The position numbers were made by a program, and so were the translations under genes. The notes beneath the pieces are model-generated. The model did no database searches and had not been told where the DNA came from. It saw only the letters and a program-made list of their open reading frames with translations. Below are positions 1 through 64,000 of a stretch of DNA of 64,000 bases, one piece after another. The first letter of the stretch is position 1. Each line of letters begins with the position of its first letter. This DNA is from Eledone cirrhosa (lineage: Eukaryota): the NCBI GenBank assembly GCA_964016885.1, contig OZ024740.1:98580001-98644000 (forward strand), in the 5' to 3' direction.

Positions 1-1221
1 AAAAGACACCTGATGACGCTTAAGAAAGAGAGTGCTCAATGTACTGTGTACAGTGAATGTATTTAATATAATACAATAGAGACATATTATAACTATCTTT
101 CTTTCCATATTTTGTCCTTTAGTTGTTCTAAATTCATATCTATAACTGTTTTACTATGGATAAAGGATAAGTGATAAAAAGATAGTAAAAGTGAAAAAAA
201 AAACTGATGAAAAAAGAAATGAATAAGTTACGGAAAAACAGGTAAGAGGTTAGCAGTCAAAGAAGTAAAAGAGAACTTTAGGAAACATGAAAACATATCA
301 ATGAACAAACAACACAATTTATATCAATGAGATTTGTTATTGAAAGATGACAAGAGAGCAGGTGTGGATAAAAGAAATGAAAGATAAGGAGAAAGGCTTT
401 ATTGTGTAATGTGTTGTTTTAAAGATAATTTAGTTATAGTAGTGTGTTAACAAAACTGCTTTTACTAATGTGAAAGTAATATGTTATGGCAGGGAGTATA
501 AATGAAAGCAGGATAGGATAAAAAGGCTGACAACAATTGTATAATATATATGGTGAAATCGTTATATACAAAATAATTGTGATTATCTAATGTGGCAGTA
601 TAAATTGAATGAGAAAAGCTATATCAAAATGATTGCATGTGACAATTGAAAAGTAAAAGATGTCATAGGGAAAGTAGTCATGGGTGCGTTAGGATTTTTA
701 GAGGAAAGATATTGTGATGAAATTAATAGTTAAGAGGTAATAGCAATGGAGATATAAATGAGGGGCTTAAAAGCACATGAGGGAGGTGTAGTAATAATGA
801 AGGTATCTAAGGTTGTTGTGGGAAAGTTTACGGGGATGGAGAGAGGAACAGCTGAGAATTTTAGAGGTGTTGTGTACTGATGGCAAGAATGACTAGGATG
901 TGCTACTGAAGGCAGGACATGGGGGTTTGTCAGGTTACATTTTAGGTTGGGAGGTGAGTCTTCTTCAGTATAGCCTATCACCAATTTCTACAGTCATTTG
1001 TCAGCTATATTTTGAGCTTCATTGAACCTATAAACGTCACTTTCAATTGCTTGACCTTCTGCTGGGTCAACTAGAGATACTCTCAAATTCTCCCACTAAT
1101 TCTACACACTCATCTACTTGTAATAACAGCATTTCCAGGTCTCTTTCATTTGAGTGTCAGTAATGCTAATTGCACCAGTATCATTTCGGATACACATTAA
1201 TCCAACAGCATCCTAGTTTTC

Positions 1222-3325
1222 ATGGGGAGCAGAGCTCCAAGCAGACAGAGAGTGACCTGGTGGTGGAATAGTACAGTAGATAGGGCCATTAGAGAGAAAA
1301 CACTAGCATGGAAGGCTTGGAAAAAGGGTGGGAGCAGAGAAGGATATACAGCCACTAAGAGAGAAGCTAGACATCAGGTGTACTTAGCACGCAGGGAGAC
1401 TGAGAGTAGGAGGTTTGCCAATGTTCTGCGACGGGAAGATCAGAGGCGTGTGGTGTTCCACATTGCAAGGCAGTGTGTCAATGCAAATCAGGATGTTGTT
1501 GGAGATAAATGTGTCTGGAATGATACCGGTGTACTTAGTGTCACAAATGATCAAAAGAAGGAGGCCAGGAAATGTCATTATTAGACACTAATGAATGTGA
1601 AGAACGAATGGGAGAGAGAGAAATTACCCTCAGTAGATCCGAAAGAGGGACCAGCTATTGAGATTGAAGAATATAGGGTCCAAGAGGCGATTAAGGAAAT
1701 AAAAAATGGTAAGGCTGCTGGACCGTCGGGAATAGTTGCTGAGATGCTGAAGGCATCAGGGGACGTAGGCACTAAACTGGTTGCACGCATCATCAATCAG
1801 GCTATATATGGTGGTGTCATACCCAAAGATTGGTGCAGCAGTATTCTCATAAATTGCTACAAAGGTAAAGGGGATGCTCTGGAGAGGAGCAATTATAGGG
1901 GTATGAAACTGATGGATCAGGTTATGAAAGTGGCGGAAAGGATATTAGCACAACTAATTAGAGAAGGGGTCAAACTAGATGAGATGGATTTTGGTTTTGT
2001 GCCTGGGAAAAGTACAACAGATGCCCTCTTCTTGGTGAGACAATTACAAGAGAGGTTCTTAGAGAAGAATAAGCCACTATACTTAGCCTTTGTTGACCTA
2101 GAGAAGGCCTTTGATAGGGTACCCCAATCTGTCATCTGGTGGTCCCTAAGGAAACAAGGTGTTGAGGAATGGCTTGTGAGGACAGTGAAAACTTTGTACA
2201 TAGGTGCTGTCAGTAAAGTCAGAGTAGGAATGGAGTTTAGTGAGGATTTCCTGATACAAGTAGGAGTACTCAAGGTTCGGTCCTCAGCCCACTCTTGTTC
2301 ATTATAGTCCTCAAAGCCATAACAGAGGAGTTTAAGACTGGATGTCCATGGGAGCTTCTCTATGCTGACGATTTAGTTCTTATAGCAGAATGAGTAGAGG
2401 AGCTAGAGAATAAATTCTGGCAATGGAAACAGCAGTTGGAAGCAAGAGGACTAAGATTGAACCTAGCTAAGACAAAAGTGCTGATGAGTAGAAAAGAGGA
2501 CAAAACTCTGATTCCATCAGGGAAATAACCATGTTCTATATGCAGAAAAAGAACTGGCATCAATTCTATAAAATGCACACAATGCAGATCCTGAGTACAC
2601 ATGAGATGTAGTGGGATAGCAGGCAAACTAACAGGTAGGGAGAAATACGTATGCAGTAGATGTACAGGGATATTACACAGTAGAAGTCGCATTGATAGAC
2701 ACATTTCTCAAATGCAGGCGGGTGCTATAGAAGTGGTGGATAGCTTCCGGTACCTAGGAGATCAGATTAGCATGGGATGGGGGTGTTCCGAGGCCATAGT
2801 ATCTAGAATAAGGATGGGTTGCAAGAAGTTTAGGGAGCTGCTTCCTTTGCTGACGAAGAAGGGTTTCTCCCTGCGTATGAAAGGCCGGTTATATGATACC
2901 TGTGTGAGGAACGCGATGCTGCATGGTATTGAGACATGGGCAGCAACTGCAGAGGATATGCGATGGCTGGAGAGAAATGAGGCAAGCATGCTCTTTTGGA
3001 TGAGCAATGTCAATGTGCGTGAACGACCCAGCATGGATGTGTTGAGAGAGAAACGGTATCTGAGAGGGACAGAATGTAGTGTGCGAGAGAGGAGACTGCA
3101 GTGGTATGGACGTGTGATGCGCATGGAGGATGACCGATGGGTGAAGAAGTGCCAGGAAATGCCAGTTGAAGAAAAACATGCATGGAGTTGGTGAGAACAG
3201 ACCTCAGATCGCTGAAGCGCACAGAGGAGATGACAAAGGACCATGACAAGTGGAGAGATGCTGTGCTGAATAAGACCCGTCCCACCCTTGCAAGCAGGGA
3301 AAAGCGGACATAAAATGATGTTGAT
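1222..3325 (+). mobile_element. 5'-truncated, disrupted RTE LINE (subfamily A, short 3' end) with RT, PHD remnant and (ATG)n-like tail
   Basis: ORFs 1222-1584, 1591-2307 and 2601-3194 are successive pieces of one RTE ORF (YRGMKL, AFVDLEKAFDRV, LLYADDL at ~2355). The 3' end reads cccgtcccacccttgcaagcagggaaaagcggacataaaatgatg. Confidence 0.92.
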
Positions 3326-3949
3326 GATTGCTTTGCAACGTGGAACACGTCACAATTTTAATCTTTATATCTTTGACCTCATGTCACATGATATTGTCAA
3401 ACCTCCTGCATTTAGACACTTTGTATATTATGTATGTCTGTTGTATAGCTTCTCTTTTAGCTATATGGTACTGATATTTGCTGCTGCATTTTTCAATCTT
3501 TCCACACCTGTCTCTTTTTTTTAAGAGCTCTGTCCACAGCATTCTTCTTCTATTATGTCATACGCTGACTGATTGGTGATTTGGTTCAGCCACAAATTTC
3601 TTCTGTAGCATATAGTAGGTTTCATAGAAACTTACAATTGCCTTCAATGTTATATTTATCTAACTCTTCCTCCCACTTGTCTTATGCATCCTGTAAAGCT
3701 TTGCTGAACCCATACTTAACAGAGAGTTGCTTTAGTTTCCACATTCCTTCTCCATATTTATTTGCATTTCTTGTTCTGTCTTGGGCTTTTCTGATGTCAC
3801 TAATTGTTAACGTATGTTCTGTGATTCATTATTCTCTGTGAAAGAACTTAAGATTTATAACCATCTGCCTATCCCATTTTATAATAATTAAAGAATTACT
3901 CTGGCTTGCATGTTTGTATAATTGGTAGATGATCAAGTGGTTGTTCGGT

Positions 3950-4085
3950 TTCTTCTTCTTCTTCTTCTTCTTCTTCTTCTTCTTCTTCTTCTTCTTCTTC
4001 TTCTTCTTCTTCTTCTTCTTCTTCTTCTTCTTCTTCTTCTTCTTCTTCTTCTTCTTCTTCTTCTTCTTCTTCTTCTTCTTCTTCC
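3950..4085. repeat. Pure (CTT)n microsatellite, ~45 units (tail of the Rex3-like element)
   Basis: Directly visible. Confidence 0.97.
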
Positions 4086-4696
4086 TCCTTTTCACCTAAA
4101 TATTCCCAAGAGAATCGTTGGGGCAGAGTTCTCAAACACTCCTTCCAGTGAGTCTTGTCAGAAGTAACTATCTCAAACTCATCTGGTTAGATCGCCAAGT
4201 GAGACCAGCCAAGCTTATGGATGTTATCCAAGCATCTTACTCAGGGTCTCCTGCTGGTTGATTTAACTTGTAAAATCTCTCCAGCTATTCTTTCCTGAGA
4301 CATTCGAACCACATGCACATAGTATGAGCTGTGATCTCTCAATTCAGAGAAGTAGCAGCTCTTCCTGGAGTGACTCACTAATCTCTAGACTATGCACTCT
4401 ATTGAGTAACGTTACTTTAAAGACTCTTTGTAGAAACCCCATTTCAGGCAATTGTATTTGTGATCGTATTCTTTTGGTCATTACCCAAGATTAATTAACA
4501 CAGGTAAGGGTTGGCATGAATACCAAATTGAAAATAGCGAGTTTGGTTTTTTCACCTACCACACTTCTTCTGATTACTGAATTATAAAGCTGGCACATTA
4601 CTGCACCAGCTCTTGCAATTATTGCACTTAATTCAGCCCCCTGCCTACCATCACCCATTAACATGAACTGAGATACTTGAATTCTTCTACCTTTAA
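3950..4696 (-). mobile_element. 5'-truncated Rex3/Expander-like RTE LINE relic with long (GAA)n tail
   Basis: Minus strand reads VEEFKYL..., PTLT, WVMTKRIRSQIQLPEMGFL, RIERSQL, HVVRMSQERI, LGWSHL, WKECLRTLPQR, then (GAA)n. This pattern is typical of the Rex3/Expander C-terminus. Confidence 0.75.
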
Positions 4697-5433
4697 TTTA
4701 CATCATAGATATCTAGAAATCTCACTCCCTGGTTTTGCCCTACATATTCATTGAAGTCACGAAGTAGGATGATGAAGTCCCTGTTATCTGAAACTGAAGT
4801 TGTCCGTAAGAGTTCTTCATAGAAATAGTCCATCGTTTTCACATTCCTGATTGTGTTACTTAGAGCTAATTGTCATTCTATTATCCATGACTACTATGAG
4901 CTTGATAATTCTAATAGCTGCACTCGTTTTGTGTATCCACTTCCCAGCTCATAGAATGCTTGCTCCATATACCCCATCTTCACTCTCTACCCAGAAAAGT
5001 TTTATTTATGCTGTTTGCATGTGAGTATTCTTGCTGAAGCACCACTCCCTCTCACCATATCTACACAGCACACACACCAACATCTCTCATGCATCTCCAC
5101 AATTTCCTCAGGTCTACATTTCAGTGTTCCTACATTAAAAGTGGGTGCCCTGAGATGTGTTAACTAGCAGTGGCAATTTGGTCCTCAACTAGATAAACCT
5201 GACAAACTATGAAAGGCACAACATATTATATATATATGTATGTAGATAAATAGATAGATAGATATTCTAGATATTTGTTGGTACTAGGACCAGGAAGACC
5301 ACAAATCAGAGAGAAGTATCCAAAACATGGTATGATGCAGAGTGGGTATATTAGTAAAAGTAGAAGTCGATCCTCTATTTTTAATAATATATCAAGCCCT
5401 CTTCAGATGTTGGTCTTCATAATTATTATTGCT

Positions 5434-5470
<37 letters not shown>

Positions 5471-6339
5471 TATGTATATATATATGCACACACACACACA
5501 TACGTATGTAAACAGGCAAAAAAATAAAAATAACAGGCACAGATATATATAGATATATAAATATGTATATATGCACAAAACAAACTATGCAAATATATAC
5601 GCGGTTTATGATAAATGGAGTAATTGAGCATGCATTTGTCAGCAGATAAAGTTTCATGGTTATTGGTGACATTTGTATTCCAAAATAAGCAAAGATATCT
5701 ATCAGTAATCAAAGACATATTATCTCCGACTTTTACTGAAATTACTGATAGCAAATCTAGAAATAAATAGACAGCAGTAATGGAGGCTTTGTTACAGTGA
5801 CTAAGTGAAGGGTTGACAGATACAGAAAGTTACTGGATAGAGTTACAGGGAACAAGAGCATAAAGGATGGAAACAAAAATACAAAAACAATAAGAAAGAG
5901 ATAATGGTTAAGTCAGTGAGTGAGTGTGTAAGAGATAAGCAGATGAAAAGTAAGATAGAGAGAGGAAAAGTGATAATAAAAGTTTGGCATGCAGTAAGAG
6001 AATGCTATAAATAACATGAAGTTCTGAAACTTATGAGGCTGTAAGCAGCATATATATATATATACATACATGTATGTAAATGAATAAATGTATGCAAACA
6101 AACACAAACATATGCATGCATACACACATACAAACATAGATACATACATACATACATACATACATACATACATACATACATACATACATACATACATACA
6201 CACATATATCCAGCTATCTATACATCCATCCATCAATCCATACACACATACATACATACATACATACATACATACATACATACATACATACAGAAGGTGT
6301 CATTATAAGGCTAAAGATTAGCAAAATGTAGAATATTTA

Positions 6340-6750
6340 TGCTGAATTTATGGGGAATCTGCAGTTACCCCACCCCCACTGAAACTTTATATTTGCACCT
6401 CTTAGATACACCACTAACTGGCTTAGTACACATTTTGAGAAACTTGGCTTCACAGAAACAGAAAGAGCATGGCGAGTTAGGAAGTTGCAAGTACAGTCCA
6501 TTACTTGAACAGGAAAAATATATAAAACACTTAAGAAATTCAGCATGTAGTAATTACATAAACACATGTATATATACAGAATCATATGTGTGTGTACACA
6601 TGCAATAGCATCCATACCTGCATACACATACATATATTCATACGTATTTACCTAGTTGATGTTGTCTAAATTCAAATGAGATTAATGTTTCCGTGTTAGA
6701 AATCGACTATCTGTCTATTAGTGGAAATGTATAAAAGAATAGAGCCAGAA
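6340..6750 (+). mobile_element. R4/Dong-like LINE 3' end fragment
   Basis: FEKLGFTETER..VRKLQVQSI matches the minus ORF 15106-15447. The 3' UTR (ctagttgatg...gttagaaa..gact) matches the reverse complement of 14760-14840. Confidence 0.65.
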
Positions 6751-6829
6751 GGACATACATACATACTTGTACACATACATATATGCATGCATACATATAT
6801 GCATGCATACATATATACATACATACATA

Positions 6830-8170
6830 CATCAATGGCGATGTGGATAGGCTATACTTCTCATGCAAGGAAGGTGGCTGGAGGTCTAAAATCCATATTA
6901 ACATCATATGAGACCCAGATAGTAAAATTTAAGCTACATCTTCAATGAAGAAAAAGGTCAGCAACTATCTTACTCAGGTTTATGAGCATGAAGGAAATAA
7001 TTGTTTCTACTTTAGGCACAAGGCCAGCAATTACCCAGTGCATTACTGGTACTTTATTTTATCACCCCGTAAGGATGAAAGGCAAAGTCAACCTCGGAGG
7101 GATTTGAACTCAGATCGTAAAGGGATGTAACTATGCTGGAAAGCATGGCGTCCGACCCTCTACCGATACTTCCAATCCACCACCCTTGAAGGAAATAATA
7201 TCATTAGGATAGCCACTGATCTGGAGGAAAGATATGGAATAAGGCCTGATATAAATCTCTCTCCCAGGGAAATTGGAAGATCCTATGCAATGTTCAAAGA
7301 AGATTAAAAAAATGGACGGATTTACAGAGAATGTTGTGCATGGGTACCTGAGACGAAAAACACAGACCATAGAGGGGATAAATTATTCAAAAAGCCTGGC
7401 ATAGAGTTCCGACAATTTTATGACATCCCACCTTGAAGGAAATCTATATGCAATACAGGAACAAGAAATCCCTACCAAATATCTACTACACAAAAGAGGA
7501 GGGCCATCAGTCGTCAATAAATGTAGGTTATGTAAAACAAAGATCGAAGATGTAAGCCACATTGTTGCCAACTGCAAAAGAATGGTGTCTCGTTACTACC
7601 TCCCTATGAAACACACAATGTGATAGCTAGAACCATCTGGAACATACTGAGGAAAATAAATCTAAAAACAAATGAGGCAGAATATGTTGAGGTAGATGGC
7701 ACTAAAGAATACTGGTGAAACCTGAAAATAAAAACTGCCACCAAATTAAAGCACAACCAACCTTATTTTGTTGTTTGGCACCACACATTGAAACTGTGCT
7801 ATGTTGCAGAGATCAGCTGCCTACTTGGTGAAAAAGTTGTAAAAAAAATACAAGAGGAGGACAACTATGCACCATTGATGAGGAGTTTGCAGATCCAGGA
7901 TCCAAGATACACCTTTAGCTTCAGACACATTATTATTGGAGCTACAGGTTACATACCAACCTGCCTGGACCAAAGTATAACTTAACTTGGATTTTTAGAC
8001 AAAGAGCGTAGCTCCCTAATTCATATACTACAAATGGCTGTGATTGGTGGCACCTTCAAAATTTGCAAAACATTCTTGCGATTCAAGGTATGACAATTTC
8101 TTTTCTCTTACAACCTTGCCAGCAGGAAGGTGGCTGGTCAAAAATGTACTCGAAATTAAGAGAAAGGGAA
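6830..8170 (+). mobile_element. Decayed R4/Dong-clade LINE (C-terminal CCHC knuckle + restriction-like endonuclease), interrupted by a SINE
   Basis: GDVDRLYFSCKEGG, AIQEQEI, CRLCKTKIEDVSHIVANC (CCHC), KHNQP..VW, EISC, IIIGATG, LQMAVIGGTFKICKTF. Confidence 0.8.
7002..7186 (-). mobile_element. tRNA-derived SINE, family 1 (Meta/MESC-like central domain), with 13-bp TSD
   Basis: The minus strand has A-box/B-box-like motifs (ggaagtatcgg; gagttcaaatcc) and gcctttcatccttacggggtgataaaataaagtaccag. TSD tgaaggaaataat is at 6989-7001 and 7187-7199. Confidence 0.85.
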
Positions 8171-8339
8171 ACATACATACCTACATATATTTATAGTGGA
8201 AGCCAACTCATATCTGTGAACAACCACTTCTTTGAAAAAAGCAACAAAAAGATATGGGCAAATATGTGTCATTGATGTTGCTGTCATCGATATCGTCTTA
8301 AATAGTTCATCAAACTGAGAAGTGATTTACAAGTCATAC

Positions 8340-9430
8340 CACACAGTATGTAGGTAGATTTCCTGCCTACATGAGTTTTATTGGTGTGGCATGCTATTTG
8401 GTTAGCTCACCTGCAGGGTGATACACTTCAGTACAGGTGCCACATGTAAAACCAAAATGTATGGAATATTCAAATGTGCTATTCCTATGTGTATAGCATC
8501 TGCTATAGCTTAGTAGCCTTGACTTTGACATGCGTATACGTCTGCATCCTTCGCAGGTAAAAGTCTCTTTCAAAACACATTCTGGGAGTAGATTAACATC
8601 CCCCATATATTCAGCTGCTCACTTCATTTCAGCATAGGCCCTCCATTTCTTTTCAAATTCCTTACCACCGTTCGCAAACAGATTTTACCACTGGGCTTTG
8701 TCTGTTGGACAATTTTCTCATGATTTGGTGTTGATATTTAAGTTCTTCAGGGTATTTTCATGCCTTCTTTAAAGCATTTGTATGGCTTACACTGCACGTG
8801 TTTGTAACAGCTCTTTATACAGTACTTCTTTTGGGTTTGCTGTCTAGTAGGTGTACAATGTAGACTTACCATCATAGACTGTTTATGATCATTTTCTCAG
8901 TGCTTAGCAGCCAGGTCTGCTGCAGCACATCAGTATCTTGAGTATGAGACCTCGATGAGATCTTGAGTATATAACACAAGCATTATTGGTGGAAACGTTG
9001 AAGGCACTGGATATGCCCAAAGTATATTGTCTCACGTCTATTCAACAAGGCTGTAAGCCCACATACTTTATACACTTAGGTTGATATCTGACTGTAATCC
9101 CAGGCACTTCTCCAGCTTTTACTAAGGTATTGAAAGCTTTAGACAACAAGTTGCTGACATCTTATCAAGGGTGAGATTACTAGTCATGTAGACAAACCTA
9201 TCCACAACCTTCAATATTTTCCCTTGGACACATATAGCTGGTGGAATATATAATTTACAAGATGCATGTTGATACATCATCACTATCTTTTTGAGGCTGA
9301 TTATTAGTACAAACTCATCACATACTACTGAGCAGCAACCCATCAGAAGCTGAAAGTCTTTTTCTGTGGGGCTAACAAGATAACAGTCATCTGCATAAAG
9401 AAGATTACGTATCAGTGCAATATGTTTTGG
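8340..9430 (-). mobile_element. Decayed RTE LINE of BovB-like type (RT C-terminal half + C-terminal Cys motifs)
   Basis: LLYADDCYL...ISLKK..MMYQ..PPAICVQGKILKVVDRFVY; C-terminal FTCEGCRR and FTCGTC. Confidence 0.72.
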
Positions 9431-9649
9431 ATGTTAAAGAGAATTCATGTTCTTTGATAACGTATATATATATGCCATGTATTTCCATGTGTTAAGCTTG
9501 TTCATATCTCCTTTTCAAAAGGTACTGTGACTTCAAAAACCTAAGAAGGCAACATGATGTCTATTTTATTCTATTTTGTTTTGACATCTCATAGTTTTAT
9601 CACATTGCCATATAAAACTGCAATGAATACCAACAACATATATATATAT

Positions 9650-9965
9650 ATCATCATCATCATCACCATCACCGTTTTACGTCCGTTCTTCCATGCTAGC
9701 ATGGGTTAGACTGGTTGTCCTGTTGTGGGCAGTAGCCGGTCGACTGACCATGCCTTGCTCATATGATTCTGGCTTGATTTCTACAGCTGGATGCCCTTCT
9801 TAACACCAACCTCATTTACAGTGAGTGCTGCGTGCTTTTTACCGTGGCGCCTACATGTTCACTTTACAGTGTGGGCTGGGTGCTTTTTTGCTGTGGAACC
9901 TCCACGACCATTTTGCAGTGGGAGGGTGGTGTGGGCATATTGTCTATATGCTTCAGCTTCGGCTT
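9650..9965 (-). mobile_element. RTE subfamily C 3'-UTR-only copy in (TA)n
   Basis: Reverse complement of ~50695-51000; (CAT)n tail at 9650. Confidence 0.85.
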
Positions 9966-9989
9966 GTATATATATATATATATATATAT

Positions 9990-10197
9990 ATAGGAACCAG
10001 TAAGACCCCGACAGCTGAGCTCAAGCCGTTTCGACGGCTAATTCTGCCGTCGAAACGGCTTGAGAATTAGCCGTCGAAACGGCTTGAGCTCAGCTGTCGG
10101 GGTCTTACTGGTTCCTATTACCCACTCTACTACCTCAAGTATTGAGTACTTTGGTGCGTTATGGTCCACCTGGTTCCTTACCACATTTCCTTCGTTA
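9990..10197 (+). mobile_element. Penelope-like pLTR remnant with perfect 56-bp inverted duplication, in (TA)n
   Basis: Arms 9990-10045 and 10063-10118 are exact reverse complements. GAAAC-GGC..GCT-GTC forms a hammerhead 3' half. The distal part recurs inverted at 29597-29678. Confidence 0.6.
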
Positions 10198-10217
10198 TAT
10201 ATATATATATATATATA

Positions 10218-10445
10218 TCATCATCATCATCATAATCATCGTTTAATCTCCATCTTCCACGCTAGCATGGGCTGGATGGGTTTGTCCCACTTGAGGCAAG
10301 ATTGGTTGGGTGACTTGTCTTGCCTGCACAGAACTGTTTCTGGCAGGTTTTCTACGGCTGGATACCCTTCCTAACACCAACCACATTTACAGTGTGGACT
10401 GGGAGCCTTTTTACTGTGTCTCCTAGAATTGCCACTTTACAGTTT
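10218..10445 (-). mobile_element. RTE (B-like) 3' end fragment
   Basis: Similar to the reverse complement of 33950-34170; (CAT)n tail. Confidence 0.75.
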
Positions 10446-10461
10446 ATATGTATATATACAT

Positions 10462-10501
<40 letters not shown>

Positions 10502-11832
10502 TCATCATCATCATCATCATCAACGTTTAACGTCCGTGTTCCAACACATATGACACATGAATAAGCAGACCAATTAACAGAGATTTCACTGATATGAACA
10601 TTTTGAGATTATGGATTAAAATATGACTTATCATCACGGTAAAATGTCGAACCAAATTAGCACTTTAAGCTAAGCCATATAGATTAAAGATTTGAAAGAG
10701 TGGGTGATGAATGTAATATATAGCCACCTTTAATTTTCCAAAACCTAATGGAAGCAACATATAATATATCAAGAGTAGGTTGAATCTATAAACTACTTAA
10801 TGGTAGGTGATGTAGAAGGAGAATGAAAATACAGTTTACTTGAAGAGCCGATACATAACCAGAAAATTAAGAATTTCGCTTCTGAACATTTTGGTTCTGT
10901 CTTTAATCCCAGTGTGATGCTTTGAACAAATGTGTTCTGTAATATAGCTGAAGGGAAAATACCTTAAGGAAATGTTCTGCTTACTATATACAAATGCAGT
11001 TGGGTTTCAAATATCCAGCAGGGTCATTAGTTTAGATGCTATTCATGTTGCTACAAATTTAATGATTTAACTAATATAAATTCATAAAATAATCACGTGC
11101 ACGATTTCCATGCACATATACACACATAAATTTGTAAGCTTGGTTTTAGAAACAGGAGAAATGGAAATCAATACAAACCAAACATATTTATATATTTATG
11201 AACTCAGAAGCTACAGTGACTCAAATCCTGAGTGTCTCATGCTAACCCCTTATCAAACAGAATATTAACTACAAATTAGAATATAGAACTTAATACTAAT
11301 TTATAATGTAGCAGAGTAAAATAAATTAATTCGCAGTGTACTCCAATTTCAATAAATAGATATATAAATATTTGATGAAGTAGACATAGGATCAAAATTG
11401 TCTCAAACATGGCCTTCTCAACGTTTTGGTCATAGACATATTATATCAAGGACTACATTATCCTATAGTGTTCTTTGTTTTAAGGTGCTAAGTTATGATT
11501 TGAGAGAAATTTGGGGTGATATTTCTAGAATGCCAATCAAGTGTGTAGATGAGTATCTTACTTTGGCTTATGGACAACTTTGTTAACTCATACACTTCCA
11601 GTATTGTGAACAATTTTAGAAATATACTTTCATTTTCAAATTGTCTTATAAAACTTCCCCCTCGGCAAAGTGTGCTTCAGGTCTTCCACTAAGAAAGTTA
11701 GTTAGCATAAGAGGCAGAGTTATGACTGTGTAGAATCTCTCTCACACACACACGACACACACACACTCATATATATATATGCAAGCATGGAAAAGAAGAT
11801 ATAAAATGATGATGATGTTATATATATATATA

Positions 11833-12248
11833 TCATCATGATCATCACCATCTTACGTCCGTTCTTCCATGCTAGCATGGGTTAAACGGGTTGTCCTGTG
11901 GTGAGCAGTGTCCTGTCAGCTGACCTTGTCTTGCTCATACGGGAACTGATTCTGGCTTGATTTCTACAGCTGGATGCCCTTCTTAACACCAACCTCATTT
12001 ACAGTGAGTGGTGGGTGCTTTTTTTCCTGTGGTGCCTACACGTCCACTTTACAGTGTGGGCTGGGCACTTTGCAGTAGAATGATAGAGACCCCAGTCCTA
12101 TCATCTTATTTCTACAGCTGAGTAAACTGGAGCAATATGAAATAAAGTGTCTTGTTCAAGGAAACAACACATCATCCAGTCCAAGAATTGAACTCACAAC
12201 CTTTTGATTGCAATCCCAATGCTCTAACCACTAAGCCAAGTGCCTTCA
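11833..12248 (-). mobile_element. tRNA-derived CORE-type SINE, family 2, with RTE-C-derived 3' tail
   Basis: Minus strand: tagtggttagagcattg (A box), gtgagttcaattc (B box), CORE-like gtgttgtttccttgaacaagacactttatttca..ctcagctgtagaaat, then sequence matching the RTE-C 3' UTR (50730-51000). Confidence 0.85.
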
Positions 12249-12694
12249 CACACATATATATATATATATTATTATATTAACATTTGCTTTTTCCATGCTG
12301 GTATGGAATAGATGGGTTCTTCATCTTTTGTCATCTCCTTTGTAAGGCACAGCACCCTATGTACATACATTCATGCAGAGTCTATATGTGAATGTGTACA
12401 TTTATGAATAGAAAAAAGAAACATCATTTTCAGCCAGCCTTTGAATCATAAAATCAAAATAACACATGTATCATATTCATCAACACTGTTGAATACCGAA
12501 AAATATGTGATACAGTAACACAAGAAAAAATTAGGAAAATTTTTCGTTTCCATCATAAAATGATAAGTCTTCTTTGTCCTTCCTCAAGTGAAAAATATAA
12601 CAAAATACAGAATATATACATGTTTTACACAAATCCACTCAGACTTTCATTCAATTTCTTTCACTCCCCGCCTTTCTCTCTCTCCCTCTCTCTA

Positions 12695-13180
<486 letters not shown>

Positions 13181-13619
13181 TGTAGCATGAATTAGTGATC
13201 ACATCACATCTGAATTAATTCATAATGATATAAAACTGTTTTTCTTTAATTTTATGGCTGTACCAATTCCAAATTGAAAGCATTCATTAGCAAAATAAGT
13301 CAAACATTTCCTGGAGAGAAGGGAGAAAAAAACTATATAAAGCTGTTGATACATAATAAAGAAAAATCATTTCAATTTTTTTCCAATACATTGCAGAAAC
13401 AAAAAAACATATTGAATAACAAAATGCTAGAATGTAAAACTGCAGTATTTACAAAATTTTGTGTTGAAGTCATTGAATAAATATATAGCCACGTTTAGAA
13501 AGTAAGTGGGCGTTATTTGACAATCCTACATGGTCTTTATACTTATCACACATCAATATATGCATGTATGTATGTATGTGTGTATTCATCTATATTTATA
13601 TTAACTTTCTCTCTCTCTA

Positions 13620-13666
<47 letters not shown>

Positions 13667-13671
13667 GTATA

Positions 13672-13702
<31 letters not shown>

Positions 13703-13708
13703 CTCTCC

Positions 13709-13748
<40 letters not shown>

Positions 13749-13769
13749 GATGATGATGGTATATATATA

Positions 13770-14060
13770 TCATCATCATCACCTTTTAACATCCATTTTT
13801 CCATGCTAACATGGGTTAGATGAGTTAAACCTGTTGTGTTACAAGCCAGATGAGAGGACTTCGTCTTGCTCATAGAGAACTGATTTTGGATTTGTTTCTT
13901 CGGTTGGATGCCCTTCTTAACACCAACCATTTTTACAGTATATACCGGGTGCTTTTTATTTCTGCACCAAAAGGACCAGTTAACAGTGTGGACTGGATGC
14001 ATTTTGTTGGGACCCCAAAATAACCACCTTACACGGTGGACTGGTGACTGGGGTGGGGAA
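13770..14060 (-). mobile_element. Diverged RTE-type 3' UTR fragment with ~47-bp subrepeats
   Basis: ggatgcccttcttaacaccaacc motif, repeated acagtgtggactgg units and a (CAT)n tail. Confidence 0.7.
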
Positions 14061-14063
14061 GGT

Positions 14064-14107
<44 letters not shown>

Positions 14108-14754
14108 CCACTCACATACACATATAAAACACATAAAATATATATTCAGATATCATCATAATCATCATCATCAATGTCATCATCATCATTTGATATCCCA
14201 TTACACTGCTAGTAAATGTTTAATAGGTTACCACCGATTGAATTAGTACATTATCTTATTACTGACCTCTTAAACCAGCTGGGAGTCTACATCTCACTCA
14301 CATGGGTTCCTACACAATACAGAGTGAGACAAATGCATTTTGACTTGAAGTCAGCACTAAGGAGGTTGTCATATCTTTAAAATGACTAAAGACTACTTTC
14401 AACCTATTTTCTGGCAGATTTTCTATGATTGGATGCCCTTCCTAACACCTACCAATTTACAGAGTTTACTGGGTGAGTTATATTCTCTCATTAATAATAG
14501 AGAGGCTGCCTTATTTGGCATGGTTTCTACAGTGGAATGTTCTTTCTATCCAACAGTCTTACAAGATATACTGAGCATATTTTTCCTGGCAGCATGACAA
14601 AGGAGGCTTTTATCTTATGACTGAAGGGTTATCTCAACCATTTCTGGCATGATCTCAACGACTGGAAGACTTCCCCAACACCAACCACTTTACAGAATGT
14701 ATTTGGTGCATATATGTGTGTGTATATATGCATATATGTGTGTTCTGGTTTTAT

Positions 14755-15105
14755 AATTTTATAAACTTTTACGAATAGAGAGAGAGTCGCTTTCTAACAT
14801 AGATACAGGACTCTCTCATCGGAATTTACACATCAACTAGATATATATGTATGCATGTCTGCATGTCTGCATGCATGCATGTGTGTGCAGGTATGGCTTT
14901 TATTGTATGTGTGGATGCGTATGCTTTGAATTATATGTGTGCATGTGCATATGTACATATAGTTATTAGATGCAGAATTTTTGGAATGTTTTACATAGTG
15001 TTACTGTTCCATTAATGGATTGTACTTGTAATTTCCTAACTAGTCTTGATCTTTCTGTTTCTGTGAAGCCCCATTTATCAAGATTTTAACTGAGACAGTA
15101 CAAGA
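14755..15105 (-). mobile_element. R4/Dong-like 3' end, head-to-tail with the next copy
   Basis: 14880-15090 is a diverged direct repeat of 15160-15345. Confidence 0.65.
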
Positions 15106-15565
15106 CTATTTCATTGGAATATAGACGACATCAACTAGGTAAATACATGTGTGTGTGTCTGTGTGTGTGCAGGTATGGATGTTATTGTATGTGTGGATCT
15201 GCATCTTTTGAGTCATACGTGTACATTTGCAGAATTTCTTAAATGTTTTACATAAATTTACAGTTCCATTAATGGAATGTACTTGCAACATCCTAACTAG
15301 TTGTGCTCTTTCTGATTCCGTGAAGCCCAGCTTCTCAAAATTTGTATTGAGGTAGATAGTTATGTAACTAAGAACACCAATAATCACAGGTACAAATCTA
15401 AATGTGTAGTCAGGGTGGAGTATAAGCATAAATATTCTCTGTTTCACTGATCTTTTGCATTATATTGACATCTACTGGGCAGTTGACCTCCACTACTCTG
15501 TATGCTTACTTTTCTCTGTCCCATATCACTGTATCTGGTTGATTGTGTTTGCATTTTATTGTGGA

Positions 15566-17024
15566 CTAGCATTAAAGCCCGGCGTTGCTCGGGGTCATTA
15601 AGTTACCAAAGTTAGGTTGCACCACCCATTTTATGGCAGCACATTTTGTCTGCCAGGCACTGGGTGAATTAATTGCAGACCTGTTGCAGACCTGGAAGCA
15701 GGAGCTGCGCCAGCAGTGACAATTGTAGTTTCGCCTATGGATATTATCTCTGTGCAAAAAAGTGTTGAAATTTATTGTTTCACAGTACTTGCGCAACACG
15801 TGCGTAGACGATGCCAGCCGAACAACAGAGCTGGGATAGAGTTGTTCTGCATGGTTGTCTGTGTGTTTTCTAAATTTAAGACAGTAGGGAGGGTTGTGAT
15901 ATGAGGGAGAGTTACTGTTGTTTCTAGCAGGTTTAGTGACCTCATAGAGGATATGTGTTTTCTAAATTTAAGACAGTAGGGAGTGGTGTGATATGGGGGA
16001 GAGTTAGCTGCTGTTTCTAGCAGGTTTAGTGACATAGAAGATATATTTTCTAAATTTAAGACAGTAGGGAGGGGTGTGATATGGGGAAGAGTTAGCTGCT
16101 TTTTCTAGCAGGCTTAGTAACCTCATAGAGGATATGTGTTTTCTAAATTTAAGACAGTGGGGAGTGGTGTGATATGGGGGAGAGTTAGCTGTTGGTTCTA
16201 GCAGGTTTAGTGACCTTATAGAATATATGTTTTCTAAATTTAAGACAGTAGGGAGGGGTGTGGTATGGGGGAGAGTTAGCTGCTGTTTCTAGCAGGTTTA
16301 GTGACCTCATAGAGGATATTATTGTTTATCATTATCTATAAAAGCAGATTGTTGTTGTTGTTGTGTGTGTGCACATGTTCCATGTTTATACATTTGCACA
16401 ATTTCAAACCGATTCGACTCAAAGTCTATAAGAATCCACGTTCGTTGATAGGTTTTAAAAAAGATTTATCGCTTGTTGTTGAATAAATGTATCTGTTGCT
16501 TTTGAATAATTGTCGTTTCGTATGAAATGTAATAATTGAGCAACTAAAAGTTAGTGTGGTTATAAATCAGGCACGTTGTTTAATGGCTTTAAATGTTTTT
16601 TTATCATTTGAAGTGAGCGTGTGTTTGTATGCGTTTGTAAATAAATCAGTAAGTTTGAAGTATAAAAGAGAAAGTAGCAAAATGTGTGGGTTGTAGATAG
16701 AGGGAAGCAGATGATATGAGAGAGTAAAACGGACAGTATCACCATCAAGCTTGGAAAGAGAAAGTAGCAGAAAGTATGAAGTTGTATAGATTTTGAATGG
16801 TAGTAGAAAGAGTTTAGCAGTTTAAATGAAAGAGAAAAATCGTAAAATATTGAGTTTTATCTATTTTTTGCGTAATTGTGGGTGAAATTGAAAAAATTAG
16901 ATGTGCCAAGACGCAATCGAAGCTATTTCGAATACTGAATTGTAAATTTCAATTGAAGAAATTCTATATCGTAGATTTCTATAACAAAGGAGCATGTCCA
17001 CACACTGAGCTTTATAGATTATGA
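15566..17024 (-). mobile_element. Non-autonomous Helitron
   Basis: The minus strand starts A|TCATAATCTATAAAG and ends with the hairpin CCCGAGCAACGCCGGG plus 8 nt and CTAG|T. There is no TSD, and removal rejoins the R4/Dong coding sequence. Confidence 0.85.
15861..16320. repeat. Minisatellite, 5 copies of ~91 bp, internal to the Helitron
   Basis: ttctaaatttaagacagtagggag recurs at ~15869, 15960, 16048, 16141 and 16232. Confidence 0.95.
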
Positions 17025-17740
17025 TATACTAAAACATTCCACCAGTACTCTTTCATATTATGTATGTATATGTCTTCCACATTGCTGAATCTTTTTATAT
17101 GTTTATTGTCGGGCTATTCTTTCTGCAGATTGCATTGTATAGTGAGGTAGATAGTACTGTGATGACATATTTGGACAGCTGCTTATGATATGGGTAAAAT
17201 CTTTCATCTTAATTCTGCAGAGTCTGCATCTTTTGTCACATCAAGATAATTTGCCTGCATCACTATCCCTTTTGTGATTCAGGTATTTTGTAGTTATTTC
17301 CTGTTCTTGAACTGCAAAAGCATATCTTCCAAATTGAGAGCCAATTGCTTATCTAAATTACTCTCAATTTCGAGATTCCTGGTAAGAAAGACATGCATAA
17401 TTTTTTGCTGATAATCATGCAGATTTTCATCCAAGGATTCATTGCGGTATTGGTGGGCAATGTCGCTGAGTGTGAATTTTTGGTTATCATGTCGGATGTA
17501 TGTCTCAAAGGGATCCTTCCCAACTTTCATATTATCTTTCTCATGTAGACAGACTTGATCCGTAGATGTGATCCTGTGCTCAATGGTTCATAGATGTTGT
17601 TGGAGGGATATGATATGACACTGAAATGCTGTTTGGACAGATGTTAGGCCTTTGTCTACCTGTTTACATTTTCAGTAGTGCCAGTCTATGTCACTGTTGA
17701 TTTGGAAATTTCCAGTGTTGGTTATTATTTTGGGGGTTTT

Positions 17741-18441
17741 ATCATCCTCATCATTTTACGTCCGCTTTTCCCTGCTTGCAAGGGTTGGACGGGTCCTATT
17801 CAGCACAGCATCTCTCCACTTGACACGGTCCTTCGTCATCTCCTCCGTGAGATTCAGCGATCTGAGGTCTGCTCTCACCATCTCCGCCCATGTTTTTCGT
17901 ATGTACCGCTACTGCGTTTTCCTTCTACTGGGATTTCTTCACACTTCTTTACCCAGCAGTCATCCGCCATGTGCATCACATGTCCATACCATCTCAGCCT
18001 TCTCTCCTGCACACCACAACTTATCCCTCTTATACCCAGTTTCTTTCTCTATGCTTGGTCGTTCATGCACATTTACATTGCACATCCAACGGAGCATACT
18101 TGTTTCATTTCTCTCCAGCCGTCGCATATCCTCTGCAGTTGCTGCCCATGTCTCACTACCATGCAACATTGCGCATCTCACACAGGCATCATATAACTGT
18201 CCTTTCATATGCAGGGAGAAACCCTTCTTTGTCAACAGAGGAAGCAGCTCCCTAAACTTCTTCCAACCCATCCTTATTCTATATACTATGGTCTCATACC
18301 CCCCCCCCCCCCCTCCCATGCTAACTGATCACCTAGGTACCGGAAGCTATCAACCACTTCTATAGAACCCACTTGCATTGGAAAAATGTGTCTATCACTG
18401 CGATTACTACTGCCACCTTTCCCTGTACATCTACTGTACAT
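17741..18441 (-). mobile_element. 5'-truncated RTE subfamily A copy
   Basis: ORF 17960-18319 (GWKKFRELLPLL, MLHGSETW); same 3' end as 3277-3325. Confidence 0.9.
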
Positions 18442-18599
18442 CAATGGCTAAAATTTTGATCTACCTTCTAAACAAATATTCCAAATGTTGGTGTCAGAAC
18501 AGACATAGCAAACACTGAGTGAGCCATTGATTTATTGTGCACAGAGAGGTCAAAAGATCACATTTTTCTTATTAGGGTGTTATATTCCCTGTTTACATT

Positions 18600-18930
18600 T
18601 TTATCATCATCATCATTTTTACATCCGTTTCGATACACATCATAGCATCTCTCCACTCATTGTGTTTGATGCATTCATTTGTGATCTCCTCTCTGAGTCT
18701 CAGCTATTTGAGGTCAGCTCTCATCCTGTCTACCCAGGTATTTATTGGTCTACCTTTACTCTGACTTCCTTCCACTGGTATTTCCTGGCCATTCTTCACC
18801 CATCAGCCATCATTCTTGATCATCATATGTCTGTATCAACGTAGACTTCTCTCCTGCACACCACCTCAGATTCATCTTAAACTCAGTTTCTCCTTCAGTT
18901 CACCCATGCTCTGCCTTATTACTCCACTCA
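18600..18930 (-). mobile_element. Old RTE 3' fragment
   Basis: Decayed match to the RTE C-terminal coding region (VQERSLR, EGSQSKGRPINTWVD); (CAT)n tail. Confidence 0.6.
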
Positions 18931-19099
18931 CACCTGTTAAATATCCCACACACCTAATCATTATCAAACTCCCTTACCTGATCCTCCCCTACCCAGTCGA
19001 TGAAAGCTGGACAAGCTTGACATCTGATCTCCCACAATATCATTGCCAAGAGAAAAAGGACTAAGTCCAACCTCTATGCTGATTCAGTGCAGCAACAAC

Positions 19100-19475
19100 A
19101 AAAGCACTTCGTCCATCCTGTAAGGTGATCATGTTGGTAACACAAGAAAACGTACTATGTCCACGCTGCAAGGTGGTCATCCTGGTGACAAAACAAAAAG
19201 AACCCAGTCCACACTATAAGGTGATCATGCAGGCAACACAAAAAATATACCCAATTCACTCTGTAAGGTTGTTGTTTCAGTACCAAACTAAAAAGCACCT
19301 AGTCCACACCGTAATGTGGTTGGTGTTAGGAAGGGCTTCTACATGCCAAAATACAGATCCATGTGAGAAAGATGTGGTCTCTTGATCTGACTTGTTTCAT
19401 AATGTGACAACCCATCTAACCCATGTAAGCATGAACAAATGGATGTTAAATGATGATGATGATGATGATGATGTG
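19100..19475 (+). mobile_element. RTE-type 3' UTR with five ~47-bp tandem subunits and (GAT)n tail
   Basis: Repeated aaaaagcacc.agtccacactgtaaggtg units, then gttggtgttaggaagggc and cccatctaacccatg. Confidence 0.7.
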
Positions 19476-20089
19476 ATTCTGTGCATGAGGAATCAAATGT
19501 TAAATGATAATGATGATGATGATGATGATGATGATATGTGGTTGTAGAATAATGTAGTATAATAATAAAAAAAATATAACTTGTTTATATATATATATTT
19601 CATTGCTAGCAGGGAAAAATGGACATATATACACAAACACCCACATTTATATATAATATAAATATATATATAGTTACATGATACAATATGTATATTTGTC
19701 TCTGTTTGTGAATGTGTTCGTGTCAGTGTGCATGTATGTGTCCTTGTGTGTATGTGTATTTGTGTGTATGTGTTTATGTGTCTGTGTTTGTGTGTGTGTA
19801 CGTGTGTGTATGTGTGTGCACGTGTGTTTCCTTGCAATGGTATTTAAATATATGCACTGTAGTCCATGACATTTAGAAATTTGTTTTTAGTATTTATTTA
19901 ATCCAATTCTCCAATCATTTTGCCACACTAATACATTTTGTCATATTTCAAATATATAAAGAAACAAATACTTGCAAATACGTATATACTTGTCTGTGTG
20001 TGTTTGCATGTACTTATGCAAGTATATATGTTTGTCTGTACATATATTCACACACAAACATATACAGACATACAAATATATATCATTAC

Positions 20090-20178
20090 TTTGCCTTTCA
20101 TCCTTACAGGGTCGATAAAATAAAGTACCAGTAATACACTGGGTAATTGCTGGCCTTGTGCCAAAAGTAGAAACAATT
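20090..20178 (+). mobile_element. SINE family 1, 5'-truncated
   Basis: tttgcctttcatccttacagggtcgataaaataaagtaccag...gccaaaagtagaaacaa. Confidence 0.85.
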
Positions 20179-20223
20179 ATTTTACATCCATTTATCCACT
20201 TTCTATGCTGGCATAGCATATAT

Positions 20224-20254
<31 letters not shown>

Positions 20255-20953
20255 AATGAAAAGTATAGATATTATCGTAGCAGGAAGCCAACAGTATTCC
20301 ATAATATATAATATATATTCCATATATATATATATATATATATATATAGGTATATGTGTGGGTGTGTGTTTGTGTGTATGTGAGTGGGTGTGGGGTGGGG
20401 GTGGCGGTGGGTGGGGCGTGTGTGTGTGTGTGCGTGTGTGTGTGTGTGTGCATATATGTATATGTATATTGATTTTTATGTATGTTCTGTTTAGATTTTG
20501 TTATTAAAAACGCTTTCTTTTGGAATTTTAACAATTCAAGTCATATCATTTTTAGAACCATACAGTGTATTTTAAAAAGATATAATGTTGAATGAAAGTG
20601 CTATGCAAACAATTTTATTGGTAGCAATAGAGCACCTTGTATTTTTATTTGTTATTGAAGTGGTGTTAATGTTTATATTGTGGTGGTGTTGATGGTGATG
20701 CAGCTGCTTGTTATCGTGCTACATTTATTAATGCTGTTGTTGTTGTTATTGTGTTTGCAATTTTTGTGGGGAATTCATGTTATTCTCAAGGGAGTCTACG
20801 AAATCTTCATTGAAAGATGAAAGTCACTTTTCATTTTGTCTATGTATCTGATTGTCTGTCTATCATACTCTTTCTCCTTTCTCTCTGTCTCCCTCTGTCT
20901 CTCTCTTTCTGTGTCTTCCATATTTTGCTTTGTTATGCATATACCTACATTGC

Positions 20954-20984
<31 letters not shown>

Positions 20985-21157
20985 CACACATATGTATATG
21001 TGAATTTGTGTACGTATATGGTGTTACTTAATAAGTAATGGTATTTCCTCACAAAGATTTAAAGGGGCAAGAAAACAATCACAAGAAAAAGAAACAACAT
21101 AAAATGATATTTACGTATATTTTCTAATCTACTATATATTTTTCCATTTCTATTAAG

Positions 21158-21243
21158 GCCTGTCTGGTTATGACATGAAAGCTTTGCAATACTATAGTTA
21201 TGGAATTCAAATGGATGTTGTTTTAAGGGGAAACGGTAGAAAG
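21158..21243 (+). CDS. Candidate internal coding exon of an unidentified host gene (xLSGYDMKALQYYSYGIQMDVVLRGNGRK)
   Basis: Branch-like CTAAT at ~21124, pyrimidine tract, AG at 21156-57, only one open frame, GT donors at 21236 or 21244. No homology recognised. Confidence 0.3.
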
Positions 21244-23009
21244 GTTGGCTGTGTTTTGTTTACATAAGTCATCTAAAGAAGTATACATTTTGGTTTTGGT
21301 TGGTGTTCTTTGTTATCTTTTTCTTTAATGTAATTTCATAGAGTTTCTGAATAGTTTGTAACCGTAACCCTCACATATTACGAATGTAGTAGGATTATAG
21401 AATTCTTTTATATTTGTTCACCCATGAATGTTTATTAATCTTTAGTAGAAGTGATCCTTGCTGTATGAGATCATATGTCACTATATTAGAACAGGATCAT
21501 TTTCTGGTGAACATAGGTTTTTTATTTTTTTGTTTTTCCTCCACTACAATTTGCATACAGTTGGTTCACTTTTTTTTATTGAAAATATCCCAGTTGGTAT
21601 TGCACTGTTTTATGAATTTATTAAGAAACACAGTAGCAGTGAGTTGAATGTATTAGTCTGAGGAATATGTTGACATGTATTGAAAGGTTTCTATTGATTC
21701 AATTGCCACAAAACAAAGCAAATAAATCTGTATGTCTTAGACTTCCACTTGGATAACAAACAAGTTTAATTGAAACCAACATTTGAAACTCTTCTTAGCC
21801 TCAAAATTCCCTAAAATTAGCAACGAAATCATTCTTAAAATCAAATGCTATTCTCTGAGAAAAGAATGACACACTAAATGAGAAGAGATTGATACACTCT
21901 GGATTAAGTGTGTCTGAAAGAAATTGAGATGTTTGCATTTCGTTTTTAACCATTTATGAGTTATATTAGGGCAGAGCCAATTATCTTTTTAAGGGTCTCC
22001 ATAATTTGTGGTTGGAAGAGAGAAAATTATCCATAAATGGTTGACATGGTTTGCACGTTTGCCATGAAGAGAAACTCTGGTAAAATCACCTAAAGGCTAG
22101 CTGGTAATGTTAAAATGAATGCTCTATCACATAAGGAATCAGAACAGAAAGAGCCGAAAGAAATATTATCTGATGCTCTAGCAATCTCCTCAAACCACTA
22201 CCATATATTCATACTTTGTTTTATTGATACCTACCCCTAAGAAAATAAAAGACCAAATTGACCTCAATGAGATCTGAACTCAGATTGTAGTGAGAAAGAA
22301 CAAATAACTTTGATCAGAGCAAACCACAAAAACAAGCTAATCTTCATAGTTTAGGAGTTTATTCATCTGAATTGCATCTTGTTATAATGATTTTTAATTT
22401 AGGCCCAAGGCCAGCAAATTGTGGCAGGGAGATCTCAGTTATACTGTCTCCAGTATTTTACTGGTAATTTATTTTATTGAAACCAATATTATAAATGGCA
22501 AAGTTGACCTTGGCGGGACTTGAACTTAGAACAAATACTGAAAATAGATTTTAATTGATGGAGTACAAGTTTCTGCCAATCTGCCCTTGCTTCACAAAGC
22601 AACAAAACTCATTCTTGCAACAAAATCCATCATGTCCATGTGAGCATGTAAACATGGTTGTCAATCAAAGAGAGTGAAGTTTATTCCAAAACTGTATCGT
22701 ACTAATCACTTAGAGAACCATTTCCAGGTGTAAATATTCATTTTTAACTTTGATTTAGTCTATATTGATCACCCTCTAGTGCCTAATGTGCATACCATTT
22801 AAGTTTTAACTGTGACGTAACCTATCTGAATGTACCTTAAAAGCTTAATATGCAACCGGAGTAACATTCTAAAAGGCCAATTTAATTTTGGAAAAATATT
22901 AATGGCTGTTAGCTATACAAATGTTGCAAGCTCTTTCTACTACATAATCCATAGTTAATAACTTTAACATATATTACTTTAGATACTTAAGTGTATCTAA
23001 TATTATTGC

Positions 23010-23370
23010 CATGTGGCATACGTCCTGAGTTCAAATCCTGCCAAAGTTAGCTTTGCCTTTCATCTTTATTTGGTTGATGAAATAAAGCACCAGTAATGCA
23101 CTGGGGTTGACTTAATCGACCTTCCCTTTCCCTTCAAATTGCTGGTCTTGTGCCTAAATCAGAAACCATTATTATTGTTATTATTTTTACAAAGAATCAT
23201 TGGAGCAGCATTTAGTTACAGCCCTTTTCAGTCTGCACTTGAATCCAGCTGAGGTTCTTTTGACTTTCATCCTCCCAATGTTGATAAAATGTGTACCAGT
23301 CAAATACTGGAGTCCATATAGTTGAGTGTTCCTTTCCTTCAAATATCTGGCCTTGTGCTTCTGATATGAA
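23010..23370 (+). mobile_element. Two diverged SINE family 1 copies
   Basis: gagttcaaatcctgcc..ctttgcctttcatc..aaagcaccag..gctggtcttgtgcc, followed by a second decayed copy. Confidence 0.7.
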
Positions 23371-24989
23371 TTATTACTAAATTTGTTTAGCTTTAGCTCT
23401 ATTTCAGTCCTGCTTCACAGCCCTATTTTTAAAGATATTCCAATCATAACAATTCTCTCTTACTCCTTGGCTCAGTGCACCAGGAACCTCATTAATCAAT
23501 TTGTCCCTTTAATAGGACAATAGAATTTCATTAAAGATCCATTTGGTTGATATTTTTAGCAAGTTAAATGACCACCCAGAAGCACCCATGATAGGTTAAG
23601 TATCTGTTTATTGTAAACAGTAGTGGCTCATGATTAAAGAAGAAGAAAAATGACTTCATATCCATATTGTCATTCAAGAATCTTATACAATACTGGTAAC
23701 AGAAAACCAGTATCAAACTCAATAGAGCATCACTCAACAAAAGAGCTTCTATGTGGTCTTTCAACTAGCTAGAAATAGGAACAAAATATCCTAAAAACAA
23801 AAATCTAAAGTTAATTAAAAATTGAATATAGACATCTTGATCTGTGATACATGTAATGATATTTTTGCTGAATAGTAGATGAAACCAGAACTTATTTCTC
23901 ACTCTGATATGAGCTTCTGGTTGTTTATAATGGTTGAGTTGTATATGGTTATATTTCTGAAGTGTCTATGGATAAATATATGTTTCCTCACCCCTGTGAA
24001 AACTGCTTCCCCAGAAGAGCGACTGCTTATATGTTTGCTTATTGTTATCAGTATTTGCTCAATAACATTTGGTGAATGGCTGAAATCTAAATGTATATAA
24101 AATCTGAGATTAGGCTCATCATTATATTGGTGGATCTTGTCTGTTTTGATGATAAGCATCAAGTTGTTCGATCAACTGAAATCCATCTCTTGAATGAATA
24201 TGTACATGATTGAATATTTCAGAAATGTATGTACCTATAATGTAATAACAAAGCCTAATTATCATGACACAATACATAATATGACTGAGCTTTTGAATTA
24301 TTGGCATAATCCATCTACTGGGTTTCCACACAGTTTCCATCTACCCAATTTTACTTACAAGACTTAAATGAATCTAAAACTATAGTAAAGAACCTTGCTC
24401 AAGATGTCACATAATAGGATCAGACCCCAAATTTCATGAATGTGAAGTGAATTGATTAACCACTCAACCATACATACATTCAGGATGTTGTCACATACTA
24501 GATTTGCTTCTACTGTTATTTTCGGATTAAATATTTTGAAGGTGGCTCAGATTTATTTCCTTCACATGTCAGTTGTATGCTTTCTCATACTCCTTAATGT
24601 CCTGCTGTAAACAGAACTAATCACAGCTTATAGACATGGTATATAATTTGTGTTATTTCTTTACAAGGTGAAAAACAAAGCATCGGCTTCATTATACATC
24701 GTGTGACTAGCTACTAACTTTTGTTTTTTATTCTTCAACTATTACAAAGGTTAACAGGATATTGTTGAGCTGTTTCAATCCCTCGATGCTAGCAGTGAAC
24801 TGTTAAAGAAGAAATTATTTTTAAATGTATAGAAATATTATGCACAAAAAACAATCTGTAATTGTGTAATGGTGCACTTCAGAGTTTTACTCGAAAATTG
24901 AAGAGCACTCAACCACATTGTTTACAACACATACCCACCCACTCACACATGCATACATATACCCCCCCCCCCCCATATATATATATATT

Positions 24990-25175
24990 GAGAAAGATAG
25001 ATTAAATCGCGACTAAGGTACCAACTGGTTTCAGCTTGAAGAGGCTTGCTGAACACACAAGCTGAAACTGCTTGATGCTGCAGTTGGGATTTTACCTATC
25101 TCTATACCAACTCTGCATCTCCCCATGCATTGAGTACTCCCATGTTAGTGATCTCCTTGGTTTCAGCACCACAGA
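24990..25175 (+). mobile_element. Penelope-like pLTR remnant with hammerhead-like motif and diverged 5' inversion
   Basis: TTGAAGA-GGCTTG..CAAGCT-GAAA-CTGC..GCAG-TT (25036-25085). 24990-25038 is a diverged reverse complement of 25058-25105. Confidence 0.55.
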
Positions 25176-25231
25176 CTCGCTCTCTCTCTCTTTCTCTCCC
25201 TCTCTCCCACTCTTTCTCTATATATATATAT

Positions 25232-25410
25232 TTGTTTTTACTTTTGGCACAAGGCCAGCAATTATTCCAGTGTATTACTGCTACTTTATTTTATCGACCC
25301 CGTAAGGATGAAAGGCAAAGTTAACCTCGGCGGGATTTTAACTCAGATCATAAAGTGTCGTAACTCTATGCTACAAAGCATGGCGTCTGACCCTCTACCG
25401 ATACTGCCTA
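25232..25410 (-). mobile_element. SINE family 1
   Basis: Matches 7002-7186. Confidence 0.85.
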
Positions 25411-25748
25411 TATTGATATTGAAGCAACTATGTCAATACCAAGAGAAAAAGACAGAAAACGACAGACAAACATGTGTACTTTTCTCTATATATATATGTA
25501 TGTAAACCGTGTTAATTTTTTTCCCCATATTCTTATTAATATTTAATTTAATTTCATTATACACTTCCATTGCAAGAAGAAGCCTGTAAGCTGAAACCGG
25601 TACGAATAATAGAGAAATTCCTATTTTGTAAATAAATGTTTTGCTGTTATTCTGATAGAAAATCTCTTTAGCATTTTCTACTGTTTTTGTTTTCTTTTTT
25701 CCTATTATATATATATATATCAACTCGTGTGTCACTTCTCTACATTCA

Positions 25749-29010
<3,262 letters not shown>

Positions 29011-29066
29011 ACATAGAGCGCTCTTCACTCCTATGACTTTTTCAATTTTCAACAGAAACTTCAATA

Positions 29067-29348
29067 CATTTCATTTCATTTTACGTCCGCTTTTTCCCTG
29101 CTTGCAAGGGTGGGACGGGAACTGATTCTGGCTTGATTTATACAGCTGGATGCCCTTCCTAACATCAACCTCATTTACAGTGAGTGCTGGGTGCTTTCTT
29201 GCCGTGGCACCTCCACGACCACTTTTCTACAGCTGAGTAAACTGGAGCAATGTGAAATAAAGTGTCTTGCTCAAGGAAACAACACATCACCCGGTATGAG
29301 AATCGAACTCACAACCTTTCGATTGCAAGGCCAATGCTCTAACCACTA
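29067..29348 (-). mobile_element. SINE family 2 (CORE-type) with RTE-A-derived 3' tail
   Basis: Same head and CORE as 11833-12248, but ends cccgtcccacccttgcaagcagggaaaaagcggacgtaaaatg. Confidence 0.85.
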
Positions 29349-29367
29349 TATATATATATATATATAT

Positions 29368-29502
29368 ATCTGCCAGAATTAGTAAGCTACCTCCATCAAT
29401 TTCTTTGTAGTAGTAGTAGTAGTAGTAGTAGTACCACTATTATGTGTATTTATTGTGTGTCATCACTGCATTACCGAGTACAGATCTTGTGTTTGTGCTT
29501 GC

Positions 29503-29509
<7 letters not shown>
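29368..29509. repeat. 142-bp near-identical direct duplicate of 35099-35240
   Basis: One visible mismatch, inside the (GTA)n run. Confidence 0.95.
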
Positions 29510-29596
<87 letters not shown>

Positions 29597-29599
<3 letters not shown>

Positions 29600-29675
29600 C
29601 GAAGGAAGTGTGGTAAGGAAACAGGTGGACCATAACGCACCAGAGTACTCGATACTTAGAGTAGTAGAGTGGGTC

Positions 29676-29678
<3 letters not shown>
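29597..29678 (-). mobile_element. Short second copy of the 10120-10197 element end, in (TA)n
   Basis: Reverse-complement match (ggtggaccataacgcacca). Confidence 0.7.
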
Positions 29679-29733
<55 letters not shown>

Positions 29734-30426
29734 TGAGAGAGAGAGGGGGAGAGAGAAGGTGAGATTGGAAATAGCAGGGAAAATATATTTAAGGGTCTGT
29801 TTATCTTTCTTATTCTCTTTTCTTTGATTCGTCAAAGTGGCATTATTGAAAAAATGAGAGGGACAATTATTTTTTAAAAGCGTTTTTTAATATATAGAAA
29901 GTTTATAAAGTATTACCGGTTTTGATGTATTAGCAAAATTCATCTTATCAAATGTTGAGTATTACAATGAAAAATAATTAATAATGATTAAAAACTAATA
30001 ATTAAAGTTTTAAAATCAAGTGTTGAGGTAAGTTTTTCTCTCTTCCTTGTTGAGAAGGAGACTGTAAAATGAACACTTGTGTATAAAGAGAGAGGTGATA
30101 GTAGCAGCAGCAGCGTTGGTAGCTGTATTTCTTCAACATCGAAAAATTTAATTGTGTTAGTGGACTTGTCAAGAGTTCAGATGGAAATGGCGAAGAGGGG
30201 GAATTGTAAGCTAGAGACAAATTCTATGGGTTTTGTAAAAGAAATTCTATTTTAGGGATATGGTTTTAGGGAGTGTGAGACTGTATGCATAAAAAGATAG
30301 ACACATCTGGATGTGGATGTGTGTGTGGGGTGGGGGTGCTTCAGCCTGTCTGTCACAAGTCCCTTTGGGGTGGGAAATTAAAAAAAGGAAAATATGTGTA
30401 TGACCATTTTTTCTCTCTTATTCCGT

Positions 30427-30467
<41 letters not shown>

Positions 30468-30577
30468 ATGTGGATGAGGGAGAGAAAGAGAATCTAATGG
30501 GGTGTGATTACATATTTAATTTTGCTTTAAATTTGTTAATAAAGTGTTTTTATTTATCTATGCTTTTTTGTTGAGTG

Positions 30578-30606
<29 letters not shown>

Positions 30607-30608
<2 letters not shown>

Positions 30609-33600
30609 GACAAATTCACCTCTTGGACGAGAATGCGAGCACTCCTCATTGTTTCGACCGCGGACGGCTAACATAACCCCATCGTCCCCCGCCCCTCACC
30701 GCCCCCAACCCCCAAACGCAATCCCAAACTTCAGAGTTGGTACCATAAATGTAGGCACCCTAAAGGGTCGCGCTAACGAGGTTGTAGAAATGCTTGAACG
30801 TAAGGAGGTCGATGTTTGTTGTATTCAAGAGACCAGGTGGAGGGGTGGGTCTGCTAGGTTCATTGAGGGTAAAAAACGATGTTATAAGCTTTTCTGGGTG
30901 GGAAACGACGATGGGCTGGGTGGAGTAGGAATCATGGTAGCAGAAAAGTGGGCAGATAAGATAATAGACGTAAATAGAGTGAACGACAGAATAATTAAAA
31001 TACGACTTGTCCTCAATAGAACTACGGTGACAGTAATATCTGCGTACGCACCCCAATCCGGACTGCCCGGCACTATAAAAGACAGATTCTATGAGACACT
31101 GATGCTAACTACCTCCCAAATATCCGACAGTGACTATATAATTATCGCAGGCGACCTAAATGGTCACGTTGGACAACATTGTGACGGCTACGACGAAATC
31201 CATGGAGGCTATGGGTTTGGTACTAGAAATGAGGAAGGCGCCAGAATACTGGAATTCTGTGATGCAAATAACCTAACTATCTGTAACACTAACTTCAAAA
31301 AACGTGACAATCACCTGATCACCTATAGATCCGGGGAACACACAAGCCAGGTAGATTATATCCTTACCAGAAGACGTGACAGAGTGTCTGTTGTTAACAC
31401 TAAATCCCTCCCCCATGAAGAATGCACCTCCCAACATAGACTGATAATTAGCGACCTCATAGTCAGGACGAGACGTACTCGACAACAGAAGAGGACTATC
31501 CTCAGGAGGAAAATATGGAAGCTAAAGGACCCCACAGCCAGGAATAAATTTCAAAGCATATTACTTGATGCTTTCGACAGTAAGGAAGAACATTTAGAGT
31601 CGGACAATATAGAGGGAGAGTGGGAATTTCTGAAAGCAAACCTGCTGTTGGCGACAGACGAGGTCTGTGGCTGGAGCAGGCCTGTAGGCAGGAGGAGAGT
31701 AACATGGTGGTGGAACAGTAAGGTGGAGGGGTCAATTAAGGCCAAAAAGCAGGCTTGGAAAGTATGGCGGGATGGGGGAAGTAGAGAGGACTATCAAGTG
31801 GCCAGGAGGGAAGCTAGGAGACAAGTGTACTTAGCAAGAAGGGAAGCTGAGGAAAGAAAGTTCAAGCATGTTCTACAACGCGATGACCAAAAACGTGAGG
31901 TGTTCAGGATTGCTAGGCAATGTGTCAAGGAAAACCGTGATATTGTCGGGGAGAAGTGTGTACTAAACGACGATGGCACACTTGCCATCACCGACGCTGA
32001 TAAGAAGGTAGCTTGGAAGTGTCACTATGAAAGGCTACTAAATGAGGAGAATAATTGGGAGAAAGGCAGTCTCCCCCATATCGACCCAATAGAGGGACCA
32101 GCAGTGTTAGTCGAGGGGAGTATAATAAGTAAGGCAATCAAGGATATGAAGACTGGTAAGGCGGCTGGGCCTTCGGAAATAGTTGCTGAGATGCTGAAGG
32201 CATCTGGCACGGTGGGGCACACCATGGTCACCCGCATAGTTAACCAAGTCGTACAGAATGGGGTTGTTCCGAAGGACTGGCATAGCAGCATCATCGTTAA
32301 CTGTTATAAGGGTAAAGGAGACGCCCTAGATAGGAGTAACTATAGAGGCATTAAATTAATCGACCAGGTCATGAAGGTCACGGAAAAAGTAATAGCGCAA
32401 CTAATCAGAGAGAGAATTGACCTAGATGAAATGCAGTTCGGGTTCGTGTCAGGCAAAAGTACCACAGACGCTCTTTTCATAGTACGACAACTACAGGAGA
32501 AGTACCTAGCTAAAGGTAAACCCCTCTACTTAGCTTTTGTCGACTTGGAGAAAGCCTTCGACAGAGTCCCCCGCTCCATTATCTGGTGGGCTCTTAGAAA
32601 ACTAGGCGTTGACGAATGGCTTGTGAGGGCTATACAAGCCATGTATAAAGAAACAGTCAGCAAGGTTAGAATTAACAACGAATATAGTGAAGAGTTTAGC
32701 GTAAAAGTTGGCGTCCATCAGGGCTCTGTTCTCAGTCCACTACTATTTATTATTGCCCTTCAGGCTATAACAGAGGAGTTCAAGACAGGCTGCCCATGGG
32801 AACTCCTATACGCAGACGACCTGACACTCATAGCGGAATCAATGGCCGAGCTAGAGAAGAAATTCCAAACATGGAAGCACGGCCTAGAGTCAAAAGGACT
32901 TAAAATTAACCTGGCTAAGACCAAAGTACTAGTTTGTAGGAAAGAAAACAAGGCGGCGGTCCCTTCTGGGAAATGGTTGTGCTCGGTGTGTAGGAAAGGC
33001 GTAGGTAGAAACTCCATTTTATGTCCTAAATGCAAAGTATGGGTGCATAAAAGATGTAGTGGGATCACAGGTAAGCTAACTAAGAACATAGATTTTACAT
33101 GTGGCCGGTGCTCTGGTGCAATAAGTAGCAGCAAGTGCCCACAAACTACTAGCTCTTTCAATTGCACAGAGGGTTCTATAGAAATAGTGGACAGCTTCCG
33201 TTACCTGGGCGATAAAATCAGCAGTGGGGGAGGGTGCTCTGAAAGTACTGTAGCTAGAGTCAGAACTGGTTGGAAAAAGTTCAGAGAGCTTATACCACTA
33301 TTAGCTGCTAAAGGGTTCTCACTAAAAATGAAAGGCAGGTTGTACGATGCCTGCATACGAACAGCAATGCTGCATGGCAGTGAGACCTGGGCATTGTGTG
33401 CAGAGGATATACGCAGACTAGAGAGGAACGAAGCTTGCATGCTCCGCTGGATGTGTAACAGTAATATACGTGAACGGCAAAGCATAAACGAACTAAGGAA
33501 AAAATTAGAGATAAGAGGGATCAGATGTTGTTTATTCGAGAGAAGGCTACGTTGGTATGGACACGTGATGCGCATGAAAGTCGATAGCTGTATAACAAAG

Positions 33601-33765
33601 TGCAGGGCAATAAAGATAGACGGTAGTCACGGAATAGGCAGACCTAGAAAAACCTGGGACGAGCTGATAAACTCCGACATCACACACTTACACCTCTCCA
33701 AGACAATGTCACTGGACCGAGACCTTTGGCGGTACTCAGTAACAGAGAAGACCCGCCTTACCTAA
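30607..33765 (+). CDS. RTE-clade LINE polyprotein, 1052 aa, uninterrupted: APE endonuclease - reverse transcriptase - PHD finger - C-terminal domain
   Basis: EN: GTINVGTL, CIQETRW, SAYAPQ, AGDLNGHVG, QVDYIL, SQHRL. RT: YRGIKL, QFGF, FVDLEKAFDRV, GVHQGSVLSPLLF, YADD. C4HC3 at 32980-33111. The first in-element ATG is at 30607; the track start at 30544 runs through (TA)n. Confidence 0.95.
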
Positions 33766-34170
33766 ATATATAGTAAAACCTACTCCAGCCAGTAGGCATC
33801 TCTAACAAAATACACCCCGTCCCACCACCACCACCCCCACCCGATCCACACCACCCCGTTCTATGTAAAGTTATGTTGGTGCCGCGCCATCGAGGCCGAA
33901 ACAAATGAGATCGTGTAGGTGTCACGACAAAAAAACACACAGTCCACGCTGTAATGTGGCCGTGTAGGCAACACGGTAAAAACCTCCCAGACCCACACTG
34001 TAAATGTGGTTGGTGTTAGGAAGGGCATCCAACTGTAGAAAACCTGCCAGACAGTCCTATGCGAGCTAGACAATCACTCTTGCCTCAAGTGGGACTACCC
34101 CCGTCCAAACCCATGCAAGCGTGGAACACGGACGTTAAACGTTGATGATGATGATGATGATGATGATGAT
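30607..34170 (+). mobile_element. Near full-length RTE LINE, subfamily B, flanked by TA repeats, with ~400-bp 3' UTR and (GAT)n tail
   Basis: ORF above; 3' UTR to ggacgttaaacgtt(gat)n; a highly similar copy lies at 62015-63125. Confidence 0.93.
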
Positions 34171-35305
34171 ATATATACATATGTATACAGGGAGAGACAG
34201 AAAGAGAGTCTCTGGTGCTGAGATCAAGCAGACCACTAATCATAGGACTAGCTATTTATATAGGTGATTGCATGCTTTTGTATGTATTTCTGAACATGCC
34301 TTTGAACAATTCTTCAAATCTGCCAGAGGGAGATTCAGGGGAAAATTTAAACTATCAAGGATTTGAAACTCAACTTCTTTACATCTTGCAGAATATATCT
34401 GAAACACTAAGCCACTTCAACAGATATATACCCCTTTGTGAACATAAAATATATGATAGCTTTAAACATCATTTTCCATGTACGAACAAAGATGTGCATG
34501 AATATGGCCAAGGTTATGATTAAAATTGATAGAGATATATTTAGCAAGAGACCTGAATGTTGAACTATTGGAAAGTAAAATAGATATGCATTTCATGATG
34601 AACAGCAGATCTCTTTACATTATTAATAGCTTTAGTTTTCAAATGTTATCCAATGTATGAAGAATAAAATATGGTAGAATCTACAGATCAATAGCATTAA
34701 GAGAATATATTTGTGTGATTTCTAAGCTACATTACATGATTAAAAATACCATGAAATAAAATTTGATGTTATTGGTAATATTTAACCCTTTTGATACTCA
34801 GCTGCCAGAAACCACCCTTGGTTCTAGGATACAAAACTGATTGTTTGAAAGTGTGTATATTTATCTAAAAACCTTCCATCATTTTATGTACAAACCTTTG
34901 TTAAGATATGTGATAAATGTCAGTTTAATAATGGGAAAGTTAGTTTTATTACTGTATCCCTCAAAATTCTTGATTTTCAAAATTTGAAAATCACAGGCAA
35001 TGATTAAAAATATGATAACAGAAGGGTCAAACCAGCTTTAAAAACATAACCTTCAATTTCAGATAGTGTTATATATAGGCATGTAAACAAAATACTTGAT
35101 CTGCCAGAATTAGTAAGCTACCTCCATCAATTTCTTTGTAGTAGTAGTAGTAGAAGTAGTAGTACCACTATTATGTGTATTTATTGTGTGTCATCACTGC
35201 ATTACCGAGTACAGATCTTGTGTTTGTGCTTGCTGTTTCTATTTTATTGACGGCATACCTAGTACTAATGTTGTCATAGACATACTGTGTTTAAATAAAT
35301 ATAAT

Positions 35306-35622
35306 TGTTTCTACTTTTGGCACAAGGCCAGCAATTATCCCAGTACATTACTGGTACTTTACTTTATCGACCTGATAAGGATGAAAGGCAAAGTTAACCT
35401 CGGCGGGAATTGAACTCAGATCGTAAAGGGACGTAACTATGCTGGAAAGCATATCCGACCCTCTACTGATACTGCCAATTCACCACCCTTCACCTGTGTT
35501 TAAATAAATATAATTGTTTCTACTTTAGGCACAAGGCCAGCAATTACCCAGTGCATTACTGGTACTTTATTTTATCGACCCTGTAAGGATGAAAGGCAAA
35601 GTCAACCTCGACGGGATTTGAA
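35306..35622 (-). mobile_element. Two tandem SINE family 1 copies (35306-35493 full, 35515-35622 5'-truncated) separated and flanked by a 21-bp repeat
   Basis: ctgtgtttaaataaatataat occurs at 35285-35305, 35494-35514 and 35623-35643. Confidence 0.88.
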
Positions 35623-35834
35623 CTGTGTTTAAATAAATATAATGATTTAAGATATGTAACCTTAAACTAACTACCTTTAGAAAGACACTGAATTATTGAA
35701 TAAGAAACAATAGGACTACCAGCAACCCAAAATTACATACATTTTAACATTTTAAAGGCGCTTTTGGAAATACTTTTCTCTTGTTATATGCCATATGGTT
35801 TAGTGGAATAATTTATATAAACATATTTGTAAAT

Positions 35835-36755
35835 ATCATCATCATCATCAGCATCATCATCATCATCGTTTAAACGTCCATCTTCCACGCTTGCATGGGT
35901 TTGGACGGGAATTTTCCCACTTGAGGCAAGATTGGTTGTCTTGCTCATATAGGACTGTCTGGCGGGTTTTCTATGGCTGGATGCCCTTCCTAACACCAAC
36001 CACTTTTGCAGTGTGGACTGGAAGGTTTTTACCATGTTACCTACACGGCCACATTACAACGTGGACTGTGTGTTTTTTTTGTCGTGACACCTACACGACC
36101 TCATTTATTTCGGACTGGATGTTGTGGTACCAATATAATTTACATCGAAAGGGGTGGTGTGGATGGGGTGGGGTAGTGGGACAGGTGTGTATTTTTGTTA
36201 AGAGGTGCCTACTGACTGTAGGTTTCGCTTTGTACTTAGGCAAGGCGGGTCTTCTGTATTACTGTGTAGCGCCAAAGATCTCAGTCCAGTGACATTGTCT
36301 TGGAGAGGTGTAAGTGTGTGAGGTCGGAATTTATCAAGTCGTCCCAGGTTTTTCTGGGTCTGCCTACTCCGTATCTTCCATCAATTTTGATCGCCCTGCA
36401 CTTTTTATACATGCGCATCACGTGACCATACCAATGTAGTCTTCTCTCGAGTAAACAACATCTGATCCCTCTTATTCCTAATTTCTCCCTTAGTTCATTT
36501 ATGCTTTGCCATTCACGTATATTACTATTACACATCCAACGGAGCATGCAAGCTTCGTTCCTCTCCAGTCTGCCTATATCCTCTGCACACAATGCCCAAG
36601 TCTCACTGCCATATAACATTGCTGTTTGTATGCAGACATCATACAGCCTGCCTTTCATTTTTAGAGAGAACCCTTTAGCGGCCAATAGTGGTATAAGCTC
36701 TCTGAACTTTTTCCATCCCGTTCTGAATATAGCTACTGTACTTTCAGAGCACTCT
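35835..36755 (-). mobile_element. 5'-truncated older RTE subfamily B copy
   Basis: ORF 36281-36826 matches the C-terminus of the intact ORF; B-type 3' UTR. Confidence 0.9.
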
Positions 36756-36972
36756 CCACAAATGTCACCACATATTCCAGGATAATTATGAACCAACCCT
36801 GAAATACAGGTAATACTCACTAACACAGAGAAAAGGCTGTGTACTACTTCTACTACTACCTCACATTATGGGACTGCATCAAACAGAGTTTTGGTACAAT
36901 CATTATGTAATTCTTTTATTTTTCGTTAGTCAACTATCTGATTAAGTCATGCCAAACGAAATACATTATATA

Positions 36973-37156
36973 ATTGTTTCTACTTTTGGCACAAGGCCAG
37001 CAATTACCCAGTGTATTACTGGTACTTTATTCTATCGACCCCGTAAGGATGAAAGGCAAAGTCAACCTCGGCGGGATTTGAACTCAGATCGTAAAGGGAC
37101 GTAACTATGCTGGAAAGCATGGCGTCCGACCCTCTACCGATACTGCCAATCCACCA
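36973..37156 (-). mobile_element. SINE family 1, young-looking copy
   Basis: Near-identical to 7002-7186. Confidence 0.88.
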
Positions 37157-39299
37157 ATGGCCAACAGATATATAGGGTAATGTTCATAATGGCTGTTAAT
37201 TAAATTAATTATAAAATGAAAAAAACAGCATCCTCTCATTGCAATCATTTATATAAATATTCATTTAATATGGTTAAGCAGTCAGCCTTGTTACTATGAA
37301 GTTTCAGCTGTACATTCACAGCATCATTATACTGATGACCTTGTGAGTCTGCAAGTGAAACTCCAGAGTAACAAGGCTCACTGCTTAGCCCTAACAAATG
37401 AATATTTAAAATCTTCTTTGATATAGAATACTTTTTCTCAAGTCAGTCAATAACATATCTTTCTGCATGTGATTTTAGTGTAATAGGGAACAAATGTTGG
37501 GAAAGTTGTATATTTTTTGAAGAAGTATATAGTTAATTTACGCAACCTTTATGTTATACTGGCTATTTCTAGGCACAACACTAGTTGGTAACCTAAAACA
37601 AGGTTGTGTAATATCATTAGTAACTATCCACTCTTCTTACACTTTTAGATATATGCACGTTTGTACATGTATATACACATATACACACCCTCAGGCATCA
37701 GACCCCACCTACACACAACACTATATGGCTCTTGCTTGAAGGTGCATGTTTTCTTGTATCTCTTGTCTGCATGGCTGTGTTCAAGTGGTAACGAGTGCCG
37801 GAGATGAAACACTGCTGGTGTTGAATATTTCCTAGCATCTATTCAACCCCCCCCCCCCTACCACCACCAATTCTCATGCACACTGTGACTCCACATTTCA
37901 TAGTTCAGCTGCTTGTGGTTGTACTGCCAAGCACTTTCTCTTATGGGCATACAACAAAATGAGTCAAGGCTACAATCATATTCACTACCACCTCCCTGTC
38001 TTTACAACCCCTTGTGAATGTTTCTGTATGTGTGTATGTATATATGTACACAGAATTTCACATACATAGGTATACATCCCTGTGTTGGTCAGCTTGTGCT
38101 ACATGCACACTCATGCCCATACACTCTCACAGCAGCCACTCTTTTATGGTCTAATGCACATCTATTCCCAGCTTTACATAGACAAATGAACAAACCGACA
38201 CACATTCACTCACATCTGAATGCAAACTCTCACACACGTATCAATATACAAGAATTATCTCCCTTTCAAAACAATTCTAATATATAAAATATTCACAAAC
38301 CAGCATTTCCCTAAAATTGCTAACTGAATACATATGCGTTTTCTCCAAATAATGTGTTTTCCTTTCCTTCCTCTAACTTTCTATTTTTTTGTTTTATCTC
38401 CGGATAAAGGAGTTGTGTCTAAAATGTTAAAACTCTTTTCATACTATATCAAGCATTATACTAATATATTTCTTCATTGTACTGTATTGTTTGCTTTGTT
38501 GTTTTCATTTACTTATTGTCTCTCTCTCTATATATATATGTGTGTGTGTATGTGTGTGTGTGTATAAATAGGGAGACACAAAGCAGGCTTTTGAAAATTA
38601 GGTAGCAGCAAGAATTAGTCTGTTTGTTGGGATTTAAAAAAACCCCTCATATATATATATATACCTGCTGTGGTTATATAGCTTCTAATTGATAACACAT
38701 TGGTCCGGCAAACCAAAGGTCTGTGTCCCATGTACTTCAATACTCATCCTCTTTTCTATTCAGAGGCATTTTTAAAATCCCAACTAACAGACTAATTCTA
38801 TTTAGTCAAATATGACGTAAGTACATGTTTCTACCTAATGTATATATATATATATATAATCAGTTGTAGTACATGGTTGGCTGATTAATTATAATTACCT
38901 GTTACCTGTGGAATTTGAATCTTTGGCAGAATTTTAACAAATACTACAAGTCATTTCCTCTGAAATGTTTACAATTTTGCCAAATGCACTACCACTAAGT
39001 AATATTTATTTTATCAACTGTATAAGGATGAAAAGCAGTTCACTTTAGTAGGATTTGAACTCAGAAATTAGAGAGTTAGAATAAATACCATAAAGTATCC
39101 TATCCATTATTATAACAAATCTAGCAAATGCTACCATTTGTATATAAGAGTTTATATATATTTAGTTCTTTAGCTGATACATATCATAGTGACACTGAAA
39201 CATGACAGAGCACAAGCTATAACACAAGAAAATACTTTCCTCATAATGTGGTTTTTATGTTTAGACTTGTGCATTTATAAATCAGTTCTTGCACACAAA

Positions 39300-39720
39300 T
39301 CTATCCAGCCCTCCTTGCCCTCTGGTAAAATGTGTATGTACTGGAATGATTACAAAATTCTGTCACCAAGAATATAAGTTTGGTTAACGATTTAAATTAT
39401 TGGGAACAGCTCCAGTTCCTGGGGTTCTACTTCAGAGAAATCATCACATATACTTGGAAGAATTTTCAATGTGATTCTATCAGGATTTGGCGTACACTCT
39501 GAAATCTATCAAAAGAACTGGAAGGCATTGTCAACTTCTTAACTTCACATCAGCTAATGACCATGTGAAGTCATTATATTACAATAGACTTTCATCTAAG
39601 ATTTCTCATCTGTTTAACCCTATGTAAAAGAGTCAGAAACCCAAAGCTACTAATTATTAGAAATCATGACAGAAAAGATAGATTTCCCTTCTAATGTTCC
39701 TGATCTGCCATTGTCAGATT
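39300..39720 (+). mobile_element. Very decayed CR1-group LINE 3' fragment
   Basis: DLNYWEQLQFLG..YTWK; downstream LFN..VRN and NVPDLP motifs. Confidence 0.45.
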
Positions 39721-39744
39721 ACACTAAAATCTACAGACACATGG

Positions 39745-39935
39745 TAAATTAGCAGAGTTGATAGAGTTGGATATAATATCTTGCAGTATTTGTTCTGGCT
39801 CTCTGCACTCTAAATTCAAATCCTACTGAGGTCAACTTTGCCTTCCATCCTTCTGGAATTGATGAAACAAAGTATCAGTTAAATACTGGGATGCGCTAAT
39901 CGACTTTTGCTCTCCACAAATTGCTGGCCAAATTG
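39745..39935 (+). mobile_element. Diverged SINE family 1 copy
   Basis: ttcaaatcctactgaggtcaactttgccttccatcc..aaagtatcag..ttgctggcc. Confidence 0.7.
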
Positions 39936-40669
39936 CAGGTTCTATAATACAAGCTATCAGAATTATATATTGGCAGAATTGTTAGAGCATCAGATTACAT
40001 GATTTGTGTTCTGGTTGTCATCTTCTTTTCTGAGTTCAAATTCTACCTAGGGATTCAAATAAAACCAACAGCCAAGGCTAACCATCCAACCAAAGGGTCA
40101 CAAGTGATTAAGAGAATGTAGTTATCCGCTACTATAGTAAAACAATGATGATAATTGCTACCAATGCATCGATTCATTGATACATTAAAGTTCAAAAACA
40201 CAAGTGTGCCACTATCTGGTAGATTGATCTGCTAGAAATGGCATTGAAATCCCTCCTCTTAATCATATCCTTATTGTTATGTGGTTGAAGTGCTGGATAG
40301 TCACAAATTTAACAATACTGTTCTATCTCTGACCAAGTCTTTTTTTAATTTGCCCACCAGGCATAAAGCTCCTGACTCCACAGTTGAATAGTTACCTGTA
40401 AGAAATGAATTCAGCCTATAAAAATGACATTATGAATTTTTTTTTTGTCGCAATTACATAATACTTAATATTTCTTAAGAACTTGATTCACAAACAGAAC
40501 TTATGCAATGACAGAAATGTGAAAAAAATAATATATATATAATGACTAGAGCAAAAGAATAAAAAAAGAGGAAAAAAAGGTAAGAAAAAATATAAAAGGA
40601 AAAAAGAAGGAAGTAAAAACAAAAAATGACCGTCAATTAACCACCAAGTCTGACAATCAGCTGCCAATC

Positions 40670-40890
40670 ATAAGGGTCAATGGAACACTTTGTGGCAAGC
40701 CAACATGCTGGCAACATTACCACAAATAATGGCAAGACTAAGGTGCTGAAACACCCAGGCAACCTCATGGGCTTCACCTGACACCTCAGTAAGGCAAGCC
40801 ATCAGCAATGAAAAGAACTTCGCGATCAGTTCCCCAACTCCAACAAATGTCTCGAATGACACACACTGGAAAAATGTAATTATTTGATGT
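40670..40890 (-). mobile_element. CRE-clade LINE C-terminal (restriction-like EN) relic
   Basis: SFETFVGVGELIAKFFSLL..LTEVSGEAHEVAWVFQHLSLAIICGNVASML resembles the CRE-type ET.G..G..A..F...QRLS.A..RGNA motif. Confidence 0.6.
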
Positions 40891-41022
40891 GATAGCTACA
40901 ATTGATATGCTCTTGAACATACACCTCCTCAATCAGGTCTGATATATGGCTAAACACCTACCACAAGAGCCATAACTAAATACATTAGGCCATTTTATCT
41001 GACACACTTATGATTCTGTGAA

Positions 41023-41100
41023 CTGCTGCTGCTACTACTACTATTACTAATACTACTACTGCTGCTGCTGCTAATGCTGCTACTGTTGCTACTACTGCTG

Positions 41101-41140
<40 letters not shown>

Positions 41141-41271
41141 AGCTGCTGGTGTTGTTGCTGCTGCTGCTGCTGCTACTACTACTACTACCACCACCACCAC
41201 CACCACCACCACCACAACCACCACCACCACCACCACCACCACCACCACCACCACTACTACTACTGCTGCTG

Positions 41272-41317
<46 letters not shown>

Positions 41318-41318
41318 C
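41023..41318. repeat. Compound trinucleotide microsatellite (TGC)/(TAC)/(CAC)
   Basis: Directly visible. Confidence 0.95.
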
Positions 41319-43426
41319 CACAGTTATAAAAGTGTTAAAGCTGGACACAGACAGAAAAATAAATAAATAATTTAACTCAAGTTGAAGAGAGAATTCAAGA
41401 TTACGATTACTTTACATTAATTATGTATTTGGCTCTGTGTCTAGCACTGAGTCTTCTATAACTGTAAGTAATACTTTACATTATATTGGTGACATGACAG
41501 CTTTTAGAACATCATATAGAATACTCATCATCATCATCATTTAATGTCTGTTTCCTCTGCAAGTAAGGGGTGGGTGGAACATCACATACCATGTCAGTAG
41601 TTAATCAGAGCCACTGATCTCTCAAATTAACAAGGGGTGACTCCCCACTTATATACATTAATGCACACAACAGAGTGCATTGGGCACATTTTGTCATGAC
41701 GCCAACACTAGGGAGCTTATCATGCCTTCAACTCTGCTGAAAATTCCTTCCAATTCTTAGTTTAGTGGTTTTTCTATGGCCGGATGCCTTTCCTACACCC
41801 AACTATATTACAATGTGCACTGGCTGCATTAATCATGTAGATCACCAACACTTGGGAGATTGTCATGCCCTTGACAAGCCTGAAGAATCTGGTATATTGG
41901 ATGTCATCCTTTGTGGCACCACCACTAGTGCAGTTGCCTGGATTCCTTTTCTGCAATCAACTATTTTACAGCATATGATGGGTGTGTTTTCCTGTAGATG
42001 AGTAACACTAGAGAGGGTGTTGTTTCCTTGATATAACTGAAGAGTCTTTTGTGGCCTTTCTGGCTCTCTGCAATCATAATTCAAATCTTGCTAGAATCAA
42101 CTTTGCCTTTTATCATTTTAAGGTTGACAACTAAAATACCAACCCTGTAATGGGATTGATTCCACTTTCCTTACATGGAATTTAAACTCAGAATGTAAAG
42201 TGCAGGTACATATATTTCAAGAATCACTCTGCCAATTCAACACCTTGATTAAGTTTTATAATAGACAAATGTTTACAGGATTACTAACAGGATTATGTAT
42301 CTGTGTATCGTAGTTCTTTACAGACTTGGTGGAATCGTATCAGAATAGGTTTTACAATGGATAATTGTTTACCAAATTACTAAACTTTATTTTTCAGCAG
42401 AATTATTATTGAGGGAACAAAATATACATATGAAAGTCTTTAAATGCTAAATGGTTAAATAATTTTATTGTATACAATTTTGTTTGACAAAAATCTCAAA
42501 TTGTAAATAAGAAAAAGCAAGAGAGAAAAACAAAATTCAGCTTCTTATTGTTGTTAATATAATGCAATAGAGGAAAATATCTGCCTTGTTGCCTTATATT
42601 TCAAGCACATAGATTCAAAAATATTTTCATCTCATTGGAAAAAGTTGAAAACTATTGAAAAATTTAACAATTTTGTTCTAAATTTTAAATTATCAGTGTT
42701 AGACATTTCAAGTATTGCAACTTTCTCAGTAATCTCTTCATATATATACTCCATAATTGAATTCAGCAAGTGGAAATATACAAAACAGCACCAAAAAGTT
42801 GAATATATAAATAAAATAAAATGTTAATGAGAGGGAATTTTACTGAGATGTTTTATAAAGTTATTTAAAAATAAATAGAAAATCTTAATTTGATGAAACC
42901 AAAAATTTGGAAATACCAGAAATAAATTAAAGAAAAGGAACTGAAAATATAACAACATTTATATGAAACATACACACAAAAAAAACAGACTTTAAAGAGT
43001 ATGTAATTGAAAATCGATCGATGTGAATTAGAGCCAATTTTGGTTTAGCAGAATCAGTTTGTGAAATCAAGATATAATATATGAAGTAATCTAGTAAATT
43101 TCTTCGTTCTTTGACTTGAAATATTTAAATGAACTATTAATTACATTTTTATATTTTTTTAATATTTTTGTTGAATGGAAAAACGAAACAAAACAAACAA
43201 GTACTATATGTTACTACCAGAATTCTTTGAAAACATATCAACATATGCTGATGTACACACACATGCTGATGTAAACACACCTGAACACAAACTTTATCAT
43301 CCATGTATAAGGGGTGATTGAAATGTTTGGCATAAGGAAAGGTATCCATCAATATAGCACTACCTCAAACGTCCTGTGTAAACCATGCCGGCATACAAAA
43401 GCAGATAGTAAAACAGTGATGGTGCT

Positions 43427-43466
<40 letters not shown>

Positions 43467-45378
43467 GTCCATCATAAGTTAATACCTACTTTCCCTAATA
43501 GCAAGAGTTGGATGGGACATCACAAAGTAAGTACTTTAACTGCACTACTGCCCTTCCTAAAACCAACCACATTAGAGAGTGCACTGCATGCATATTATCA
43601 TGACACCATAACTAGGGAGACTGGCAGTCATTCAATCAGCTGAAGAGCCCTCCCTACCCTATGAAGTGGGATTTTAAGATGTGATATGAGTAAGAAAAGA
43701 AATGAAAATATATGTCATAGGTGCATAACAATTGTGCTGGATATGGCAAGATGTAAGAGAGGATAGGTTTGGAGGACACTTCAGATAGTGTGAAAGGGAA
43801 GTTTAGAGATGATGAAAATAGATACTAAGGCTCTAGGACTAGTAAGGTGGGATTTAGTGGGGTGATGTATGGGAGGAGGGGTACAGTGATTGTGAGAATA
43901 GTTATTAAGGAACAATGGGGATGTGGGTACAAATATGTTAGGTCACATTATGCCTTATACGTCAGTGTTCTCCAGTATTGTATGTTTCCATCCTTGAAGT
44001 TCTTTGTCCTCTCTCTCATTAAGTTTAGATTCCTAAGCTAAAAAGAGGAGGCACAGTGGAAAACAAATAGTCTCTGAGCAAGTCACAGAATAAGATGCAA
44101 GAAATTTCACGAACTATCATTTCACAAACTATCAAGAAGCTAATAATAAAAATGAAATGAAAATCGAATAGTATTTGTGTATTATTGGCAATTTTGGCAT
44201 CATGACCATCCCCAAATAAAGCAATGTATGCATACATACATATATATTTAATACATTATATATATATATACACTTTAATTTATATTTTTAATTATCGTGT
44301 GTCTACCCTGCCTTTCATAGGTTATAGATTCCATACACTGGTGGTTTTTCCGTTTTATTGATTGCGCACTATCTCTCTATAGTGTTACCTTTTCAACATA
44401 TTGTATATATATATATATAACATCATCATCATCAGTATCATTTTAACATCTGCTTTCCCTACTAGCCAAGAATAGACGAGTCCATATAGATCAAGTCATT
44501 ACTGAAGTGGGGCCATTGATTTCCCAAGCTGGCCAGGAACCTATGTGTTTATGTATGGGCTCACATTCAACTGAGTGCTCAGGATAGGTTGTTATGGCTT
44601 TGACACAACTGAGAGTGACCTCAACACTTTGTTTTGCAAGATTTCTACAGCAGCATGCCAATTCTATTACTAACACACTTCAGCAAGGGCATCCAGCTAT
44701 ATAAATCTTGCCAAACAATATATAGAAATTCATAGAAGAATAAATGAATACCCACATCAAAATTCCCTTACTGCAATTTCAAACCAGTAGACCAATATAT
44801 GTACCATTTTAATAAACCAAGGGAAATAATATTGGAAGAACACGGTCATCATCAGAGGGATTTCTCTTGCAATAAGAAAAAACATTTTTACCCACCTGGT
44901 AATATATATGCTTTCCCTTATGAAAAAACAACACAGGCCTTTTGGTCAGGATGAAAATACAGCAAATGGACTAACAACAGATTTGAAGGAGTTCTGCTAA
45001 ACTCCCATTGTATGAATATATAATGCTCTGAAATTATTCCCTGAGCCAATCCTGTGAGGTTTGGAATTATTTTATTCAAACTCCTTTCCAATTGAGCAAA
45101 ACTGACAAACTAGTTTGTGAACTATATCTTCAAACCTGTTGACTGCACCTCCCCCCCTGTTGCTTTTTTATCCAGGCCACCATGCACGTGTTGTTTTTAA
45201 TTGCCTTGATGAACTAAAATGATTGATATCAGTCTTATGATTTGAAACTACAGTAAGGGAATTTTGATGTGCGTATTAATTTATTCTTCTCTGAATTTAT
45301 CTTGCTAACATCTACCATTTTGTGAATATATATAATGCTCTGAATCTCTCATTGAGCTAACCCTTTGACTTTTGTACA

Positions 45379-45414
<36 letters not shown>

Positions 45415-45457
45415 GCATGTATATATATGTGGGTGTGTATATATATGTATGTGCGTG

Positions 45458-45496
<39 letters not shown>

Positions 45497-45574
45497 CGGA
45501 TGGTGACTAAGATGCTTCCATAGGCGGTATGCCGGTTGAGCACTCTATGATCTTACAGAGCAGAATATGATATA

Positions 45575-48225
45575 ATATAAAACGAAAAATCAGTGACGCA
45601 TCTGAACTCAATTTATTGTATGTTACAATTGTTTCGCTGGCGGACAGCTCGAGACGCGATCATTGTGTGGATCTGTCTGATTCTGGACCCGCAGGTTCGA
45701 CGGACACGTCTCATGATTTCGGAGCATATTCTCTCACTGGAGTATCTGACCCTATGGGCCAGTACTGTCAAAAATGTCATCCTCTTCGCGCATCCAGTAA
45801 TTGGCCGCTGGTTGTCTGCGTCGTCATAAATTCTGACCACAGGTATCATTCCGCTATCCCATGTCCGGCACACTTCAATGAATTACTGCTGTGTTTGGTG
45901 GTCCACACATCCACGCGCGGACCCCCTCCCCACACACACAGACAACCACATAGATACCGACAGTCGTACGCATAGACTCCCGCTATACTCACACATTAAG
46001 GAGAACATATAAACATATAAACATACGGATACATTCATCCAGAGAGGCACGTACATACAAAGACACATGCCCACAGGCCTATATACATCAACACATACAT
46101 GCTCACACACATGCATACGCGTATGTATAAACGTACACACATACACGTACAGGATTGTACGTAGACCCCTCCACCCAAGCACACGCACATACACACACGT
46201 ACCCATATATACACGCACAGATACACACTCGCTCGCAAACAGGCATATATATATATATATATATACACACAAACAAGCCTACAGGGGTGCTTGTATTCAC
46301 ACACACACACACACACTGTCCCATATACACTCTTACAAATATGCGCATATTACCATACACACCCACGCACGCATAAACAAAAATAATATTATATATATAT
46401 ATATACACATAAACAGAATATACATACAAAGTCATATAAAGATACACAATGGGTCGTACATGAAAGGATGCATCTTGTTATAAACTTGTACACATATAAA
46501 AAATACATACATACACACACACATATATATACATATATACATACACATACGTATATACGTATATATAAAAAAAATATAAAATATAAAATATATTAAAAAT
46601 ATTACAAATATGCATATAACGGCACATAGAGATACACAGTGTGCTACACAGTGTGCTATACATGAAAGGGTGTGCCCAGTTGTATATGTCTACAGAGATG
46701 TTGTTACGTTGCGAACATCGATCAATCCACGTATGGAATCTTCACGCAAAGCCACATAATGGGCGTTCATGGTATTACAGTACATAGTATGCGCAGACCG
46801 TACAAAGAAAATGCGTGCCGAATATATATAAAAGAAACAGGAGGAACGTGTATGCATATGAGATAGTACACAAGATAAGTATCAGATACACATGTGGGTC
46901 TGCATACGGGAAATATATAAGGTGTTACAAAAAGGAATACGTAGAGGAGATGGACTCTCTACTGAAAAGATACACCTTCAGTGTGGTGCATGGACCGGTT
47001 ATACTGGAGTATGTCACTGTGGTTGAGGTATAGTGTCTTATTGGTGTAAAGCATTTGACCGAATATCAGTGGAATCCGGGTCAACCTGTCCCGGCTCAGG
47101 CGATGTTCTTGCAGGGAAGATGCTTAACGAAGGGCCTGGTATATATATGTGTGGTTAGCACGCACAATATAAAGCACCTACATCGGCACAACATCCACGA
47201 CCTTTAAATCGCGGATGTATAACAACACACACTCTTTCAAGGACCGGAGCAAGAGGCACTCTACTAGGCTGGCGGACCTGGTGTGGGACTTGAAAGACAA
47301 AAGCAACCCATAAGAACTTAACTGGATTATCGTTCGGCATGCGAGTGCATATTCGGCTGGAAATAGATAGTGCAGGCTATGACTATCCGAGGCCATGGAG
47401 ATAGGATAGTCAGATTGAAGAGTGATGCGGTCAACCTGAAATCGGAAATAATCATGACGTGCACACCATAGAAGGTGCACACTCTCCGCATGGAATCCAC
47501 CGGGCAGCCCAAGCTAAAAGCAGGCGGCGGAGCGCATGCCGACCAGAGCGGCGAAACGCGTCAAGAGATCAGACACCATACCCTGTAGACTATATATGCC
47601 CCGCGGGGTAAGCCGGAGTAACCCAGGATGCCTACCCGATTCTGCACATCACCCTAGGCAATAACATCGCCTGAGCCAGAACAGGTATACCCGGATTCCA
47701 CTGATATTCGGAGAAATGTTTTACACCAATAGGACACTATACCTCAACCACAGTGACATACTCCCGTATGGCCGGCCACGCACCCTACTGCAGGTGTATC
47801 TTTTCAATAGAGAGTGCATCTCCTCTACGTATTCCTTTTTGTAACACCTTATATATTTTCCGTATGCAGACCCACGTGTGTATCTCATACTTATCTTGTG
47901 TACTATCTCATATGCATACACGTTCCTCCTGTTCTTTTTTAATATATATATTCTGCACGCAGCTTCTGTGTACGGTCTGCGCATACTATTTACTGTAATA
48001 CCATGAACACCCATTATGTGGCTTTGCGTGAAAATTCCATATGTGGATTGACCCATGTTCGCAACGTAACAACATCTCTGTAGACACATACAACTGGGCA
48101 CACCCTTTCATGTATAGCACACTGTGTATTTCTATGTGCCGTTATATGTATATTTTTAATATTATTAATATTTTAAATATATTTTATATTTTATATTTTT
48201 TAATATATATGTATATACGTGTGTG

Positions 48226-48264
<39 letters not shown>

Positions 48265-48370
48265 ATGTATGTTTTTTTTATATGTGTACATGTTTATAAC
48301 AAGATGCATCCTTTCATGTACGACCCATTGTGTATCTTTATATGACTGTGTGTATATTCTGTTTATGTGT

Positions 48371-48402
<32 letters not shown>

Positions 48403-49230
48403 TAAATATTATTATTATTTTTGTATGCGTGCGTGGGTGTGTATGGGAATATGCGCACATTTGTAAGAGTGTATATGGGCCAGTGTGCGTGTGTGTGTGT
48501 GTGTATACAAGCACTCTAGTAGGGAAAGGGCGTGTTTGTGTGTATATATATATATATATATACATGCGTGTTTGCGAGCGAGTGTGTATCTGTGCGTGTA
48601 TATATGGATATGTGTGTGTATGTGTGTGTGTGCGTGGGTGGATGGGTGGCTGGGAGTCTACGTACATGTCTGTACGTGTTTGTGTGTACGTGTATACATA
48701 CGCGTATGCATGTGTATGAGCATGTGTGTAGGCATGTGTCTATCTATGTACGTGCCTCTCTGAATGAATGTATGCGTATGTTTATGTTCATATGTTCTCC
48801 TTAATGTGTGAGTATAGCGGGAGTCTATGCGTACGACTGTCGGTATCTATGTGGTTGTCTGTGTGTATGTGTGGTGGGCAGTGGGTGCGCGCGTGGATGT
48901 GTGGACCACCAAACACAGCAGTAATTCATTGAAGTGTGGCGGTCACGGGACAGCGGAATGATACCTGTGGTCAGAATTTATGACGACGTAGACAACCAGC
49001 GCGAACTCACTGGACGCGCGAAGAGGATGTTGTTTTTGACAGTACTGGACCATAGGGTCAGATACTCCAGTGAGAGAATATGCTCCGTAATCATTAGCTG
49101 TGTCCGTCGAACCTGCGGGTCCAGAATCAGACAGATCCACACAATGATCGCGTCTCGAGCTGTCCGCCGGCGAAACAATTGTAACACACAATAAATTGAG
49201 TTCAGAGGCATCACTGATGTTTCGTTTTAT
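45575..49230 (+). mobile_element. Penelope-like insertion: GIY-YIG remnant + 3' pLTR (47110-49230) preceded by an inverted copy of the pLTR (45575-47112)
   Basis: Arms 45575-47112 and 47658-49230 are diverged reverse complements (paired ORFs 45613-45873/48934-49194 and 46815-47033/47721-48101). The EN lies in the spacer; flanks are TA-rich. Confidence 0.88.
47109..47490 (+). pseudogene. Decayed GIY-YIG endonuclease of a Hydra-like PLE (not in the ORF track)
   Basis: LQGRCLTKGLVY / TYIGTTSTTFKSRMYNNTHSFKDRSKRHSTRLADLVWDLKDKSNP*ELNWII..AYSAGNR*CRL*LSE, collinear with ORF 27226-27627. Confidence 0.85.
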
Positions 49231-49629
49231 ATATATATATATATAGAGAGAGAGAATTCTCAAGAATCTAAGCTATGTTCAAAGCATTTATTCACTTACA
49301 ATTGTTTCATCCAAACCTAGGCTTGGATTCTTCGGAGCATTTTTTAACGTTTATACACATGATTGGTCTCCTTTCCAACGCAAGAGACATACATATACAT
49401 ATGTATATATTGATGTACAGTGGAGTGACATATATTATAATATATTATTTCCGTATAGCAATTCAAATTCAAAGTCAAAATCAATATTAAAATTATTATT
49501 GCTATTACATTGAGCTATTTATCTTACTGGTAATAAGGTAGTAATAAATTACTGACCTTCACTGTTTAGGGTTTAAAATAATTATAACTATAAAAAGTTT
49601 TAGTATATACATAACCATAAATAGTATCC

Positions 49630-49698
<69 letters not shown>

Positions 49699-49872
49699 AA
49701 TATATATATATATATATATATTAGAAAGTGAGGTTTTTTTTACAAAATGAAAAATAACCGAGGTGTCCTACACGAGTGAAAGTATAAAGAAAAAGAGATG
49801 AAATCGAAAATGCAACTGGAGTCTTATTTTTTTTAAAAGACACCAGTTGCATTTTCGATTTCATCTCTTTTT

Positions 49873-49963
<91 letters not shown>

Positions 49964-49968
<5 letters not shown>

Positions 49969-51008
49969 GGTACACAAGAGATGTAGCGGGATCTCAGGAA
50001 GCTTAATTAAAAATGTAGGCTTCACATGTAGCAGCTGCGCTGGAACAGCAAGCGGCAAGCAGCCACAGGAAACAAGTACGACCAATCTCTGGAAAGGCTC
50101 TGTAGAAACAGTAGACAGCCTCTGCTACCTTGGTGACCAAATTTGCAGCGGAGGTGTTCAGAAAGGACAGTAACTAGGGTAAGAACGTGATGGAAGAACT
50201 TCGGGGAACTACTGCCACTGCTAGCTGCAAAAGGCTTTTACCTCAAAATGAAAGGCAGACTGTATGATGCATGTATACGAACAGCAATGTTACATGGTAG
50301 TGAGACCTGGGCGCTGAAGGTGGAAGACTTACGTAGATTAGAAAGAAACGAAGCCTACATGCTCCGATGGATGTGTAATAGTAATATATGCGAACGGCAA
50401 AGTATAAATGAATTGAGAGAGAGACTGAGCATAAGAGGAATCAAATGCTGTGTGCAGGAGAAGCGGTTGCGTTGGTATGGACATGTGATGCGTATGAAGG
50501 ATGACAGCTCCATAAAAAGGTGCAGGGCACTAGAAGTCAATGGAAGCCACTGTGTGGGGAGACCCAAGAAGGCCTGGGATGAGGTAATAAAAACCGACCT
50601 TACACAATTACACCTCTCAAAGGCGATAACACACGACCGTGACCTCTGGCGTCACGCAGTAATACAGAGTACCCGACCTCCCATGGGTACAAGCTGAAGC
50701 ATATAGACAATATGACCCCACACCCTCCCACTGCAAAGTGGCCGTGGAGGTTCCACGGCAAAAAAGCACCCAGCCCACACTGTAAAGCGGACGTGTAGGC
50801 GCCACGGAAAAAAGCACCCAGCACTCACTGTAAATGAGGTTGGTGTTAGGAAGGGCATCCAGCTGTAGAAATCAACCCAAAATCAGTTCCTTTATGAGCA
50901 AGGCATGGTCAGCCGACCAGACACTCTCCACAACAGGACAACCCGTCTAACCCATGCTAGCATGGAAGAACGGACGTAAAACGGTGATGATGATGATGAT
51001 AATGATGA
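49964..51008 (+). mobile_element. 5'-truncated RTE subfamily C copy in (TA)n
   Basis: Starts at WVHKRCSG; ORF 50248-50697; distinct 3' UTR; (GAT)n tail. Confidence 0.92.
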
Positions 51009-51043
51009 TATATATATATATACTCACATATACAAATAAATCT

Positions 51044-51708
51044 GCATAACTCTGATTTTTGCGTTTCGTTTTGCTTTTTCTACCCGCCGAAATGCGATTC
51101 TCGCTGAATTTATATTTGTATTAATCTCCCGAGTCTTACAATCAACCTGTTAATAATTCTATTGACAGATTAATTGCATAAGTTTATTTTAAAAACTACC
51201 CGATTGAGTGCTTATTCAATTTGTGCTATTTATTCAATTTTTTGCATGGTATACCAGATTGAATTTATTTGCCAAAATCAGGGGGTTTTCCCATTGTGAA
51301 TTACACATGTGCTTTTACGAAGCTCTATGTCATTCACAAACTTGGTACAGAGCAAAATATCTTTTGATAACATGATATTCCTTGTTCGATCATTATACCT
51401 AACGCTTATATTTTTAAGCAGACAGTATTATTGATTTAGGTGTCATAGAAACCCTGCATTTGGATTTTACCATCAATTCCAATGGGTCCAGGTCTGTTTT
51501 TTTATCATTTATTTTGTTTTGACCGGTTTATCTTCATTTGCTTTTTGGCTTAGGTGGTTAATGCTTTCTTGATCACTTTTTCAGTTTGTATGTCGTTTTA
51601 ACATATTGTTTAGCTCTTGTTTTTTAAATATGGAGCGCTTGCCAGCATAACTTTGATTTTTGCGTTTCATTTCGCTTCTTCTACCTGCCGAAATGCGATT
51701 CTTGCTGA

Positions 51709-51716
<8 letters not shown>
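51044..51716. repeat. ~670-bp segment bounded by ~72-bp direct repeats, between (TA)n runs
   Basis: gcataact.tgatttttgcgtttc..gccgaaatgcgattct.gctgaatttatat occurs at 51044-51115 and 51645-51716. Confidence 0.8.
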
Positions 51717-51749
<33 letters not shown>

Positions 51750-53971
51750 CAAATATATATATAACATTATATCATTATATCTTATTGGCAACATGACCCT
51801 CCCAAAGTATAACAATTATATCATTTCTTTTCTCTATATGTATAATTTGATATGTGCCAAAAGTGGATCAATTGAAATGGCTATCATGGTTTGCTTTTGC
51901 AGTTTATTTTAATATCCTACCAGTTAATATCCTCATTTATATGTGTCCCTAAACAATGTGCTGACACTCTATGTGCCTTTAATCTCTTTTTCACATATAT
52001 GCTCACCCATCACATGAATACATACATCATTGCATAATCAAAGCAAACCAACAGACATTTTCCTGTCACTTTACTATGCTCCTTCCTTTCAGAGACTAGC
52101 TAGATGGCTGAATTTTCATTACTTTTATGTTGACTTAGGAAGAAGCTATGATCCAAGACAGTTAAATGGGTTTGCTTACACAAGGGTTATCAAACACAGG
52201 GACTCAAATCGGCCATTATGTCTTGGGGAAAAGGCACAGTGGACTAAAAGTGAAATGAGGAAGAGGTTGTGATTTCTGCCATTGATAATGCTTATCTGTA
52301 ATACAGCTGATGGCTGCTATTTATTATTTTTTCATCAAAATGAATATGCATGTGATAGTAATGTGAATTATTGCAAAATGTTGGGGGACAAATTTGCAAT
52401 TTATAATGTTCCTTAATTCAGTTTTTCTTTTTCAATTTAGATAGCTTGCAATATGTATTCCATAGATAGCTTGCAATAAACTGTACTATAAATATCAAAA
52501 CAGGGAAAACGGAAACAGAATGCAATGCTTGATACTGGAAATGTATGGAAGGGTTGAGGGAAAAATTACCAAGTTTTAGGAAAATATTAATCTTGAAACT
52601 TTTTTTATGCAGGTCATATCAAAATAGTTTGCTGACTTATGGGCTGCATGTTTGAAACCCCTGGCCTATACCATTCTCCTTAGTATTTCCTTTCACTTCC
52701 TGCACATAATCACTGACCTGATGCCACAAATTTTCAGGTGATCGATGGACCGCCTCACTGCTGAACCACAAGAATGTAACATTGCCTTAAATCTTATAGA
52801 AGGTCTCAATCACCACCACTTTCAAATGATTTCTGAAGCAACAGATCTGTGATCTAAGTGATTCAAGTTCTGTCAATTTTGTCTTTTTTTAATTAATGTA
52901 ACTTTAAGATGAAGTTAATATTGGTTTAACTATAATTTTAATTTATAAGCCTTGATTTAAAAACATAAACACTGTAAATGCATTTTGGTATTCTCTTTCT
53001 GCAATACCAAAATATATCTACATTTGTTTACACTTTCTCAACAAAGAATATAATTTTAAACTGCACTTATATCTAGATCAATTTTATCATAGATTGTCTA
53101 ATATATGTTGTGTTATGCATTAATATTTATCATTTAACTTAATCCATTTTACACTACATTATCTAATTTACACTAACTTTTCAAGACAGGTTATCGTTTG
53201 TTGGTGATGTGACTGCTATTTCTTGTAAAGCAAGTGACTACTTGGAGATTCAATTAGTTACTCATTGAAGATGTTGTCTGGATATTGAACATATCTTTTA
53301 TTTAATAACCTTCTGTAGCATCTGCACCACACATTCTTTGTTATTTCTGTAATTGCTTGATCTTAATGAAATAATTAAGTATTTTGCCTATACTATTATA
53401 TATTTATCTGCTGCCAGAGTCATTGCAACTTGCAATTATTCTTAATTATGTGAAAATCACCAAATGTTTTTTGTTACACACTATAGGTTTTTTAAATGCT
53501 GAATGTATATAACTATGTCACTGGTTAATATATTGAATTTTCTGTTCTTATTTATTTAAATATGTGGCTGAATGAGTTTCTATGTGGTCGTTTGAGCTTC
53601 TACAAAGAGAAGTCAAATATTTTTGAAAGAATTTCCTTTCAATCTTTGGATGAATTATTAAGTGGAAACAACCATAACTTCTCCAGAGTTTTGCAACCAT
53701 ATGGTTTAAACTTCTGGGCCTCCAAGACCAAAGCTTAAACCATCTAGTTGCAAAGCACACCTTTAAGAACACAACCATTGAAAAAAAGAATAGGATCCAT
53801 TGTAATATGTAATTTGTCTTTGAGACCTTTTTCTGCCAAGGAAGAGTAACTGCTTCTGTTGGCAGGCCAAACTTGGTGAAGCCCTGGAGGCTTGGAGAGG
53901 AGATGGTCACCACTAAGCATTTCTAAGACCCATTGAAATGCCTTAGTGGACAAACATTAAAGTAATTGTTT

Positions 53972-54068
53972 ATACTTTTGGCGCAAGGCCAACAATTACT
54001 GGTTCTTTATTTTATCGATCCTGTAAGGATGAAAGGCAAAGTTAACCTCAGTGGGATTTGAACTCAGA
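53972..54068 (-). mobile_element. SINE family 1 fragment
   Basis: caaggccaacaattactgg..gtaaggatgaaaggcaaagttaacctc..gatttgaactcag. Confidence 0.8.
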
Positions 54069-54409
54069 TGTGTTTTCCCTTTTTTAAAATGGGAGCTAGT
54101 CAAGCTTGAAACATGTGTCATGTGTTTAGAATAAAGGATGTTGAGCTGAAACTTTGATTTCCTTATGAATATAAACACTCTGCATATTACACTTGAAATA
54201 AATAAATGTTAGTGTTAATCCACACATTTAACTCTGGATATTCAATTCACATAAAACCATTTAATGTTGACACAGGTACCAAATGTAGTAATTAGCATTA
54301 CTCACCATTCGGCAGTATAAGCTTCAATCTGAAGTAGACTGCTTTGTGTCATGGAGATGTTTCAAACCACATTTTCATTTTAAAACATCCTGATCCTGAC
54401 CAATGGATA

Positions 54410-54735
54410 TATATTTAAAGTTGATCACCCAGGAGACAAATTATTTCAAAAGATGAATGAGATCACATGCATTTCATTATGTCTATACAAACTAAACCGA
54501 GACACTACGTGATAAACTTTCAAATTTCCAGAAAAACTTTAAATCCTACAAGAGCCCACTCCACAATGTCCACCTGGAGGAATTTGAAGACTTCATCATT
54601 AACATAAGCAAAACCTTCAAATTCAGATCACAAACTACAGTGATAGAAAATTATGTATTAATAACCTTGCAAACCGGATTGCAAAAATTAAAGAATGTGG
54701 AATAATTCTTATACCAGCTAATAAAACAGAAATTA
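54410..54735 (+). mobile_element. N-terminal ORF relic of a Hydra-like PLE
   Basis: MRSHAFHY; FKSYKSPLHNVHLEEFEDFIINISKTFKFR; KIKECGIILIPANKT (ADKT-like motif preceding the PLE RT). Confidence 0.55.
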
Positions 54736-54941
54736 ACATGCTCCAATCCTAACCTTCATTGTATCTGATAAAGGAATCTGTTCTTGAATTAAGCTGATTG
54801 TGACTGATTAAAGCTCTGAGCTCGTCATATGCAAAACACATGATATACATTATCATGAATATGTTGAACTGAAACTTCAGTTGCTCTCTTTACATATATT
54901 TAAATATATAATATATATATATATATATATATCATAAAAAA

Positions 54942-55032
<91 letters not shown>

Positions 55033-55033
<1 letters not shown>

Positions 55034-55228
55034 ACAGATCTTAGAGACACAAGATGTGTAGTGGGATAGTAAGCAAACTAACAGGAAATAAAAACTTCAT
55101 ATGTTCAGGGAAAATTGATAGCGGAAGTGTCAGTGATAGGCACGTATTTCAAACGCAGATAGGATCTATAGAGGTGGTTGATAGCTTTCGATATCTAGGT
55201 GATCAAATTAGCAAAAGAAGAGGATGCA
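55033..55228 (+). mobile_element. Short RTE fragment (PHD to YLGDQIS), lacking both ends
   Basis: [28 protein letters not shown]; starts at (TA)n. Confidence 0.8.
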
Positions 55229-56860
55229 CCTCCGCCCAAGTTTTTCGTGGTCTTGCTCTACTACGTCTTCCTTCAACTGGTATTTCTTCGCACTTCTTCA
55301 CCCATTGGTCATCCTCAATGGGAATCATATATCCATACCCTCACAGGCTCCTCTCGCGCACACTACAATTTATCCCTCTCAGACACAGTTTCTCTCTAAA
55401 CACATCCATGCTCGGTCGTGTACGCACATTGACATTGCACATCCAACGGAGCATGCTTGCCTCATTTCTCTCCTGCCGTCGCATATCCTCTGCAGTTGCT
55501 GCCCATGTCTCACTACCATGCAGCATCGCGCACGTCACACAGGCATCATATAACCGGCCTTTCGTATGCAGGGAGAAAACCTTCTTCGTCAGCAGAGGAA
55601 GTAGCTCTCTAAACTTCTTCCAACCCATCCTTATTCTAGATACTATGGCCTCGGAACACCCCCTCCCATGCTAATCTGATCACCTAGGTACCGGAAGCTA
55701 TCAACCACTTCTATAGCACCCACATTCATTTGAAAAATGTGTCTATCAATGCGACTTCTACTGTCTAATTTCCCTGTACATCTACTGCGTACATATTTCT
55801 CCTTACCTGTTAGTTTGCCTGCTATACCACTACATCTCTTGTGTACCCAAGATCTGCATTGCGTACATTTTATAGAATTTATGCCTGTTCCTTTTCTGAA
55901 AATCGAACATGGCCATTTCCCTGACGGAATCAGAGTTTTGTCCTCTTCTACTCATCAAAATCTTTGTCTTAGCTAGGTTTACTCTCAGTCCTCTCGATTC
56001 TAACTGCAGTTTCCATAGCCAGAATTTATTCTCTAGGTCCTCAACTGATTCTGCTATAAGAACCAGAGAAGTTCCCATGGACAGCCGGTCTTAATCTCCT
56101 CTGTTATGGCTTGGAGGACTATAATGAACAAGAGCGGGATGAGGAGCGAAGCCAGATGTAGTCTTACTTGTATCTGGAATTCCTCACTAAACTCCATTCC
56201 AACCCTCACTTTACTGACAGCACCTCTGTACAAAGCTTGCACTGTCCTCACAAATCATTCCTCAACACCTTTTTTTCCTTAGAGACCACCAGATGACAGA
56301 TCGGGGTACCTATCAAAGGCCTTCTCTAGGTCAACAACAGCTAAGTATAGTGGCTTATTCTTCTCTAAGAACCTCTCTTGTAATTGTCTCACTAAGAAGA
56401 GTGCATCTGTTGTACTTTTCCCAGGCACAAAGCCAAACTGCATCTCATCTAGTTTGATCCTTTCTCTAATTAGTTGCGCTAATATCCTTTCTTCCACTTT
56501 CATAACCTGATCCATCAGTTTAATGCCCCTATAATTGCTCCTCTCCAGAGCATCCCCTTTACCTTTGTAGCAATTTATGAGAATACTACTGCACCAGTCT
56601 TTCGGTATGACACCACCATATATAGCCTCATTCATGATGCGTGCAACCAGTTTAGTGCCTACGTCGCCTGATGCCTTCAGCATCTCAGCAACTATCCCCG
56701 ATGGTCCAGCGGCCTTATGATTTTTCCTTTTCTTAATCCCCTCTTGGACCCCATATTCGTCAATCTCAATAGCTGGTCCCTCTGTCGGATCTACTGGGGG
56801 TAATTTCTCTCTCTCCCATTCGTTCTCCACATTCATCAGTCTCTCATAATGACATTTCCT
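55226..56860 (-). mobile_element. RTE subfamily A copy lacking its 3' end
   Basis: ORFs 56279-56905, 56054-56251, 55830-56078 and 55341-55628; highly similar to 1565-3200. Confidence 0.92.
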
Positions 56861-56881
56861 ATCAAGAAAATTCCACATATA

Positions 56882-58778
56882 CCATGTACCCCCATTATAA
56901 GCCACACCCGCAAATAAGCCGTAGCACTATATTTCAGGATCGATTTAATATAAGCCATGCCTCGAAAATAAGCCGTAGCAAAAATGAACGGCAAAAGAAA
57001 GAAATGGCCATCTATGAAAATTGGCGGAATCAGCCATTATAGAACAGGATTTTATCTTAATGTAAAACTAACTGTTAAGCGGGTGTATAAGAAGTTCGTG
57101 GAATGCGCGGAGGTGAAAAGATCGATAATGAAATTAACCAAAGGAAGGGGGAAATGCGTGCAATCAATATTGTTTATGCAAATGCGGGTACAAACCGGAA
57201 GTAATGGCTTATCCATAACTTCAGGGGAGAAGATCATTTTCAGCCTTAGACAAGATGAATGGAAGGAAGAGTACAAGAAAGGAATTGTGGAGGAATCACT
57301 GGGCAAGGATGTTACTATTTTCTGCAAAGAAAAGAATCTGGATCTCCGAATGCTTCAAAGATGGAGAATCGACTACGATAAACTCAGTGGACATGGACGA
57401 GGGAAATGTAAAGAAACGTAACCATGGATCTGGTCGACAACCGATATTTCTTGAGCTGGGAGACACCATCTCTGAATGGATTGCTGAAAGAAGAGCCAAA
57501 GCTTTGATTGTTCACAGGGCTGATATTCAAACATTTGCCCTTACAAATGCACTTGAGAAATCAAAGCATCCAAACATTGGCTGGATAATTTCCTTCAGCG
57601 ACACAAATTTTCTCTGAGAAGATCGACAACACTGTTCAAACTGGACGATACTGAGATTATTAAACGTGCACTCGCATTTAAGTCTTTTGTTGATGAAATA
57701 GACTTTTTCTAACTACCATCTCTCCAGCATGATTATCATGGATGAAACAGCAGTATTCATGGGTCAAAGCTCTCAATCTACAATTGATCAAAGGGGTGCG
57801 TCGTCAATTTACATTCCATACACTGGTTACAAAAGTGTACAAGTTACGTGTATCTTGGCAATTCGTCTCGACGGAAGCAAAGCCCCATCTCTTATTATCA
57901 CTAAAGGCAACAAAGATGAAATTGAACACGTTTCAGTTATCTGAGTTCTGGAATCTGAAAAGGCGTGGTGCACATAGGCAATTTTAAGGAAGTGTGTCGA
58001 TTTTATGCTGCCATTGATTTTGCGTGGAACCCAAAGAGGTCTCATAGTCTGGGATTCAGCCAGCACGCACCGCGCCAAAGATATGAAGAACTTTCTTGCA
58101 GAAAGAAGAATTGATCAAATCATGATTCCCAAAGGAATAACCGCCTATCTCCAGACTCTTGACATCGCACTGAATAAACTATTCAAGGACCATCTCTGCA
58201 TGGAAATAAATGACTACATCGAAAACAGAATGATGAGAAATGAGCGGGGAAATTTCGTGAAGCCCAGCCTTCAAGAGATCGTGACTTGGGTGGGAAATTC
58301 ATGGAACAAAATCACAGAAAGCGGTGTCAAGAATACACTACGAGCAGGCTATCTGGATAAGAACTCTCCATTCAATTCGACCTCTATCGCTCAACATGAA
58401 AGACAAAGGACGAAAATTCTTCAGGCAATTGAGTCACAAGAAAATTCCACAGGAATCATTGAATCCACTGATTTGGAAAACAATGACATTCCAGAGCAGG
58501 ATGACATGATTATTTTTGAATAAATTAGTGGATTATTTTCTCATGAGTTTTTGAATTAAAGGGTGTTAATTTTTAATAAATTTGATCTTTCAAGTAAACG
58601 CTTCGTGTAAATGCCGATTGTTTTTTCGTAATTTCCAATCATTTAGCGAATTTGTAATTTTCAGTTTCGTAGTGTCGTTTTTTCGGTATATGAAACCCCT
58701 TTCCTGAAAGTAAGCCGTAGTGGTACATTTCGGAGTAAAGATTAATATAAGCTATGGCTTATAATCAGGGAAACACGG
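56882..58778 (+). mobile_element. pogo-superfamily (Tc2/Passer-like) DNA transposon with ~24-bp imperfect TIRs and TA TSD
   Basis: TA|ccatgtacccccattataagcca ... tggcttataatcagggaaacacgg|TA; subterminal taagccgtag repeats. Confidence 0.9.
57250..58523 (+). pseudogene. Disrupted DD35D pogo-type transposase (HTH/CENP-B-like + DDE_1)
   Basis: GSGRQPIFLEL..ISEWIAERR; MIIMDETAVF; LIVWDSASTH-(35 aa D-to-D spacing)-YLQTLD..NKLFKD; split over several frames. Start approximate. Confidence 0.88.
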
Positions 58779-59404
58779 TACATCTATATACAAACTACAA
58801 TATAAAAACACTTGAGTGAATATTACCTACCCAATTCAATCACGTGCTTTGCATTACACCTCACATAACATATACCTATTTTATCACCACACGTCTCACT
58901 ACCATATAGCACGCCATTTTAAACATTTCTAGCACTTATAACATGCTTTAACATTCTACACGAAATATGCTTATTTCAGCTGTAATATAACTCTTTCCTC
59001 AGACATGCCTTATTGATTGTATTGACTTCTGCATTGTATACGCTTAACATTACCTGATCTCCATTGCTAAGGTATCCTATATCTTATATCTATCCTATCT
59101 TACATTTGTCCTTGCTTGTAACTTTTTTTGCCTGTACTTTTTGCTTGTACCTCTTACACTTTCAACCAGTGCTCCTTGTAATTGTGTTCTCTCAAACATA
59201 ACATCTTTTTAACTCCCGATTCTCTACGTGATGTCTATGACACTAACAACATTTTGTATCTACCTAAATGTTCTGAATGACTAGGATTTTAATCACCTGT
59301 TTAGACATTCCCTATCCTCCAATCATTCCGGACATCCATCTGGAGGTAACAATTGTCAGCACATAAATGTATTAAACTAAAATTTGATTGTTTTAACATT
59401 TTGT

Positions 59405-59721
59405 ATCATCACCATCATCAGTTCATTTTACGTCCGCTTTTCCCTGCTTGCAAGGGTGGGACGGGAACTGATTCTGGCTTGATTTCTACAGCTGGATGCC
59501 CTTCCTAACACCAACCTCATTTACAGTGAGTGCTGGGTGCTTTTTTGCCGTGGCACCTCCACGACCACTTTGCAGTGGAATGATAGGGACCCCAGTCCTA
59601 TCATCTCATTTCTACAGCTGAGTAAACTGGAGCAATGTGAAATAAAGTGTCTTGCTCAAGGAAACAACACGTCACCCGGTCTAAGAATTGAACTCACAAG
59701 CTATCGATTGCAAGCCCAATG
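59405..59721 (-). mobile_element. SINE family 2 with RTE-A-derived 3' tail
   Basis: As 29067-29348, retaining the middle segment. Confidence 0.87.
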
Positions 59722-60078
59722 TATATATATATATATAGTTCAAGGAAACAAAAACAGAGATACAAAAAGTCTTATTAGTTTCACACTTTATATGGAAAAG
59801 GAGAGAGAAATTCGACGTGTCAAGATTTAGCCCCTTTTCAGGGGTACAAAAATTAGAAACAAGATCGCAAATGATAGACACTCGAGTTATCAAGGAGTGT
59901 TATTTTTCATTTTTCCATATTTTAATGAATTGTGTGAATTGCAATTGTGGATATTTCAGTAATGTCTATTTGCTATCACATAATGTTGTCAGGCAGACAC
60001 ATCTGCATCTGATAGTTGGCTAAAGACAATATTAGATAAAAAATACTTGGTATTTTTTTTTAGGCTTTGTAATCATGA

Positions 60079-60308
<230 letters not shown>

Positions 60309-61823
60309 GGAAAGTTATATTTAAATTGTTGGGTTACAACTAGTAAATATTTATAACTGATATAAAAGCACTCAACAAGTATTTGGAGTATATTTACGAT
60401 ATTAAATAAATGGAAACTATATTTATAAAACCATATTTATTTCATTATATATATTTCATTATATATATTTATTTTTATTTTTATTTTTATTTAAACATTC
60501 TTCATGAAAAATTAAACTACCCTAAAAGTTGATGCTCCAAATATTTCGAATAAACGTTACACTTGATAAACTTCTATATTAAATATAAGATCACATGTAG
60601 ACCAAATGGGCATCCTAAACTTTTTGAAATGATTTTTCCTAGACGCGATTTGATAAATAATTTTTAGCTTTATCTGTCTTCGACTCTGATGCTTATAATG
60701 AACTTGGCAATATATTGTCAATTAATTTTGAAGGGTTGATCTTTGTGGTTTATTTTTATTATTGTAGTATTTTCTAATATTTTAATTTTTAATATGTAAT
60801 ATTTTTTTGTAATATTTTTTATTTTTTATTTTTTAGTTTTCTATTTTATTATTATTTATTATTATTATTATTATTTTTTTTTGTTTTTGTTTCTGATATT
60901 TTTTATTAATATATTGAAATCTGTTCTCTATTTCTGCTTGATAGATAATCATGTAGAGTAAAGACAAGAATAGTATTGTTAAAATTAATATAGACTCTAT
61001 ATATATGTGTATATATATACACATATATGTATACTTAAATTTTTATAGCACAATGAAATAGGGGTTTGCAGAGTTGATCACGTGAATTCACATCGATGTT
61101 TGTAGTTATCATATAAACATATGAATTTTTAAAACTAAACATAAGATCATTACTTTTCATACATTATGGATACGTGTCTCATTCAGGAATACTGATATTT
61201 ACATTATAGTGCCTGGTTTTTATACGTACTAATACTTCTACATTAAAACATAGGGTTTTTATGCCTCGCCTATGTCTGGTTACTTTTCATTTTTCTCTCT
61301 ATATAACAGCTGGTTTCTCTCCTAACCACATATATCTCCCTTACATTAATACTAGAGCTAAATAAATAAATAAATAAATAAATGTATCATTGATACGTTT
61401 ATTCAACGGATGTCCAACTACCTACTTTTCTCTATATATATCTATCTCTATCTATTTCCTCTCTCTATATATATCTCTCTCTGTTTCTTTACATGAAGTT
61501 CTTCTCTTTATCTATCTTTCCATCTCTCTATTTTGTCGCATGCATTTCTTCTTTTTCTTCTTTTTCTTCGTTTTCTTTCTTTCTTTTCTTTCTTTCCTTC
61601 TTTCTCTCTTTCTTTCTTTCTGTTTACAATTTTTTCACTGCCAAATCAACTTTTTCAAATACAAGTCGATGTTGAACGGTATGTCAAATCTATTTATCTA
61701 TAAAACTGTCTATATTGTATTTTGTCTGAGGAAGGCATAACATATTGTTAATATGATATCCCTGAAATATATATAATGAAATAAATATGGTTTTATAAAT
61801 ATAGTTTCCATTTATTTAATATC

Positions 61824-61924
<101 letters not shown>

Positions 61925-62014
61925 AGTATATATTTATAAGTATAATAATATTATTAATAATAAAGAAATCAATATTATTATTATTACTGTATATATATAT
62001 ATGTATATATATAT

Positions 62015-63122
62015 ATCATCATCATCATCATCATCATCAACGTTTAACGTCCGTGTTCCACGATTGCATGGGTTTAAACGGGGGTAGTCCCACTTGAGGC
62101 AAGAGTGATTGTCTTGCTCTCATAGGACTGTCTGGCAGGTTTTCTACAGTTGGATGCCCTTCCTAACACCAACCACATTTACAGTGTGGGTCTGGGAGGT
62201 TTTTACCGTGTTGCCTACACGGCCACATTACAGCGTGGACTGGGTGTTTTTTTGTCGTGACACCTACACGATCTCATTTGCTTCGGCCTGGATGGTGTGG
62301 CACCAACACAACTTTACATAGAACGGGGTGGCGTGGATGGGGTGGGGGTGGTGGGACGGGGGGTATTTTGTTAGAGATGCCTACTGGCTGTAGTAGGTTT
62401 TACTATGTATTTAGGTAAGGCTGGTCTTCTCTGTTACTGAGTACCGCCAAAGGTCTCGGTCCAGTGACATTGTCTTGGAGAGGTGTAAGTGTGTGAGGTC
62501 GGAGTTTATCAGCTCGTCCCAGGTTTTTCTAGGTCTGCCTATTCCGTGGCTACCGTCTATCTTTATTGCCCTGCACTTTGTTATACAGCTATCGACTTTC
62601 ATGCGCATCACGTGTCCATACCAACGTAGCCTTCTCTCGAGTAAACAACATCTGATCCCTCTTATTTCTAATTTTTTCCTTAGTTCGTTTATGCTTTGCC
62701 GTTCACGTATATTACTGTTACACATCCAGCGGAGCATGCAAGCTTCGTTCCTCTCTAGTCTGCGTATATCCTCTGCACACAATGCCCAGGTCTCACTGCC
62801 ATGCAACATTGCTGTTCGTATGCAGGCATCGTACAACCTGCCTTTCATTTTTAGAGAGAACCCTTTAGCAGCTAATAGTGGTATAATCTCTCTGAACTTT
62901 TTCCAACCAGTTCTGACTCTAGCTACTGTACTTTCAGAGCACCCTCCCCCACTGCTGATTTTATCACCCAGGTAACGGAAACTGTCCACTATTTCTATAG
63001 AACCCTCTGCGCAATTGAAAGAGCTAGTATTTTTGTGGGCACTTGCTGCTACTTATTGCACCAGAGCACCGGCCACATGTAAAATCTATGTTCTTAGTTA
63101 GCTTACCTGTGATCCCACTACA

Positions 63123-63125
<3 letters not shown>
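62015..63125 (-). mobile_element. Young 5'-truncated RTE subfamily B copy in (TA)n
   Basis: ORF 62411-62989 differs from the intact ORF C-terminus at only a few residues; B-type 3' UTR; TA on both sides. Confidence 0.95.
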
Positions 63126-63199
<74 letters not shown>

Positions 63200-64000
63200 G
63201 TATCTATGTATGTATGTATGTATGTATGTATATATATATATGTATGTATGTATTGATGATGATGATGATGATACACACATTTCAGAATAAGTGTCATCAT
63301 TTTATCTTAGCTAAGTTCACCTAGCTAAGTAAAATAGATACTAAGTTTCTGTCTGGGAAAATTTCTTGCTTACCAACTAAGCTTCCTATTCACTAGGGAA
63401 AATGTTTTATTCATTGTCTACTTAATGCACAAATAACTGGATGTCAAGCAGCATCGCTATGAAACATTGTGTTGTTCTTACAAAATGATGGAATAAATAA
63501 ACATCTAAATAACTTAATTTCTATCTCCATAATTATGTAAATTTATATATTTGTTTTGCAGTACAAATATTCATATTTTTTAAACAGCTATATCAAGATA
63601 TATATTTAGAATTGTTATATGTATTATGTTATCATTATAATTTTATAATATTTTGTCATAATAATTTTATATGCTAATGGTATGTTACCAAATTCTAAAG
63701 ATAAATAATACCTCCTGGAATAATAGATTAATCTAATATATATATTTAATTTATTGTTATTGTATTCTGTGATAAATACAGCTAGCCAGTGTGCCAATTT
63801 TAGTTATTGTGCTTTGTTCAACAGTTTAATAATTCATGTTTTGATGACAGGGTTAGAGCTAGATCTAGTTGTTAATGATATTGATTCCCACTTACTACCA
63901 AATTTTCACTCAGACAGTCAGATAGATCATAAATGTTCCAGATAACAATTTTAATTTACATCACTAAGATAAACTAAGATGTAAAATATAAATTATTGGA

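Follow-up and report, generated by a model that had tools for sequence, protein, structure and literature searches.

PHD fingers in LINEs have been described in the ORF1 proteins of the CR1 and L2 clades, a precedent that the earlier note had named and that PMC4120745 bears out. General chromatin targeting has been proposed for these fingers, with no functional studies known, and the structure of LINE ORF2 is stated to be highly constrained (PMC4120745). RTE-clade LINEs, such as the octopus RTE-2_OV (PMC9115989) and the PHD-less catfish and plant entries P0212 and P0298, encode an APE endonuclease and a reverse transcriptase (RT) in a single ORF, and an active RTE of O. bimaculoides has been described (PMC9115989). 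RTEs also have a microsatellite tail and a long 5' UTR, and they insert at AT-repeat sites that are linked to the tail sequence (PMC6007223); the family studied here shares all three features. The RT of R2Bm carries a 6a loop (residues 672-677; PDB 8GH6) between motifs 6 and 7, which reads the target DNA and is required for nicking (PMC10499050), and human L1 has a 6a insertion of its own (PMC10830420). In this study, we analysed a window, namely the whole 64,000-nucleotide stretch of Eledone cirrhosa DNA, and found an RTE-clade LINE copy at 30609..34170 (+). Whereas the PHD of CR1 and L2 lies in ORF1 or at the ORF N-terminus, the finger of this element, which belongs to another clade, lies inside the RT catalytic domain.

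The element abuts a (TA)13.5 host microsatellite at 30582..30608 (no strand assigned), whose final AT forms an apparent ATG with the first G of the element. From there the frame at 30607..33765 (+) is open throughout, in agreement with the 1052 codons reported earlier, and encodes an APE endonuclease, tower, RT with PHD, thumb and wrist. Both catalytic domains were recovered with Pfam (Exo_endo_phos at residues 46-262, RVT_1 at 576-776). The APE-type endonuclease occupies 30730..31455 (+; residues about 42-283), with motifs at 30742, 30820, 31150, 31354 and 31429. RT motifs 0-6 follow at 32107..32934 (+), with YADD at 32809 and the end of motif 6 near 32934. The C4HC3 PHD finger with its conserved SGK-aromatic lead-in (32965..33111, +) lies in the motif 6-7 (6a) loop with variable linkers on either side, and motif 7, the primer-grip hairpin, is found 3' of it at 33178..33216 (+), with FRYLG at 33196. 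Thumb, wrist and stop codon (33217..33765, +) are followed by the 3' UTR (33766..34142, +) and a (TGA/GAT)9 tail (34143..34170, +) that runs into the AT-repeat target, within which the target-site duplication cannot be delimited. The single ORF with an APE endonuclease before a non-LTR RT is that of the RTE clade, and the RT groups with RTE rows that were labelled by their motifs.

The native start of the protein was examined in 40 genome copies chosen for long open frames. The first bases of the window copy were reached by 30 of the 40, and 28 of these 30 had a Met five codons further upstream, giving a native protein of 1056 aa. Several long copies also share a 5' UTR of about 700 nt; it contains two CCAAT-like boxes, which are putative promoter elements, although the true 5' end is not fixed. 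Upstream frames in this UTR vary with the length of a GA repeat, and no conserved upstream ORF was found. The window copy lacks both this UTR and the first five native codons, and its ATG is an artefact of the (TA)n junction. It had been called intact, which does not hold. An autonomous active copy would have its own 5' UTR or promoter and the native start codon; since the window copy is 5'-truncated and has neither, it is unlikely to be autonomous. It differs from its sisters at four residues, including Leu791 beside the first zinc ligand. Residue 791 is Ser in 27 of 28 other young-family copies, and the Leu of the window copy arose via a CpG transition; a private Pro-to-Leu change was rejected because the young family has Ser at this position. 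Four contig runs showed C at 32978 in nearly all depth, which agrees with Leu791 being private to the window copy. No joint was listed across the element in the same runs.

Recent activity of the family, as proposed in the earlier note, was confirmed by a mean pairwise divergence of 0.42% among 29 long copies. All 150 scored matches, drawn from 82,749 first-look candidates, were 98-100% identical, and 32 of 35 long copies, a set chosen for openness, were open from the endonuclease to the stop. The wider lineage matched 17 of 60 random 3-kb samples, or about 8.5% of their bases with overlaps not removed. A (GAT)6-9 tail was present in every copy reaching the 3' end (58/58, among 62 copies), and truncation points were 3'-biased; such a tail and 5' truncation of most copies are typical of RTEs. 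Within the window, PHD remnants were seen as described before in the copies at about 1228-3286, 55227-56857, 49966-50676 and 62015-63125, and the BovB-like relic lacks the insert. The copy at 62015..63125 (-) had been called near-identical. It is a sister copy, but only 96.6% identical, 5'-truncated inside the PHD, frameshifted and (TA)n-flanked, and the copies with 99-99.6% identity lie elsewhere. Three window copies hinted that truncation might occur preferentially within the finger, but a sample of 64 5' ends showed no such hotspot.

We then determined the identity of the finger. The eight C4HC3 ligands are at 32980, 32989, 33022, 33031, 33046 (His), 33055, 33100 and 33109, exactly with the spacing and the W-x-H that had been claimed. 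Pfam PHD matched residues 792-835 of the full protein with 25.7 bits (cut-off 24) and the isolated segment with 32.3 bits (E 1e-7), and C1 and RING scored under their cut-offs. A model of the isolated finger (pLDDT 76) has the PHD fold according to both VIA and Foldseek. By title, 49 of the 50 VIA matches listed were PHD-finger proteins, with Pygopus at the top (Z 5.4, rmsd 2.9, 51 aligned), and the top Foldseek rows were TAF3, Pygo2 and BPTF with H3K4me peptides (best E 0.027). By either method the match is a modest one (Z near 5; Foldseek E 0.03). The C4HC3 ligands, the aromatic residue two before Cys7 and the fold identify the finger as a PHD. All eight ligands were invariant in 121 of 121 relatives with 44-56% whole-protein identity, which excludes a chance motif.

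The finger had been placed after the RT core. Since motif 7 (FRYLG) comes 3' of it, the finger is instead inside the RT. In the protein model (mean pLDDT 88, pTM 0.84) it stands between the terminal strand of motif 6 (773-777) and the FRYLG-containing hairpins (850-872). Motifs 6 and 7 are separated by 84-97 aa in proteins with the PHD versus 26-33 aa in those without it. The whole model matches human L1 ORF2p 6-1061 (VIA Z 27.3, rmsd 3.8, with 576 residues aligned over the RT). As this match ends at residue 1061, the native protein has no C-terminal zinc domain (zinc knuckle). Residue 775 aligns with residue 666 of R2Bm (668 by profile), so that the insertion is between motifs 6 and 7 as in R2Bm. 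The R2Bm insertion, however, is only a short loop that reads DNA, and its host element is site-specific and uses a restriction-like endonuclease (PMC10499050), whereas here it is a folded zinc finger of 50 residues in a dispersed APE-type element. Given the different endonuclease geometry of R2 and the separate 6a insertion of L1, an equivalent position does not demonstrate an equivalent contact.

The spread of the finger was examined with two queries. Residues 700-1000, a query that itself includes the finger, gave 861 matches, and the best 120 of the 861 all had the finger. With an endonuclease-only query, 19 of the 120 matches listed had no YADD-type motif, 4 ended early, 94 had the finger and 3 did not; the finger was thus present in 94 of the 97 listed homologs that reached motif 7. 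Conservation of the finger (0.67) lay between that of RT motifs 0-4 (0.72) and that of the endonuclease (0.63), while the linkers on either side each scored 0.30. Across the finger, dN/dS was 0.07-0.21 in comparison with 15 older-subfamily copies, a non-independent set selected on PHD score; purifying selection, for which the earlier note had asked, therefore holds. RT motifs 0-6 were used for a fast IQ-TREE phylogeny, for which a redundancy filter left 49 of 184 PHD rows and 45 of 92 PHD-less rows, together with one CR1. All 49 PHD rows fell on one branch (SH-aLRT 99), nested among PHD-less proteins whose RTE label was read from their motifs, including catfish and soybean rows, and the CR1 lay far outside. 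The finger thus has a single origin on this RT tree, whose root is a long branch.

The PHD segment matched 1417 representatives at E 0.001. The named hosts of PHD-bearing relatives were octopus and a catfish, and the best named relative was from Octopus bimaculoides. Atlas clusters automatically named 'PHD-finger/Reverse transcriptase' point to Mollusca and Cnidaria from very few records; the PHD-RT architecture is visible in automatic annotation. No host donor for the finger was evident among 148 new representatives listed, of which 75 were flagged with RT motifs and the other 73 were by eye RTE fragments except for one C1-repeat-like protein. The finger also showed no similarity to the CR1 ORF1 finger of this genome (E 0.63). 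The finger had been tied to a lineage that moved recently; instead it is ancient and shared across a broad branch of animal RTEs. These results indicate that the PHD-bearing RTE is a real, old and well-conserved variant of RTE LINEs. We found no description of a PHD inside an RTE RT in the openly searchable full-text literature, and an earlier mention elsewhere is possible. Term look-ups in PMC1291365, PMC9004415, PMC2997562 and PMC11203168 gave no relevant mention. RTE-2_OV has been described with a C2H2 finger (PMC9115989) and, compared by description, fits the BovB-type family of this genome and not the PHD-RTE.

The best fold matches of the finger are the PHDs of TAF3 and of Pygopus 1/2, the latter a reader of H3K4me2/3. 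In Pygo1, the K4me2 cage consists of W366, Y341, D352, V350 and A356 without an Arg2 pocket, and E360 mutants lose binding (PMC2726290). The cage was mapped onto the finger by ligand spacing through the Pygo2 alignment, and in this inferred mapping Y341, V350, A356 and W366 correspond to aromatic 790, Val799, Ser803 and Trp812. In 168 of 185 relatives, four of the five cage positions were conserved jointly. The Trp of the cage, located two residues ahead of the His and characteristic of H3K4me2/3-reading PHDs, was found in 182 of 185, and the T3-pocket Ile position held Ile or Val in 178. Pygopus and the finger thus share the Y-P-C start, the Val, the Ala/Ser-Ile, the W-x-H cage positions and the lack of an Arg2 pocket. 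The finger differs in its shorter loops, in having no counterpart of D352 or E360, in being basic rather than acidic, and in having no known BCL9-type partner. The acidic surround of the pocket, including the Arg2 pocket of BPTF, ING and TAF3, is therefore missing. The histone face of Pygopus is acidic. Median net charge of the finger was +8 (range +1 to +11), with none of 121 relatives at or below zero, versus -9 to +1 in six of seven complete host fingers of the same genome and +6 in the other. Readers of H3K4me0 (BHC80, AIRE) have an acidic cluster before Cys1 (PMC3241642) and no aromatic cage; here 176 of 185 relatives had at most one acidic residue in the preceding six. The evidence for a reader is mixed, with the pocket present and the acidic surround absent, and a chromatin-reader role is plausible from the residue pattern.

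The basic surface would also suit a finger that acts only as a nucleic-acid clamp, holding target DNA or template RNA by a cross-brace zinc finger and putatively replacing the missing C-terminal zinc domain. The charge, the conserved K789, K797, K815 and R/K816, and the 6a-loop position are consistent with such a clamp, as is the C-terminus: the PHD-less BovB-type family carries C-terminal C2H2 fingers there. DNA binding has been described for BRPF2 PHD2 and PHF6 ePHD2 (PMC6222470) and for the piggyBac cross-brace finger (PMC5861402). These DNA-binding PHDs, however, are atypical, with altered ligand order, His as the last ligand, an extra beta-sheet and no histone residues (PMC6222470), whereas the finger here is a canonical C4HC3 with a four-residue cage. 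We consider a clamp alone unlikely, while ranking it first among the alternatives.

Even less probable is that the pocket binds a non-histone partner, such as a host factor for replication, repair or import that presents a methylated or H3-mimic peptide, or that the finger has a structural or regulatory role and is packed on the RT. The missing acidic residues and the weak insertion bias described below would fit either, PHD fingers do bind non-histone proteins (PMC3241642), and PHF2-VRK1 and MLL4-TET3 were among the VIA fold matches. The conserved residues of the finger could pack against the RT instead. The variable linkers on both sides (0.30), however, suggest a mobile module and not a packed core, and the residues of the pocket correspond one by one to those of K4-methyl readers.

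Integration guided by the finger had been proposed, so we examined the insertion sites. (TA)3 occurred within 20 nt of the ends in 37 of 58 and 30 of 40 PHD-RTE copies versus 8.5% of random positions. For the PHD-less BovB-type RTE, ends could be located in 29 of 40 cases, and 15 of these 29 had it; in young CR1 it was present at 4 of 53. As the PHD-less RTE has the same preference, in line with the connection of RTE tails to their target sites (PMC6007223), (TA)n preference was rejected as an effect of the PHD. In 700-nt windows, flank CpG o/e was 0.48 for PHD-RTE (98 usable of 112), 0.69 for BovB-type (28/29), 0.62 for random (55/60) and 0.40 for CR1 (51/52), with p=0.017 for PHD-RTE versus BovB-type and p=0.21 versus random, several tests having been run on families of different ages. 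The corresponding values were p=0.087 and 0.23 in 2-kb windows, and a first smaller set had given p=0.035 versus random. Flanks below 0.45 made up 43 of 98 for PHD-RTE versus 17 of 55 for random, and no shift of flanks to CpG-rich DNA, as promoter steering would give, was seen. CR1 was rejected as a PHD-free control, since its ORF1 has by eye a PHD-like C4C4 motif (without a Pfam PHD match); both finger-bearing families therefore lean CpG-poor. CpG decay inside copies was 2.3-2.9 times background versus 1.7 for the PHD-less RTE, and it bore no relation to flank o/e (rho -0.16, p=0.32). Octopus methylation marks the bodies of expressed genes (PMC9476566), so CpG-poor flanks would point to the bodies of expressed genes; the shift is small, however, the families are not of the same age, and post-insertion selection is uncontrolled. 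Strong steering to one compartment (H3K4me3 promoters or methylated gene bodies) would draw on the K4-methyl-type cage, the lower flank CpG and higher in-copy decay than in the PHD-less RTE, and gene-body methylation, but is very improbable against the small excess of CpG-poor flanks, decay that ignores flank o/e, a (TA)n preference common to the PHD-less RTE and a family that matches more than a quarter of random samples. Guided integration has accordingly found little support.

We favour, at about an even chance, the finger as a chromatin tether for target-primed reverse transcription rather than a strong targeting device. The endonuclease would nick AT-repeat DNA, where the (GAT)n tail would pair as in other RTEs. 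The finger would protrude from the palm close to the target DNA and contact nucleosomal or linker DNA with its basic face, and the Pygopus-like pocket would bind a methylated H3K4 tail. Such a tether would raise dwell time and the success of target-primed reverse transcription on chromatin, with little compartment steering. Chromodomains of chromovirus integrases and LEDGF tethering likewise couple a chromatin reader to an integration enzyme. Those are LTR and retroviral integrases with shown targeting, whereas the enzyme here is a non-LTR polymerase with at most a weak bias. More tentatively, and with the balance somewhat against it, an animal LINE branch, from cnidarians and molluscs to fish, may have acquired a methyl-H3K4 reader of the Pygopus type in the RT loop that faces the target. 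This would be the first non-LTR polymerase to read a histone mark while inserting, and the loop would offer a ready-made site at which targeting modules could be grafted onto a LINE RT.

LINE ORF2 architecture has been thought rigid, and the role of PHD fingers in LINE target choice has stayed an open question (PMC4120745). Here finger and enzyme are one polypeptide, open copies that are nearly identical are numerous, and the same genome holds a PHD-less RTE; point mutants can therefore address the question of target choice directly. That a folded domain is accommodated in the motif 6-7 loop is relevant to the engineering of non-LTR insertion tools. As the family makes up several percent of the genome, any chromatin bias of the finger would shape that genome.

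The PHD-RTE family is the young RTE-clade LINE with a C4HC3 PHD finger inside its RT. In its genomic copies L031-L069, the 5' UTR included a pair of CCAAT-like boxes as well as simple repeats of variable extent, namely (GA)n, (GATG)n, (CT)n and (TA)n. In several copies, having one GA unit fewer in the 5' UTR opened the reading frame 80-100 codons further upstream. Within the frame, the codon directly preceding the first Cys ligand of the finger (window 32977-32979, residue 791) encoded Ser in the youngest subfamily, whereas Pro was found at this position in 183 of 185 relatives.

The junctions of PHD-RTE copies were also examined. At many of them (flanks of L005, L039, L048, L050, L051, L055, L058 and L068), a short AT-rich unit of the target occurred in multiple tandem copies, either on a single side or on both, a pattern resembling amplification by insertion or by later slippage. 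Rearranged ends, comprising short 5' duplications and a 3' inversion, were found in copies at about 432.49 Mb of G000:C1 (L070) and at 143.45 Mb (L046) and 92.21 Mb (L044) of contig C2.

Other elements were observed in this genome. A fairly young BovB-type RTE (L301-L340) carried three C2H2 fingers at its C-terminus and is probably akin to RTE-2_OV. About ten of its copies were followed 3' by a common downstream repeat unit, the end of which resembled the element's own 3' end. A young CR1-type family (L263-L270, about 2140-3470; L071-L100) had an ORF2 frame of 945 aa. Its ORF1 encoded a PHD-like finger in which Cys occupied the His position, and a Pfam search of this finger gave no PHD match. 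Flank CpG was lowest in this family among PHD-RTE, BovB-type RTE without PHD and young CR1. On the minus strand of the window (27226-28842), two neighbouring frames of 337 and 166 aa, with motifs identified by eye, resemble a relic of a Penelope-type RT and GIY-YIG endonuclease.

In a catfish, a PHD-RTE frame (protein records P0066 and P0441) carried the annotation of an slc22a21 isoform, which is probably due to mis-annotation or exonisation. At about 19.3-23.7 Mb of G000:C25, PHD matches were clustered, about 24 in number and scoring almost equally, which suggests that a PHD-containing unit was amplified there in tandem.
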